Assembly: GCA_951813565.1 (NCBI GenBank)
Contig: OX638351.1
Location: 2,848,001 to 2,912,000, forward strand
Direction of reading: 5' to 3'
DNA: 64,000 nucleotides
Source of the DNA: an uncultured Poribacteria bacterium
Lineage (GTDB): Bacteria; Poribacteria; WGA-4E; WGA-3G
Shown in pieces: positions 1-64,000 of this stretch (positions are counted from its first letter, which is position 1; each line of letters starts with the position of its first letter). Below the pieces are notes generated by a model that ran no database searches, had not been told where the DNA came from, and worked only from the letters and a program-made list of their open reading frames with translations. A program made the translations under genes and the position numbers.

Positions 1-52
1 AAGACCTAAACTCACAGTTAATCTCATAAAATGAAATACTTAAAACTAAATA

Positions 53-317
53 AGGGGTGTGCATAAATAATTTCGATGTTAAATATGCGCTTAAAGGTAG
101 TCCGCACACGCCGTGGGTTTCCGTCCACAAGTTCAAAGAGGCGCAGCATGCCACACGGTGAATGCCATAAGGCATTCATACCGTTGATTTCTTGATTTGG
201 CGCATGCTGCGTTGATTTGGCAATGAATTCGCGACTACAAACGCATTTCTATAAATCAAGCGGCACCTGGCGTCTGTCCCTGTCTGTGTTGATGCGCCAA
301 ATATTTTGCACACCCCT
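53..317. mobile_element. MITE-like element
   Basis: Terminal inverted repeats AGGGGTGTGCA (53-63) / TGCACACCCCT (307-317); non-coding interior with short palindromes. Confidence 0.5.
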
Positions 318-458
318 CAACTAAATAACCCTGAAGGAATGCGTTTTTTGTTTGATTTTCGGTTGTTTTTATGGTATGATACTGTTATTGATGGCTTTTA
401 GTGATATAGTGGTAAAGTATAATCTTGATTCTGAGTACTCAGTATTGAGGAGACACCC

Positions 459-797
459 ATGGCGAATAACATACCGATGCCTCGCGAGGACCATTGGAGC
501 CGCCCAGTGGCGATGGCGCCCAACGGGCAATGGCTCTCTTTGCAGGAAGTAGTAGAAGAGGAACCTGCACGGTTCTCCTTTATCCAATTAACTCCTGAAC
601 AACAGGCAGAATTGGTTGCGGAACGTATTCGACAACGCCCCAAATATGATATAGGTATTCTCGGTCTTGGAGTCCTGGACAAAAAACGTGCTATTAATGA
701 AGTGCGGGCCCTCACGCCTATAGGATGCACCTTAATTGAGGTCGAGCAGCGAATGATTGAACGTTTGATCAAACGTGCCTATGAAAAAGACCTATAA
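459..797 (+). CDS. Hypothetical protein
   Basis: 112-aa ORF with GAGGAG RBS; no recognisable family. Confidence 0.65.
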   Translation: MANNIPMPREDHWSRPVAMAPNGQWLSLQEVVEEEPARFSFIQLTPEQQAELVAERIRQRPKYDIGILGLGVLDKKRAINEVRALTPIGCTLIEVEQRMIERLIKRAYEKDL

Positions 798-842
798 CAG
801 TGGAAAATAAAAACGCCATCTCAACAAAAACGACGCGTTGAC

Positions 843-1464
843 TTGAAACCTGACTTGAAAATCCTTGCTATTGATTCCAGTTACGATCAGATTACAAAAG
901 CCTCCTACGACTATCGAAACCGGCATGTTTATCCTTATTTGGAATCCAGAGGGTTTGAAATTGTCCGTTGTCAGGGGAGATCTGCGCGTCGTATTTACGT
1001 TGAACCGGAGATATGTCTACGTAACCGGCGTAGGACAAGGTACCGATACAACGTATATGGGAGAGCATTGTGACCCCATTTTTGACATAGGGAACTCTCA
1101 ATCTGAGGAATTACGTAACAAGGTGGTACACTTTTTTGCCTGTCAAACTGCTGCTAAACTCGGAGCAGCCTCTGTAAATCATGGATGCCTTGCCTATTTT
1201 GGATATGATAAAGACTTTATAGTTTCTATGCATGTTTCTGATGTCTTTTTTGACTGTGATTCTGAAATCGATCGAGCATTCGCTGACGGTTTGACCGCGG
1301 AAGAAGTATACGACCGTGTAATTGCCCACTACGATGAAAAAATAGACGAATTAGAAGGCGGCGGACACGACGAGGCTGCAGCCGCTTTAATATACAATCG
1401 CGACCACCTCTGTGCGCCATCAGTTGACCCGAAATGGGGAAACAAAAAAGCCAGAATCATATAA
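843..1464 (+). pseudogene. Frameshifted peptidase C25/caspase-fold-like gene
   Basis: N-terminus in the 843 frame (..ARRIYVEPE) continues in the 865 frame near nt 1010 (VYVTGVGQG..VVHFFACQTA..GCLAYFGY); GQG where GHG is expected. Confidence 0.5.
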
Positions 1465-1514
1465 TCATAGGCAATCAGATTATAAATATTACGAGTTAGA
1501 GGTAACAAAAAAAC

Positions 1515-2918
1515 ATGAAAACACAAACGATGTATGAAAAGATATGGGACGCGCATCTCGTGCGGGCATCCGCAGATGAGGTGCCGATTCTTTATATTGA
1601 CACACACCTTGTTCACGAAGTGACGTCCCCACAAGCATTTGAAGGGTTACGGCTCAACAACCGAAAGGTACGCCGTCCCGAACTGACGTTCGCTACGATG
1701 GATCACAACGTGCCGACAACGGATAGAAGCCTGCCAATTAAAGATCAGATTGCAGCGAAGCAGATGGAAACACTTGCACAAAACTGCACAGAGTTTGATA
1801 TTCCACTCTATGACATCAACAGTCCTGAGCAAGGCATTGTTCATGTCATCGGACCTGAACTCGGTATCACACAGCCCGGAAAAACGATTGTGTGCGGTGA
1901 TAGTCATACCTCAACACACGGTGCGCTCGGTGCACTTGCATTCGGCATCGGCACAAGTGAGATTGAGCATGTCCTTGCAACGCAGTGTCTCTTACAACAC
2001 AAGTCGGAAACCTTTGAAATACGAGTTGATGGCACACTGCCCTACGGCGTTACTGCGAAAGATATTATCCTCTCTATTATCGGACATATCGGTATAGACG
2101 GTGGCAACGGTGCTGTGGTTGAATATACAGGCTCTACGATCCGCTCCCTCAGTATTGAAGAACGGATGACGATATGCAATATGTCTATTGAAGCGGGTGC
2201 CCGTGCAGGCATGATTGCCCCTGATGACACGACTTACGAATACATCGCTGGCAAACGTTTTGCACCGAAAGGTGAAGCGTTTGATGCGTCAGTAGAACGT
2301 TGGAAGCAACTCCCGACTGACGATGGAGCAACCTATGATCGCATCCTAAAACTTGATGCTGCTGATATAGCACCACAGGTGACATGGGGCACAAACCCCG
2401 GTATGGTTACTGATGTGACGGGGCGTGTGCCAAATCCTGTGGATATGGACACAACTGATGAGAAACGTGCTGCAGAACATGCATTGGAATATATGGATCT
2501 AAAACCCGGTACTCCGATGACGGACATTCCAGTTGACAGAGTTTTTATCGGCAGTTGTACGAACTCGCGTATTAGTGATTTACGTGCTGCAGCAGAGGTT
2601 GTGAAGGGCAGGAAAGTTGCAGAAACTGTCAACGCAATGGTTGTTCCCGGTTCACAAGCAGTCAAACGGCAAGCGGAATCGGAAGGGCTTGACGATATTT
2701 TCCGCTCTGCAGGTTTTGAATGGCGAGAAGCAGGTTGTAGCATGTGCCTCGGCATGAATCCCGATACGCTGATGCCAGGACAACGTTGCGCAAGCACATC
2801 AAATCGGAATTTTGAAGGTCGGCAAGGCAAAGGTGGACGCACACACCTTGTTAGTCCACAGATGGCTGCTGCGACTGCAGTAACAGGTCATTTTGTAGAC
2901 ATCCGGACGTTTGGATAG
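1515..2918 (+). CDS. leuC: 3-isopropylmalate dehydratase large subunit
   Basis: [43 protein letters not shown] motifs. Confidence 0.98.
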
Positions 2919-2995
2919 GTTACATACAGGCTTGCACAAATGGCAAAGAACATACCAGCAACGTCCGCCTTACCAAGGAAAATACGGAGGTAACA

Positions 2996-3202
2996 ATGGA
3001 ATCTACCATCATTGAAAAAATCAAGGAGCTTCCACCGGAGCTCCAAGAAGAAGTTATTAATTTCATTGATTTCTTACGAACAAAAAGAAGCTCAAAACAG
3101 AAGAAAAAACCAAACTTGAAATGGATTGGCGGATTAAAAGCGTATCGAGACCAGTTTACAGCCCTTGAACTTCAGAAAAAAGGGGCAGATTGGAGGGATT
3201 AG
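2996..3202 (+). CDS. DUF2281-type antitoxin
   Basis: LPPELQEEVINFIDFL...W-x-G-x-L pattern; directly upstream of a PIN toxin. Confidence 0.8.
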   Translation: MESTIIEKIKELPPELQEEVINFIDFLRTKRSSKQKKKPNLKWIGGLKAYRDQFTALELQKKGADWRD

Positions 3203-3594
3203 TGTACCTCGCGGATACCAATATTTTTCTTGAAGCCTTGTTGGGACAAGACAAAAAGGACGATGTCCAATTATTCTTACAGAATATTAACTTGAGCACA
3301 ATCTTCATAACAGATTTGTCCCTTCATTCCATAGGTATTATTCTGTATCGATTGAAGAATTTTGCACTCTTTAGTTCGTTCATAGAGGATATAATTGTTG
3401 ACGGAGTCGATATCCTCTCATTACCTCCGGAAGATCTTAAAACGCTGGATCTGACAGCCGATAAATTTAACCTTGACTTTGACGATGCGTACCAATACGC
3501 TGTTGCCGCGAAATATGAGATGCAACTCATCAGTTTTGATACGGATTTTGATCGAACTGAAAGGAAACGAAAGGAACCCATTGAGGTGTTATAG
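3202..3594 (+). CDS. vapC: PIN-domain (VapC-like) toxin
   Basis: YLADTNIFLE, LDFDDAYQY, LISFDTDFD acidic PIN motifs; GTG start at 3202 inferred. Confidence 0.88.
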   Translation: MYLADTNIFLEALLGQDKKDDVQLFLQNINLSTIFITDLSLHSIGIILYRLKNFALFSSFIEDIIVDGVDILSLPPEDLKTLDLTADKFNLDFDDAYQYAVAAKYEMQLISFDTDFDRTERKRKEPIEVL

Positions 3595-3724
3595 CGGATT
3601 CTACAATTAACTGGACATCTGAGCTGTCCGAGGGAACTCCGATTCCCGACTAACAGTGGTTTCATCGCGATTCGGAGATCGCTCGGACAGAATATATGTG
3701 AACTTATTTACATAATTTACTATA
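3590..3724 (+). mobile_element. 135-bp MITE/REP-containing repeat, copy 1
   Basis: Near-identical to 27399-27533 (reverse) and 47671-47805; imperfect TIR TATAG(C/T)GGATT..AATTTACTATA. Confidence 0.85.
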
Positions 3725-3801
3725 TAATAAATTCTTCGGTAGTATGAAACCCAAATTTATCTGAAAATGCCAGAAAATACCAGAAGGAGAAGACAGAAAA
3801 G

Positions 3802-4392
3802 ATGGAAGCATTCAAAGAACACGTTGGACTTGTTGTTCCACTTGACCGCATTAATGTTGACACCGACCAGATTATCCCAAAACAATTCCTAAAACGGATT
3901 GAACGGACCGGCTTCGGTGAATTTTTATTTTATGATTGGCGTTATCTTGAAAATGGCGACCCGAATCCGGAGTTTGTGCTGAACCATCCCCGTTATGCTG
4001 GAGCAAGTATCCTAATTGCTGGCGTAAACTTCGGTTGTGGCAGTTCACGTGAACATGCACCTTGGGCATTGCAGCAATACGGTTTTAAAGCGATTCTGGC
4101 ACCGTCGTTTGCCGACATCTTCCGCAATAATTGTTATAAGAACGGAATATTGCCTATCGCCTTGCCTGTAGGTGTTATCGCCTCGCTTAGTCAAGAAGCA
4201 CAGGATACTGAAGGGTATCGGTTGATGGTAGATTTAGAGGAACAATCGGTAATCTGTCCTGATGGAACGGCACACACTTATGAAATCGGTGATTTTGAGA
4301 AGTATTGTTTGCTAAACGGACTTGATGAGATAGGTTGGACCTTGCAGTATGAGGCGGACATTGCTGCGTATGAAAATCAAAATCGCTTATAG
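3802..4392 (+). CDS. leuD: 3-isopropylmalate dehydratase small subunit
   Basis: [35 protein letters not shown]. Confidence 0.98.
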
Positions 4393-4485
4393 ACGCAAAG
4401 TCTGCTCGTTCAAACTATTTCTCACGACCTTGATACTATTAACCTGCATCAGGCATTACTACGCAAAATTAAGATGGAGGTAGAA

Positions 4486-4807
4486 ATGGCACAACCAAAA
4501 AAGATTAGAGCTACCTACAAAAATGGTGTGATTGAACCGTTAGACAAACTTAACCTTCCCGAAGGACAAGAACTTGAGCTTGAATTCAAAGTACTCCCCT
4601 CTGCCACTTCTGAACTTTCTAAAGAAGAAAAAAAGAGGTGATTCGGAAAATGTGAGGCTCAATGAAAGGCACATAGGGAACTACCGTTGAAGAAATTAAT
4701 GCTTATCTCACGTCAGAAAGGAAGTCATGGGACAGAGAACTTTAGAAATAGGCTCAGCAGATTCTGAACCCACTTCTGTGTTATTGGATACGTCCGTTTT
4801 TATATAG
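4486..4807 (+). pseudogene. Degraded toxin-antitoxin pair (AF2212/DUF104-like antitoxin plus truncated PIN toxin)
   Basis: 4486-4641 MAQPKKIRATYKNGVIEPLDKLNLPEGQEL; 4727-4807 MGQRT..VLLDTSVFI* is cut where a MITE begins. Confidence 0.65.
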
Positions 4808-4808
4808 T

Positions 4809-4971
4809 TATACCATTTCTAATATATGAATGTATCATTCTCGGCGGAGATTCTGTAGGAGCGACCTCCCGGTCGCGACCAGGAGGTCGCTCCTACAGAG
4901 GATATTTTCCAATTATATTTGATCCCATAAAATTTCCGTAATGGGTTTTTGTTTATTAGAATTTGTATTAT
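4809..4971. mobile_element. MITE carrying a GTAG-type REP palindrome
   Basis: Ends TATACCATTTCTAAT / ATTAGAATTTGTAT, related to 10783-10909; internal palindrome TCTGTAGGAGCGACCTCC..GGAGGTCGCTCCTACAGA at 4852-4899. Confidence 0.6.
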
Positions 4972-5088
4972 GTCCGATCAATCGGCATCTATCTTTAGAA
5001 CTGGTTTTACTTCTCCGCAATAGTCTGCAAAACTGCATCCGAAAATACGTATAAGTGAATACGAAAAATTTATGCAGTGGAGAAGTAA

Positions 5089-6669
5089 ATGAGGACTTTA
5101 TCAGATAAAATCACGCTTAGTCTTGACAGTGATGCAGACGTGTTGGTCAAAGCCTTCATTGCCCCGATTGAATACACCCAACGCAACTATCACGTGGACT
5201 GGGACGAATTGGCGAACCTAAAGGCTGTTGAACCGGAGAAACAATATCCTACCTCCGTTTTTCAAGCATTTCTGCCATCGGAATCGGTTTCAGTGGGTGA
5301 ATGCTGGCAGATTGAAGAAGAAGGGGCATTAACGCTGCTAAGACAACTCAGTCCAAACCCACAATTGGAGTTGGAAATTGGTGGGGCGGATTCTTACGGT
5401 TTGTGGGCATGTCTACGCGCCTACAATGATGTGTTTGCTGAGATTCTGTTCCGTATCCACGCGGAATTCGTCTTAGAAAAAGGTTGGTTTGCCCCATCGC
5501 AGTTTGCCGGACATGCGGTTATAGATCGGGTCGAAAAGAAAGTTGCCTCCTTCAAGATGCACGTTCCGGATGCCACACTGAACTTTGATGCACGTTGGAG
5601 AATTAGAGATGGACTCTGCGGAGCGGACATCGGCTTTTGCCCGCAAATGGAACTCTGTGCAGGTGAACAAGACGTTTTTCAAGATGCCAAATTCACAGAA
5701 GCGATCACCCAAGAGGAAGCATTGCAAGCACTGATGTTACGTTTTTACAAATCAGCGCGAATTAACTGGGTCCCGCTGGAGGAAGCGTTGGAATTGGCAC
5801 CTGCATTACAGAAACCAATTCACGCCATTTCATCAGGTGGTCCGCTTGCAGACGAGTCGTGCTGAGGGAGTGGCAAAAGCCTGAGGGCAGGTGCCCTCTC
5901 TGACGATCAAAACATTGAATTCCTGAACGAAAATTTCATCAACACTTGGGTGGCAGATGCTGAATTAGGGCGTATCCACAGTTTGCGAGAACCGATTGCC
6001 AAGAGACGCGAGCGCGAGGGTGAGACGTTTGACACAAGCCATCCGTTAGCACAAGCCATTATAAAGGGGTGGAAAACCGGATCGAAAAAAGGTTCACCCG
6101 TAGATTGTTTCGTCATATCACCTGATTTTGAACTGATGGGCAGACAACTTGTCAATGAAATCTATAACGACAGTAGACGTAAGGGATTACTTTCGGATGA
6201 AGAGTATTACCTTATGTTTCTCAAGGAGTGCTTGGAGGGAAAGCAACCCGGATTGGGGAACATCACTCTGAACAGTGAAGAACCTTCTCAGGAGGTCCTT
6301 GAGGTTTTCCGAACACCAGTGGTTGGCTATCAGGATTACACCATTGTTGTCATTGACACAAGGGCGTTTGAAAATGGTGGCACGTTAACCGTTGATATTG
6401 AAACTGGTAGAGCGGATGCGGAAGGGCACTTCTATTTGTTTGATGGTGACAGCGAGCTTCCAATGGATGAACGGGTGCCTAAAGATAAAAGACTTGCTTC
6501 TGCATGGATTGAGCCTGATGAGACAGGGCAACTCACACATCGCTTTGACCGAGGCGCGTTTTTTAGATTAGGTGCTACCGGGTGTTACGGTAGAAGTGAG
6601 AAAGGCAGCACAAATGCTTTTAAGGCAAAAATTTCTGTAGAGCCAGTGGAGAAACCCAGATCAATGTAG
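5089..6669 (+). CDS. Selenoprotein N (SelN)-like protein, paralog 1; in-frame UGA at 5863-5865 read as Sec (526 aa)
   Basis: ORFs 5089-5865 and 5950-6669 are in one frame separated only by TGA; readthrough DESC-U-GSGKSLR..LNENFINTW; FRIHAEF, P-x-QF-x-GH and PQMEL motifs as in animal SELENON. Confidence 0.88.
5883..5898 (+). promoter_or_regulatory. Putative bacterial SECIS hairpin
   Basis: GAGGGC-AGGT-GCCCTC stem-loop; loop starts 23 nt after the UGA and has G at position 2. Confidence 0.65.
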
Positions 6670-6721
6670 TGCTCTGTCCATCTTAAAACTATGGGTTTTG
6701 TTGCATGAGAAACCTAACCCT

Positions 6722-6859
6722 CATGAGTTTTGACGTTCAAGTTGGGTATTCGTAGGGACGTGGTCCCCACGCCCGATCTACAGAAACTCACAAACCAAGC
6801 GGGTTGGGGAACCCAACCGCTACGTATTCAACTACCGATTTTGATTGTCAAAGTTCATA
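6722..6859. repeat. REP-doublet/MITE-like element
   Basis: CGTAGGGACGTGG..CCCG and GCGGGTTGGG..CGCTACG arms within imperfect terminal inverted repeats ATGAGTTTTGAC / GTCAAAGTTCAT. Confidence 0.45.
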
Positions 6860-7075
6860 AGGTAGAAGCACTCTCCGAATCGCGACTGCTAAATGAAACT
6901 TGACAGAACAGTAGCATTTGCGATGCTATACATACTAAAGTTTGGATAAAGTCAAATTAAAATTACGTTTTTTTCTGAAAGATGTTATAATGTTACTGGA
7001 CCTATAGACAGTGTTTTGTAATCAAAACAAACTACATTTTGGCGATACCTTTAATGCGATATAGAGGTAAGAATC

Positions 7076-7360
7076 ATGCTTTCTATCACGTTGGATGTCC
7101 CTAGTGAACTTTCAACCCCACTTTCTATTTCCGGCTATAATCAAGAGAAACTGACTGAAGAGGCAAAACGGTTGCTTGCGATTTCTCTCTTCGAGCGCAA
7201 CATTCTTTCTTTAGGGCAAGCTGCAAAATTGGCAGAACTACACTTATGGGATTTTATTCGACTTCTGAGTCAGCAGGATATCCCGGTTGCTGAATACGAT
7301 GAGGAGGAAATCCAACAGGAATTGAAGACTGTCGAATGCTTAATACAACAAACAAAGTAA
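7076..7360 (+). CDS. UPF0175-family putative antitoxin
   Basis: LAISLFERNILSLGQAAKLAEL..F..LL HTH-like pattern. Confidence 0.8.
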   Translation: MLSITLDVPSELSTPLSISGYNQEKLTEEAKRLLAISLFERNILSLGQAAKLAELHLWDFIRLLSQQDIPVAEYDEEEIQQELKTVECLIQQTK

Positions 7361-7863
7361 CTGATGCAAACAAGTTGATAGCTGTAGCTGATGCCTCATT
7401 TGTAATTGGTATCTCTCTTTGCCTACAGTGGGACACTTTGAAAGCACTTGTTGAAACGTTGATCATCGCGGACAAAGTTTGGGAGGAAGTTGTTGAAAGA
7501 GGAGAAGGGAGACCGGGAGAAAAAGAATTGCGACAGGCGACTTTTGTTGAAAGGCAAACCGTTTCTAACACATCAGCAGTTACAATGCTAATGACAACAC
7601 TAGATAAAGGAGAGGCTGAAACGCTTGTATTAGCAACAGAACAGGGTATAACGAGCGTGTTTGTTGATGACCTACGCGGGCGAAAAGTTGCTCAATCTTT
7701 AGGATTGCAAGCAGTCGGTGTAGCAGGTTTTCTTTTGTTTGCGAAAAAGAAGGGCAAAATTAGAGCGGTTCGACCGTTACTATTACAACTCCAGCAAAAA
7801 GGCTTCCGGCTCAGCAGTAGATTGATCAACGCGGTGCTTGAAGAGGCGAGCGAAACACTTTGA
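7336..7863 (+). CDS. DUF3368-type PIN-domain protein
   Basis: VADAS..I, LDKGEAETLVLA, VDDLRGRKVA, GFRLS motifs; start uncertain. Confidence 0.82.
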   Translation: MLNTTNKVTDANKLIAVADASFVIGISLCLQWDTLKALVETLIIADKVWEEVVERGEGRPGEKELRQATFVERQTVSNTSAVTMLMTTLDKGEAETLVLATEQGITSVFVDDLRGRKVAQSLGLQAVGVAGFLLFAKKKGKIRAVRPLLLQLQQKGFRLSSRLINAVLEEASETL

Positions 7864-7965
7864 AAACTTAACTTGCACGCAACGCGAATTGTCCAACTTT
7901 AGTATACATAAGTGCATCCGAAAATGTGTATAGATGAATAAAAAATTTCTTTAGTGGAGAATTAA

Positions 7966-10002
7966 ATGAGGACTTTATCAGATAAAATCACGCTTAATTT
8001 TGACGGTGATGTTAAGGTGTTAGTTAAAGCCTTCATCGCACCGTTTGAATACGACTCATCCGACTTTCACGTGGAGTGGGACGAATTGGCGAACCTGCGG
8101 GTTGCTGAACCAGAGAAACAATATCCTGCTTCGGTTTTTCAATCTTTTCTACCGTCAGAATCGGTTGCAGTGGGTGAATGTTGGCAGATTCAAGAAGAAG
8201 CTGCATTAACATTGTTGAGACAACTCAACCCGCGTCCACAACTGAAGTTGCATATTAATTCGGGAGATCCTCGGCGTGCTATGTGGGCATGTCTGCGTGC
8301 TTACAATAACGAATTTGCTGAGATTCTATTCCGTATCCATGGACAATTCGTCATGAATCGCGGTTGGTTGACACCTTCACAATTTGCTGGACATCTGATC
8401 ATTGACCGGCTTCAAGAAAATATCGTCTCCTTCAAGATGCATGTGCCTCCAACGACACTGAACTTTGATATCGGTTGGACGCAAGAAGACGGGAACACTG
8501 CTGCGGCTATCGGCTATTGCCCGCAAATGGAGCTCTCTGCTGGCACACAACTGCCTGATGTCGCATTCATCGCGTCAATCACGCAAGAGAAAGCGGGACA
8601 CGCTCTGGTATCGTGCTTCTATAAGTTTCAGAAAATTAACTGGGTATCGCTGGAGGAAGCGTTAGAGATGGCACCCGCACAGCAGAAACCGGTTCATGTA
8701 ATTTCGGTAGATGGACCGCTCTTTGACGAGGCGTGCTGAGGGAGTGGTAAAATCCTGAGGGCAGTTGAGCTCTCTGAAGATCGAATCATAGAATTCTTGA
8801 ACCAAAACTTCATCAACGCGTGGGTACCCAACGCTGAATTAGGACGAACCCCCAGTCTGCGAGAACCGATTGCCAAGCGACGCGAACGCGAAGGTAAGAC
8901 CTTCGACACAAGCCATCCCTTAGCACAAGCAATTATCAAAACCTGGAAAAAGGGTTCACCAGTGGATTGTTTGGTTATCTCACCGGAGTTTGAAGCGATG
9001 GGCGGCATAGACTATAATTTTTTCCCCGAATGTTTGGGCGAGTTTGAGGACGAGGCAGAGGCTTACCTATTTTTTCTCAAAGCATCCATGGAAGGAAAAC
9101 GTCCTGGCTTGGGAGACATCATCCTTACTCCTGAACAACCCTCACAGGAGGTAATTGACACTATTCACACTCCGAAAATGGCACATCAGGACTACACAGT
9201 TGTCGGTATTGACACCACGGCGTTTGAAGGTGGTGGCACACTCACTGCCAACATCCAAGTCGGAAGAGACAAAGGAATAGGGATTTTCCATCTCCTCGAT
9301 GGAGACAAAAAACTTCCGACGGAAAAAGTGCCTGATGGCATTGATCCTACAGAATGGAACAGCCAAGAAAGCGATGAATATAAGAAGGCACTTGGCGCAC
9401 TTACCAGAGTCTGGGGGATATTCCCCGGTGAAACTGGACAAATTACGTATCAGTTCAATCGTGGTCAACGCTTTAAATTATGTGCGACTGGGGATCAATG
9501 GGGTGGGATAGGAGACATAAACGCATTTCACGCAAAAATTTCTGTAGAGAGGAATCAAGTCGGATCCCTGGAAGAGAGACCTATTGGAATATCATCAGCT
9601 CCATTAAACGAGCTCAGCGTTGTACTCAATGCCGAAAAATCTGAGCAAGAAGTTTTGCTCAATTTTCGCTCCCCGGGCAAAGGTTACCAAGATTACACCG
9701 TTGTCAGTGTTGATACTACGGCGTTTGAAGATGGCGGAGTCCTGATCGTTGATATCCGAGTTGGGGACGCAAAAGCGTCTGCGTCGTTTGATCTGTTTGA
9801 TAGCGACACCGAACTCCCGACAGAAGGGATACCCGAGGCACTCGTCTCGGCGTGGGGTATTAAACCCGGTAACTCAGGGATAATCAGACATCGTTTTGAG
9901 CGAGGCGCCGTCTTTAAACTGGGTGCCACCGGCGACTGGTTCAGTAAAAAAGGGGACATGAACGCTTTTGAAGCAAAAATCGCTGTGGAAGCGGCAGACT
10001 GA
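7966..10002 (+). CDS. Selenoprotein N (SelN)-like protein, paralog 2; in-frame UGA at 8737-8739 read as Sec (678 aa)
   Basis: ORFs 7966-8739 and 8797-10002 are in one frame; DEAC-U-GSGKILR..LNQNFINAW; TGA at the equivalent position to paralog 1. Confidence 0.88.
8757..8774 (+). promoter_or_regulatory. Putative bacterial SECIS hairpin
   Basis: GAGGGC-AGTTGA-GCTCTC (one G-U pair); loop starts 23 nt after the UGA. Confidence 0.55.
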
Positions 10003-10695
10003 TCACTGATTGCTGACATCCGATAGCTGCACAAACTGGTATCCGTCCCGTTTAAGTGCTGTGATGATTCGGTCTGTTGCTTCGATTGTCCCTGAACGGT
10101 TTGCGTCCTTATTTTCCGCTTTCCCATCGTGTAGGACGATAATCGAACCCGGTTTAGTCTTTTGCAATACCTTTTCAGTGATCCTATCTGGGTTTTGGGT
10201 CGTCCAATCCCAACTCCACACATTGCAACTGATATGTGGTCGGTTTTCCTTTGCAAGAACCCATGCGACTGGCAAAAAGCGTGTTAGCATTGGTGCTCGA
10301 AATACTATCTCCTCCGAAATCGCGTGTTGCCTAATTAGGTCGTCCGTACGTTCAATTTCCCGCTGGACATAGATCGGCGGCAGAAAACCGAGCACTGGAT
10401 GGCTATAGGTGTGATTGCCAATCTGGTGATCCTCGGCAATAATCCGATTTACTGTTTCAGGATGCTTCTCAATCCGATTTCCAATCATGAAGAATGTGGC
10501 TTTGACGTTGTGCTTCGCGAGGACATCAAGTAACCGCTCAGTATAAGGCGGATTTGGTCCATCATCGTAAGTGAGCGCGACAACCTTCTGATCTGTGTTC
10601 AGGCGAACGACATTCTTCCCGAACGGTGGTCTGAAGAAATACCATAGTAATATTACCGTTGCAAATCCTACCACAATGATAATTATTAAATTCAC
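10003..10695 (-). CDS. Polysaccharide deacetylase (NodB/CE4), membrane-anchored
   Basis: ALTYDDGP, IGNHTYSH, FRAP, DW, IIVLHDG motifs; N-terminal TM segment. Confidence 0.92.
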   Translation of the reverse strand: MNLIIIIVVGFATVILLWYFFRPPFGKNVVRLNTDQKVVALTYDDGPNPPYTERLLDVLAKHNVKATFFMIGNRIEKHPETVNRIIAEDHQIGNHTYSHPVLGFLPPIYVQREIERTDDLIRQHAISEEIVFRAPMLTRFLPVAWVLAKENRPHISCNVWSWDWTTQNPDRITEKVLQKTKPGSIIVLHDGKAENKDANRSGTIEATDRIITALKRDGYQFVQLSDVSNQ

Positions 10696-10782
10696 TATAA
10701 TTGATGCCTCAAAAATCTTAGAGTGAACGATTTATTGGGAATTGGCTTTCTCTAAATCCTTACATCCAACTCACGTTTTCTA

Positions 10783-10909
10783 TATAATACCATTTCTGAT
10801 TAAAATTGTAGCATAAACTTTCAGTTTGTGTTTCCTTTGTAGCATAGACTGTTAGTCTGTGCGCTAAGGTGCGGTTAATGGAATATAAACTTTTAGAAAT
10901 GGTATTATA
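10783..10909. mobile_element. MITE
   Basis: Perfect 15-bp TIR TATAATACCATTTCT / AGAAATGGTATTATA. Confidence 0.7.
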
Positions 10910-11110
10910 CGAGAAGCCTCCACTGCTTGACAACATTTTTTCAAAAGCAAAATCATACCTAATGCGTCTGACACTGAATACGGATTGCCAATGCCTGACA
11001 ACTGGTAACCGAATATCCGTGCCGCTATACAGGTTTTTTCTTGACGGTTTCGGTCAAATGTATTATCATTTTAGTTGATTCCGATGCAGCATCATTTGAA
11101 AGGAACAACA

Positions 11111-11842
11111 ATGCAGAGTCACGAAGTAGATTATGAAATTTTTGGTAACGATATGCAGGTCGTTGAGGTTGAACTTGATAGAGGCGAGACGATCATAGCG
11201 GAAGCAGGTGCTATGAACTGGATGGAGGATGACATTGTCTATGCGGCAAAGATGGGCGATGGTTCCGGTGGTGATGAGGGCTTGATGGGCAAACTTCTCA
11301 GTGCCGGTAAACGTGCTATCAGTGGTGAATCGCTTTTTTTAACCCATTTCACTAACACTGGCAACCACAAGAGACGGGTCGCCTTCGCCGCTCCCTACCC
11401 CGGTCATATTATCCCGATTGATCTTGCCAAATTCGGCGGAGAGTTGCTCTGTCAGAAGGATGCTTTCCTCTGCGCTGCCTTGGGTACTGAACTGGACATT
11501 GCTTTCTCACGGAAATTGGGTGCCGGGTTTTTTGGTGGTGAAGGTTTTATCCTCCAACGCCTACGCGGCGACGGCATGGCTTTTGTGCATGCGGGGGGAT
11601 CAATCGTCAAAAAGGAACTTGTCAACGAGACACTCCGTGTTGACACCGGGTGTCTTGTCGCCTTCACGTCTGGTGTTGATTATGACATTGAAATGGTCAA
11701 AGGCTTAAAGTCAATGTTCTTCGGCGGTGAAGGGCTTTTCCTCGCGACCCTGCAAGGCACAGGTACTGTTTACCTCCAGAGTTTGCCTTTTTCAAAACTT
11801 GCAGACCGTATTATTGAACAAGTGCCAAGAAGCGGAAACTGA
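11111..11842 (+). CDS. TIGR00266/AIM24-family protein
   Basis: [27 protein letters not shown](I)LQ, VDTGC motifs. Confidence 0.9.
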
Positions 11843-11938
11843 TATGAGTACTGTATCCACTAAAAAGAATACACGTTCAATTTGAAAATGAATTTGATTG
11901 GTAAATCGTACAAAACGGAATGAAATAATAGGAACAAC

Positions 11939-12043
11939 ATGAAGGCAGACACATTCACCAATACGATTATCGTTGGGGATACAACGAAAGTATTACCAGA
12001 ACTTATAAAGGTAGAAAAACAATACGATGTGATTATTGTATGA
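11939..12043 (+). pseudogene. 5' fragment duplicate of the MTase gene at 14231
   Basis: 11939-12038 matches 14231-14330 at 99/100 nt; 34-codon ORF whose TGA overlaps the ATG at 12040. Confidence 0.85.
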
Positions 12044-13188
12044 ACAAGGACCTTTTACAACTTATCGAAGATTATACTACAAAAGAACACACCGAAATCA
12101 GCGCTAACCTGATCGGTAAATCTAAAGACAGTCTCGTCGCTATGCTTTTAGAATTACTTACGAAATATTATAATGATTTGAATTCTTCTACGATGCGCGA
12201 GTTAGTTGTAGCTGTAGTAGCTGGGTATGAGCCTAGCTCAGAAAAGCTGGGGTATAACGGTTTTAGACATAATACGCTTACAGGAGAAGTCGAACACTGC
12301 GAAATAAAACCTCGCAATTATCGGACTAATTCTATTGCTAAGTCCCCCACTAAATTGAATGGTGGCGGTAATCTCACAGATTACAGTTGGCAAAAGTTCG
12401 AAAGGCATAAAGAAGAAAGCCCCAACATGTTGGTTGCTGGTTTTGTTAATGGACGCCTCATTTACATATTCGGGTTCAGTTTTAACGAACAAAGTTTCAC
12501 ATCCCGATTGCAAGCACAACTTGAACGCAGATTTCCTAATGGTGATAGAATAGGTCAATACCTACGAAGTGCCGATTTTTCATTTATACCAGGACTTACG
12601 CAGTCTTGAAGATTATTGAAGGATTTGAGAGTTGATATCGTAAATAATCGTCCAATAAGCTATCTTTAAGCTCATAAATTGTTCTACCAACTGCACGGGC
12701 AGTGCGTGTCAAACAGACCCATACTTGAAAACAACACGCAATATGATTTCTTTGCGCACGCAACTTGCGACATTGACATTTACCAATACCAGTGACTTGT
12801 TTGATCTCACGATGAAATTGCTCAATCTTCCAACGCACTTTACATTCTTGGATTGTGGCATCCACATCATCATACTCAATGTCATCCTTTACGGATTGCC
12901 AGAGTTCGCTTGAAGAAATGTTTTCATTTCTCAAGAAACGATTGAGTTGATCGTGGCTCCATTTTTCTGTCCGAGCAGCAAAGTAGGTTTGTGTCCAATT
13001 CGTGACACTTGCTATCAAAAACTGACAATAATCGGAAAATAGGTTTTCCTTCTTTTGAGAGTGGGTAAATGTAATCATAATAGAATACTATACACCATTT
13101 TATAAAAATGCGTAAGTCCTGTATACATTACAAGGATGTAGAGAGTTTCGAAACAATTTATACCGCTTCTAAACAAAGCCTTACATAA
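12040..13188 (+). pseudogene. Putative type II restriction endonuclease interrupted by an IS
   Basis: E-I-K motif, next to an m4C MTase; removing the IS and one TSD copy restores ..SADFSFIHYKDVESFETIYTASKQSLT* (stop 13186-13188). Confidence 0.55.
12590..13121 (-). mobile_element. Internally deleted IS701-family-like insertion sequence
   Basis: Perfect 13-bp TIR CAGGACTTACGCA / TGCGTAAGTCCTG; 5-bp TSD TATAC on both sides; 160-aa remnant with SHDQLNRFL and RWKIEQFHREIKQ..CQCR..QRNHI. Confidence 0.88.
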
Positions 13189-13225
13189 CAAAAGGTGTGT
13201 TCGAACACTTGGAGAAGACAGCACA

Positions 13226-14164
13226 ATGAATATTACTGACCAACACCAGCTTAAAGACAACTTGCTGGAAAGTAAGCAAATTACGAAGGATACGCTCGAA
13301 GAAGACAAACTGATTGAAGGCGATACCCTTAGCGTTTTGGGTAAAATAGATGATGATGTCGTCAATGTTGGCGTCACTTCACCACCATACAACAAGCAAG
13401 AAAAGCAAAAAGGCTGGCTTGTAAAAAATGTAGTGTATGATGCTTACAAAGATGCTGTGCCAGAACCTGAGTATCAGCAGCACCAAGTAGATGTGCTGAA
13501 TGAGATTTACCGTGTAACCGCTCCCGGAGGATCGTTTTTCTATAATCACAAAGTCCGATGGGATAGAGGCAACATGTATCATCCGATGGACTGGTTGCGT
13601 AAAACTGAATGGACGGTAAAGCAGGAAGTCATTTGGGACAGAATGATTGCAGGAAACATAAGGGGTTGGCGGTTTTGGCAAGTAGAAGAACGTATTTATT
13701 GGCTGCATAAGCCTATAGGAAACAAATTAATTGGCAAAGAATTGAGATCCTGTGATGCAAAGTTGACATCTATATGGCGCGGTGTTCCTGAAAATGGCAA
13801 AAATAATCCGCATCCAGCACCGTTTCCGCTTTGGTTGCCAGCACGCGTAATTATATCAATTTTAGGGACAGAGACACAAGGCGTTGTGTTAGATCCTTAC
13901 ATCGGCAGCGGCACTACTGCTGTTGCTGCAAAACTTTTAGGGCATAAATACATTGGCATTGATAGAAGCGAAGAATATATGAAAATGACGATTGACAGAT
14001 TAGATAATGCTCCCAGTGAAATGTCTAAAATCCAAGAAGAACTTGGGTTGCATCAGGTGGAGATGACCTTTAAAGAACGCAAATCAAAAGGCAAGAATGT
14101 GGGTAAATATCGCGGCACAGATGATGAAGATAAAACAGGACAAACCACCCTTTTTGAGCGATAA
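13226..14164 (+). CDS. DNA methyltransferase, beta class (probably N4-cytosine)
   Basis: TSPPY precedes HPAPFP and DPYIGSGTT. Confidence 0.9.
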   Translation: MNITDQHQLKDNLLESKQITKDTLEEDKLIEGDTLSVLGKIDDDVVNVGVTSPPYNKQEKQKGWLVKNVVYDAYKDAVPEPEYQQHQVDVLNEIYRVTAPGGSFFYNHKVRWDRGNMYHPMDWLRKTEWTVKQEVIWDRMIAGNIRGWRFWQVEERIYWLHKPIGNKLIGKELRSCDAKLTSIWRGVPENGKNNPHPAPFPLWLPARVIISILGTETQGVVLDPYIGSGTTAVAAKLLGHKYIGIDRSEEYMKMTIDRLDNAPSEMSKIQEELGLHQVEMTFKERKSKGKNVGKYRGTDDEDKTGQTTLFER

Positions 14165-14230
14165 TTATGCTATGAAAAATGTTAGGTTTTCGATCGTTTT
14201 CTACCCAACCTACATCAATAGGAACAAAAT

Positions 14231-15166
14231 ATGAAGGCAGACACATTCACCAATACGATTATCGTTGGGGATACAACGAAAGTATTACCAGAACTTATAA
14301 AGGTAGAAAAGCAATACGATGTGATTATTGCCGATCCCCCATACAACATCGGTAAAGATTTCGGTAATGATACCGAAGTAATGCCAATAGATGATTATGT
14401 TGAATGGGCAGAATCATGGATAAAAGACTGCCTTCAGCTCTTAACAGATGACGGTTTACTTTATCTGTATGGTTTCCCAGAAATTATTGCGCAAATATCT
14501 GTTCGCTTCCCTATCCACGAGCAACGTTGGTTAGTATGGCATTATACCAACAAGACTGTCCCATCATTAAAATTTTGGCAACGGTCTCACGAAACAATAT
14601 TGTGTCTGTGGAAACCGAATATGCCGCGCACAAATTTGGAGATAGACCAAATTAGGGAGCCTTATACTGAGAACTTCCTAAAGAATGCTGCAGGAAAAGA
14701 AAGAAAAGACACGCCTTCACGCTATGGTTCACCGGGCAAAATAACTATTTATAATGCACATAAGAATGGGGCGTTACCCAGAGATGTTATTAAAATTCCA
14801 GCCTTAGCTGGCGGAGCAGGTCGTTCTGAAAGGTGGTTTATTTGTAAAACGTGCGGGACTCAAATTTATCCTCCCGCGGATCTATCTGAGCACCGAGAAC
14901 ACGACATATTGAAACATCCAACTCAAAAACCGATGGAATTAACGAGACGACTCATTCTATCTCGCATCATTGGGCAAGATGGAAAGGTGCTTGTTCCGTT
15001 TGCTGGTTCAGGTTCGGAATGTGTCGTGGCACAAGCATTGGAAGTTGAATATCTTGGTATAGAAATAAATCCTGAATTCGCGGATTTTGCAATGAAGTGG
15101 CTGGAAGCTGAATGTAAACACCAAATGTGGTTGTGGGAGTCTGAAGATGTATCAATTGACTGCTAG
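14231..15166 (+). CDS. DNA methyltransferase, beta class (probably N6-adenine)
   Basis: DPPYN, HPTQKP, PFAGSGSE. Confidence 0.9.
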   Translation: MKADTFTNTIIVGDTTKVLPELIKVEKQYDVIIADPPYNIGKDFGNDTEVMPIDDYVEWAESWIKDCLQLLTDDGLLYLYGFPEIIAQISVRFPIHEQRWLVWHYTNKTVPSLKFWQRSHETILCLWKPNMPRTNLEIDQIREPYTENFLKNAAGKERKDTPSRYGSPGKITIYNAHKNGALPRDVIKIPALAGGAGRSERWFICKTCGTQIYPPADLSEHREHDILKHPTQKPMELTRRLILSRIIGQDGKVLVPFAGSGSECVVAQALEVEYLGIEINPEFADFAMKWLEAECKHQMWLWESEDVSIDC

Positions 15167-15764
15167 GATGGAGCAGACATTACGACAATACTTGGAAAAA
15201 TATCACGACCTATTTGATGGTGGACGTTGTTCGGGATGGGAATTAGAAGAACTTGTATTTAAATCCATTCAATCGGATAGCATAGCAGGTCATCACGCCA
15301 CTTGGCAAGAAGGTGGACACGATGATGAAGCAGATATTCGTGTGCGGGTGAATGGCGAGACATACCCATTACAGATCAAATCTGGCAAGATTAAACAAAT
15401 TAAATCAGGTGATGAAAGAAAACCACATCTTGTATTGTCAGGACATCGGTTAGGACGTTTTAACGGTGACTTTGAGGATATGACGGAATATCTAAATGAG
15501 GATAGGGCAAATTTTTTATCTATACCTTATCGTAAAGTAGATGATGATAAAGGAAGACACCATATTTACCAAATAGTATATGTTGAAGGAGTCTATCTTC
15601 GTCAACTCAGTCCTTCCCGATGGGAACAAGTAAGCAAGTCCACTTGGAAACAAATCAATCCACATGGTGTAATCTTCACACTACATCCTTCTATGAGTTG
15701 GCAAGTCTGGTGGCGGATACCATTATCGTTAGTAAATCATTCGCCAGAATTCATAATCAGATAA
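15147..15764 (+). CDS. Putative restriction endonuclease (PD-(D/E)xK-like)
   Basis: Overlaps the MTase 3' end; EE..ADIRV..LQIKSG pattern. Confidence 0.5.
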   Translation: MYQLTARMEQTLRQYLEKYHDLFDGGRCSGWELEELVFKSIQSDSIAGHHATWQEGGHDDEADIRVRVNGETYPLQIKSGKIKQIKSGDERKPHLVLSGHRLGRFNGDFEDMTEYLNEDRANFLSIPYRKVDDDKGRHHIYQIVYVEGVYLRQLSPSRWEQVSKSTWKQINPHGVIFTLHPSMSWQVWWRIPLSLVNHSPEFIIR

Positions 15765-15823
15765 TAGTATAAAAGTTATATTTGAGTTGAAAACTTATCT
15801 GTTTTTTTGTGTTTGGAGTCTAT

Positions 15824-16927
15824 GTGAAAATTCGCAGTATAAAAGCTTATCAAGTTGACCTCCCACTTTACGAAGGCAGCTATAATTGGTCCGGTGGGAA
15901 ATCTGTATCCGTCTTCGACAGCACCATCGTCTCAGTTGAAACGGACGAAGGCATTACAGGTTACGGTGAGGTGTGTCCGTTGGGACCGTTCTATCTCCCC
16001 GCCTATGCAACGGGAACCCGGACCGGTATCACTGAACTCGCACCGCATCTCATCGGTGAAGACCCGACCCAACTGCTGCCGCTCAACCAACTTATGGATA
16101 TCACGCTCAAAGGACATCCGTATGTGAAATCCGCAATTGACATCGCGTGTTGGGATATCCTCGGCAAGATTTCAAACCAATCCGTCTGTACACTTCTCGG
16201 TGGAAGGTATGGACAGGATTTCATGCTCTATCGTGCGATTTCTCAACAATCTCCTGATGAGATGGCGGATAAAGTGGCAACATATCGCGCGGAAGGGTAT
16301 CGCAAATTCCAGTTGAAAGTAGGCGGAGACCCAAATACTGATATTGAACGTATTCATGCTGTCTCAGAATTGATGGAACCGGGAGATGTGCTTATTGCGG
16401 ACGCGAATACCGGTTGGTTGATGCACCAAGCCGCACGTGTCGTGCGTGGTGTCCGCGGTGTGGATGTCTACATTGAACAACCCTGCCTCTCCTACGAAGA
16501 ATGCCTCGCCATTCGCGAACGGACAGATCACCCCTTTGTGCTTGATGAGACGATTGACAGTATCCATGCGTTGTTGCGTGGTCATGCTGACCGTGCGATG
16601 GATGTCGTCAACATAAAGATTAGCAAATTCGGCGGACTGACCAAAGCGAAACTTGCAAGAGACCTCTGCGTTGAACTCGGTGTTGCGATGACAATTGAGG
16701 ACAGTTGGGGTGGCGACATCACAACCGCAGCGATTGCCCATCTCGCCCATAGTACACCAACAGAATTTCTTTTCACAGCAACCGATTTTAATAGTTATGT
16801 CACCGTCAGTACAGCGGAAGGTGCACCGCAGCGAGTCAATGGTAGAATGGCAGCCGCAACGCAGCCGGGTTTGGGAATTGACCCTAATATGGATGTATTA
16901 GGTGAAGCGGTGGTTCACGTGGAATGA
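15824..16927 (+). CDS. Enolase-superfamily enzyme, cis-3-hydroxy-L-proline dehydratase-like
   Basis: [36 protein letters not shown] motifs; GTG start inferred. Confidence 0.78.
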
Positions 16928-16931
16928 TCGT

Positions 16932-17897
16932 ATGAGCATTAGAATCCTCTCCGCTGCCGATGTCCGAGCAGCCTTACCTATGCCCAAAGCAATTGATGCG
17001 ATGCGGCACGCCTACGGTCAACTCTCAGCAGGCAAAGTGACGGCACCACCACGACTACATCTCTCCACCGACAAAGGCGTTACGCTCATCATGCCTGCCT
17101 TTCTCCCCGAACGTAGTGAATTCGGCATCAAAGTTGTTTCCGTTTATGACGACAATCCGATCCTTAATCTACCCCGCATTACTGCAACAGTCTTAGTGCT
17201 TGACCCGACGACAGGATCGCCAAAAGCATTCATGGACGGTGCCAGCCTTACTGCCATTCGAACCGGGGCAGGTGGAGGTTTAGCAGCAGACTTACTTGCA
17301 CGGAAGGACGCAAAAAAAGTTGGACTGTTCGGAGCAGGTGTACAGGCGCGGGCACAGTTGCAGGCGGTGATGGCAGTTAGAGACATAGCAAACGTCAATC
17401 TTATCAGTCGGACACAAGCATCAGCACAACAACTCGCTACCGAAATTTCGGGGTGGACAGACGCACCAGAAGTCAAACTCGTCCCTACGCCGCAACAAGT
17501 GGTAGCAGATGCTGATATTGTTATCTGCGCGACAACATCAGCAACACCGCTTTTTGACGGAAATGATCTAAAACCGGGCACACACATCACAGCCGTTGGC
17601 ACGTTCGTGCCAGAAAAACGGGAAGTTGACACGATAACCGTAAGACGCGCAAACCGAATTGTGGTAGACTCGCGGGAAGCCTGTTTAGAGGAGGCGGGAG
17701 ACCTGATTATTCCGAACGCTCAAATTGACGCTGAAATAGGCGAAATCGTCAATGGTGACAAACAGGGGCGGCAGTCAAACAACGAGATCACGTTTTTTAA
17801 ATCGGTAGGCGTGGCGGTGCAGGATGCAGTTGCAGCATCAGTAATACTTGCTGAGGCGGAGGCGAAAGCGTTAGGTGTCCTCATTGAAATCGGATGA
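16932..17897 (+). CDS. Ornithine cyclodeaminase/mu-crystallin family (possible pyrroline-2-carboxylate reductase)
   Basis: LTAIRTGA, GAGVQA, EEAGD, FKSVGVAVQD. Confidence 0.9.
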   Translation: MSIRILSAADVRAALPMPKAIDAMRHAYGQLSAGKVTAPPRLHLSTDKGVTLIMPAFLPERSEFGIKVVSVYDDNPILNLPRITATVLVLDPTTGSPKAFMDGASLTAIRTGAGGGLAADLLARKDAKKVGLFGAGVQARAQLQAVMAVRDIANVNLISRTQASAQQLATEISGWTDAPEVKLVPTPQQVVADADIVICATTSATPLFDGNDLKPGTHITAVGTFVPEKREVDTITVRRANRIVVDSREACLEEAGDLIIPNAQIDAEIGEIVNGDKQGRQSNNEITFFKSVGVAVQDAVAASVILAEAEAKALGVLIEIG

Positions 17898-17904
17898 CGA
17901 AAAT

Positions 17905-18621
17905 TCATTGAGGTTGTTCATTAACCTTACGTATCGCTGGCAAATGCCACCACGGAACGTCCGGGTACTCGTGGTGTTCCCAATGATACCCGAAGTGATA
18001 ACAGGTAATAAATGACCAGAAAGTCGAATACGCATTGCTCTTTGCACAGTGCGGGTTCTCATATCCACCCACTGGAGCGCGGTGCGGTAGATATGTCCCG
18101 AAATAAAAGAGTTGTAACGTGCTAAACAATGCCGGAGAAACCCAGAATAGTATCAGGTTAAGGGTGGGGATCCCCAAAACGTACTCCATAATCTGAAAGA
18201 CAACCGCCATGCCAACAATCTGCTTCCAACTGAGGTATTCTTTCATAAAATGAAGATACCACGCCAAGAAACCACTGTGTTCTCCATCATGAAAATCCGG
18301 ATCTGCATCGCTTGCAGGTGTTCGGTGGTGTGCCCAGTGCTTCTCTAATAATTTGCGATATGAAAACAGCGCGTATAACCTAACAGCGATTGTGCCAATT
18401 ACATTGTTGATGCGTGGGTGCTCCCGACATACCGATCCGTGCATCGCATCGTGCGCTGTGATGAACAAACCGGTATACAGAAAGTTCTGCCAAAGTATGC
18501 CTAATGGTATCAGCACAATACTAACTCGAACGACATCAAGTGTAAGGAAAATTGAGAGACTCAATCCCCATAGACCGATAATCGCTAATGCTATGAATAA
18601 ACCCTTATTTGTCGGTTTCAT
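17905..18621 (-). CDS. crtW: Beta-carotene ketolase
   Basis: TGLFITAHDAMH, HWAHH, DPDFH, QLFYFGTYLPHR, CYHFGYHWEHH His boxes; ATGA overlap with the upstream gene. Confidence 0.92.
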   Translation of the reverse strand: MKPTNKGLFIALAIIGLWGLSLSIFLTLDVVRVSIVLIPLGILWQNFLYTGLFITAHDAMHGSVCREHPRINNVIGTIAVRLYALFSYRKLLEKHWAHHRTPASDADPDFHDGEHSGFLAWYLHFMKEYLSWKQIVGMAVVFQIMEYVLGIPTLNLILFWVSPALFSTLQLFYFGTYLPHRAPVGGYENPHCAKSNAYSTFWSFITCYHFGYHWEHHEYPDVPWWHLPAIRKVNEQPQ

Positions 18622-19304
18622 AGGCACTTCAAATCCACGAGTCCGAAATAAACGAGTTGCGCAAAATAGAAGTGAAACGCGATTTGAGGCAAGGCTCCCC
18701 ACCCCTTACTGTGAAGGGACGGTTGGGAAAACAAGCCCAATTTTATACCGATCATCGCAAAGACGAAACCCAACCCGAACCACGCCAGATAGTTTTGCAG
18801 CGGAATACGGTTATCCGCCCATAACCAATAGTCTAAAATTTCTGCTGCGGGTTCCATGAACATGTCGAAACAGACCATTAACAACGCCACACACAACGCT
18901 AGATTGACCGGACTTTTAACTATGGATTTCGGTGCGATCCTTTGAACAACCGCGACTGAGGTGACAAGCATTACAAACCACGCGCATCCAATACAGATCG
19001 GTACACCATCAATCGACGGACGCAGTGTCTGTCCGTACATATACGCGCCGAAAATTTGGCTTGTCCGAACGCCGAGCCACTCAATTCCGAAGCTACCCAC
19101 AACAACGCATACACTCCAGAGAAAAAATTTCCGCTTTTCTTGCTGTGGGCATATCCGCCAGCATTCCCAAAACAGCCAAACCGCTAAACCAAACATCATC
19201 GGCGCAGCGAGAACTCGCATGACTCCTTGGAAAACACCAAGTACATGCCACAACCCACCGGCTCCTAAAAGTAGATAAAGCACCCCTATTTTTAGTTTAT
19301 CCAC
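18618..19304 (-). CDS. cruF: Carotenoid 1,2-hydratase (CruF/DUF422 type)
   Basis: E-x-x-GV-x-T..FG-x-Y-x-Y, D-x-x-x-EP-x-A, YW-x-W, PLQNYLAW; multi-TM. Confidence 0.78.
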   Translation of the reverse strand: MDKLKIGVLYLLLGAGGLWHVLGVFQGVMRVLAAPMMFGLAVWLFWECWRICPQQEKRKFFLWSVCVVVGSFGIEWLGVRTSQIFGAYMYGQTLRPSIDGVPICIGCAWFVMLVTSVAVVQRIAPKSIVKSPVNLALCVALLMVCFDMFMEPAAEILDYWLWADNRIPLQNYLAWFGLGFVFAMIGIKLGLFSQPSLHSKGWGALPQIAFHFYFAQLVYFGLVDLKCL

Positions 19305-20426
19305 TTACCCGTTTACCTGCATGTCGATCTGCCGCCCTTTCCACTGCAAGCGACCGCGTTTGACTTGATAGAATGAATTGATACCAATCAACAAAGTTGC
19401 CAAAACACCAAGCGGATGCAAAACCACACTCGTAAAGAATGGGTGTTTGTATTTCAGTGCCAGTACAACCCGCATAACAACGTTCATAGAGATTGCAATA
19501 AGAGACAGTTTCGTAAATGGCTCGAACCAGACAGTGATATACGGGAAAACGCACATTGTAAACAGAATAAACGTTAGCGCAAAAAACGGAACTGTCTTGT
19601 AGCGGACCAGCCCAAAAAGGTTTTTGGAAAATCCACTCCATACCTCACCAAACGAATGATACATCCTACAACACACCACGCGAGTGCCAGCCGAGGTCAA
19701 GATTCTGATACCACTCTTTTTTGCCAATCGGCTTAACTCAACGTCCTCAACAATCTGACTTGATACGGCTTGATGTCCGTCAATTTGATTATATGCCTCG
19801 CGGGTGAATGCAATCCACAAACCGCTCGCGGCAGCAAGTGAAGGTGAACGACTGAAGTACGTAAGCCATAACGGAAGCCCGGCATAAACGAACATGTCAA
19901 CCACCGGTACCACGAGTTTTTCTGCTAAAGTTGCTGTTACTTTCTCTGGAAACGCCGACAATAATCCAAGCTTGAATTTCTGCATGTAGGCAACAGTATT
20001 CGCAATCGCGTCCGGTGCAGGACGGTTATCCGCATCGGTGAAAATGAGTATCTCTCCATCCGCATGCTGGCTGAGTTGATGGCACGCCCAATTTTTCCCT
20101 AACCATCCAGCGGGTAATGGTTTACCACGGACCGCCTGAACTTTAGGATACTTTTCGCCGAACTTTTCAATAATCGCACCCGTCCGATCCGTTGATTGAT
20201 CGTCAAGAACGCGAATCTCAAAATTGTCGTACTTTTGCGCCAGAAACCCGTCAATGCAAGCACCGATGTTGGCTTCCTCGTTGCGAGCAGGAATCAGCAC
20301 CGAGACACGTGGACGGTCCTGGCACTCGCCTGCTTTTTTGAGCATAGGAGCGGTCACGGCGTTAAACAGTGTGACTGTCAAAACAACCGTCATCAACCCA
20401 ATAGTGATAAACATCAATATAAACAA
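19305..20426 (-). CDS. Carotenoid glycosyltransferase (GT2; CruC/CrtQ-like)
   Basis: VLIPARNEE, DDQSTD, GWLGKNWAC, FTDAD, IVEDV, CRMY. Confidence 0.85.
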   Translation of the reverse strand: MFILMFITIGLMTVVLTVTLFNAVTAPMLKKAGECQDRPRVSVLIPARNEEANIGACIDGFLAQKYDNFEIRVLDDQSTDRTGAIIEKFGEKYPKVQAVRGKPLPAGWLGKNWACHQLSQHADGEILIFTDADNRPAPDAIANTVAYMQKFKLGLLSAFPEKVTATLAEKLVVPVVDMFVYAGLPLWLTYFSRSPSLAAASGLWIAFTREAYNQIDGHQAVSSQIVEDVELSRLAKKSGIRILTSAGTRVVCCRMYHSFGEVWSGFSKNLFGLVRYKTVPFFALTFILFTMCVFPYITVWFEPFTKLSLIAISMNVVMRVVLALKYKHPFFTSVVLHPLGVLATLLIGINSFYQVKRGRLQWKGRQIDMQVNG

Positions 20427-20455
20427 TATTATTGTCCTACCTTAACTGATAACCA

Positions 20456-21112
20456 TTATAGCAAATTTTGACCCTCTTCTTGACGAAGTATCCGCAATGC
20501 TAAGTCATCCAGCAAATCAATCTCAGTTTTTTCGAGCCAGTCCATCCCATGAAACGTATCCATGTTGAACGAATTGACATCCCCAAAAAGAAAAAATACT
20601 TTAGGACGTTTTTCACCCAGAAACTCGGTGCGAATTGCCAAAGGAAGAACAGCTACCGGTTTTCCATATTCCCGTAAAATCCATTCAACACCGCTCTTAT
20701 AGTCGAGCGGGCGCGTGTGCCACGGCAATAGTTGTCCTTGTGGAAAAACCGAGACCAGCGGTGTCCCTTGATTCAGCATCTCCACGGTATATTCCAGTGA
20801 TTCAACGATACCTTGCCGATGCTTCGGTTTGATCGAATAAGCACCTATTTTCGCAAAGAACCTGTACTTAGATAGTTGCTCCTCCAGCATCATCAGATAG
20901 GCAGTTCGCCGAAAAATCCGTTTGTTGAGCAGATAAACAAAGAATCCATCCCACCATGTGCTGTGATTAGGGAGTAATAACAACGGCAAATGAGATGGGA
21001 TTTCCGGTGGTGCCCCCAAAAGTTGGATTGTGTGAAAATGCCGCTTGAATAACCACGTAACATACGGTTGGAAAATGAGATCAGCCCAGAGGCGATGCTG
21101 TGCACGAATCAT
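20456..21112 (-). CDS. PlsC-type acyltransferase (carotenoid glycoside acyltransferase, CruD-like)
   Basis: PNHSTWWDGF (HxxxxD), VFPQG; cluster context. Confidence 0.8.
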   Translation of the reverse strand: MIRAQHRLWADLIFQPYVTWLFKRHFHTIQLLGAPPEIPSHLPLLLLPNHSTWWDGFFVYLLNKRIFRRTAYLMMLEEQLSKYRFFAKIGAYSIKPKHRQGIVESLEYTVEMLNQGTPLVSVFPQGQLLPWHTRPLDYKSGVEWILREYGKPVAVLPLAIRTEFLGEKRPKVFFLFGDVNSFNMDTFHGMDWLEKTEIDLLDDLALRILRQEEGQNLL

Positions 21113-22038
21113 TTATGTATTATTCCGGAGTGCACTGGGAATAGTTTCTCCTGCGCCGACAGAACTTTCGTCCGGAGTCCCTCGTGTAGTAAAATCTTTA
21201 TTTTTTGAATTGATGGCACAAAGACCCGACTTAAAAACGGATTGTAGTCGCACTCTTCAATTTTTCTTAAGATACCACGGTAAATTTTAGCGGCTGAATA
21301 GATCGCGTACTGCGATTCTGTTTTGAGTAAGGGGATGCCAGGCATCGCTTCAGTATAGTATTGATCAGCGCGTTCGACTTGGAATTTCATCAGTGTACGT
21401 AATTGTGGTGTCATTTTTTCGTCGAAGATGTCTTGTTCTGTTACGCCGAACTCCGTTAAATCTGTTTGTGGTATATAGAGCCGTCCGATCTCTTTATCTT
21501 CTTTTATATCTCGCAGAATATTGGTCAGTTGCATGGCGATACCGAGTTGCTTTGCGTAACCAAAGGCACGTTCGTCCTTATAGCCGAGTACATGGGTCAT
21601 CATCAGTCCTACAACGGCAGCAACCCGATAACAGAAAAGCGAGAGTTCATCGAACGTTTTATACCGCGTCTGCCGAACATCCATGGCAACTCCCTTGAGC
21701 AGATCAAGTGGATATGCAATAGGAATACTATACGCCTTGGCAACGAGAATAAACGTACGAATAATTGGATGTTGAGATTCACCTGTATTGTAAGCAATCT
21801 GTAATTCTTCTGTCAAGAGTTGAACCTCTCTGAGGATTTCTGCTTCAGTCCGTTGACGCGGCGTATCAATCAGATTGTCGCAGTGTCGACAGAAACCGTA
21901 TAGTGCGAATGTCGCCCAACGCTGTTCTCTGGGCAGCATCCTTGCTGAAAAATAAAAACTTTTTGAATAGTGGGCGGTTACCCTGCGAGCATACTCAAAT
22001 GCATGTCGATTCTCTTCTGCTTTCCACAAATTCTTCAT
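21109..22038 (-). CDS. crtB: Phytoene synthase
   Basis: SKSFYF, CDNLID, YRVAAVVG, QLTNILRDIKED..GRLYIP. Confidence 0.95.
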   Translation of the reverse strand: MKNLWKAEENRHAFEYARRVTAHYSKSFYFSARMLPREQRWATFALYGFCRHCDNLIDTPRQRTEAEILREVQLLTEELQIAYNTGESQHPIIRTFILVAKAYSIPIAYPLDLLKGVAMDVRQTRYKTFDELSLFCYRVAAVVGLMMTHVLGYKDERAFGYAKQLGIAMQLTNILRDIKEDKEIGRLYIPQTDLTEFGVTEQDIFDEKMTPQLRTLMKFQVERADQYYTEAMPGIPLLKTESQYAIYSAAKIYRGILRKIEECDYNPFLSRVFVPSIQKIKILLHEGLRTKVLSAQEKLFPVHSGIIHK

Positions 22039-23528
22039 GATAAATCCTCCGCATTTAAATCCTTGACGACAAGCTTGACCGTCGTTTCTGCTGTCAGTAG
22101 AACACCCGGTACGCCGGCACCCGGATGCGTACTTGCGCCGACAAAGTATAGTTTCTGTATATCTTCACTTCGGTTGTGGGGTCGAAAATACGCTGTCTGT
22201 GTCAGTTTTGGCTCAACGCCCCATGCACTACCGAGATGGTTATTCCGTTTCTGTTTGAAATCTGAAGGTGTAAACGTTTCAAGCACTTCAATCGAACGCT
22301 TTAGGTCTGCCAACCCAAAGTCATTTTCCAAGAACGTTAACACCCTGTCCGTATACGCTGCCTTTGTCTTTTTCCAGTTGACACCGCCCTCCAAATTCGG
22401 CACCGGAATCAGGACGTACATACTCTCACAGCCTCTCGGTGCCATTGATGGATCGGTTTGCGATGGAATATGGAGATACATTGAAAAATCGTCTGGAAGC
22501 ACTTTATTGTCAAAAATATCATCTATCAACCCTTTATATCTTTCAGAAAGAATGAGCGTATGGTGCTTCAGTTGCGGATATTTTTTACGAACACCAAGAT
22601 ACAGCAGGAAGGCACTCATCGAATATTGGGTCTTTCTGAGTTTCTTGTCAGACCATTTCCTACGATGTTCAGAATTAATAAGTTCGCCATAGGTGTGTGC
22701 CAGATCGGCGTTGGAAATAACGCCATCTGCTTCGTAAAATTGTCCGTTCGCAATAACACCCTTTGCACGCCGATTTTCAACAACGATCCGTTCAACTTCT
22801 GTATCGGTTTCGACGACACCACCGAGCTGCTTGAACACGTCTTCTAACGCATGTACGAGGCTATACATGCCACCCCTGCAGAACCAGACACCCCCAACTT
22901 TTTCAAGAAACGGAATCATGAGGTAAACCGCTGGTGCCCGGAACGGATTGCCGCCGATGAACAACGGGTGAAATGAGAAGGTGAAACGGTGGCGCGGGTC
23001 ATCAAAATACCTCTTAACGAAATCATAAGCAGGCATCAATGCTTGAAGCCGTAAAGCACGCGGCAGAAAGCCGAGCATCGTCGGTAAATCAAAGGCGGTT
23101 GCACCTAATCCGTCCGTGATGACAGCATCGTAGAGTTGACGTGTATGTGCCATGAAGCGATCATAGTTATCAGCATCTTTCGCACTGAATCGCGCCATCT
23201 GTCGTTTCATCTGTTCGCCATTGTCCGTATAATCGAGAGATGTACCGTCATGGAAGTAGATACGATAAAATGGGTCAAGTTTTACCAAATCAAGGTAATC
23301 TTCCATCCGCGTATCAGCAGACGCAAACACACGTTGGATCAAATCAGGCGCGGTGATAATTGAGGGTCCCATATCGAAAGTGTAGCCGTTTTTAACGAGT
23401 TGATACGCGTGTCCACCAACTTTCGCATTCTTCTCCAGAAGCGTGACTTGCATGCCTTGCGCTTGCAGTCGAATCGCTGCTGCGAGTCCGCCAAATCCTG
23501 AACCGATGATGACAATTTTCCGTTTCAT
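22035..23528 (-). CDS. crtI: Phytoene desaturase
   Basis: IGSGFGGLAAAIRLQ, FDMGPSII, VGASTHPGAGVPGV. Confidence 0.93.
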   Translation of the reverse strand: MKRKIVIIGSGFGGLAAAIRLQAQGMQVTLLEKNAKVGGHAYQLVKNGYTFDMGPSIITAPDLIQRVFASADTRMEDYLDLVKLDPFYRIYFHDGTSLDYTDNGEQMKRQMARFSAKDADNYDRFMAHTRQLYDAVITDGLGATAFDLPTMLGFLPRALRLQALMPAYDFVKRYFDDPRHRFTFSFHPLFIGGNPFRAPAVYLMIPFLEKVGGVWFCRGGMYSLVHALEDVFKQLGGVVETDTEVERIVVENRRAKGVIANGQFYEADGVISNADLAHTYGELINSEHRRKWSDKKLRKTQYSMSAFLLYLGVRKKYPQLKHHTLILSERYKGLIDDIFDNKVLPDDFSMYLHIPSQTDPSMAPRGCESMYVLIPVPNLEGGVNWKKTKAAYTDRVLTFLENDFGLADLKRSIEVLETFTPSDFKQKRNNHLGSAWGVEPKLTQTAYFRPHNRSEDIQKLYFVGASTHPGAGVPGVLLTAETTVKLVVKDLNAEDLS

Positions 23529-23583
23529 ATCTCTTAACCTCGCCTACCAAAACAACTCCAATCGAGTCTGTCGATTTACCCAA

Positions 23584-25077
23584 TCACCTAAGCTTCGATG
23601 CGTGATCCTCCGCAATCAACGTTGCTGCCATTTTTCCAGATAATATCACCAATGGAATCCCGCCTCCCGGGTGCACCGAACCTCCTGCGAAGTAAAGCCT
23701 TTCCAAGACACGACTGCGGTTCGGTAGACGCTTGAACGCAGTAGTTCTGCTATTCGACGATACACCGTAGATGCTCCCCTGATTGCTGGCATAAAGCTCG
23801 GAAAAATCCTCCGGTGTGTAAATTTGTTCCACTTCAATTCGATCCATGATGTCAAAACCGACTCGCTTTAACTTATTCAGCACAACTGATCGCATCCGAA
23901 CCTTCTCTTTTTTCCACATCTGCCCGGGTACCAAATACGGCATGTTCAACAGCACGAACCAATTCTCGCCATCAGCTGGTGCGTGTCCGGTATCCGTTTT
24001 ATTGGTTATAGCGATATAGATAGTCGGATCATCTGGCACTCGCTGATTTTTAAAAATCTGCTTAAATTCTGCATCGTAGTCGCTGGAGAAAATAATATTA
24101 TGGTGCGCTAACTTCTGATGTTTGGCTCTAACACCCCACAGGAATACCATTCCTGACAACGACGGCTCCAATCGATTTAATTTCTCGGATCGATGTTGAT
24201 ACCCATCAATTAATTCATCATGTGCTACAACTGCGTCTGCACCACACAGCACATAATCCGTTTCCACTTTTTCACCATTAACCTGCACGCCACTGACCCG
24301 CTTACCATCGTGACAGATTTCCTCAACCCTTGTCGACGTATGAATCTGAACACCTAACTCGCATGCAACCGTTTCCAATGCGTCAATCAAACGATATATA
24401 CCACCTTTGATATAGTACCCTCCCAACCCATATTCGATATACGGAATTATGTTAAGGGTTGCGGGTGCTTGAAACGGATCTGAACCGTTGTAAGTGGCGT
24501 AGCGGTCAAACAGTTGAACGAGGCGCGGATCGGAGAAAAAACGGGAGACACTTTGGTGCACAGTCCGAAACGGATCAATTTGATGAAGCCTGAAAAGTGT
24601 CTGAAAATGCCGAGGTTTTATGAGTTTCTTGAACTCATGGATCGGTGTAAACATAAAGATTTCGGCTGTTAGGTCGTGAATACGTTCTGTGTATTTTAAG
24701 AACCGTTCATACGCTTCCACGTCATCAGTCGATAGCTGTGCGATAGCGTTTTTCATCTTCGCTTTGTCGGCACTCGCATCCATCACTGAACTATCTGAAA
24801 AGAAGTATCGGCATATCGGGTCAATCGGCACTAAGTCGAGATAATCTGACCGATTAAAACCAGCAAAATCGAACAGTTCATCAATCACAGATGGCATTGT
24901 CAATAGAGACGCTCCAGTATCAAATCGGTAGCCTCCTAAAGCGACTTCGTTTACCTTACCACCGATTTTTTCATTCTTCTCAAACAACTGAACAGAAAAT
25001 CCTAATCGCGCGAGTCGAATCGCACCACTTAGTGCTCCAAGTCCACCACCGATAACTGCCACATGTTTATTGTCCAT
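23584..25077 (-). CDS. crtD: CrtI-family desaturase, probably 1-hydroxycarotenoid 3,4-desaturase
   Basis: FDTGASLLTMP, RYATYNGSDPFQAPATLNII, GGSVHPGGGIP; second CrtI-family gene in a cluster with a hydratase. Confidence 0.7.
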   Translation of the reverse strand: MDNKHVAVIGGGLGALSGAIRLARLGFSVQLFEKNEKIGGKVNEVALGGYRFDTGASLLTMPSVIDELFDFAGFNRSDYLDLVPIDPICRYFFSDSSVMDASADKAKMKNAIAQLSTDDVEAYERFLKYTERIHDLTAEIFMFTPIHEFKKLIKPRHFQTLFRLHQIDPFRTVHQSVSRFFSDPRLVQLFDRYATYNGSDPFQAPATLNIIPYIEYGLGGYYIKGGIYRLIDALETVACELGVQIHTSTRVEEICHDGKRVSGVQVNGEKVETDYVLCGADAVVAHDELIDGYQHRSEKLNRLEPSLSGMVFLWGVRAKHQKLAHHNIIFSSDYDAEFKQIFKNQRVPDDPTIYIAITNKTDTGHAPADGENWFVLLNMPYLVPGQMWKKEKVRMRSVVLNKLKRVGFDIMDRIEVEQIYTPEDFSELYASNQGSIYGVSSNSRTTAFKRLPNRSRVLERLYFAGGSVHPGGGIPLVILSGKMAATLIAEDHASKLR

Positions 25078-25750
25078 GACGAACTGCCTTTAATTTCTCA
25101 TAAAGCATTGCGTTAAAAAGCATCAGTGTAAACCCGTATCCGAAATCTTCAACGGGGATTGTCAGAATTCGGTATCCACTCTGATACGCCTCGCCATACA
25201 AAACAATCGGTCGCGCTGTGAGGTAACCGTTGAACACCAAAATCAAACCAAAGACAATTGCGAGATAGAGATAAGTCTTTGGCCGCAGAAGCAAATCAAT
25301 ACCTAAGAATGCGTCTACCAGTCCGACAAGTCCAAAACAGCATAGTACCAACCCGGTGTACTGCTTACCTGTACTGAAAACCCATATACCGATCAGTAGT
25401 GCAGCACATAAAACCGCTCTGACGTACCTAAGGGATTTCAACTGGACTAACCAACTATCGGTATGCGGTAGGGTTTCCCATACCAACAAACATCCAAATG
25501 GAACCGTAATAAAAAAGAGCCACTCCCCAATCGGTAAACTGAATAATCGAAAGTCAAGCGTATATGTCTTATTGAACCACCAATGCAAGTCAGTGACAAG
25601 CATATCCCAAATGATATATGGAATCATGACAATTCCACTCGTAACCAGTTTCAATCGCCAATGTGAAATGGGCTTAATCTGACGGTTGAATTGGGACACT
25701 ACCGGTCCAACAATGACAATGAGATTAAACATGAGATATTCAAATTTCAT
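25067..25750 (-). CDS. crtYcd: Membrane lycopene cyclase, fused CrtYc/d type
   Basis: Two repeats of the P-x-(G/E)-E / P-x-E-D motif (PIGEWLFF, IPVEDFGY), WD, FNGYLT. Confidence 0.82.
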   Translation of the reverse strand: MKFEYLMFNLIVIVGPVVSQFNRQIKPISHWRLKLVTSGIVMIPYIIWDMLVTDLHWWFNKTYTLDFRLFSLPIGEWLFFITVPFGCLLVWETLPHTDSWLVQLKSLRYVRAVLCAALLIGIWVFSTGKQYTGLVLCCFGLVGLVDAFLGIDLLLRPKTYLYLAIVFGLILVFNGYLTARPIVLYGEAYQSGYRILTIPVEDFGYGFTLMLFNAMLYEKLKAVRHGQ

Positions 25751-25896
25751 TTTTTAAATGATTCGGCACTTGGACACCGCTCCATTTCATTACGCGGTGG
25801 TTTCCGATAGTTTCAAATGGCGTTTTGGCAACAGACCTCATTGAAAATTGACCATAAACCATCGTGAAACGAAGTGGAACGATGCCCAGAGGCCAG

Positions 25897-26460
25897 TTAT
25901 TTAAAAAGTGTGTGGAGATATGTTTTCTCATCATCCGTCAGCTTCACATTTTCAAGTAAGAACACAACAACATTTTTGATTAACTTAAGGTCATAGGTAT
26001 CCACCTGCTGTGGCATCAATTCGATGATTTTTCTGAAATCGCGCCGTGCATCATCACCACGTCTGAAGAAGAAAGGCAAGTAATAACAAGTTGTCCCGTG
26101 AATGAACAGCGCTTCAATGTCGTTTGGGTCTTTCTTTAAACCACTATCCATGATCGCTAAACCACGCTTTGCCCACTTGAGCTTGGTGTGTGGCAAAAAT
26201 GCATGCTTTCCTTTGAGAGCAAAAAGCGCACCGATGTAAACCTGTGTACGTCCAGCGTATTTTGGTGCTAACTGTTCAATTCTCCCAAACAGCTTGATTG
26301 TTGGTTCGACCAACTTTTGGTCTTCAATCGCAGCATAAAATTGCTTTCGTGCCTTCTCCAACATTTCTTCTACTGGCTTGTTAACTGCAGCACTATTGGC
26401 ACACAACGAAAGAAGCATTATTCCTATAAAATTTACATGGATGAATTGCCTAAGTCTCAT
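25897..26460 (-). CDS. Secreted helical (TPR-like) hypothetical protein in the carotenoid cluster
   Basis: Signal-peptide-like N-terminus; K..G..D..P-x-DIE..LPFFF. Confidence 0.65.
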   Translation of the reverse strand: MRLRQFIHVNFIGIMLLSLCANSAAVNKPVEEMLEKARKQFYAAIEDQKLVEPTIKLFGRIEQLAPKYAGRTQVYIGALFALKGKHAFLPHTKLKWAKRGLAIMDSGLKKDPNDIEALFIHGTTCYYLPFFFRRGDDARRDFRKIIELMPQQVDTYDLKLIKNVVVFLLENVKLTDDEKTYLHTLFK

Positions 26461-26989
26461 TACAAAAACTAATTTTTTGATACTGTTTAATAACGCGATC
26501 AAGTACCAGTTTGAACCAGTACGTGTAATTCTGCGGATTTTCTTGAATATCCTTTCTCAGCATACTTATATTTATCCATTTCCAATCGTCAACTTCGTCA
26601 GGATTTGGGGCAGGTTGACTGTTATAGTGCCCAACAAAGACGTGGTCCAATTCGTGTTCAAATAGGCTATTGTCGAGTTGGACGTGATAAATAAAACTAA
26701 AAAGCCCAGTCAATTCACAATCGAAACCCATTTCCTCATTGAGCCGCCGTCTCGCTGCGCGATAATAACTTTCGCCGGGACGTGGATGGCTACAGCAGGT
26801 ATTCGTCCACAGTCCACCGGAGTGGTATTTCGTCCATGCTCGTCTCTGAAGCAATAATTCGCCTAGGGTGTTAAAGACAAAAACCGAAAACGCGCTGTGC
26901 AATCTACCCTCACGATGCGCTTGTATCTTTTCTTGGGTGCCGATTTCTCTCCCGCTATGGTCAACGAGTATTACATGCTCTTGTATCAT
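26450..26989 (-). CDS. idi: Isopentenyl-diphosphate delta-isomerase type 1
   Basis: LHSAFSVF, LLQRRA..KYHSGGLWTNTCCSHP, EHELDHVF. Confidence 0.96.
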   Translation of the reverse strand: MIQEHVILVDHSGREIGTQEKIQAHREGRLHSAFSVFVFNTLGELLLQRRAWTKYHSGGLWTNTCCSHPRPGESYYRAARRRLNEEMGFDCELTGLFSFIYHVQLDNSLFEHELDHVFVGHYNSQPAPNPDEVDDWKWINISMLRKDIQENPQNYTYWFKLVLDRVIKQYQKISFCNET

Positions 26990-27048
26990 TGATATTTATT
27001 TCCTTCGTATCGGTATGATTTTCAGGTTAAATTGGGCGTGAATCACTA

Positions 27049-27085
27049 TGTATAATATTATTACATATTGTCTATATTTTGTCAA
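27049..27085 (-). promoter_or_regulatory. Putative crt operon promoter with CarH-type operator repeats
   Basis: Minus strand TTGACA (-35) and TAGACA at 11-bp spacing, AT-rich -10 region. Confidence 0.55.
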
Positions 27086-27247
27086 CAAATAATTTATGCA
27101 ATTTATCATAACTCTAATTTTGTATATAAAATACGTGGTGTCGTAGGATACGATCAATCACTCGATATCCGCTGTAAATAGGCAATAAATAAGCAATCCG
27201 AAGCAAAATTAAAATTCCATTCTCTGTTTAATTCTGAAACTTAGGCA

Positions 27248-27287
27248 GATACAATTTCTTGACAAATAGTATACATAATGTTATATT
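27248..27287 (+). promoter_or_regulatory. Putative carH promoter with CarH-type operator
   Basis: GATACA, TTGACA and TATACA at 11-bp periodicity; TTGACA-17 bp-TATATT with an extended TG. Confidence 0.6.
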
Positions 27288-27398
27288 AAACTGTAAGGTT
27301 TGGATGTAAAAACGTGAACATTTACGATTCGGTTTACAATTACTGAGTGAATTCGTGTGGAGGGATTCAATCGATTCAATTTAACTGAGATTATATTT

Positions 27399-27533
27399 TA
27401 TAGTAAATTATGCAAATAAGTTCACATATATTCTGTAGGAGCGATCTCCGAATCGCGATGAAACCACTAATAGTCGGGAATCGGAGTTCCCTCGGACAGC
27501 TCAGATGTCCAGTTAATTGTAGAATCCGCTATA
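27399..27533 (-). mobile_element. 135-bp MITE, copy 2
   Basis: Near-identical reverse complement of 3590-3724. Confidence 0.85.
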
Positions 27534-27621
27534 ATATACTTTCCTTGATGTTGACTCAGCGACCCTGAAGGAACATTGAGCACTAATAATGAAAAACGAA
27601 TAAAAATAAAAAAGGAAAAGA

Positions 27622-28581
27622 TTGATGACGGATGAACATAAACACGGTATTAAAACCGTTGCCATTCAGACAGGATTAACACAATTTACCATTCGGGCGT
27701 GGGAAAAGCGATACAACGTGGTCACACCGTTGCGAACCGAAACGAATCGTCGTCTTTATTCTGATGCGGAGATATCGCGACTCACGTTGCTTCGTCTGGC
27801 GACCAAGGCGGGGCATGGCATTGGACGAATAGCAAACCTGCCGACCGAAGAGCTTCTGGAACTCATTGGAACGGAGGGGACGATTGCGCAGCCCCCTGCA
27901 ATCGCGAAAGAGGATGGCTCACAAAAAACATCGCTTCATTTTTACATCGCTTCGTGCATCGCAGCGGTTAAGCGGTATGAGGCGCAAGCACTTGAGTCAA
28001 CGCTCTTCGCTGCGTCAGCCGCCTTTAGCCAGCCTGTTTTCCTTGAAAAGTTGATCGTACCCCTGATGCGAGAAATCGGTGAACAGTGGAAAGCAGGAAC
28101 TTTACGGATTGCACACGAACATCTCGCCACGGCAGTTGTTCAGACATTGTTGGGCAGTATCTGCCAAGGATCTGATGTATCTGCCTCAACGCCAAATTTA
28201 GTGATAGCGACACCGCGGGGGCAGCGCCACGAAATTGGAGCATTAATTGCCACAACGACTGCAGCCTCGCAAGGCTGGCAAGTCACCTACCTCGGTCCTA
28301 ACTTGCCAGCTGAAGAAATTGTAGGGTGTGTGGTGCAAAATGGAGCAAAGGCAATTGGGTTGAGTATCGTTCACCCGACAGATGACCCACACTTGGCGAA
28401 TGAATTACGAAAACTTCGACGCGGAATCCAAGAACATGTTGCCCTATTTGTCGGAGGGTCCGGGGCAACCGCTTACGATCCTGTCATTAACACCATCGGA
28501 GCAGTGAGAATCAATGATATGCCGACTTTTCGCACCGAACTCGAAGCCTTGCGTGTTCAACAGAACATGTCAGAAGCATAG
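27622..28581 (+). CDS. carH: MerR-family B12-dependent photoreceptor/repressor (CarH/LitR)
   Basis: TIRAWEKRY..P-x-R..RRLYS HTH; W-x9-EH; H-E-I-G and YLGPNLP cobalamin-binding motifs; divergent from the crt operon. Confidence 0.88.
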   Translation: MMTDEHKHGIKTVAIQTGLTQFTIRAWEKRYNVVTPLRTETNRRLYSDAEISRLTLLRLATKAGHGIGRIANLPTEELLELIGTEGTIAQPPAIAKEDGSQKTSLHFYIASCIAAVKRYEAQALESTLFAASAAFSQPVFLEKLIVPLMREIGEQWKAGTLRIAHEHLATAVVQTLLGSICQGSDVSASTPNLVIATPRGQRHEIGALIATTTAASQGWQVTYLGPNLPAEEIVGCVVQNGAKAIGLSIVHPTDDPHLANELRKLRRGIQEHVALFVGGSGATAYDPVINTIGAVRINDMPTFRTELEALRVQQNMSEA

Positions 28582-28742
28582 GTGAAATTGTCAACGGTGA
28601 CAAACCCGGATGCCAGTTAGAGGATGAAATCACGTTTTTCAAATCAGTTGGTGTAGGGGTGCAAGATGCAGTTGCCGCATCGGTGGTACTGACAGTGGCG
28701 GAGGCAAAAAACTTCGGCATTGTCGTTGAGGTGGTTCAATAG
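28578..28742 (+). pseudogene. Orphan 3' fragment of the ornithine cyclodeaminase-family gene
   Basis: IGEIVNGDKPGCQLEDEITFFKSVGVGVQDAVAASVVL.. is a diverged copy of 17736-17897. Confidence 0.85.
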
Positions 28743-28787
28743 TCTATTCTGACAGATGGGTGTCTTGTATAGGCAATCTGCTTGATC

Positions 28788-29645
28788 CTATTGAGTTAAG
28801 AGATAGTTGATTATCTGCGCAGCAACTTCGGCTTTCGGATCATTTTTATATACGGTATGAAAAACAATCGCTAATCTGCCACGATCACCATCTCGTACAA
28901 TGACGGGATCTGCCAAGGTTGCCTGAGGATTCCCAGTATCGCTCGCAAGAATCCTTTCAGCAAACCATTCATCCTCAAGCTGATCTAATGGAAAGGGTCT
29001 GTCAGATTTAAAATGGACCATACTTGGGGCTAATCTACTACCTTCTACTGTAACAAACATATCTATGTTGTGTTCATATACATTAATCTCAATTTCAGGG
29101 AGGTCCATTAAGTTTTGCATAGCACCGCGTTCGTTGGCTTTACCTTCTGAACTGTTATACCCAAAATAATCCGCATGATTCAAAATTGTATCACCATCCG
29201 TTGTTTCGATCCAATTTTCGGCGACAGAACCATCGGGTTGAGCATTTCCTGATGGATAGATAGTGGAAGGTAAAATACCATAAAGGATACAGACATTCAC
29301 GACACCGTTTGCTGTTGTTTGCAGCATCCAATCTCTGACAGATTCCTTACTTTTTGTTATCTCCACTTGAATACTCTCTGATTCTAAGAGAAATTTTGTC
29401 ATTTCTGCTTCATTTTCTGCATCTTCCGGTCTTATCCACAAGGTTTTACCTATATAAATCAAAACATCTACTGTACGGTCTATAGACTTGACTGGTATAA
29501 CATCTGATGATTCCTGCTCCACCATTTCTGCCGATTCTGCATTCGGTACAACAGGCCCCTCCACTTTCTGCATTTTATTGCAACTGGCAAAGGAAACCGT
29601 CCAACCAATTAGAACGGTAATAACTAACCATTGGTATTTTTGCAT
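28788..29645 (-). CDS. Putative lipoprotein, paralog A
   Basis: Lipobox FASC; shares ENWIETTDGDTILNHADY with 30608-31420. Confidence 0.75.
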   Translation of the reverse strand: MQKYQWLVITVLIGWTVSFASCNKMQKVEGPVVPNAESAEMVEQESSDVIPVKSIDRTVDVLIYIGKTLWIRPEDAENEAEMTKFLLESESIQVEITKSKESVRDWMLQTTANGVVNVCILYGILPSTIYPSGNAQPDGSVAENWIETTDGDTILNHADYFGYNSSEGKANERGAMQNLMDLPEIEINVYEHNIDMFVTVEGSRLAPSMVHFKSDRPFPLDQLEDEWFAERILASDTGNPQATLADPVIVRDGDRGRLAIVFHTVYKNDPKAEVAAQIINYLLTQ

Positions 29646-29820
29646 TTATAATTCTCCTGAAGTATAATATGTGTATAAAATGATACTATGCACTATAGGC
29701 AGTAGCAAATTTTTTGATAGTAGCACGTTTGACACGATAAACCACTCCACAAACATTGGTGGTTTATCGTTCTTGCGCCGTTATTTAGAAAAAACTCCGC
29801 ATTTCTTAATGTGAACAAAT

Positions 29821-30537
29821 ATGATTAAAGCAGTATTCTTTGACCTTGATAACACACTCTGTGACTCCGATACAGCCTGGAGACTTGCAGTAAAAGAAAC
29901 ATTTGATCTTTTTAGCAAGCATGAACCGGAAGTTTCAAAAGAGGCACTTACAAAAGCATGGACAACAGTTCATCAGGAACTCTTTCAGCAACTTGACGCG
30001 GGGAAATGCTCTATGGCAGAAGTAAGAGACTCACGTTTCTCGTATTTATTCAAAGAACTCAATTTGTCCCCAGGTGAAATTACAGAAGAACTCAATGACT
30101 TTCTCAGTACCCGCTACCTCACGAGTTTAAGTCTTTACGAAGATGTTACGGTACTTGAAGAACTACACGCATACCATGTCGGTATCATTACAAATGGTGC
30201 ACACGATGAACATACTGACAGTCAACTCTCTAAAGTCCGACACCTGGGACTAACCGAGCGTATTCAGTCGTTGACAATATCCGGTGAAATCGGTGTCAGG
30301 AAACCGAATTTTGAAATCTTCAAAGTGGCTTGTGAACATGCCAACGTTTTGCTGAAAGAGGCAATGCTTGTAGGAGACTCCATTCAAAATGACATCATTG
30401 GTGCTAACCGTGCAGGCATGACAAGCGTTTTGATCGACCGCAATTTGGGTGTATCAATCCCGAAAATAGCGGACGCACAATCAGACTATTCAATCTCAAA
30501 TCTATATGACGTTTTGGCATGCTTGGAACATAAATAG
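29821..30537 (+). CDS. HAD-superfamily hydrolase
   Basis: FFDLDNTL, ITNG, KP, VGDS..ND..GA. Confidence 0.92.
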   Translation: MIKAVFFDLDNTLCDSDTAWRLAVKETFDLFSKHEPEVSKEALTKAWTTVHQELFQQLDAGKCSMAEVRDSRFSYLFKELNLSPGEITEELNDFLSTRYLTSLSLYEDVTVLEELHAYHVGIITNGAHDEHTDSQLSKVRHLGLTERIQSLTISGEIGVRKPNFEIFKVACEHANVLLKEAMLVGDSIQNDIIGANRAGMTSVLIDRNLGVSIPKIADAQSDYSISNLYDVLACLEHK

Positions 30538-30607
30538 GATTAGAATCGCATTGAAAAACACAGTTTATCCTGTAACACAAGTGGCATGGATAGAATTAAG
30601 CTTAAAC

Positions 30608-31420
30608 CTATTTAGCTAAAAGATAGTTGATGATTATCTCTGCCGCAACTTCCCCTTTCGGATTATCCCCATGATGTGTTTGGTGGACCATTGCAAGTCT
30701 ACCGCGATCTCCATCGCGAAGAATTATCGGGTCTGCCAATGTCGCTTGAATATCCCCGGTATCACTTGCAAATATTTTTTCAGCATACCATTCAGAGCCG
30801 AGTTGTTCCAAAGGAAAGGGTCTGTCCGATTCAAAATTGACTAAACTTGGGGTTAATGTGCTGCCGCTTTCAGTGGCATGCATAAATAGGTTCTCAAAAT
30901 GCTCAACATTAATATCAATATTGGGAAGGTCCATAAGGTTTTGCAGAGGAGCCTTGTAGTTGGGTGTGCCATCTGAACTGTAATAGCCTAAATAATCTGC
31001 ATGATTCAAAATCGTATCGCCATCCGTTGTTTCAATCCAGTTTTCAACGATTGATCCGTCGGGTTCGGTATTCCCTGGGGCATAGATTGATGTTGGTAAA
31101 ATCCCGTAAAGGATGCAGACATTCACTGCACCATTCGCAGTTGTTTCAGACATCCAATTCCTAAGGGTTTCTTCGCTTTCTGTCATTGCTGCACGAATTC
31201 CATTGGATTCTAATAGGTATTTTGTCGTTTTTGCTTCAACTCTTGCATTTTCCAATGTTATCCACGAGGCACTACCTGTATAAATCAATACATCCACTGG
31301 TTTTGCATTCAATACACCAGACACAACAGGTATCGGCTTTTTTTGAACTTTCGTGCAACTCACAAAGAAAACCGTCCAACCAATTAGGAAGATAATAACT
31401 ATCCATCGGTATTTCCGCAT
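30608..31420 (-). CDS. Putative lipoprotein, paralog B
   Basis: Start MRKYRW matches paralog A MQKYQW; lipobox FVSC. Confidence 0.75.
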   Translation of the reverse strand: MRKYRWIVIIFLIGWTVFFVSCTKVQKKPIPVVSGVLNAKPVDVLIYTGSASWITLENARVEAKTTKYLLESNGIRAAMTESEETLRNWMSETTANGAVNVCILYGILPTSIYAPGNTEPDGSIVENWIETTDGDTILNHADYLGYYSSDGTPNYKAPLQNLMDLPNIDINVEHFENLFMHATESGSTLTPSLVNFESDRPFPLEQLGSEWYAEKIFASDTGDIQATLADPIILRDGDRGRLAMVHQTHHGDNPKGEVAAEIIINYLLAK

Positions 31421-31449
31421 TTGTAATTCTCCTGAAGTATAACGTGATT

Positions 31450-31725
31450 TATAGTGAACTTTGAAATTATTGGGACACTTTGATAAACTTGTCTTGGAAA
31501 GATAATGGACAATAGAAGTTGTAGCACAAACTTTTAGTTTGTGCCTTATGAGACGCAAACTAAATGAAGATTAATTTTTTAATTCGGTAATTTTCTGTCC
31601 GCACAAAGCAGGTGTACCCACCTGCTGGCGAGGTTTCCTAACCTCGCTAAATTACCGAATTATTTTCTTAAACTTCATAAAGTTTGCGCTACAGAAGTGT
31701 CCCATTAATTATAGGTTTTACTATA
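31450..31725 (+). mobile_element. MITE with a nested insertion
   Basis: Ends TATAGTGAAC..GGGACAC / GTGTCCC..GTTTTACTATA; inverted copy at 42405-42708. Confidence 0.75.
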
Positions 31726-31900
31726 GATAAAACCGAAGTTCTTGCTAATCCTATAATTTTCACAGACTATACGAACCCTTAAATTGTATTGTTTATATTC
31801 ACTATAATTTGAAAAATTCTTGTCTCGTGGAAGTTGAGTTTCAACAGAAAATCTATTTTTGGACGAGTTTCGCATATCAGTGGAACACCGCGAAAATGCC

Positions 31901-32051
31901 ACACTCCAGCGGAGTGTTATGTCTATAGAAAACGGTATACACACATTCTCGCACTCCAGCGGAGTGCTATGTGTCGAAATCACGGACCGCTCCGCTGGAG
32001 CGGATATGTCGGTTCATAATGGGCTATAAACATATTGCTCCGCTGGAGCAA
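31901..32051. repeat. Cluster of four REP-like palindromes
   Basis: CACTCCAGCGGAGTG twice and GCTCCGCTGGAGC twice. Confidence 0.65.
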
Positions 32052-32337
32052 AGAGAGTTTCCTTTTGCCTGTCGTGCGTTGATTTAGCAACATAAGTCGT
32101 GAACCAATTTCTTATATCAACTCACGTTTGAAAAATTATCCAAACTATAGAATATTCAACAAACATCTTTCTAAGTTTTATCGTATAATTAACACGTCAT
32201 ATATAGAAAGCAGGTTACTAAAATGCGTTGACCCGTCGCACCTTGGAAGCGCGAGGAATTGGGGGAACATCCACCTCTACCTATATTGGAACCTGCAGTT
32301 GTTGTACTTGACGGTCTGTTTCACAATACTATTTCAG

Positions 32338-33678
32338 TTATTTAGGAGTAATCCGCAGAACTTGACCGTTTGCTCCACCAATAACGATGCTACCGTCTGT
32401 AGGATGGACGGTTAGTGAGTATGCCCAACCGTTTAAGGCAGGAATTTCATCTGTAACCTCTACCAAATCTGGGTCAATGATACGGATACGCCCATCGGTA
32501 CAGGAGGCAACAACCTTTGATCCGTCATTCAACCATGCCACGTCCAGTGGTGCTACCTTGAACCGTGCAAACTTTACCATACGACCAATAGTTGGCTGCC
32601 AGAAGCGAACGGTACGGTCGTCACCTGCAGAGACTATCACGGGAAGCCTTGCCTCACCCGGACGCAGCGCAAGGTCATGCACGGGCAGCGTGTGATTGTT
32701 CATACTTCGGATTAACTCCCCCGATGTCAAATCCCAAACGCGGACACTCTGATCTATCCCTGTGCTTACGAGCATATCTTTATCATTCAGGAAACAGAGA
32801 GATGATACCCCTTTTGAATGCCCTTGCAGGTCTTGAATCGGAGTTCCGGTGTGTAAGTCCCAAAGAATAATGCGCCGGTCTAAGCTCGCTGATGCAAGGA
32901 CTGATACATCTCGCCACGCCACTGCCGTGACTGAATCACGATGCTTTTTAAGAACACGGAGCGATTTTGCTTCAGGCCACGAAAAAATCTCTACGATACC
33001 CTCAATTGCAGGATTCCCGCCACCAACTGCCAACCTATCGCCGCTCGGCGAAAAAGCAAGATCGTGAACGTTTTTGGCTTGCACTTTAATCATCTTCTGT
33101 AGGTTGAGTGTTGGCCAATCGTAAACGTGCAACCCTGCTTGCGAACATGCCATGACAGATTTTCCATCATGAGAAAATGCAAGAGAGGTAATTGGTGGCA
33201 TGATGGGAGGTTGGTGGGGATTGCTATTGGCACTTGATGGTTTGTGCTGCGATTGATTTCCTTTCCAATTACCGTAGTTTGCTCCACCTTTAATCCACTT
33301 TCGGATAAGGTCAATCTGCTGCTCTGTTAAGGGGTTGGCTTCTTCTGACGGTGGCATTATACCGGTTTCACCTTCAGGTAAGGTAATACGTTGGTAGAGA
33401 AGGGAATCATCAGGTTCACCTGCGATAATTACCTCTCCGTTCCTGCTCTCCTCAATACCTTTCACCCTATCCAGTTGGACATCACCTTTCGGCTTCGTGA
33501 CGTTCCCATCGGAATCTGTCTTTGGCGCACTATGGCAACTGAAGCAACGATTCTGAAGGATAGGCAAAATCTGTTTCTCAAAATCAATTTCAGTTTTGGG
33601 ATCTGCCGAGATAGCAGGTGCCGCAGACATCAGGATAAATATAAAAGCTACTAAATTCAGACACCTTTCAAGATTCAT
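32338..33678 (-). CDS. Planctomycete-type cytochrome c domain plus WD40 repeat protein
   Basis: Signal peptide; F..QILPIL..RCFSCH, MPP, WIKGGA; GH..WD repeats. Confidence 0.85.
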   Translation of the reverse strand: MNLERCLNLVAFIFILMSAAPAISADPKTEIDFEKQILPILQNRCFSCHSAPKTDSDGNVTKPKGDVQLDRVKGIEESRNGEVIIAGEPDDSLLYQRITLPEGETGIMPPSEEANPLTEQQIDLIRKWIKGGANYGNWKGNQSQHKPSSANSNPHQPPIMPPITSLAFSHDGKSVMACSQAGLHVYDWPTLNLQKMIKVQAKNVHDLAFSPSGDRLAVGGGNPAIEGIVEIFSWPEAKSLRVLKKHRDSVTAVAWRDVSVLASASLDRRIILWDLHTGTPIQDLQGHSKGVSSLCFLNDKDMLVSTGIDQSVRVWDLTSGELIRSMNNHTLPVHDLALRPGEARLPVIVSAGDDRTVRFWQPTIGRMVKFARFKVAPLDVAWLNDGSKVVASCTDGRIRIIDPDLVEVTDEIPALNGWAYSLTVHPTDGSIVIGGANGQVLRITPK

Positions 33679-33697
33679 ACTAATTTCCTTTAACCTG

Positions 33698-35911
33698 CTA
33701 ATTATTATTCACAAATTCATTGCAGGTTAGCAAACTCCATACCATATCTTCAAGGACTGCTCGTTGTGAATTGGCGGATGTGTTGACATCAATGTGCTGT
33801 TTCCAAAACTGCTGCTCAGTATCCGTTGGCTGCCGACTTAACGCTGCGAGATAAAATTCATTCACAATTTCCATCGGGGATTTCCCATCCGACATCAGTT
33901 TATCAAGTCGACTATCCGGAACACCGATGCGGGCATTGAGAAGGTCGCCATTGAACAGGTGCAGTTTACGTTGAAGTCCATCCGTTGCTTCAGTAGAAGT
34001 CTCGCATGAAGTTTTACGTGAACATCTGCCAAGAATATCCAGTGCGTCGGATTCAGTATTCGGATTAAACAGAGAGATAGCACGGGTGCCTTCCGGTTCA
34101 TCACCATAAATATCAGGTACACCGAGCACATCTGATATAGCATCTGCCAACACCTCTGGCGCAAGCGGTTTTTGTAGTGCATGAGAATAGAAGCGATCAT
34201 CTGCCTTGTTTTGCGGAAGCGCATTTGAACTACGCGCGTAAGCCTCACTAAGCGCGATGCGCTTGAGCGTGCGACGCAGATCGTAGCCGTGCGCCACAAA
34301 ATCGTCCGCTAACGTTGTCAGCAATTCAGGATGCGTAGCAGGATTAGTAGACCGAAAATCGTCAACAGGTTCAACTAACCCACGCCCCATCATTGCCTTC
34401 CATAACCGATTGACAATCGCTTTGGCGAAATATGGGTTATCGGAACTTGTTAGCCAGTCCACCAATTCGAGACGACCATCAGCGACATCGGTAGGCAGAA
34501 ACCGATTGCCGGGAATCCGCGGCACTGCTTTTTCGCGTGTGGCTGGATGGAGAACCTCACCAGAAGGTTTTACTTTGACGATCTGATCGCCTTCTATTTT
34601 GGCAAAGATCGCTGCTAACCCGTGGTAATCGTCCTGTGTCCACTTGTCAAGTGGATGACTATGGCAATTGGCGCATCGCAGCCGTGCTCCCATGAAGAGT
34701 TCACTCATGAATTCTGCTTGTTCACGCGGACCATTGACGGTGCGGTAAAAATTCGCCGGACCAACTTCGTGAGAATCACCTATTGCCAAAATAACCGAGC
34801 GCGCCATTTGGTCATATCCAATACCGTCCCGAATCTGTAGGGAAAGCCATTGATGGTAGACAAACGCGCCTTGTGTGTTTCTATCACGTGCACCTATCCG
34901 CAGCAGTTTTGCTAATTGCAGTGTCCAGTACTCGTTAAATTCATTTGACTGAAGTAAGGTATCAACCAATGTTTCCCGTTTATCTGTATTTGAATCTGTG
35001 AGGAATCGGGTTGCTGCGTCTGGTGTGGGAATGCGTCCTGTGAGATCAAGCGTCACTCTACGTAGGAAAGTGGCATCATCAACAGTTGGTGACACAGGCA
35101 GCCGAAGCGTTGATAGCAATTTGAGGATTTCACTATCAATATTTGGAGGCGTGTGCGTTTCGCCACTTTTTTTGTTATTTTGTATGGGAACTTCGTTTAA
35201 AGGTGCAATGAGTTCAATCGGGACTACCTCCGTGAGATAGCGAGCAATAATGATGTGCCGACCACGGCGATGCAATTTGGCTACGGCAGTAGACGCATCA
35301 ATTTCAATCGCTGAACTGTCCTCTGGCGTAAAAACAGTCCATCGTGTTACATCTCTTTTCGTTCCATCTGAAAAATGAGCATCTGCGTGCAATTGAATGG
35401 GACTCTCAAGATTCGCTATCACCTGTTTTTGTGGTGATATTTCAACGCGTTCCAAACGACGCAGCGTTTCATAGGATGCACCTTGTTGGATCCAGTTGCG
35501 GAGTAATAACGCACCTTCCCCATTTTCGTCCAACACATGACCACCGCCATGGTTAGTTTGCGCTGTCGGTTTTAGAATCACAAGGCTCTCTTCTGGGTGC
35601 ATCAGATTGATACGCCTGCCCGCGAGTTGTCGAACAATTGCCTTATAGTCCGCTTGTAGGTTACCGCCAAAGAGCGATAACTTGAACTCTCCTCTACCAG
35701 CCGCTGAACCATGACATGCCCCCGAATTACACCCAAACTTTGTAAAAATCGGTATCAAGTCATTTTCAAAGTCAACACGGTCAGACGATTGTGATGCAGC
35801 AAAATTAGTCTGATCGTTGTTTGCAAAGGATACATTCTGGTAGATTTGACCGCACAAGAATAGTACGGCTGACAGCGCGAATAAGTTGAGAGTAAATCGG
35901 ATTACTTTCAT
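33698..35911 (-). CDS. DUF1549/DUF1553 (PSCyt2/PSD1) protein
   Basis: GCNSGACHG, FLRRVTLDLTGRIP, RCANCHSHP, VNRLW..MGRGLVEPVDD, HPELL. Confidence 0.9.
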   Translation of the reverse strand: MKVIRFTLNLFALSAVLFLCGQIYQNVSFANNDQTNFAASQSSDRVDFENDLIPIFTKFGCNSGACHGSAAGRGEFKLSLFGGNLQADYKAIVRQLAGRRINLMHPEESLVILKPTAQTNHGGGHVLDENGEGALLLRNWIQQGASYETLRRLERVEISPQKQVIANLESPIQLHADAHFSDGTKRDVTRWTVFTPEDSSAIEIDASTAVAKLHRRGRHIIIARYLTEVVPIELIAPLNEVPIQNNKKSGETHTPPNIDSEILKLLSTLRLPVSPTVDDATFLRRVTLDLTGRIPTPDAATRFLTDSNTDKRETLVDTLLQSNEFNEYWTLQLAKLLRIGARDRNTQGAFVYHQWLSLQIRDGIGYDQMARSVILAIGDSHEVGPANFYRTVNGPREQAEFMSELFMGARLRCANCHSHPLDKWTQDDYHGLAAIFAKIEGDQIVKVKPSGEVLHPATREKAVPRIPGNRFLPTDVADGRLELVDWLTSSDNPYFAKAIVNRLWKAMMGRGLVEPVDDFRSTNPATHPELLTTLADDFVAHGYDLRRTLKRIALSEAYARSSNALPQNKADDRFYSHALQKPLAPEVLADAISDVLGVPDIYGDEPEGTRAISLFNPNTESDALDILGRCSRKTSCETSTEATDGLQRKLHLFNGDLLNARIGVPDSRLDKLMSDGKSPMEIVNEFYLAALSRQPTDTEQQFWKQHIDVNTSANSQRAVLEDMVWSLLTCNEFVNNN

Positions 35912-35928
35912 TTTAACGCTCCATAAAT

Positions 35929-37329
35929 CTAAGCAATTAATTCTGAAACGACGTTTGCCCCATCAGGTGCGACGCGGACAGGGCGACCATCACTGGTATG
36001 CAGCTCCAAGCCAGGGTCAATACCGAGTAGTGTATAGATTGTCGCTGACAGATCCGAAGGTGTCACCGGACGTTCCTTTGGAAATTCGCCGAGCACATCG
36101 CTGCTGCCGACGATCTGTCCGCCTTGCACGCCGCCCCCAGCCAACATCACGCTGAACACGTTAGGCCAATGATCACGTCCACCTTGCGAGTTAATTTTCG
36201 GTGTGCGACCAAACTCACCCATAACTACCACAAGTGTTTCATTTAACATACGTCGGTCAGTAAGGTCTTGGATTAGCGCGCTCAGTGCCTTATCAAGTGA
36301 TGGTAGATGTGCATTTCGGTCTGTCGGGTAACGTTCTTTAAGTGTGAAGATATCCTGATGCGTGTCCCACCCTGCATGATTGACAGTTACGAATGGCACA
36401 CTTCTCTCAACAAGCCTTCGTGCCAACAAACAACTCAGTCCTATTCCGTTTACGCCACCTATGCCATATCGATGGCGCACCTCTTGAGGTTCCTCGGAAA
36501 GCGTGAATGCCGCTTTGGCTTCGGGCGATGTAATAAGATTGTAGGCGCGTTCCAACTCCGGGTCTGATACTGTTGATGCGCCAGCGTCTTTAGCACTACT
36601 AAATTCGTTAAGTGCGTTGACAAATTGTCTTCGTCGCGAAAGACGATCGATATCAATACCTTGATAAAAATCAAGGTCGCGCACCTTAAAGCCGCCATTA
36701 CTCCCCTTAAAGTCATCTTTATTAGGATTGCCACCAACAGAAAACGGACGTGTGGCACTTGGCAGATATCCGTTACCTGATACTTCACGGGTGAAGTTAG
36801 GAACTGCAATGTTGGGTGGCAAAGCAGTGGTCACAGCGTTATTTTCAGTAGCAGTAATCGGAGAGTCTTTGCTACTTTGAGACCTGATAAAAGCAAGCGT
36901 TGCACCAAAAGTCGGATACTCCAAAGCAGGTGTAGGTTTGTATCCTGTCATCAAATATTGGGTGCCGAGGCTGTGTTCCCCAAGTGGCGAGGTCATTGAG
37001 CGAATGATGGCGATTTTATCCATAATGGCTGCTGTTCGCCCCAAACATTCACTGATACGCACGCCTGTCACATTCGTGGGAATAGTCTTTAGGGGTCCGC
37101 GAACCTCTTGCGGAGCGTCCGGTTTTGGGTCAAAAGTTTCCAGATGACTGGGACCCCCATCAAGCCATATCAGGATACAGGATTTTGCTTTTGCTGTGAG
37201 TGGACTGTTGCTTGCAAAAGCGCGTTGCAGGTGGAAAAAATCGCCTAATCCTAATCCGAGTGCTGCCAATCCACCGACGCGTAGAAAATCACGGCGGCTA
37301 ATACCATCACATCGTTTTACTGCGTTCAT
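35929..37329 (-). CDS. DUF1501 protein with Tat signal
   Basis: SRRDFLR; LDGGPSHLETFDPKP; GWDTH; GEFGRTP..GRDHWP. Confidence 0.92.
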   Translation of the reverse strand: MNAVKRCDGISRRDFLRVGGLAALGLGLGDFFHLQRAFASNSPLTAKAKSCILIWLDGGPSHLETFDPKPDAPQEVRGPLKTIPTNVTGVRISECLGRTAAIMDKIAIIRSMTSPLGEHSLGTQYLMTGYKPTPALEYPTFGATLAFIRSQSSKDSPITATENNAVTTALPPNIAVPNFTREVSGNGYLPSATRPFSVGGNPNKDDFKGSNGGFKVRDLDFYQGIDIDRLSRRRQFVNALNEFSSAKDAGASTVSDPELERAYNLITSPEAKAAFTLSEEPQEVRHRYGIGGVNGIGLSCLLARRLVERSVPFVTVNHAGWDTHQDIFTLKERYPTDRNAHLPSLDKALSALIQDLTDRRMLNETLVVVMGEFGRTPKINSQGGRDHWPNVFSVMLAGGGVQGGQIVGSSDVLGEFPKERPVTPSDLSATIYTLLGIDPGLELHTSDGRPVRVAPDGANVVSELIA

Positions 37330-37474
37330 TTATTCTCCTCATACAATATATGCTTTGATTCACAAAACTCAAGATGCTCATTCGGTCAGACAAAGCCCTC
37401 CTACAAGAATGTGAATCGCTAATTTGACGCTTTTGGGACGGTATGTTGTTACCATCCCAAAAAGTTCCTGAGTC

Positions 37475-40400
37475 TTAATCTTCACCACGTCGCATCTGTT
37501 CACTACCGCTTTCCATAGGCTTATTTTCAGTCTCACTAATTCCGAGCCCAATTTTATCAATACCTGCCTCTTTTGCGATATCCATTACCTTGACGATCTG
37601 TTCGTGAGGCACATCTCGTTCTGATTGGATAATAAGCATAGATTTTTGTTCTTCAGGTAAGTTACGGAGGAACGTAAGCAATTCATCAAACTGTACAACG
37701 GTTCCATCTAAGTGTACAACGGATCCGTTTAATACAAACGTTCCGTTTAAGAGCATTTTACCAGCTTCTTCACCTTCAGCAGGATTTTTAATTTCGATAA
37801 CAGGATTTTTTAGGTTCAACCATTTTTCCAGCGTGGCAGGCTTCACCCCAATTGCCTCTCCGACAGCACCAAGTAAATGAGGGTCGGGACGGAGCATCGG
37901 TTGCGTGAAAGCAAAGTTATAAAGCACTTTTCCATCTTTGGCGATAATAACTGTCTGCGCGACACTTCTATTCAGTCCGTAGCTGCCAGGTCCTTCACGA
38001 CCGTCCAAAGAAATACCGAGTAAGACACCACTTGGAATATGCGGGACTAACTTACTGGCTTGATCCTTCAAGGTATCTGGTGTGTCCCCTAAAAACACAG
38101 CATTTATATGCATTTTCTGTTTAGATTTCTCGGCGATTTGAGCGAGTAAACGTGAAAAACCAACCAACCCACGCAAACCGAGACCGCTTTCGTCCTGTAG
38201 GAAGAGAACAAGTGTTTTTCCCTCTGCCTTGGCGATGACATCGTAAGTTTTGTCTTTAGTTTCACCGTTGATACCTGTAGCCATCAGAGGTGGGAGTTTT
38301 TCGCCGGGTTGCGGTCCAGAGAAAAGATCTTTTTTCTGAGTCTTCTTGAACTCAGCAGGATTTTTTACTTCAATACGATCCCTACGATATCGGTTACGTT
38401 CTTCAGCAGGTGGTAGGGCAATGTCTATTTCCAAATCCGGCTGCTGCTTTAGCAACATGCGGAGGGGCCTCATATCCTGAATCTTAATCGGGTTGTTGGA
38501 AAGCGCTAACCATGTAAGTTGTCTCAGTCCGCTGAGAGGCGTGATGTCGCGAATTTGGTTAGCTTGAAGTCCTAAATATGTCAGCTGTTTCAAGTTTGCG
38601 AGCGGTGTGATATCGCGAATTTGGTTAGCTTGGAGTCTTAAATCTGCTAGCTGTTTCAAGTTAGTAAGCGGTGTGATGTCGTGGATTTGATTTATACTAA
38701 GGTCTAACTCTGTCAACTGTTTCAAGTTTGCGAGCGGTGTAATGTTACTAATTTCATTCATAAAAATCCGTAAACTTTTAAGTTGTGTCAACCCAGTAAG
38801 CGGTGTGATGTCACGGATTAGGTTGTTGTAGAGTGATAACTGTGTAAGTTGTCTTAGTCCGCCGAGAGGCGTGATGTCGCGAATAAGTCCATTATTGTTT
38901 AACCTTAACTTTTTCAACTGCGCTAATCCAGCAAGTGGTTTGATATCTGTAATCCGATTTTCTGAAAGAGATAACTCCGTTAGCTGCGTCAATCCAGCGA
39001 GTGGCGTTATATCCTTGATTTGATTCTGACTATAATCCCCACGAATTATTAAAGTCTTTAACCCCGTTGCTTTTTCCAACCCTGTCAAGTCTCCTATGTT
39101 TTTTTTCAAAGCACGAAGTGTCTCTAATGTTTCCAACTTCTTTTTTGGAATTGGAGCACTTGGATCCAAACCGAGTGCATCCCGCACAACGGCGGCTAAG
39201 TTGGCATCAGGTATTGTTACATTCTCCTGTACGCCGCCGCGCTGCATCCGTTCACCTTCAGCAGGCGCTTCGTTCAGCCATTTCGCTACTGTTTCCGGTT
39301 TTTCCTGAATTACATCTGCTATGGCACCAAGGACATGTGGATCGGCAAAGAGCAAAGGTTGTGTGAAAGCAAAGTTATAAAAAACCTTACTTTCTTTAGC
39401 AATAATAACTGTCTGTGAAACATTGCGATTTAACCCATAACTCCCCGGTCCCTCCCGACCATCCGGAGAAATACCAACTAACACGTTCTCTGGCACATGC
39501 TGTGTAATTTGTTTCAACGCTGCGGGATCATCGCTGAGAAACACAACACTTATCTGTAGTTCTTGCTTAGATTCATTGGAGATTTTATCAACTATACGGG
39601 AAATATCGTACAACCCACGCAAACCTACACCACTTTCGTCTTGCAACAGAAGCACGAGCGGTTGTCCACCAGCTTTGGCAATAAAATCGAATGTTTTACC
39701 TTTTGCTGCACCGCTTATCCCGGTTGCCTTCAATGGTGGAAGTTTTTCGCCCGGTTGCGGTCCAGAAAATATCCGTTTTTCATCGGACGTACCGAAATCT
39801 GCTGGGTCAGCAACTTCTACTTGACGGCGATTTTCATATTGGCGTTCTCTGTGCATCATCTGAGCATCATCGTTGGTCTTCTTGAGAAGTTGTTCGCCTT
39901 CTTCCCAAGTGATACCCAGTTTTTTGAGTTTTTCCGCTGCCTTTTTCTTTGATATTCTCCCCTGCTTGAGTTCTGCGCGTAGATTCTCAAAATTTAGGGC
40001 GAGTAACCTTGCGTTAGATTCAGCAACCATTGTCATGTAGCGATTTAATTCTTTATCATTCAGCCACTTCTCCAACGCTGCGGGTTCTACTTCAATCGCT
40101 TGTGCGATGGCACCGAGGAGATGTGGATCAGTATAGAGCATCGGTTGTGTGAAAGCAAAATTGTGTAGTACTTTCCCATCTTTGGCAATAATAATTGTCT
40201 GTGCCACATTGCGGTTCAATCCATAACTCCCTGGTCCTTCACGTCCATCAGGAGATATCCCTGTTAATACCTTATTTGGAATCCCTTTTTTTAACATAGG
40301 TAGAGTATCAAGATCATCTGTAAGGAACACAACACCTATCTGGAGTCCTTGATTAGACACTTCGGTACCCGTTGCCGTGCTATTCCTTTTTTGGAAAGCA

Positions 40401-41803
40401 TTAATTTTAAGGAGCAACTGGGACACGCCAACAAGCCCTTTTACGCCGACGCCATTGGTATTTTGCAAGAACAATACAAGCGGTTTCCCATCCGCCTCAG
40501 CGGTGATATCAAATATCTGACCGTCAAGTTCGCCGTCAGTGCCGGTCACCATCAATGCCGGGAGTTTTTCTCCGGGTTGCGGTCCGGAGAACAAACGGTT
40601 TTCCTGTGATTTAGTAAACGCTGAAGGGTCCAAAACCTTTATGGATTTGTCTTCCTTGTATTCTTTCTTATCCTTCATTTCAGCAAGTTTTTTCTGCTCA
40701 CCACGTTTCTTTTCAACTTTTTCAACCGCTTTTTCCGATTCCTGTGGCGTCTGAGCGAATAGTGAAAGTTGAACAGTTCTCAGCGGAACCAGCTGTGCCA
40801 TCGCAAGCAAAGGGAGACAGGTTAGGAGTAAGGTTACTGCTACTACACGTAAACGTCGTCTTGGTTTTAAGTCAAGTTGTCTATTATTTTTCAAAATGGA
40901 GTTAATTCGAGATTCCAATTCTGACGGCTCATTTAACCCCAAAGTTAGAGGAATAGCCTGTTCTTTATGGTGAACCATATCTAACAAACACTGGGCATAA
41001 TTTTTCCTTGCACCTGTCAATTGGATGACCCAATCATCACAGATTCGTTCCCGGAGATGGACAAGTTTTCGGTTGAGAAAATAGTAAATTGGATGGAAAA
41101 AGAAAATAGCACCAACTATATGAGAAAAGAGATTAGTTAACCAGTCCAATCTTTGCACGTGCGCTAATTCGTGCGCTGCTACCAATTCAAACTGATCTAA
41201 ATTCATCTTTATCGGAATTAGAATGTAAGGTGATAACCAACCAAATGAGATAGGTGATACGACCCGATCTGAGAAGCAAACGGTGACTGGACGATCTATG
41301 TTCAGCTTTTGAGCCAAGCGTTTACAGACTGCCTGATATGAATCATCCGCTACTATTGCAGTACGGCGGAGTCGATGGATTCGATACAAACCAAAAGCAA
41401 CGCGAATCAACATAGCAAGTGTCCCAACAGCCCAAATACAAAGTATTAGATTGGTTGTAGTCCAATTAAAGGAAAACTGGCTTCCAGCAACCGTGTGTGC
41501 TTGGGATTGCATGCCGCTTTCAGTTGTCGTGATCTCCGGCAGGTCTACAGTTTGTGTCATTAAACCTGAAATTTCTACGGGTTGTGCTTTCATCAATTCA
41601 GGTGCCGTGCTACCGATTGAAATTGTTGGCACAAACTGATTCAGAGCAAATAGGATTGGCAAACTGAGTAGAAGCAGTAGCGAAAGCAGATGGGTTGTGC
41701 TGTTGGTGCGGCGAAAACGTCTGGTCACAAGCCATGTTAAACAGCCCAATAATCCCCATTGCCATGAACAGTTAAGTAAAGAAAGCAGGATTTGCTTAGT
41801 CAT
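37475..41803 (-). CDS. BlaR1/peptidase M56 multidomain sensor (3 redoxin-like repeats, LRR array, ExbD-like C-terminus)
   Basis: TM N-terminus, AHELAH, RERICDD; 3x FSGPQPGEKLP..DGREGPGSYGLNR; 22-aa internalin-like LRRs; ERDVPHEQIVKVMDIAKEAGI. Confidence 0.85.
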   Translation of the reverse strand: MTKQILLSLLNCSWQWGLLGCLTWLVTRRFRRTNSTTHLLSLLLLLSLPILFALNQFVPTISIGSTAPELMKAQPVEISGLMTQTVDLPEITTTESGMQSQAHTVAGSQFSFNWTTTNLILCIWAVGTLAMLIRVAFGLYRIHRLRRTAIVADDSYQAVCKRLAQKLNIDRPVTVCFSDRVVSPISFGWLSPYILIPIKMNLDQFELVAAHELAHVQRLDWLTNLFSHIVGAIFFFHPIYYFLNRKLVHLRERICDDWVIQLTGARKNYAQCLLDMVHHKEQAIPLTLGLNEPSELESRINSILKNNRQLDLKPRRRLRVVAVTLLLTCLPLLAMAQLVPLRTVQLSLFAQTPQESEKAVEKVEKKRGEQKKLAEMKDKKEYKEDKSIKVLDPSAFTKSQENRLFSGPQPGEKLPALMVTGTDGELDGQIFDITAEADGKPLVLFLQNTNGVGVKGLVGVSQLLLKINAFQKRNSTATGTEVSNQGLQIGVVFLTDDLDTLPMLKKGIPNKVLTGISPDGREGPGSYGLNRNVAQTIIIAKDGKVLHNFAFTQPMLYTDPHLLGAIAQAIEVEPAALEKWLNDKELNRYMTMVAESNARLLALNFENLRAELKQGRISKKKAAEKLKKLGITWEEGEQLLKKTNDDAQMMHRERQYENRRQVEVADPADFGTSDEKRIFSGPQPGEKLPPLKATGISGAAKGKTFDFIAKAGGQPLVLLLQDESGVGLRGLYDISRIVDKISNESKQELQISVVFLSDDPAALKQITQHVPENVLVGISPDGREGPGSYGLNRNVSQTVIIAKESKVFYNFAFTQPLLFADPHVLGAIADVIQEKPETVAKWLNEAPAEGERMQRGGVQENVTIPDANLAAVVRDALGLDPSAPIPKKKLETLETLRALKKNIGDLTGLEKATGLKTLIIRGDYSQNQIKDITPLAGLTQLTELSLSENRITDIKPLAGLAQLKKLRLNNNGLIRDITPLGGLRQLTQLSLYNNLIRDITPLTGLTQLKSLRIFMNEISNITPLANLKQLTELDLSINQIHDITPLTNLKQLADLRLQANQIRDITPLANLKQLTYLGLQANQIRDITPLSGLRQLTWLALSNNPIKIQDMRPLRMLLKQQPDLEIDIALPPAEERNRYRRDRIEVKNPAEFKKTQKKDLFSGPQPGEKLPPLMATGINGETKDKTYDVIAKAEGKTLVLFLQDESGLGLRGLVGFSRLLAQIAEKSKQKMHINAVFLGDTPDTLKDQASKLVPHIPSGVLLGISLDGREGPGSYGLNRSVAQTVIIAKDGKVLYNFAFTQPMLRPDPHLLGAVGEAIGVKPATLEKWLNLKNPVIEIKNPAEGEEAGKMLLNGTFVLNGSVVHLDGTVVQFDELLTFLRNLPEEQKSMLIIQSERDVPHEQIVKVMDIAKEAGIDKIGLGISETENKPMESGSEQMRRGED

Positions 41804-42206
41804 CGGTTACTCCTTTGGGTTGTTGAACTCCAGATATTTCTTCCGGCTGGTAGTCATTGATCAATTTTTGTAAACGGTCAAGTTCAGACGGAGTGGTTTG
41901 TCGAACCTCAAGTAGCGTGTTCACCAGTTTTTCTGCCGAATTGTCAAAGAGACGTTCCAATAAATCGTTAAGCATGGAATGTGTAATCTCTGTTTCTTTG
42001 ACCAAAGGCTGGTAAACGAATGTTCGACCATCCACTTGATGCGACAAAAAACCCTTCTTTTCAAGGCTTTTCATGGTGGTGGCGACAGTGGTATACGCGA
42101 GTTTCCTATCAATGTTTTCAAGAACATCATTGACTGTGGCGCGCGTCAGTTTCCACACCACTTTCATCACCTCAAGTTCTAAATGGTGTAATTTATTGTT
42201 TTTCAT
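41796..42206 (-). CDS. BlaI/MecI/CopY-family repressor
   Basis: ELEVMKVVW, LAYTTVAT..L..KGF; overlaps the start of the M56 gene. Confidence 0.92.
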   Translation of the reverse strand: MKNNKLHHLELEVMKVVWKLTRATVNDVLENIDRKLAYTTVATTMKSLEKKGFLSHQVDGRTFVYQPLVKETEITHSMLNDLLERLFDNSAEKLVNTLLEVRQTTPSELDRLQKLINDYQPEEISGVQQPKGVTDD

Positions 42207-42247
42207 CTGATTTTCCTCATCTGGAGGTTATGGGTGAATACTTATAT

Positions 42248-42817
42248 AACCTAAGTTGCCACCTATTTGGCGAACGGTCTTGTGGGAGGGGTTTCTAACC
42301 CCGATTTATAACAGAAGACATACAGAATCAGCGAAAGATCCTTGTTTTTCACTAAAAAATAGTGCCAACCTGTTCAGAATTTTGTAGGTAGCAACTTAGG
42401 TTTATATAGTAAAACCTATAATTAATGGGACACTTCTGTAGCGTAAACTTTTAGTTTGCGTCTCATAGGGCACAAACTATAGTGAAACCTACAATTATTG
42501 ACACGCTATGTCCTAGTGGTAATTTCAAATATAGAATGTAAATGTAAGAGGCGCAATGAATTGCGCGACTACAAACACTGCAAATCTAAAGAAAACTGTA
42601 TAGATAATTTCATATTTTATTATAAAAGTTTGTGCTACAACTTCTATTGCAAGATATATTCCAAAATAGATTTATCAAAGTGTCCCAATAATTTCAAAGT
42701 TCACTATAGTAGAATCTTAAAACATGCAAACACTTCGATGCACAACCTATCTCGCCACCCACTGCTGACGAGGTTTCCTAACCTCGTCAATGTAAGAGTA
42801 ACTGTGGATTTTACCAT
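42248..42817. mobile_element. Nest of adjacent MITEs
   Basis: TIR AACCTAAGTTGC(C/T)ACCTA element at 42248-42402; 42405-42708 is an inverted copy of 31450-31725 with a different nested insert; a further TATAGTAGAATC..GATTTTACCATA unit runs to 42817. Confidence 0.7.
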
Positions 42818-42835
42818 AAATACTTCACCTTGAAT

Positions 42836-43642
42836 TCACTTTGTATCTGGAACTTCGGTTTTATATGATGCCTCTATATAACTACGGATTCGTTCAAATT
42901 GATGATGTTTTCGTGCTTCATCCAGTATAAACTTTTCAAATTCAGCAGACCGTTTCGGGTTGAACTGCCTGAACCTTCTAAACGCCTCTACATAGTTATC
43001 AGTATTCTCAAAAAACTTTTGTGCATCCAAAAACTGCGTATCAGCTTCTGAAGGTTTAGCGTATTTTTGCAATGTTTCGGTATCGCCATTAACTACTGCA
43101 TTCGCAATTTCCATAGATCTTCGTGTCCGCGGATTCGGGGATAAAGCATAAACTGCCGTTGCAAACTCGGCTAGGTATTCCATATTATCCGGATTTGAAA
43201 CGAATTTTAACCACGTCTGCATATAGTTTTCAACTTCGGTTTTTTCTCCGTGTCTTGCCACCATATGTTTTCGGAGTAAATCATAAGATTCAGGATTCTC
43301 TATATCATATTCCGTAGTGGCCACTGCCTCGTCTAATAATCCATCAGTAATTTCAAAATCTTTCCACGGGTCAGCAGGTCGCTTAGAAACTTCATCGGGT
43401 TTTGGGTCATCTAACCAGTCAGGTTTTACGTTATCCGCGTTATCTTCTGTGGCATCGCTTGCGTTTTCCTGTTGGGTGAGCTTCTCGGATAATTGCGTTT
43501 CTGCTTTAGCCGTTTCAGGCGATTCCGTATGAACTGCTCTATCCTCTGAAACCGTTTCAGGTGCGGGTGCTCTCATATAAACTGCTATACCCGCAGCGAT
43601 AATTGCGCAAACTATAAGTATTGCGAAAATATATGCTCTCAT
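42836..43642 (-). CDS. Membrane-anchored hypothetical protein
   Basis: 268-aa ORF, N-terminal TM segment, GGAGG RBS. Confidence 0.7.
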   Translation of the reverse strand: MRAYIFAILIVCAIIAAGIAVYMRAPAPETVSEDRAVHTESPETAKAETQLSEKLTQQENASDATEDNADNVKPDWLDDPKPDEVSKRPADPWKDFEITDGLLDEAVATTEYDIENPESYDLLRKHMVARHGEKTEVENYMQTWLKFVSNPDNMEYLAEFATAVYALSPNPRTRRSMEIANAVVNGDTETLQKYAKPSEADTQFLDAQKFFENTDNYVEAFRRFRQFNPKRSAEFEKFILDEARKHHQFERIRSYIEASYKTEVPDTK

Positions 43643-43977
43643 TTATTTCTAACCTCCATGTGTTTAGATATAAATTCATACGCCTGATATGATACACCAC
43701 ACCAGACATATAAAATTGTTGTAATTAAGCTGTGGTAAATTCTAAAAATAAATAGACACTTTCTTCCCGCGATAGGCGGGGTTTCCTAACCTCTTATTAC
43801 AGACGGCCCCAGTACCTATTTGTATTTCAAAACTACATTAAAATACTATTTCTAAATACGGTATAATAGTATTATACCCCCTGTAGATATATTTGTCAAG
43901 TTAAAATTGAAAAAAATTGCATTATTTTAAGAAAAATTAGGAAGAAATGTGTAATTTTGAGGAATTCGTCTCTTTTA

Positions 43978-44205
43978 TTAGCATTTTCCAATAGCCCGCA
44001 CAAAACTTTCCAGAAGTTCGATCGTTAACATCCCCAAACCCACGCTGGTCTGAGGATCTCTCCCCGATATGTAGATAAACCACTTCCGACAAGCAAAGAA
44101 GTTCTCTCTATTTCCGCCAATAGTGCTTGACGGACAAAATTGTTATTGTCCTTAGCAGATGAATCCAACAAGTGGGCGGGGTCTGCAAATTTCAAAATAT
44201 CCGGT
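43978..44205 (-). pseudogene. Degenerate copy of the 3' end of gene 45512-47464
   Basis: Remnant peptides DNNFVRQALLAE, DQRGFGDVND and FVRAIGKC* match DNDFVRQALLAE, DQRAIGDVND and FVRVFGKF*; frameshifted. Confidence 0.75.
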
Positions 44206-44250
44206 GACTATATTGACAAAGATGGAATGGGGGCGAGTGTGAGGAATACC

Positions 44251-44510
44251 CATAGGTGTCAACTTAAGAAACTATGTATCAGTTTTTAAGTATTGTCTGT
44301 TTGTGTTTCGTCTGAATCGCGGATTAGGCAGATTACGCGGATTTCACAGATTATTTGATTTGTGAATATCCACGTAGGATGGGAAAATCCTGAAAATCTT
44401 GTAATCCTGTAAATCCTGGTTCAGACAAATATCCAATCAAGTAATATCGGGCTTGAAAAGCCCTTACACAAGAGATAAATCAACAATTATTTCTTAAGTT
44501 GACACCTATG
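44251..44510. mobile_element. MITE
   Basis: Perfect 21-bp TIR CATAGGTGTCAACTTAAGAAA / TTTCTTAAGTTGACACCTATG. Confidence 0.8.
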
Positions 44511-44540
44511 TGATTATGCGAAAGCTAAGTTGAGGTCAGG

Positions 44541-45317
44541 TTATCTTGAAGCTTTAAGATCCCCCCAAGTCAGAGCTAGCTTATTGGCAGGCTTTACGTC
44601 AGCCCACCCTTTTGCATCCATGTTTTGGTTGATTTCGTCTTCACTTAGCGCTCGATTATAAACACCAAGTTCGTCAACGAGACCTATGAAGTAATAGGCA
44701 GCATTAGCAGGGAATAGCCTTGTTCCAAGTAGCCAAGCTGTAGGGGTCGGACCTGAGTAAACTTCTGCTTTGAGTTCCCCCTTTAAAGCTCCATCGACAT
44801 AAAGAAGATATTGGTCATCAAAAACAGCAGTGATATAATACCAATCACCGCGTGTTTCAAGAATCCCCCCAGGAGAATTCAAATCTCCGCCGCCAGGTGG
44901 CCATTGACCAACATTCATCCCGCCATCATTCCTCATATAAATATAGTTCTTAGTCGATCCACTCTTCTCACCGCCCTGCCATATGAAACTGGCAGACTGA
45001 TCCTTATTATTAATAAACATCGAAACTGTAAGTGGTGGATCTATATTCAAACTTTCGGGAACTCCGAAATCCACATAATCATCACCATCAAACTCCAGTG
45101 CCTGACCGACTTTACCTTCAACTACTTTGGGGTCGCCCTTCATGGTTCCATCATTTTTCCCAAATACGTCTTTAACAGTATCGCCATCTACATCAGCCTT
45201 ATCAAAAGTCCAGTAGCTAACCAAACCTTTAGTAATCACTTGAGCTTTCGCCATATTTGTACACATAAAAATAGTTGCAATAACAGCAAAAACTATGACC
45301 AACATTTTGTTAAACAT
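44541..45317 (-). CDS. Secreted LamG/ConA-like jelly-roll protein
   Basis: GLVSYWTFD, GKVGQALEFDG, LYVDG, DELGVYNRALS; tail KLALTWGDLK. Confidence 0.88.
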   Translation of the reverse strand: MFNKMLVIVFAVIATIFMCTNMAKAQVITKGLVSYWTFDKADVDGDTVKDVFGKNDGTMKGDPKVVEGKVGQALEFDGDDYVDFGVPESLNIDPPLTVSMFINNKDQSASFIWQGGEKSGSTKNYIYMRNDGGMNVGQWPPGGGDLNSPGGILETRGDWYYITAVFDDQYLLYVDGALKGELKAEVYSGPTPTAWLLGTRLFPANAAYYFIGLVDELGVYNRALSEDEINQNMDAKGWADVKPANKLALTWGDLKASR

Positions 45318-45511
45318 TTTGGACTCCTTTTTTTCCAGTATTGGTCGTTAGGACCGGGCAAAACCGGTTCCACAAATTTCATTAGAACCCTACATCTTTT
45401 TCCGAACTCACGTTAATATATATATGTATGTATGTCAAGTTAATTTTGAAAAAAGCAGAATTTGCGAAAATTCTGTAAAGAATTGTATAATTTGAGGAAC
45501 TCACTTTTTTA

Positions 45512-47464
45512 TTAAAATTTTCCGAAGACCCGTACAAATATTTCCATGAAATTTTGATCGTTCACATCTCCAATTGCTCGCTGGTCTATGTATCGCGCCC
45601 CGATATGTAGAAAAAGCTGCTTCCGATAGGCGAAAAAACTCTTTTCCATTTCCGCTAATAGCGCTTGACGAACAAAATCGTTATCATCCTTAAGTAGATC
45701 GTTGAACAAAAGAATCTGTCCACCACCTGTGATCTTGATCGTTTTTGTGAACTGGTACACGACCTTGAGGATAAGTGCAGGAGTCATATCACGGACATGT
45801 GCTTGTTCAATTTGGCGCAATCGGAGTTCACGCGAGACGTCCCTATCATCAATCCTCGCGTGTAGATTGAGGTATTCGAGTCGGTCTTCCGCCATCCGAA
45901 ATCCGTTACGAATGGTATATTTGAACATTGGGCTGATTTCCAGCGATTTGGAGGGTCGTAGCCGGTAAAGGGTTTTGAAAATGCCGACTTCGTAGTGTTC
46001 ATTATTACCGTCAAAATCAATATCGTATTGCAGCTTGGCACGAGCTGTGGTGACCATGCGGTCTATACCGTTATATTCCCATGTGATTTTGGCGGTGTTA
46101 ATCAGATCGTTCTGCATTAGCAGAGGGTCTTTGCGGCGTTTTTCGACTTCTGCCCCACCATCAACATAGAAAAACAGCAGGTCTCCTTCCGGCACCATCT
46201 CTTGGATTTCCGGTTGTGACCGATAGATTCTTTCATCTTGTCTGCCCAAAAATCCTGCATAATACCATGTTTCGTCAGGAATATTGTCCTTCACTAATTT
46301 GAGTTCATTTTCAAAAATAAGCGAAGATGCGCGTGGCAGTTCTTTTTTATAAACTATGTTAGCGAACGCTTTCCTGGAGGTTGGAATATTGCGGAATTTT
46401 AGGTTTTTCTCGACTTGGAGCCCAAGGTCCAGGTCAATTACGCTTTTTTCTCCGCTCATCGTTTGGTTCATGAAAAGCCGGACGCCTTCCAATCCGACAT
46501 CAAATTCGTAATTCGGATTCTGATCGTTTTCTTCTTCGTCCCGTATACCGTTGTTGTTTCGATCTGTTTCATCAAGGAAATCTTCATCAACATCAAACAG
46601 CAGAATATCGTCCTCGTAGTCGAAGGTGCCGTTGTTATTTTTATCAAGGTCACCAGGAATAATCAGGGATGGCGGGTCAGGAAATGTATTATCGGAGTAT
46701 CTGTCCTGGTCATCGTTATCTCCGACAGAGCGGGAGGCGTCAAATCGTGGACCGACGCGAAACGCCTCCGCTTGAAAGAGCGTATCCCCAACCGTTCGGA
46801 ATGCTTTGAACACGGTTGTCGTGGCATCAAAACGTGAGCCCAAGTTTTTCTGGAGTGCGTTTTTTGGCGTTACTGCTAATTCGGCTTTCAATCCATAATT
46901 GGCAAAATTGGTTTCCATATCGACTGCCCAAACAGGCGTTTCTCGGAAATACCAAGAGAGTCCTAACTGCGATTTACCGAATTTTGTTACTTCGCGTAAG
47001 CCGATGCCCGAACCTTCCGTTTGACCTTCTTGACCGTTCAGGCGATTGAGTGTGCCTGGAACCATTAAGATTGTCCAATCGCTGTGATTAGAACGCACCT
47101 CCCAGCGGACACCGTTTAGATCAATCTGATCGAATGTAAACTTTGTAAACGTTGTCGGCACTTCGCCAAGACTCAGGATATTTTTGACATTACCAGCAGT
47201 TTCCTCAATCACAAGGACGCTATGGAAGCCGCGCCGAAAGAGGCGGTCGAAATCAAAGTTATCTTGCCGGACTCGTTCTTCCTCTGTATCAGCGAGGAAG
47301 TTTCGTCTGTTTGTAAAATCGTATTCGACGCGTCCAGACAGGAACAATTTACCGAATAGACTGTATACATCCTCGGCTTCTGCGTGGAACACAAGAGAAC
47401 AGTTGAACAGTAAAAGGAGAACGCAAGGGATCAGGCACTTTCGGATGCCTGTGTTTCTGTCCAT
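45512..47464 (-). CDS. Secreted/outer-membrane hypothetical protein with acidic Dx(D/N)xNG loops
   Basis: Signal peptide; DLDKNNNGTFDYEDD, DRNNNGIRDEEE; C-terminal Phe. Confidence 0.7.
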   Translation of the reverse strand: MDRNTGIRKCLIPCVLLLLFNCSLVFHAEAEDVYSLFGKLFLSGRVEYDFTNRRNFLADTEEERVRQDNFDFDRLFRRGFHSVLVIEETAGNVKNILSLGEVPTTFTKFTFDQIDLNGVRWEVRSNHSDWTILMVPGTLNRLNGQEGQTEGSGIGLREVTKFGKSQLGLSWYFRETPVWAVDMETNFANYGLKAELAVTPKNALQKNLGSRFDATTTVFKAFRTVGDTLFQAEAFRVGPRFDASRSVGDNDDQDRYSDNTFPDPPSLIIPGDLDKNNNGTFDYEDDILLFDVDEDFLDETDRNNNGIRDEEENDQNPNYEFDVGLEGVRLFMNQTMSGEKSVIDLDLGLQVEKNLKFRNIPTSRKAFANIVYKKELPRASSLIFENELKLVKDNIPDETWYYAGFLGRQDERIYRSQPEIQEMVPEGDLLFFYVDGGAEVEKRRKDPLLMQNDLINTAKITWEYNGIDRMVTTARAKLQYDIDFDGNNEHYEVGIFKTLYRLRPSKSLEISPMFKYTIRNGFRMAEDRLEYLNLHARIDDRDVSRELRLRQIEQAHVRDMTPALILKVVYQFTKTIKITGGGQILLFNDLLKDDNDFVRQALLAEMEKSFFAYRKQLFLHIGARYIDQRAIGDVNDQNFMEIFVRVFGKF

Positions 47465-47670
47465 ATTTAATTTTCGCAGTCATCGGCTATAGGTTTTTAG
47501 TTCGTTAATTGTTGGGTTTCGCTTCGCTCTATCCAACAAAAATCCGAGAAAATCCGCCATTCAGGTAAATGTAAGAGGTGCAATGAATTGCGCGACTACG
47601 AATGCGTGAAATCAGGGTTGAAACCCCTCCCACAAGATGCGGACGGTACGCGGAGTGTGCCTGCTACTTT

Positions 47671-47805
47671 TATAGTGGATTCTACAATTAACCGGGCATT
47701 TGAGCTGTCCGAGGGAACTCCGATTCCCGACTAACAGTGGTTTCGTCGCGATTCGGAGATCGCTCCTACAGAATATATGTGAACTTATTTACATAATTTA
47801 CTATA
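47671..47805 (+). mobile_element. 135-bp MITE, copy 3
   Basis: Near-identical to 3590-3724. Confidence 0.85.
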
Positions 47806-47935
47806 ATCTGTCAAAAACATCGCAGACAGCAGGAGGTAACCTATTCCTACTTAACAATGTGATTTGAAGCATATCACAAATCCAGCAAAATATCAAATTT
47901 CTAAATCCTATAATCCTGGTTCAGACAATCCGATA

Positions 47936-47982
47936 TTCAGACAGAAAAGGCGCGCTTTGTTAGCGCGCCTTTTCTGTCTGAA
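47936..47982 (-). terminator. Strong hairpin downstream of the aldehyde dehydrogenase gene
   Basis: 21-bp perfect stem TTCAGACAGAAAAGGCGCGCT / AGCGCGCCTTTTCTGTCTGAA with a 5-nt loop. Confidence 0.75.
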
Positions 47983-48000
47983 ATCAAGTTAATTTCACAC

Positions 48001-49419
48001 TTAACTGTCCAAATGGAAGATCGCCATCTTCAACTCAGTCATCTCTTCAATAGCGTATTTGGGACCCTCTTTACCCATACCGCTCTCTTTAACACCACCA
48101 TACGGCATTAAATCCGCACGCCACTGCGTGCCCCAGTTCACCATCAAATTACCAGATTCAACCTCACGTACAAACCGCATTGCCCAATCGACGTTCTGTG
48201 TAAAAATCGCAGCACTCAGTCCGTAGTTTGTATCGTTCGCGAGGGTGATTGCTTCGTCAATATCGTTGACACGCGTCACACCGACAGCCGGTCCGAACAC
48301 CTCATCACAAGAGATTTTCATCTCAGGTTTAACGTTAGCAAGGATAGCAGGCGTAACAAACTGATCTTGTTTTTCACCACCTGTAAGAAGTTCCGCACCG
48401 TCTGATACGGCTTCTTTAATCCATTCGGTAACACGGGTAGCATCCCCTTCTCGAATCATCGGTCCCATCCGAACCCCAGATTCCAACGGATTGCCGATAC
48501 CAATTTGGGAAACTTCCGCTTGGAACGCATCTAAGAAATCACCGTAGATTTTTTCATGTGCGATGACACGCTGCGTGGAAATACATACCTGTCCCGCATT
48601 GGAATAGCCGGACGCTGCCGCCGCACGTGCTACCTTCTCTGGATCCGCATCGGGCATAACGATAAGGGGTGAATTTGAACCGAGTTCCATTGTGACGCGT
48701 TTCAGCCCTGCGACCTTACAGATATGTTCACCAACATCACGGCTGCCAGTAAAAGTAATCTTTCGGATGCGACGATCCGCGCACAGCGTATCTCCGATTT
48801 CACCACCGGGCCCCGTCACACACTGAATCGCTTCTGGTGGCGTGCCTGCTTCTAAAAAAAGTTCTACCAATTTCAGTGCGGAGAGCGGTGTATCCGTTGC
48901 GGGTTTGATGATAATAGCATTTCCGCCAGCAATCGCAGGACCAGCTTTATGGCAAACAAGGTGCAATGGGAAGTTGAAAGGACTAATACCAGCAACAATA
49001 CCGCACGGTACACGTACCGTAAAACCGAGTCTGTTTTTTACACCGGGCGCGCCTTCAAGAGGGATCGTTTCACCAGTTAATCGTTTTGCTTCCTCTGCTG
49101 AGAGCGCAATAATTTCGGAAGCGCGCGTTGCTTCAACGGTCGCCTCAGCTAATATCTTCCCCTCTTCACGGGTGATAACTTCAGCAAGTTCTTCTGCTTT
49201 TTCGACCATCAAATCCGCGACTTTCCGCAAGATTTCATAACGTTCATAGCCGGTCAACCCCGCCATGATTTTTGCCCCGCGTTCTGCGGTTTGGATAGCA
49301 TTTTCAACGTCGTTCGCGTCCCCTTTCGGTACGGTATCAACAACTGAACCGTCAAAAGGACTCAGGACATCTATTTTATTAGATTTGTCAACCCATTCTC
49401 CACCAACGTGCATTCGCAT
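48001..49419 (-). CDS. Aldehyde dehydrogenase
   Basis: PFNFP, FTGS, MELGSN, NAGQVCIS, EVFGP, PYGGVKESG. Confidence 0.95.
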   Translation of the reverse strand: MRMHVGGEWVDKSNKIDVLSPFDGSVVDTVPKGDANDVENAIQTAERGAKIMAGLTGYERYEILRKVADLMVEKAEELAEVITREEGKILAEATVEATRASEIIALSAEEAKRLTGETIPLEGAPGVKNRLGFTVRVPCGIVAGISPFNFPLHLVCHKAGPAIAGGNAIIIKPATDTPLSALKLVELFLEAGTPPEAIQCVTGPGGEIGDTLCADRRIRKITFTGSRDVGEHICKVAGLKRVTMELGSNSPLIVMPDADPEKVARAAAASGYSNAGQVCISTQRVIAHEKIYGDFLDAFQAEVSQIGIGNPLESGVRMGPMIREGDATRVTEWIKEAVSDGAELLTGGEKQDQFVTPAILANVKPEMKISCDEVFGPAVGVTRVNDIDEAITLANDTNYGLSAAIFTQNVDWAMRFVREVESGNLMVNWGTQWRADLMPYGGVKESGMGKEGPKYAIEEMTELKMAIFHLDS

Positions 49420-49467
49420 AGTGCGTTTTCTCCATTTCTATTTCAACACGCAATGTGCGTGCTAATT

Positions 49468-50235
49468 TTACTTTTTGGACTTTAGCAAACCCCAAGTGGT
49501 GGTTGCTTTTCCTGATGCCTCAACAGCGGCATAATCTGCTAAGCCTGTATCCATGACATCGTTGACTTGTGCTTCAGTAAGTGCTTTAGTGAAGAACCCC
49601 ACTTCATCAAAGAGTCCTGTTGCCGCTACATTGCCAGGGCGTGCACCTATCCAGATGGGGGATTGACTGGTATCCAGCGTTCCACCACTCGCCTTTTCAA
49701 CTTCCAGTTTTCCATCAATGAACATCTTAACACTTTTGCCATCATAAACTTTCGCGATATGATGCCACTTACCATCTGCCACGATAGTTTTACCCGGCAT
49801 ACGAGTCTCCACGCCCTTGACGTGCCACATGAACACCGGATAGTCAGCATCGTGAATCCATATATCAAGATGACGTACAAGATTGGGCTCGGGCCAAACC
49901 TCTCCATTTCGCCAAACGACATACTGCCATGAGGCTGCTTGTAACTTAATCCAGACGACGAATGTATAAGGATCGGAGTTGAAAACGTCATCATGGTCAA
50001 CACGGACGTAGCTGTCACCTTTGCCAGGGAATTCCAATGCACCACCGAATTTGCCATCACCTACCCACTTTAGAGTGCCTTTGATGTCCCCATCGTGTCC
50101 ACTGACGACATCTTTAACCACTTTTCCACCATTTTCTTCAAACAACCATGCACTTGCTAAATCCAGTTTCGCCGCATGAGCAGAAAAGACTGCCCCGATG
50201 ATAAGTATTGTCAAACACAAAATAGTCGTTTTCAT
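49468..50235 (-). CDS. Secreted LamG/ConA-like protein
   Basis: GKFGGALEF, DGKWHHIA, MFIDG, FDEVG; tail KATTTWGLLK. Confidence 0.88.
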   Translation of the reverse strand: MKTTILCLTILIIGAVFSAHAAKLDLASAWLFEENGGKVVKDVVSGHDGDIKGTLKWVGDGKFGGALEFPGKGDSYVRVDHDDVFNSDPYTFVVWIKLQAASWQYVVWRNGEVWPEPNLVRHLDIWIHDADYPVFMWHVKGVETRMPGKTIVADGKWHHIAKVYDGKSVKMFIDGKLEVEKASGGTLDTSQSPIWIGARPGNVAATGLFDEVGFFTKALTEAQVNDVMDTGLADYAAVEASGKATTTWGLLKSKK

Positions 50236-50268
50236 TATGTTTTCCTCCTTGAGGTTGCAAATACGAGT

Positions 50269-51273
50269 TTAGACGCGACAATTATCAAGCGCGTCTTCAT
50301 CCAATTCAACGCCTAATCCGGGTTTGTCCGGTATAGTCGCATATCCATCAACAAGTGGAATAGTTGAAGGCGTAACAATGTCAAAGGCACGCAGTGCATT
50401 TAAGGTAATCGCTGGCATAGTCGCATTCCGCATGACTGCAGCAAGGTGCATCACGTAAGTAGTCGTGATGCCGAGACCAACAATCTGTATCCATACAGGA
50501 AGATGTGCAGCATCTGAAATAATTGCCTCACGTTTGGCATTGGCAGCGCGCGAGTCCGGGTAAGCGATAATAAACGAATCGTTCATTTTTCCCCGAATCG
50601 CTTCAACTGGATCCGGATTTCCAAAATGAATTGTTATCGGCATATCTGTGTGCCGTTTGATTTCTTGGTATCCTGCTATATCCGACTGTGGAATCGGTGT
50701 TTCAAACGATTCAATATTGTGGTCTTGAAGTTGTCTCGCAACTTCAAGCGTGCGTTCTGGAGTCTCAAAAGAGTCATTGGCATCTACGCGAAGTTGAAAA
50801 TCATCTGGTACGACCTCTGTGATTGCCTCTACCTGTTCACGCACTTCAAACCACGGACGTGCCTTGATTTTATGAAGCCGATAGCCCAGTGCGTATGCAT
50901 GCTTTGCTTCCGCAGCCCACTCATCTGGAGTCATATCTATAGACCAATATCCGAACGATGTTTTGTCATTAACCTTTTCACCTAAGAGTTGATGTACTGG
51001 CACACCGAGTGACTTGCCCATGATGTCATAAAATGCCTGCTGTAGTGGTGTCGGTGCCCAACCACTCATAAACTCAAACGGATTCCTACCGATATATCGC
51101 TGAACTGCTTCGTCCGATTGAAACGATCCATCGCCAATACCGATAATCCCAGCATCCGTATGCACCTTGTAAACATGGTCAATTTGATAAAGATTACGAC
51201 GCGTCATCAGTTCATAAATGCCATCATGGTAAGGCACTCTGACCTTGATAACTTCAATTTGGGTAATTTTCAT
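50269..51273 (-). CDS. Mandelate racemase/muconate lactonizing enzyme family
   Basis: KIK, RVDAN, ETP, PDKPGLGVELD. Confidence 0.88.
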   Translation of the reverse strand: MKITQIEVIKVRVPYHDGIYELMTRRNLYQIDHVYKVHTDAGIIGIGDGSFQSDEAVQRYIGRNPFEFMSGWAPTPLQQAFYDIMGKSLGVPVHQLLGEKVNDKTSFGYWSIDMTPDEWAAEAKHAYALGYRLHKIKARPWFEVREQVEAITEVVPDDFQLRVDANDSFETPERTLEVARQLQDHNIESFETPIPQSDIAGYQEIKRHTDMPITIHFGNPDPVEAIRGKMNDSFIIAYPDSRAANAKREAIISDAAHLPVWIQIVGLGITTTYVMHLAAVMRNATMPAITLNALRAFDIVTPSTIPLVDGYATIPDKPGLGVELDEDALDNCRV

Positions 51274-51323
51274 GATTCCCCTCCCGTATCCGAATAATGA
51301 TCTTGTGTTGATGTTATAAGTTG

Positions 51324-51776
51324 CTATTCATCACGTCTAATCCAACTGACAACATCTTCCGCTTCACCTGTTCCACCTTCTACGCCATCACTTCCAAATG
51401 AGATAAGGTCGTATCCGTATCGGTCATGCACACCCGGACGGATGTAAATGTATGGGTTGCCCCACGGGTCCTCTGTAATTGGGATTTGAATGTATGGGAC
51501 TAACCAATTTATAGGAAGTGGTGGTTCTTCAGGTTTTTCCCAAAGTGCTTTCAATCCCTGTTTAGTTGAAGGATAATCTCCATTGTCCTTGGCATACCTA
51601 TCAAGGGCGATGCCAAGCGTTTCAATGTCTTCAGCTGCACGTGTTTGTAATGCACGCCCTGCTTGTCCGAGCAACCGTGGTGCCAAAAGAACAGCAGCAA
51701 TCACACCAAGAACAACTACAACAACTAAAACTTGTATCAGTGTTAATCCAGATTGTTTAGAATCAATTTGTTTCAC
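51324..51776 (-). CDS. gspG: Type II secretion major pseudopilin GspG-like
   Basis: G|LTLIQVL prepilin-like helix; ALDRY..DNG-x-YPST-x-QGL-x-AL, DPWGNPY-x-Y, S-x-G-x-DG..GG. Confidence 0.85.
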   Translation of the reverse strand: MKQIDSKQSGLTLIQVLVVVVVLGVIAAVLLAPRLLGQAGRALQTRAAEDIETLGIALDRYAKDNGDYPSTKQGLKALWEKPEEPPLPINWLVPYIQIPITEDPWGNPYIYIRPGVHDRYGYDLISFGSDGVEGGTGEAEDVVSWIRRDE

Positions 51777-51858
51777 AAATGCGTCTCCGCGCTTTCCAAT
51801 AATGAGAAAACTTTTGAATGTCTGCAAGAGTTTATCATATTTCCTTGATTATGTCAAA

Positions 51859-52485
51859 CTATTTCAATCTAACTTTCGGGTCGTCTTCATAGGCGGAATC
51901 TATTTGAACCAGACGTTCTAAAGTTACAGAAAACAATTCAAATAGTGACTTAAGCAATACTGTCTCTTTGATAACACCGACACATTGAAAACTCAACTCA
52001 TCAACGCCTTCGGGAAAATCAGTACCAAACCAACCTTCATCATCTTTTATCGTGAAGTGGATTCTCGGTTGTTTTTGGCACAACTCCTTTATCTTAGCAT
52101 CAGCGAGCAGCATATTGATTTTCTCAGGATTATTGCCTTTGATTACAAACTGGTCATCAAAAAAACGGTCACCTATCTCTATATCCTGCATACCAAAGAA
52201 TTTGCCAATTGAACTGAAAAAGCCTTGGCGATAGATTTTGAAATAAAGACTGTCTTTGTTAATGAAAGGTGCACGCATTCGGGTATATGTTGTTGATGTC
52301 GTTGTTGTTCCGGTAGAAGTTGTAACTGTGTAAGTATCAAGCAAAATTTGCCACTCACCGTGTTTGTAGAGGAGAACATCTTTGCCCCAAAAACCACCGT
52401 CAACATATTCACCGCCGATATCTGTTGCAATTTGTGACCAAATTTCGTCTTTGGAAGGACCGAAAATAGATTTGCGTTTTTTCAT
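51859..52485 (-). CDS. Hypothetical protein (DUF3137-like)
   Basis: GMQDIEIGD..FD..F-x-IKG pattern; GGAGG RBS. Confidence 0.6.
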   Translation of the reverse strand: MKKRKSIFGPSKDEIWSQIATDIGGEYVDGGFWGKDVLLYKHGEWQILLDTYTVTTSTGTTTTSTTYTRMRAPFINKDSLYFKIYRQGFFSSIGKFFGMQDIEIGDRFFDDQFVIKGNNPEKINMLLADAKIKELCQKQPRIHFTIKDDEGWFGTDFPEGVDELSFQCVGVIKETVLLKSLFELFSVTLERLVQIDSAYEDDPKVRLK

Positions 52486-52504
52486 TTTTGCCTCCATATA
52501 AACG

Positions 52505-52759
52505 CTAAGAATTCTCTCTTTGGGAGTAGGTTTCCCATAATTCCTTTGGATTGTCAACTGTGAAATCAACGTTTCCACATTCTCCACAAACATTTGCTCT
52601 CAAAAGCTCCCTGTGACTCCCTTTGAAAACCAACGCATCAGGTTTTCTATCAATTTCAATTGCCAAATAATCATCATGCATTGTCTCAACACGATCAACA
52701 ACTGTCAAATTGGGCATGATATTCTCAGAATCGCACCGTGGACATTTCAGTGCAGCCAT
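52505..52759 (-). CDS. Small Zn-ribbon protein
   Basis: CPRC..CGECG; GGAG RBS. Confidence 0.65.
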   Translation of the reverse strand: MAALKCPRCDSENIMPNLTVVDRVETMHDDYLAIEIDRKPDALVFKGSHRELLRANVCGECGNVDFTVDNPKELWETYSQRENS

Positions 52760-52806
52760 GTGGTTGTCTCCTTGTCTCAATATTTGATTAACAGCATTTT
52801 TTGCAT

Positions 52807-53946
52807 TCAATTGATTGCATTGCTGGATGCGTCCTTTTTCCATCTTTCCAGCGGATGCTCGCGTGGTGTTAAGGGCATGGACACCCGACCCTTTTGCCGA
52901 TGCGATTCCCACGTTGCATGAATCATTTCAAGACAATCGCGACCGTCTCTACCACTTGCGAACGGTTCTCGGTCTTCTTCAATCGCTTCCATGAGATCGC
53001 GCAGCATGAGACGTTGCAAAAACAACCTTCTGGAACCTTGGTCCCGTTGATTCCCTTTCTCATCAATGTCTTCATCAGGCAGATGCACCGGTTCCCACGC
53101 TTGTGCGGGTGTTTGATGTTGTCCTCTATAGATGAACATTGTTGTGCCAACGCTCTCTCGGATAGCGATACGTCCTTCAGTGCCGATAATATCTATGCCG
53201 TAGGCGTTATCATTGGTTTGGGGTTGCGCAAGGAATTGCACATCTGCATGGATACCGTTCTTAAACCGAAAGGAGACATGACCACGTTCACCCAGCACCA
53301 GTCCAGAATCGCGGTCGTGAGGGTGTACTTCTTGTGTATGTTTGATGTCATCAAAGACTGATTCGCGTCCATCCATCTGCACGAGATGTGCGTGTGTCCA
53401 TTCCACATCACCACCAAAAAGTCGCACCCAATCGTAAAGATGTGTTCCCATTTCCATCAGTGAGTTGCCTGCTTTACGTCCGCCTTTGTCGGTTGCCTTC
53501 ATCAAGACAACATCCCCAATTTCCCCTTTTTCAATCAAGGAAAGGACATAACGATTGTAGAGACTAGCGCGTTTGATATGGTTAATGGCAAACTTGACGT
53601 GATACTTGTCGCAGGTTTCGACCATTTCATCGGCTTGAATGAGGTTGAGCGCAATCGGTTTTTCACAGAAGACATGGATACCGCGTTTTGCTGCTGCAAT
53701 CGTTGGAGGGTAGTGCATCGGTGCTTGTGTTGGCACAATAACGATATCCGGTTTTTGTTCATCAAGCATCTTTTCATAATCATCATAGATGGCTTTGACA
53801 CCGAATCGTTCACCCCATGCTTTCGCTCGTTCTGGGTTGATTTCTGCGCCTGCCACAAGTTCACAGTTTGTCTCTAACGCTGCTGCCTGGGCATGATGAC
53901 CCCCCATACCTCCCAAGCCAATAATCGCAATACGGTATTTTTTCAT
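52807..53946 (-). CDS. Gfo/Idh/MocA oxidoreductase
   Basis: IIGLGGMG, HVFCEKP, MEMGTHLYD. Confidence 0.92.
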   Translation of the reverse strand: MKKYRIAIIGLGGMGGHHAQAAALETNCELVAGAEINPERAKAWGERFGVKAIYDDYEKMLDEQKPDIVIVPTQAPMHYPPTIAAAKRGIHVFCEKPIALNLIQADEMVETCDKYHVKFAINHIKRASLYNRYVLSLIEKGEIGDVVLMKATDKGGRKAGNSLMEMGTHLYDWVRLFGGDVEWTHAHLVQMDGRESVFDDIKHTQEVHPHDRDSGLVLGERGHVSFRFKNGIHADVQFLAQPQTNDNAYGIDIIGTEGRIAIRESVGTTMFIYRGQHQTPAQAWEPVHLPDEDIDEKGNQRDQGSRRLFLQRLMLRDLMEAIEEDREPFASGRDGRDCLEMIHATWESHRQKGRVSMPLTPREHPLERWKKDASSNAIN

Positions 53947-54075
53947 GCATGTCTCCGAAGTTGACAAAAAATCCTCGTTTGCGATTATCATATCAACATC
54001 AGAACGATAGTGCAATAAAAAACGGTACGGTTGTAGCACCGTACCGAATTAATATCGTAGCATGGATTTGTAAAA

Positions 54076-55086
54076 TTACCGGCTTTTCACATTTGCCCAA
54101 GTTGTTGTCAACTTATTTGTATCTGGGGTAACATCGTAAACGCCTTCGGTATCTAAAGCGATGCTAGACACCCCTTTCAATTCCGTCAGAATATCTGTAA
54201 CATTTGTTCCATCAAGGTTTGCCCGTTGAATTTTACCCGTATGTATTATTTTCCCATTCTGCTTTTGTGTATCCCTTTCTACCCAGTACATTTTCTGTGA
54301 ACGGAGGTCTAATGCAATATTATTTGGAAAACTCAACTCTTCTAATAGGGTTTCAGTATTATCGCCATCAAATGATGTCCTTCTAATCTGGTTTAAGGAG
54401 ATGTGGGTCCAATACACCTTGCGGTTGTGTAGGTCAAGCGCAAGCCCGACGTGATGAATTATACTAATACCAAGTTTTTCGTAATTAGAACCGTCAAAGT
54501 TCACACGGGCGATATTATCATTTAAAGAGTCTACAAAATACATCTTACCCTCCTTCACATCAAGTCGGATATTCTCGGCATCAACTCTTGGTCCAAATAC
54601 GGCGCCCTCCACAGGCTTAATTATAATGTCCTCAATATTGGAACCGTCATTATCTGCCCGCGAAATTCCCCATGGTGCTATCCAATTACCCCAATATATT
54701 TTACTTGCATTGGTGTCTATGGCGATGCAGACGGGAGAATGTAGGCGTTTTTTCTGTTCTGCAATCTGTGCTTCGCGATTGAAAATCACTTCAATATTTG
54801 ACCCATCAAGGTTTGCACGGTATATTTTTGAGTGGTCAAAGTTATAGGTAACCCAGTCCATCTTACGGTTGCGTATGTCCAAGGCAATATCTCTCGGCGA
54901 CTCCAATTCTGTTAAGATGTCTTCCACATTGGACCCATCGAGGTTTGCCCGTCTGATTTTATCTGATTCTGTCCAATATATCTTGGCACTTCCTTGCCCG
55001 TAACTTAGACCATGGACAACAGTAGTCAGCAAAATCGTAACCAAAATAAATACAATCCATTTTTGCGCTAAAACCCGATTTTTCAT
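54076..55086 (-). CDS. Secreted LDL-receptor class B (YWTD) beta-propeller
   Basis: Repeated KIYW..I-x-RANLDG; tail KLTTTWANVK. Confidence 0.88.
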   Translation of the reverse strand: MKNRVLAQKWIVFILVTILLTTVVHGLSYGQGSAKIYWTESDKIRRANLDGSNVEDILTELESPRDIALDIRNRKMDWVTYNFDHSKIYRANLDGSNIEVIFNREAQIAEQKKRLHSPVCIAIDTNASKIYWGNWIAPWGISRADNDGSNIEDIIIKPVEGAVFGPRVDAENIRLDVKEGKMYFVDSLNDNIARVNFDGSNYEKLGISIIHHVGLALDLHNRKVYWTHISLNQIRRTSFDGDNTETLLEELSFPNNIALDLRSQKMYWVERDTQKQNGKIIHTGKIQRANLDGTNVTDILTELKGVSSIALDTEGVYDVTPDTNKLTTTWANVKSR

Positions 55087-56178
55087 GTCAGTACTTCTGC
55101 TTTGTAAACACTACTGGCTTTTCATATTTGCCCAAGTCGTTGTCAACTTATCTGTATCAGGAGTAACATCGTAAACTCCCTCGGTGTCCAAAGCGATACC
55201 GCGAACAGTGTTTAATCCTGAAAAAATAGTTGTAACATTTGTTCCATCAAGGTTTGCACGCTGGATTTTACTCTTAATTGTTTTCCAATTCGTTTCTACC
55301 CAGTACATTTTCTGTGAACGGAGGTCTAATGCAATATCGGTTGGTCTGTTTAATTCGGTCAAAAGGGTTTCAACATTGTTACCATTAAGAAAGGACCGTT
55401 CAATTCTGTCAAGGAAGGGATCAGTCCAATATACGTGGCGATTGCGTAGGTCAAGTGCGAGTCCAAGTGGAGCAGGTGTAGTACCGAGTTCTTCATAATT
55501 AGATCCGTCAAGGTTTGCGCGCCCGATATTATCATTAAACGAATCTGCCCAATACATTTTCCCTGATTTCAGGTCAAGTTCAATGCTCTCAGCATCAACT
55601 ATTCGTCCAAATATAGCACCAGCACCATCCAAAGGTTTGATTTTTATATCTTCAATATTGGATCCGTCATTATCTGCCCGCGAAATTCCCCATAGCCCAC
55701 GCCAATTACCCCAATATATTTTACTTGCCTTGGTGTCTATAGCGATGCAGCCGGGAGAATGTAAATGTTTATTTTGTTTTACATTCTGTTCTTCCCGATT
55801 GAAAATTACTTCCATATTTGATCCATCAAGGTTTGCACGGGATATTTTGGGGGTGTCAGAGAAAGTTTTTACCCAATACATCTTTCGGTTATGCAGGTCC
55901 AAGGCAATATCTCTCGGCGACTCCAATTCTGTTAAGATGTCTTCCACATTGGACCCATCGAGGTTTGCCCGCCTGATTTTATCTGATTCTGTCCAATATA
56001 TCTTGGCACTTCCTTGCCCGTAACTTAGACCATGGACAACAGTAGTCAGCAAAATCGTAACCAAAATAAATACAATCCATTTTTGCGCTAAAACCCGATT
56101 TTTCATGTCAGTACTTCTGCTTTGTAAACACTACTGGCTTTTCATATTTGCCCAAGTCGTTGTCAACTTATCTGTATC
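54877..56178. repeat. 282-bp direct repeat (54877-55158 and 55897-56178)
   Basis: One mismatch seen; period 1020 bp; spans the gene junctions. Confidence 0.9.
55111..56106 (-). CDS. Secreted YWTD beta-propeller
   Basis: YWTD/YWAD repeats; tail KLTTTWANMK. Confidence 0.88.
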   Translation of the reverse strand: MKNRVLAQKWIVFILVTILLTTVVHGLSYGQGSAKIYWTESDKIRRANLDGSNVEDILTELESPRDIALDLHNRKMYWVKTFSDTPKISRANLDGSNMEVIFNREEQNVKQNKHLHSPGCIAIDTKASKIYWGNWRGLWGISRADNDGSNIEDIKIKPLDGAGAIFGRIVDAESIELDLKSGKMYWADSFNDNIGRANLDGSNYEELGTTPAPLGLALDLRNRHVYWTDPFLDRIERSFLNGNNVETLLTELNRPTDIALDLRSQKMYWVETNWKTIKSKIQRANLDGTNVTTIFSGLNTVRGIALDTEGVYDVTPDTDKLTTTWANMKSQ

Positions 56179-57222
56179 GGAAGAAACATCGTAAAATCCG
56201 TTAGGGTCCAAAGCGATATCCGATGGATAATCCAATCCCGTAAGAATATCTCGGACATTGGAACCATCAAGGTTTGCACGTTGCATCTTGCCTATATCTG
56301 TATCCAAATCTATATCTATCCAGTACATCTTACGTGCTCGTATATCTAAGACAATGTCGGATGGAAAACGTAATCCTGTGACGAGTTCTTCAACCTTATT
56401 ACCATTAAGAAATGCGCGCTGAATTTTCCCTGTAACAGTGTTTGTCCAGTACATCTGACGCGCGCTCATGTCCAATGCTAAACCGTATGCTGTACGCATA
56501 TCCGTAACAAGGTCCTCAGCGTCAGAACCGTCAAAGTTTGCACGTTGGATTTTACGACCGTATGCGTCAGTCCAGTAAATTTTACCTGCTTCTAAATCCA
56601 ATTCAATACTCAGGGGCTGAAGCCACTGTTTAAACTTAATTTCAAAAGGCAAAATCCGTTCTTTAATAATAATATCTTCAATATCAGATCCGTCAAAGTT
56701 CGCACGCTGAAATATATCTAAGTGTCCGTTTCCCCAATATATTTTGTTTGCATCGGAATCTATGGCAATGCAGTTTGGGTCAATTAACTGTTCGTGCGTT
56801 AGATTAATCGGGGCTCCATCTTTTGGGGTCGCCGTGCCCTCACATTTCCAATTGCGGCATCGAATACTCATCCCTCCTCCTCCAGGTGGTAGATCATATC
56901 CTGTGACGATGTTTTCGACATTCGAACCATCAAGGTTCGAACGTTGGATTTTAGCTGTGTAGTTTTCCGACCAATATATCTTACGGTTGCGTAAATCCAA
57001 AGCAAAATCTACTATCGGTGGTATATCCGTTAAAACGTTCTCAGCGGAGGACCCGTTAAGGTTAGCACGTCTAATTTTACCCTTTTTGGTGTCTGAATCA
57101 AATTCTGTCCAGTATATCTTTCCTCTTCCCTGTCCGTAACTGGGACTTTGGACAGTAGATATGAGCAAAAACACTACCAAAATAAATGCAATTCGCTTTA
57201 GTGTTGAGATCAGATTATTCAT
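56131..57222 (-). CDS. Secreted YWTD beta-propeller
   Basis: YWTE/YWTD repeats; start MNNLIS inferred from the RBS and signal peptide. Confidence 0.88.
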   Translation of the reverse strand: MNNLISTLKRIAFILVVFLLISTVQSPSYGQGRGKIYWTEFDSDTKKGKIRRANLNGSSAENVLTDIPPIVDFALDLRNRKIYWSENYTAKIQRSNLDGSNVENIVTGYDLPPGGGGMSIRCRNWKCEGTATPKDGAPINLTHEQLIDPNCIAIDSDANKIYWGNGHLDIFQRANFDGSDIEDIIIKERILPFEIKFKQWLQPLSIELDLEAGKIYWTDAYGRKIQRANFDGSDAEDLVTDMRTAYGLALDMSARQMYWTNTVTGKIQRAFLNGNKVEELVTGLRFPSDIVLDIRARKMYWIDIDLDTDIGKMQRANLDGSNVRDILTGLDYPSDIALDPNGFYDVSSDTDKLTTTWANMKSQ

Positions 57223-57268
57223 ATCATTGACTCCTAATATGTGAGAGTTTGCAACTTCGTCAACCTTC

Positions 57269-59551
57269 TCATTTCCTGATAAGCATTTTGCGTGTGGCAG
57301 AGAAGTCGCCAGCATTGATAGTATAGAGATAAATGCCACTACTGACCGCCTCGCCCTCATCATTGTGTCCATCCCAGTGCACTGCTTGCGCTTGTGAGGA
57401 ATAATCCCCGGCTGACATGATTCCCGGTGAAAGAGATCGCACCAACTTGCCGGTTGGGGTATAGATACGAATTGTTACATCACTCTTGTCCGCAAGTTTG
57501 AATGGAATCCATGTTTCTGGGTTGAATGGGTTAGGGAAGTTCTGTAGCAGTTGGTTTTTCTTTATCTGTCCGAGTGTGACATATTTTTTGCCTTTAGGTT
57601 CAACAGGATAGGGTAGAAAAGAAAGCAGTTCTTTTATATCCCAAACCATGTATTGACCACTCCTATCAGGCGATAACAGAACAGAACCATCTTTACTGAG
57701 AACAGATATTCCTGGAAAAGGTGTATGTTTGACAGGCCTGTTTCTTTGCCAGTCCCAGATTTGGAAGTTATTGTCTTGATTTGCAAAGAGATAACGACCA
57801 TCTGGGCTAAATTGCACCGGGTCATCTCCATCAAACGCAGTTAAATGTTGTAACCCATTTAACAGAACTTTCCAAATGTGGATTTCTCTACCTCCGTAAG
57901 CTGCTAACACTATTGAACCATCTCCTCCTATAGAAAAGGCAGGTGATGAATAAATTCTTGGAACTTGTGATACATATTGAAGGATAAATGTCTCGTGTTC
58001 GCGTTTCCAAAGTGCAATCCAGTATTTATATGTATTGTTTTTCCCAGTGCGACAGGAAGCTGCCAAATATTTATCATTTTCACTGAAGGCAATATCTTGA
58101 AAGTCGGGTGAATCATTTTCAATTTTTGTGTTGACTTTCTGGATTTTATCGGGATTATTTGTGTCTAAAAACAACAGATCATTCCAATCATTCACCACTG
58201 CGAGCCATTTTCCAGAGGGGCTAAAGGCGATTTCCAGAGCACCTGAAACGTAATGCGGAAATTGAATTTTCACTCTACCGCTCTGAATGTCGCGTAGCTC
58301 AACCCATGGATCCTTGCCAACAGCGAATGTTTTATTATCTGGAGAGATCGCTAAACCATCAAATGCATAGCCTTCGGAGGGAACAAGTGCTTGCATTTGC
58401 TGTGAAGTTACATCCCATGTCTTAATGAATGACCATGATACTGTAACTAAGGATTTTCCATCAGGACTCAATGCAACATCATAAATGAACCGGTTTCTGA
58501 CATAGTCTGCCCACACATCGTGCTCTCGATTATTAGCGATATCCCACACTACATCACCATCCCAATATTCTAAGATTGCTGTTTTCTCATTTGGAGAAAG
58601 TATAATTGATTCTAAAAAACGAAAATCAGTGCTGAAAGTATCTGTTTTTTCTCCAGACATAACATCCCAGACGCGCACTTTGTCATCCCAACCAGTATAG
58701 GGAGTAGCCCCAGACCGATGCAATCCAGCTGTACTTGTGCCAACATACAGGCGTTGACTATCTGGACTGAATACCACATTTGAAATCCTACCAATACCAC
58801 TTGTCCGATGCCATAACTTTTGGCGTGTTTCAACATCCCATAGATGTACTAAGGTTGAATCGTATTCAAATGCTGCTACCATCTTACCATTAGGACTGAG
58901 AGCCATATCTTCAATCCTGTCAAGATTCTGTTCAGCAAAATTTCCTTGTAAGATCTGCGTTTCGACATTCCACAACTCAAGATTATGCTGTGAGGCAACG
59001 ATAAGATGTTCGTCATCAGGAGTAAAAACCATAGAACGAAGAGATGGAAAATTCTCACGTGGCAGTTTTCCAACAGATTCTCCAGTTTTCCAATTCCAAA
59101 AATGTATCCCACTTGGTAAATAGGTCGCTAATATAGGCTGTGTAGGACTAAATGCTGCGTCATTATCATCAATAATTGATGCTATCTTCCATTGCGAAAT
59201 AAGTTGTTGGTGATTGACATCCCAGATATTCACGATGGTCATTTTCGGATCAAAGGAGTGATTCAGAATAGCTAAATGATCAGTATTTGGACTGATTACT
59301 ACATCACTGTAAACTGTTCTTTCACCAAATTCTTCCATTACCTCATTTGTAGTGAAATCAACAATCTGAATGTGTGTAGGAACAACGCGTAAGATCGTTT
59401 CATTGTTCAGAAGCGCATGTTTTTCAGGCAGCGGCTGCCCAATCGTAGCAATAGGTTCAATCGCAAATGCAATATGTGGTATGCAGAAAATGCAAATTAG
59501 TGCGATATGAATCTTCGGGCTTTGTCTAAAATGGGTGGTAAGTGATTTCAT
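57269..59551 (-). CDS. WD40-repeat protein with C-terminal FlgD-Ig/T9SS-A-like domain
   Basis: FSPDG/WD repeats; LLQNFPNPFNPETWIPF..WDG-x-N..GE-x-VSSG-x-Y..TRKM. Confidence 0.88.
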   Translation of the reverse strand: MKSLTTHFRQSPKIHIALICIFCIPHIAFAIEPIATIGQPLPEKHALLNNETILRVVPTHIQIVDFTTNEVMEEFGERTVYSDVVISPNTDHLAILNHSFDPKMTIVNIWDVNHQQLISQWKIASIIDDNDAAFSPTQPILATYLPSGIHFWNWKTGESVGKLPRENFPSLRSMVFTPDDEHLIVASQHNLELWNVETQILQGNFAEQNLDRIEDMALSPNGKMVAAFEYDSTLVHLWDVETRQKLWHRTSGIGRISNVVFSPDSQRLYVGTSTAGLHRSGATPYTGWDDKVRVWDVMSGEKTDTFSTDFRFLESIILSPNEKTAILEYWDGDVVWDIANNREHDVWADYVRNRFIYDVALSPDGKSLVTVSWSFIKTWDVTSQQMQALVPSEGYAFDGLAISPDNKTFAVGKDPWVELRDIQSGRVKIQFPHYVSGALEIAFSPSGKWLAVVNDWNDLLFLDTNNPDKIQKVNTKIENDSPDFQDIAFSENDKYLAASCRTGKNNTYKYWIALWKREHETFILQYVSQVPRIYSSPAFSIGGDGSIVLAAYGGREIHIWKVLLNGLQHLTAFDGDDPVQFSPDGRYLFANQDNNFQIWDWQRNRPVKHTPFPGISVLSKDGSVLLSPDRSGQYMVWDIKELLSFLPYPVEPKGKKYVTLGQIKKNQLLQNFPNPFNPETWIPFKLADKSDVTIRIYTPTGKLVRSLSPGIMSAGDYSSQAQAVHWDGHNDEGEAVSSGIYLYTINAGDFSATRKMLIRK

Positions 59552-59647
59552 GACAAGTCTCCTATTTCTTATAGATGAACATTTTCACTGTCCAAAGATC
59601 GTTTACATTGAAAATTCACTGAATTATATTATTCTCATGGTTGACAT

Positions 59648-62600
59648 TTAGAAACCTATCATCGCTCGCACATACGTTATATTACTAATCGTATTCTGGA
59701 ATAAGTGAGTGGTTCTACGGTGACCCGCGAGAATGACGATATAGAAGCCGCGCCACTCACCTTGATTGATAGCTTGAATTTCCAAAATACGAGTTCGCAA
59801 GTCAGGACGGTATAGGATTGGAACGCTGACGTCAGATGAGAAATTTCGCAAGTAGTTCTTGAAGTTATTATCCCGGTTCGTAAACTTCCTATATTGGAAT
59901 CCTCCAAGGATATTTACGCTCGGGGCAAACTGGTAATCAAGCCGGACACCGAGTATATCCTCTCGACTTCGACGATTGAATCGCAAATATTCAAACGGTT
60001 GGTCGTCGGTTGGGAGAAACAATACTGGGTTGAGCATTTTTGGAATTTCATCTGCCGTTCGGTCAAAAGCTCGGTCCCAGACATACTTAACCATAGGTGT
60101 TAGTGCGAAATCTTCAGCATATCTGTTAACAAATGGGAGATTCCCCAGTGGTATTTCGTAACTCGCCTTCAGAATGGTTAATTGATTACGAATGTTTCGT
60201 TCGGCGTAACGGCGTTTTTTCCAGTTTGCATCGTCATAGATTAAACCGGTGTCAGTTGGGTCATGCGCATTAATTCCATGATCAGGATAGAACGGATATT
60301 CTCGTCTTTGCCCGGAGGTCCGAACCTGTTCAATGGGCACCATAAAGTCAACGCGTTCATCAGGTTCAAAGTTCTGCGATGCCGGGTCGTATTCAACATC
60401 CGTGAAAAGTGCCCTTTCTTTATCCTGTTCAAACTGTTTTTGCATGACAACCAGACATTTAGCTTCGAGTGTCAAGTTTGGTACTGCAGTATAAAGCCAT
60501 TGGAGCGTTGTTGTATTTGAACGTGCGTTGTAGAAATCAAGTTCATCATTAATGTGAATCGGTTCCAATTCTCCAACAGGCAATATAATTGTGTAATCCG
60601 GAATATCGTCCTGCACACGGACAAATTGATTTTGGAAGAGAATGCTGCCAAAATCGGGAATGTCGCGCTTATAAGTGACATATATGTATTTGGAGTTATT
60701 CTTACGCCTGCTTGAAATTTCGCTTTCGTTTAACCAACCAACTTGGACAGACAAGTTAGCAAGCACGTCATATTCCGCTTTGAGGTGATACCCTTGACGG
60801 TCTATCCCATATTCGTATTGTGGTTCAAAATCATCTTCAATAGTATCAATAGTACCGTTATTATTCAGATCAAGAAGATTGTTAAAAACAGGTGGGTCAG
60901 CATAAAAAATAAGAAAATCTTCTTGAAAGTCTAATATCCCATTCTGATCTCGGTCATCAGCACGTGGAATAACCCCGTCAAAGTCGTCATCATCGGGCCA
61001 ATCATCGCCATCATCGTCATCTTCAATGAGTATGTAATTGAAAGCGTCCCATGGAACAAGTTCTTCAAGCATTTCGTCATCCAAAGCTCTATTGAATATG
61101 CCTTTTTCAAGTTTGAAAATTTCACCGCGGTCTGGTTGTGCACCGAAATTCATGTAGTTGGTTGTGTAGCCTGGATCAATATGATACAAAACACCTTCTA
61201 AGTGGAGTTTTTCAAAGCGTGACTCAAGTTGGACGAACCATGCTTTTTCTCTGCCAAGTTTTCCGTTGCCATCTTCATCTGTTCCGTCCCCGCCTAAAAA
61301 AACTTCAAATCGTTCGCCTTCGGTTTCCGAATAAGTCGGGATGCCATTTGTGTCTACAGGCAGTCCAGTCCTGCGATCAATAGAAACACCGGATAGTTCT
61401 TCACCATTGGGGGTTTTAACAGTGGTTTGGGTTCGACTAAATCCTACTTTATCTTTCGGGATTGTAGGATACTGTTTGTATTTACCGTTTATAGAGTATT
61501 GTACCCTGACGCGAACATTACCGATAGTCCCTTCAAGGTCAATTCCGTAGAGTGTTGCAGCACGTGCAGCACCATAACGGTATCGGACTTTCCGAGGTCT
61601 CCCTTCACCTTTCCATTCACTGGGGTTGTCTTTAAGTTTTTTCCTGTTTTGGATGTAATCTGGAGATTGCCCGTAATTCCCCGGCGCCTCAATTATGTCG
61701 CGATACGGCATCTGAATGTGGCCATCTTCAGTTTTAATCCACTCTTGTAATTCGGGATTTGACGATGCTTTATTTGCTTCACTGAAACCAATTACAGCAA
61801 TGTTGTAATCACCAGCAACAATCATGTCAAGGACGATAGATTTGACTGTTCTTGGGTCAATGTTAATCTTTTCATCAGTAAGAATAAGGTCAAATTTCAT
61901 TTTATTGAAACCTTCGACTATTTTCCACTTTCCGTCAACAGAATTACGTATCTCGGATGGACCTCCAGCGTGATCAATTGGGACAACTTGGTTGGCATAA
62001 ACTTCAAATTGGCGAGTCTGCTCAGGTAGCAGGGCAGGTTCAATGCCTTCTTCTATGTCTTGAGGGATTAATTCTTCAAGTTCTTGTGTAACGATGGTAA
62101 TCTTCATACTTTTAAAAGCTGCACCGACACCACCTTGGATATTATCGCTATGTACGTCAGGATCATAAGCCTCGAAATCAGTGAATGCACTCGTGTGATT
62201 GTCCTCAGGTGAGTCATCACGGAAAACAATAGAGATTGTTTCAGGCGGTGTATTGGGCACGGTCCCCATTAGCGAATTTATCAGGCGTTCCGGATGTTCT
62301 TTATGCAAATTTACATAAGTATATCCGACTCGGAAATTTTCACCTAAAAGCCCCTGACCGCGAAAGCCGATGAGTCGTGCGTTTTCAATGTTCCTGACGC
62401 CGCTAATTTGGTTCAACCCGTTTCGTCGTCCAAGTTCCAGTCCGAGTCTTTCATTTTGCGCAGGAGCATCTGTTATCCTAACAGGGTTAGAAATACGTGA
62501 GTGAATGAGCGTAAAGAGATGGTGCTCTTGGGCAAAAGAAATATCCCATCGAAGCCCATCAAACTCAGTTTTGTATATAATATATCGGTTTGGAAACAGG

Positions 62601-63004
62601 GAGTCGGGTTTGAATCTTAGATGATCGCCAATAACAAACTCAGTATGTCTGCCGAGAAAGGTCTCTTCAACCAAGATTGTCCGGTCCAGTTGCGCTGTGA
62701 AGCGTAGACTATCAAGCTGACCTCCCCAACCAACAATTAATTTACCATTCTTGTCAAATTCTTTCCGGTCAATATATTTGCTGAGTTCGTTACCTTCCAC
62801 AATTCCTTTACCATACAAATCATAGAAGACTTGTGGTTCTTCTTCTAATTGGAATCTATCAGAGAATTTTTCCTCCGATTCAATTGCAGGTAAGAGGGGT
62901 TCATACGGTCCGAGGCTATCCGCGCCACAACCATAGAACATAGACGCGCTAAGGATGCAAGTCGCTACAAGCAGAGGATAAATCGCTCGTTTTAACTTGT
63001 TCAT
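59648..63004 (-). CDS. Large lipoprotein/outer-membrane hypothetical protein with acidic Ca-binding-like loops
   Basis: Lipobox-like FYGC; DDDDGDDWPDD, DRDQNGILD, DLNNNGTID; C-terminal Phe. Confidence 0.72.
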   Translation of the reverse strand: MNKLKRAIYPLLVATCILSASMFYGCGADSLGPYEPLLPAIESEEKFSDRFQLEEEPQVFYDLYGKGIVEGNELSKYIDRKEFDKNGKLIVGWGGQLDSLRFTAQLDRTILVEETFLGRHTEFVIGDHLRFKPDSLFPNRYIIYKTEFDGLRWDISFAQEHHLFTLIHSRISNPVRITDAPAQNERLGLELGRRNGLNQISGVRNIENARLIGFRGQGLLGENFRVGYTYVNLHKEHPERLINSLMGTVPNTPPETISIVFRDDSPEDNHTSAFTDFEAYDPDVHSDNIQGGVGAAFKSMKITIVTQELEELIPQDIEEGIEPALLPEQTRQFEVYANQVVPIDHAGGPSEIRNSVDGKWKIVEGFNKMKFDLILTDEKINIDPRTVKSIVLDMIVAGDYNIAVIGFSEANKASSNPELQEWIKTEDGHIQMPYRDIIEAPGNYGQSPDYIQNRKKLKDNPSEWKGEGRPRKVRYRYGAARAATLYGIDLEGTIGNVRVRVQYSINGKYKQYPTIPKDKVGFSRTQTTVKTPNGEELSGVSIDRRTGLPVDTNGIPTYSETEGERFEVFLGGDGTDEDGNGKLGREKAWFVQLESRFEKLHLEGVLYHIDPGYTTNYMNFGAQPDRGEIFKLEKGIFNRALDDEMLEELVPWDAFNYILIEDDDDGDDWPDDDDFDGVIPRADDRDQNGILDFQEDFLIFYADPPVFNNLLDLNNNGTIDTIEDDFEPQYEYGIDRQGYHLKAEYDVLANLSVQVGWLNESEISSRRKNNSKYIYVTYKRDIPDFGSILFQNQFVRVQDDIPDYTIILPVGELEPIHINDELDFYNARSNTTTLQWLYTAVPNLTLEAKCLVVMQKQFEQDKERALFTDVEYDPASQNFEPDERVDFMVPIEQVRTSGQRREYPFYPDHGINAHDPTDTGLIYDDANWKKRRYAERNIRNQLTILKASYEIPLGNLPFVNRYAEDFALTPMVKYVWDRAFDRTADEIPKMLNPVLFLPTDDQPFEYLRFNRRSREDILGVRLDYQFAPSVNILGGFQYRKFTNRDNNFKNYLRNFSSDVSVPILYRPDLRTRILEIQAINQGEWRGFYIVILAGHRRTTHLFQNTISNITYVRAMIGF

Positions 63005-63110
63005 TAGCTTTGTCCCTCCTTAGCAACGAAGAACTGGGATGTGTCAAAAATTGTGTTGATTTCGTAGGGCAAATTTTCAGTTTGTGGATTTCAGCGCCAA
63101 TTACCAGTTC

Positions 63111-64000
63111 TCATTTCTGAATTAGCATTTTGCGTGTGGCAGAGAAATCCCTGGCATTGATGGTATAGAGATAAACACCACTGCTCACAGGTTCGCCTTT
63201 GTCATTGCGTCCATCCCAATGCACTGCTTGCGATTGTGAGGAATAATCCCCCGCAGACAAGATTCCAGGGGATAGTGAGCGGACTAACTTACCTGTTGGG
63301 GTATAGATGCGGATTGTGACATGGCTTTCATCCACAAGTTGGAACGGAATCCAAGTTTCTGGATTGAATGGGTTGGGGAAGTTTTGTCGCAACTGATTCC
63401 GTTTGATTTGTCCGAGTGTAACAAACTGCTTGCCTTTAGGTTCAACAGGATAAGGTAAGGAAGAAAATAAGTTTTTGGCATCCCAGATAAGGTATCGACC
63501 CATTTCGTCCTTGGATACTAAAATTGATCCATCTTGACTAATACCACGATAATCTGGAATTGACGGATATTTTATCGGTCTACTTGTTTGCCAATCCCAT
63601 ATCTGAAGTTCGCGATATCGATCAGTAAAGAGATACCTATTATCAGGACTGAAATGTATCGGCTCGGCTGCAGCCATCAGTGTATTTACAAGATGAGCAT
63701 TCTGAGGTAGAATTTTCCATATTCGGGTTTCTGAATTTTTTGATGATGCTGCCAACACCGTTGAGCCATCATCTGGAGAGGCAAAGGCAAGTGAGGAATA
63801 TGAAGAACCGCTGTGTTCTGGAGTCTCCCATTTGTATTGAAATTCGAAATTGTCCCCTTTGCGTTTCCATAATAGTATCCAGTACTGATAGTTATTACGT
63901 GCCCCTGTCCGGGCAGAAGCAGCCATAAATTCATCATTTTCACTGAAAGCAACCTGATAGAAATCATTAGGCCAATTAAGTTGGAAATTTATGCGGACTC
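63111..64000 (-). CDS. WD40 + FlgD-Ig protein, partial (5' end outside the window)
   Basis: Frame open to the window edge; paralog of 57269-59551. Confidence 0.85.
   Translation of the reverse strand, partial: VRINFQLNWPNDFYQVAFSENDEFMAASARTGARNNYQYWILLWKRKGDNFEFQYKWETPEHSGSSYSSLAFASPDDGSTVLAASSKNSETRIWKILPQNAHLVNTLMAAAEPIHFSPDNRYLFTDRYRELQIWDWQTSRPIKYPSIPDYRGISQDGSILVSKDEMGRYLIWDAKNLFSSLPYPVEPKGKQFVTLGQIKRNQLRQNFPNPFNPETWIPFQLVDESHVTIRIYTPTGKLVRSLSPGILSAGDYSSQSQAVHWDGRNDKGEPVSSGVYLYTINARDFSATRKMLIQK

Follow-up and report, generated by a model that had tools for sequence, protein, structure and literature searches.

Among selenoproteins, to our knowledge, only selenoprotein N (SelN, SELENON) directly causes an inherited human muscle disease when it is lost. 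The animal protein is built as an anchored calcium sensor of the ER, where it takes part in the redox regulation of SERCA. Both its structure and its catalytic chemistry are still poorly defined. The selenocysteine redefinition element (SRE) of the SELENON mRNA is mutated in some myopathy patients. In the relevant passages of three papers (PMC12936836, PMC3541580, PMC5727441), this element is described as a coding-sequence hairpin just 3' of the UGA, which according to one of them (PMC5727441) enhances Sec insertion but is not required. A literature search found no paper on bacterial SelN. Bacteria are not mentioned in the PNAS 2020 SelN paper, and the main text of a 2026 review (PMC13188914) holds no true mention of 'selenoprotein N', 'SelenoN' or 'SelN', its one match being a reference title. 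The original prediction had allowed that a poribacterial homologue might already have been noticed; this holds for one JGI record, which labels a bacterial fragment 'selenoprotein N', but not for any paper that we found.

Here we describe two adjacent genes of a sponge-symbiont-type bacterium that appear to be bacterial relatives of this muscle-disease protein, with Sec at an apparent stop codon. They lie in a stretch of 64,000 nucleotides, referred to as the window. Their nearest matches carry the label Candidatus Poribacteria, in agreement with the supposed source of the DNA. We consider it very likely that both are single intact selenoprotein genes, that their UGA is read as Sec, and that their products form part of a bacterial SelN family. 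The genes and their predicted Sec codons are as follows:

5089..6669, + strand: gene 1, SelN-like selenoprotein, 526 aa, stop TAG (TGA-as-U reading; profile match 813.8 bits, 1 TGA inside)
5863..5865, + strand: predicted Sec codon (UGA) of gene 1, residue 259, after Cys258; in alignments it falls on the TGA of eukaryote-type SelN and on the Cys of Cys-Cys forms
7076..7863, + strand: UPF0175 then DUF3368, two small genes between the paralogues, outside the selenoprotein genes
7966..10002, + strand: gene 2, SelN-like selenoprotein, 678 aa, true stop TGA at 10000-10002 (TGA-as-U reading; 807.4 bits, 1 TGA inside)
8737..8739, + strand: predicted Sec codon (UGA) of gene 2, residue 258, after Cys257 (TGA-as-U translation)

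Under translation table 11, the region contains four ORFs (5089..5865, 258 aa; 5950..6669, 239 aa; 7966..8739, 257 aa; 8797..10002, 401 aa), and public databases also cut the genes at the TGA, as had been expected of standard annotation. When TGA is read as U, the four ORFs fuse into frames of 526 aa (gene 1) and 678 aa (gene 2). Both start with an ATG directly 3' of an in-frame stop; within ~10 residues the conserved domain begins. Read-through translation confirmed that each TGA comes immediately after a TGC (Cys) codon at the equivalent sites 5863 and 8737, giving DESC-U-GSGKSLR in gene 1 and DEAC-U-GSGKILR in gene 2, and revealed no stop or frameshift besides the single TGA in each gene. 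The S-C-U-G-type redox motif with its UGA-encoded Sec would thus read ESC-U-GSGK and EAC-U-GSGK, respectively, and DDQSC-U-GSGRTLRE in eukaryote-type sequences. Between gene 1 and gene 2, dN/dS is 0.256 upstream of the TGA (256 codons), 0.212 downstream (124 codons) and 0.199 in the C-terminal part (129 codons), at a synonymous divergence of ~0.9-1.8. Purifying selection is therefore of equal strength on either side of the TGA, and the initial impression of conserved coding sequence with diverged synonymous sites was correct. According to the profile search, a third paralogue of the same genome also has a TGA at this site.

The Sec machinery, whose presence had been proposed as a check, was found in the same genome: selA (607 bits, cut-off 267.9), selB (344.4 bits, cut-off 242.25), selD (371.7 bits) and, adjoining selB, a tRNA-Sec (78.1 bits) all exceed the curated cut-offs. 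The selD gene itself contains one TGA, read as AGUASK. TGA also serves as an ordinary stop, both at the end of gene 2 and in 14 of the 35 open frames of at least 250 aa in the window, which rules out a genome-wide reassignment of this codon.

In the phylum, 131 of 176 genomes carry the SelN-like family, with up to ~10 matches each, and it is also found in Planctomycetota and Myxococcales. Among the matches listed in the phylum survey, nine have no internal stop and all others have an in-frame TGA. The contig profile search was built on a 13-sequence subset, the 26-sequence alignment being too diverse; in 80 contig loci, every site fitting the motif is TGA (75/75, from Poribacteria, Planctomycetota and Myxococcales). 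Among the best 149 cluster representatives, 72 stop precisely with the Cys that precedes the site (74 by a wider pattern), and six (P0135, P0136, P0144, P0149, P0157 and P0186) are complete Cys-Cys homologues with uninterrupted ORFs and a Cys in the UGA column. Nearly all genes of this large family are cut in two in public databases, which amounts to an annotation blind spot.

Downstream of each UGA, a SECIS-like hairpin is predicted:

5883..5900, + strand: gene 1 SECIS-like hairpin, stem beginning 17 nt past the UGA; GAGGGC / AGGU loop / GCCCUC
8757..8774, + strand: gene 2 SECIS-like hairpin, GAGGGC / AGUUGA loop / GCUCUC, 6 bp in register B; weaker than that of gene 1

The gene 1 stem has 6 bp in register A (5883-5898) and 5 bp, extending to 5900, in the family-wide register B. 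Across 81 sequences, columns 21-27 pair with columns 32-38 in a 7-bp helix with 92.4% of cells paired. Both sides have changed in four of the pairs, and the observed values were reached by none of 500 shuffles. Codon choice is biased as well: the Arg codon of the stem is AGR in 79 of 81 sequences, against a background of 22%, and Leu is encoded by CTC in 77 of 80 (background 18%). Covariation and codon bias in this alignment support a conserved SECIS-like hairpin among the 81 homologues. Its sequence is partly constrained by the conserved amino acids L-R-A-G-P/A-L-S. Single-sequence folding is weak for gene 2 (z 0.10 and -0.43; -1.75 and -2.14 for gene 1), whose AGUUGA loop lacks the GGU that is found elsewhere. 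In the nine close paralogues observed with Gly (GGA/GGC) in place of TGA, which are very recent derivatives, the hairpin is kept throughout with 6/6 pairs, two of the nine having lost the loop G/U; conservation of the hairpin is thus not exclusive to Sec decoding, and these forms do not serve as a negative control for it. An Rfam scan of 4800-10300 returned no SECIS-type family and only a sub-threshold trpB motif. The hairpin 3' of the selD UGA is unlike the SelN hairpin, and therefore no organism-wide SECIS consensus can be derived.

Judging by the alignments, the kinship of both genes to animal SelN is real. The profile search gave 777 matches, among them Nematostella A7S7Z1, an EF-hand protein of the wombat (588 aa) and a 'Selenoprotein N' of the hagfish Eptatretus burgeri; named SelN orthologues and those of the EF-hand SelN type have E values of about 1e-28 to 1e-35. 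In BLASTP, gene 1 aligned to the wombat protein (E 1e-28, query residues 83-287) and gene 2 to Nematostella (E 1e-27, query residues 13-294). The former alignment spans the U, and a third one, of gene 1 to a TGA-bearing eukaryote-type sequence (E 2e-19, query 164-346), places U on U and continues for 87 residues beyond, so that the similarity to SELENON does extend across the TGA. The SELENON motifs from which the relationship had originally been recognised (FRIHAEF, PSQF-G-H, PQMEL and LN-FI-TW) recur in the same order in the alignment to the mammalian orthologue.

The domains of the two proteins are predicted as follows:

5089..5703, + strand: gene 1 N-terminal beta-rich domain (~residues 1-205), common to animal SelN; bears FRIHAEF and PSQFAGH
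5740..6258, + strand: gene 1 thioredoxin-fold domain (residues 218-390), from predicted model and structural matches
6250..6666, + strand: gene 1 C-terminal beta-sandwich domain (residues 388-526), not in animal SelN
9604..9993, + strand: gene 2 second C-terminal beta-sandwich copy; separate profile match, positions 428-558, E 4.2e-48

The structure model has a pLDDT of 90.9 and a pTM of 0.88; an earlier one, built on 10 sequences, was poor, with a pLDDT of 51.8, and was used solely for its confident C-terminal domain. Residues 218-390 match DsbH, AGR3, DsbD-gamma and UAS domains at Z 9.0-11.9 (DsbH, 2ju5: Z 11.9, rmsd 3.9, 124 aligned; AGR3, 3ph9: Z 11.5, rmsd 2.4, 116 aligned), as well as 7tkv (Foldseek E 1.6e-4). 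Cys258-Sec259 is located between strand 244-249 and helix 260-267, and by this secondary structure of the predicted model the Cys-Sec pair occupies the CxxC place of a DsbH/AGR-type thioredoxin fold; SPVD (336-339) is probably the cis-Pro loop. Structural searches with the whole model gave no clear fold match for the N-terminal domain (1-205), because matches to the thioredoxin domain filled the lists. A PDB sequence search found no relative (sole chance match: shikimate kinase, E 0.18), and in the protein atlas the natural homologue P0004 matched a Poribacteria cluster alone, at 0.78. As had been predicted for the membrane anchor, genes 1 and 2 show no TM anchor, signal peptide or EF-hand (the last by Pfam). 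Both copies are probably cytoplasmic, unlike many relatives, which are exported. The EF-hand forms are the wombat, Nematostella and jellyfish proteins, and membrane anchor plus EF-hand is a trait of the animal branch and not of the shared core.

Three other readings of the locus have to be considered. If the TGAs were genuine stops, four genes would encode separate N- and C-terminal proteins. This is how table 11 presents the locus, possible GTG/TTG starts of the downstream ORFs lie 85 and 58 nt past the TGA, and databases list the two parts as separate entries; N-terminal fragments could also come from termination competing with Sec insertion. However, a genuine stop would break the predicted thioredoxin fold right at its active site, where strand 1 leads into helix 1, and both the Cys-Cys homologues and animal SelN run unbroken through this position. 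From the TGA to the putative downstream start, the codons are moreover conserved as protein (GSGKSLRAGALS...), and Sec machinery and hairpin are present, which makes separate proteins highly improbable. An in-frame stop is also the classic mark of a pseudogene, and single copies of a multi-copy family could decay. Recent inactivation by nonsense mutation is nevertheless effectively refuted, and has next to no probability, given a TGA column conserved in three bacterial groups and in the third paralogue, a dN/dS of 0.21 downstream of it and the lack of further lesions.

The genes could also encode generic thioredoxin-fold selenoproteins that have come to resemble SelN by convergence around the C-U motif. 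Thioredoxin folds and redox motifs often recur, and Pfam and NCBIfam scans of both proteins, their homologues and the animal matches assigned no family covering the SelN core. On the other hand, the similarity to SelN falls mostly within the N-terminal domain (residues 13-258), which is not of thioredoxin type, and runs on through the U into the thioredoxin domain, the profile search recovers named orthologues, and S/A-C-U-G-S-G-K/R-x-L-R is common to both sides. We therefore regard convergence as very unlikely and retain the reading as intact SelN-like selenoprotein genes, for which the expected signs of Sec decoding, namely the machinery in the same genome, a conserved hairpin and Cys homologues, were all found.

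For these genes we infer actual Sec insertion, redox activity, a substrate and a location along the following lines. The ribosome would decode the in-frame UGA as Sec via SelB and tRNA-Sec, guided by the short in-ORF hairpin 17 nt 3' of the UGA, which would act as a bacterial SECIS. The product would consist of the SelN-specific beta-rich domain, the thioredoxin-fold domain with its adjacent Cys-Sec pair (S/A-C-U-G) and, at the end, one (gene 1) or two (gene 2) beta-sandwich modules not seen in animals. Both are likely thiol/selenol-disulfide oxidoreductases that would cycle through a vicinal Cys-Sec selenenylsulfide, with disulfides or sulfenic acids of a client held by the flanking domains as the probable targets of reduction or isomerisation. 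The neighbours in the window (leuD, the small gene pair, a deacetylase) give no hint of a substrate, nor did any neighbour gene prove to be universally conserved in a survey of 12 non-Poribacteria loci. A bacterium offers no SERCA or ER context, and the function suggested here follows from fold and motif.

In an unrooted tree, which includes no known sponge sequence, animals form a separate clade (100% SH-aLRT), and the poribacterial copies are placed among bacterial sequences, including those of Planctomycetota and Myxococcales. Because of this separation, the recent host-to-symbiont transfer that the original prediction had raised is not supported; SelN may be of bacterial origin. The SRE may bear on this question. 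Its apical loop lies at nt 28-31 from the U of the UGA in 16 eukaryote-type sequences; the bacterial loop occupies the same positions and has the same best pairing register (i+j=59), and the pairs G23-C36, A24-U35, G25-C34 and G27-C32 are common to both elements in many sequences. The animal element differs in having a lower stem of 11 bp (nt 10-20 paired with 38-48), which is missing in bacteria, and in being dispensable according to PMC5727441, whereas the bacterial hairpin is expected to be essential. That the animal SRE descends from a bacterial in-ORF SECIS of the SelN-like family is a tentative idea, which we consider possible but rather doubtful. If true, SelN would have passed between bacteria and eukaryotes in the form of a selenoprotein gene, together with its own recoding signal, the eukaryotic SRE would be a reused SelB-type element, and a bacterial origin of SelN would be favoured. 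The match in position yields a testable idea of how a selenoprotein gene could pass between domains with different Sec-insertion signals.

Bacterial and animal SelN are alike in the N-terminal beta domain followed by a thioredoxin-like domain, in S-C-U-G-S-G-(K/R)-x-L-R with Sec in the same column, in the [S/F]-P-V-[D/E/Q] loop and in a hairpin just past the UGA. The bacterial proteins differ in that they have neither membrane anchor nor EF-hand, add one or two C-terminal beta-sandwich domains, are probably cytoplasmic, and presumably receive Sec via SelB and an in-ORF hairpin instead of a 3'UTR SECIS. A soluble homologue without anchor or EF-hand, together with natural Cys-Cys forms, provides an expressible model for structural and enzymological work. 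The bacterial thioredoxin-fold selenoproteins catalogued in Table 1 passages of PMC13188914 also have a UGA at the redox site of the fold, a downstream in-ORF hairpin, Cys homologues and genes cut by gene callers; the proteins described here have a vicinal C-U instead of UxxC or CxxU, and a large N-terminal domain specific to SelN. Members of the DsbH / Thioredoxin_DsbH / AGR2-AGR3-ERp19 / DsbD-gamma / UAS group, which match residues 218-390 best in structure, are only 13-20% identical in sequence and have CxxC in place of Cys-Sec, and a common fold does not prove a common function. Mammalian thioredoxin reductase carries G-C-U-G at its C-terminus, where an eight-membered selenenylsulfide ring is expected. 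It shares the adjacent Cys-Sec followed by Gly with the SelN-like proteins, but its fold is unrelated, and its motif sits on a flexible C-terminal tail rather than where a helix of the thioredoxin fold begins.

Gene 1 and gene 2 are very probably genuine selenoprotein genes, both intact, that belong to the selenoprotein N (SelN) family as bacterial members decoded through a SECIS hairpin and devoid of anchor and EF-hand. With the bacterial code, the region 5089-10002 of the window yields four open reading frames, the four genes that the original prediction had expected from standard annotation. When TGA is read as a residue, these collapse to two, of 526 and 678 residues, and exactly one TGA has to be read in each gene:

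5089..5865, plus strand, open reading frame, first half of gene 1
5863-5865, plus strand, TGA joining the halves of gene 1
5950..6669, plus strand, open reading frame, second half of gene 1
7966..8739, plus strand, open reading frame, first half of gene 2
8737-8739, plus strand, TGA joining the halves of gene 2
8797..10002, plus strand, open reading frame, second half of gene 2

Both TGAs are preceded by TGC (Cys), as had been predicted, and followed by GGG AGT GG (Gly-Ser-Gly). Gene 1 terminates with TAG and gene 2 with TGA, which is a real stop there. A global reassignment of TGA could be ruled out, since among the 35 open frames in the window that reach at least 250 aa, 14 have it as their ordinary stop. 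To quantify selection, dN/dS was computed from gene 1 versus gene 2 for three segments separately.

dN/dS between gene 1 and gene 2
Upstream of the TGA, 256 codons: 0.256
Downstream thioredoxin part, 124 codons: 0.212
C-terminal domain, 129 codons: 0.199

With a synonymous divergence of about 0.9 or more, the similar values on either side show that selection at the protein level is equal before and after the TGA, which bears out the claim of conserved coding sequence with diverged synonymous sites. In both genes, the start ATG immediately follows an in-frame stop and no signal peptide is encoded, so that the N-terminal membrane anchor of the animal proteins is indeed lacking. Many relatives carry signal peptides or lipoboxes. 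Gene 2 has a duplicated C-terminal domain.

The search of the genome for Sec machinery that had been proposed as a check was positive: the complete set is present in this genome of 5.43 Mb, with all scores above the cut-offs (coordinates refer to C1, a contig of this genome). These are selA (607 bits, cut-off 267.9), selB (344.4 bits, cut-off 242.25; C1:5209221-5211116), selD (371.7 bits, cut-off 125; C1:4610940-4611866, and 1399-2445 on the minus strand of the fetched locus L011) and tRNA-Sec (78.1 bits, cut-off 47; C1:5209008-5209097). The tRNA-Sec gene adjoins selB at a distance of about 120 nt, and selD is itself a selenoprotein gene whose in-frame TGA is read ...KCAG-U-ASK.... At another place, this genome carries a third SelN-like gene, again with a single TGA (DDESC-U-ANGKNLR).

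Kinship with animal SelN was assessed by a profile search covering 1.84 billion proteins, which returned 777 proteins at E <= 0.001, 131 of them at E <= 1e-30 (P-numbers below denote database homologues, L-numbers fetched genomic or metagenomic loci). Matches spanning the site include a 588-aa protein of Vombatus ursinus (UniRef A0A4X2KGP4, 'EF-hand domain-containing'), one of Nematostella vectensis (A7S7Z1), a jellyfish protein with EF-hand and one of Eptatretus burgeri (A0A8C4N505) that UniRef names 'Selenoprotein N'; mollusc proteins cut at the equivalent Cys were also found. BLASTP aligned gene 1 with the wombat protein at E 1e-28 (31% identity over 239 columns, query 83-287). This alignment includes FRIHAEF, PSQF-G-H, PQMEL, the Cys-Sec site and LN-FI-TW, and the SELENON motifs named in the original prediction are thus matched. 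Gene 2 aligned with the Nematostella protein at E 1e-27 (residues 13-294). Against a eukaryote-type metagenomic sequence with its own TGA, gene 1 gave E 2e-19 with U on U, and the alignment continues beyond the site to a common [S/F]-P-V-x-x-x-V-I-S-P-D stretch, so the similarity spans the TGA.

Among 80 loci fetched from species-representative genomes, sites were located by motif search, and 75/75 carried TGA. In a survey of the phylum, nine of the matches listed had no internal stop and all others had an in-frame TGA; one contained two TGAs and five also TAA or TAG. At the protein level, the best 149 representatives were examined at the site. Of these, 72 terminate exactly at the Cys before it (a somewhat wider pattern raises this to 74), many others start just past it ('MRA..LS...'), and six (P0135, P0136, P0144, P0149, P0157, P0186) are complete proteins with Cys-Cys. 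Alternation of Sec and Cys at one column with conserved flanks is what typically marks a genuine selenoprotein family.

In some exported poribacterial paralogues of 557 aa, Sec is replaced by Gly (GGA/GGC) or Trp, and sometimes Cys by Ser or Gly as well, yet the hairpin discussed below is retained. These Sec-less forms (L025-L027, L029, L032, L035, L037, L038; P0004, P0044, P0059) are probably recent redox-dead derivatives rather than Cys replacements. The 541-aa entry P0090 begins just past the TGA of one unit, covers the C-terminal domain of that unit and then, with no change of frame, enters the N-terminal half of another SelN unit, where it ends in ...FDDESC; this suggests that in some Poribacteria two SelN units, with two Sec codons, may be encoded as one polypeptide. 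P0037, the C-terminal fragment of a SelN-like gene, is labelled 'BrnA antitoxin family protein' at NCBI, a name that is probably wrong and due to the gene being cut at its TGA.

Profile matches were found in 131 of 176 genomes of the phylum, with 8-12 matches each in many genomes. By family, the counts were 109/111 (f1), 10/11 (f2), 11/29 (f3) and 0/24 in eight other families together. Twelve of the 80 loci from species-representative genomes bear labels other than Poribacteria, namely Fimbriiglobus, Pirellulaceae, several Planctomycetota MAGs, Myxococcales and 'uncultured bacterium'. The original prediction had raised transfer between host and symbiont. In a maximum-likelihood tree ('quick' mode, unrooted; 49 sequences including fragments and no known sponge sequence, 379 columns), a branch with 100% SH-aLRT separates 7/7 animal-type from 42/42 bacterial rows, which speaks against recent transfer from a sponge host. 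Poribacterial proteins fall into two different bacterial clades; gene 1 and gene 2 group with other poribacterial forms and next with the Cys-Cys forms.

As for earlier descriptions, a full-text literature search found no paper describing a bacterial selenoprotein N, nor is one mentioned in the main text of a catalogue of prokaryotic selenoproteins from 2026. The bacterial N-terminal fragment P0150 is already labelled 'selenoprotein N' by JGI, and a SelN laboratory has reportedly used a Poribacteria SelenoN homologue in structural work.

A structure model of residues 1-390 was built from a 150-sequence alignment (pLDDT 90.9, pTM 0.88). Residues 218-390 are predicted to adopt a thioredoxin fold, with a Foldseek E of 1.6e-4 to a Thioredox_DsbH protein.

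Best structural matches to residues 218-390
DsbH (2ju5): Z 11.9, rmsd 3.9, 124 aligned
B. fragilis cytochrome-c-biogenesis domain: Z 11.7
Human AGR3: Z 11.5, rmsd 2.4, 116 aligned
UAS domains of UBXD7 and FAF1: Z 9.8 and 9.0
DsbD-gamma

In the model, Cys258-Sec259 lies at the end of the loop joining strand 244-249 to helix 260-267, and judging from this secondary structure it would occupy the CxxC place of thioredoxins. A nearly invariant S/F-P-V-D/E just ahead of strand 338-343 is consistent with the cis-proline loop found opposite the active site in thioredoxins. We therefore propose a vicinal Cys-Sec redox centre, whose selenenylsulfide would act on protein thiols or disulfides, with clients bound by the N-terminal beta domain (1-205) and the C-terminal beta-sandwich. 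Such oxidoreductase chemistry, predicted from fold and motif, is the reading towards which we lean. Structure searches gave no clear fold match for the N-terminal domain. The C-terminal beta-sandwich, present in two copies in gene 2, is a generic jelly-roll like PliG, PPC/collagen-binding and GOLD domains (Z 9-11.7).

The neighbours in the window (leuD, a PIN gene, a UPF0175/DUF3368 pair, a polysaccharide deacetylase and an AIM24 protein) are not informative. The following features lie next to the two genes:

4852-4957, plus strand, trpB ncRNA motif downstream of leuD and just upstream of gene 1, a sub-threshold Rfam match (37.3 bits, gathering score 59, E 0.013)
7076-7360, UPF0175 gene between gene 1 and gene 2, overlapping the DUF3368 gene
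7336-7863, DUF3368 gene between gene 1 and gene 2

The pair at 7076-7863 has the appearance of a toxin-antitoxin-type module that inserted between the tandemly duplicated genes. Elsewhere in the family, P0136 and P0223 are fusions with ECF-type sigma domains (Pfam), P0141 and P0160 have N-terminal sequence in common with P0223, and an ECF-type sigma gene (sigma-70 region 2/4) adjoins the SelN-like gene at two (L054 1056-2945; L057 3909-6749) of 12 loci examined outside Poribacteria. This association, fused or adjacent, occurs in Poribacteria and Planctomycetota, and a redox-sensing sigma/anti-sigma arrangement is possible. At one locus from an uncultured bacterium (L062 186-2953, 4842-6152), the SelN-like gene adjoins a BlaI-type repressor, a BlaR1 M56 peptidase fused to TPR and AhpC/redoxin domains, and a further TPR-redoxin protein. 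These are hints of redox signalling in some branches of the family and say nothing direct about gene 1 and gene 2.

Family members can form a short hairpin downstream of the UGA, with a stem beginning at nt 21 (U of UGA = 1), for which Rfam holds no matching model. Over 81 distinct sequences, drawn from Poribacteria, Planctomycetota and Myxococcales, pairing in helix 21-27/32-38 reaches 92.4% of 567 cells, with both-sided changes in 4 of 7 pairs (12 cells); 0/500 column shuffles reached the observed values, and slid registers paired 36-78% of cells. The commonest form is GAGAGCG-GGUC-CGCUCUC; the apical loop of the E. coli fdhF SECIS is likewise G-G-U-C. The stem is encoded by codons for Leu-Arg-Ala-Gly-Pro-Leu-Ser, and their choice is strongly constrained: Arg is AGA/AGG in 79/81 and the second Leu CTC in 77/80, against backgrounds of 22% and 18% in the long open frames of the window. 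In two planctomycete homologues (L055 3766-3813, L063 1142-1189), the stem Arg codon is CGT and the usual hairpin is absent; an alternative 5-bp hairpin is possible a few nt upstream (about nt 16-30).

In the clade of the window the hairpin is shortened, to GAGGGC-AGGU-GCCCUC in gene 1 (6-bp register) and GAGGGC-AGUUGA-GCUCUC in gene 2. A narrower test of the gene 1 register with 20 sequences gave 95% pairing and both-sided changes in 2 pairs. Compared with shuffles, the gene 1 hairpin alone is borderline (z -1.75 and -2.14) and that of gene 2 no more stable (z 0.10 and -0.43). Since 9/9 close paralogues with GGA or GGC (Gly) for TGA retain the 6-bp stem, it is by itself no proof of Sec decoding.

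According to reviews (PMC12936836, PMC3541580, PMC5727441), the UGA of SELENON mRNA is directly followed on its 3' side by an RNA hairpin, the selenocysteine redefinition element (SRE), and one of them points out its resemblance to a bacterial SECIS. When metagenome contigs were searched by pattern with the animal-type motif, 23 loci that encode LWGALDDQSC-U-GSGRTLRE were obtained. Of these, 16 were used, leaving out exact duplicates (L143, L144, L147, L148, L155) and apparently intron-cut loci (L139, L150). A 17-bp hairpin (nt 10-20/38-48 and 22-27/32-37) is paired in 87.1% of their cells, with both-sided changes in 4 pairs. For positions 21-27, the register i+j=59 pairs best both in bacteria (92.4%, others at most 74%) and in the animal type (67.0%, others at most 57%), a match that is partly forced by the amino acids common to both, L-R-x-G/T-P/A-L. 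For this reason, and because the long lower stem is specific to the animal type, we regard homology of the two as RNA elements as possible but rather doubtful. The apical loop of the SRE-type hairpin, at nt 28-31, coincides with the loop of the bacterial hairpin.
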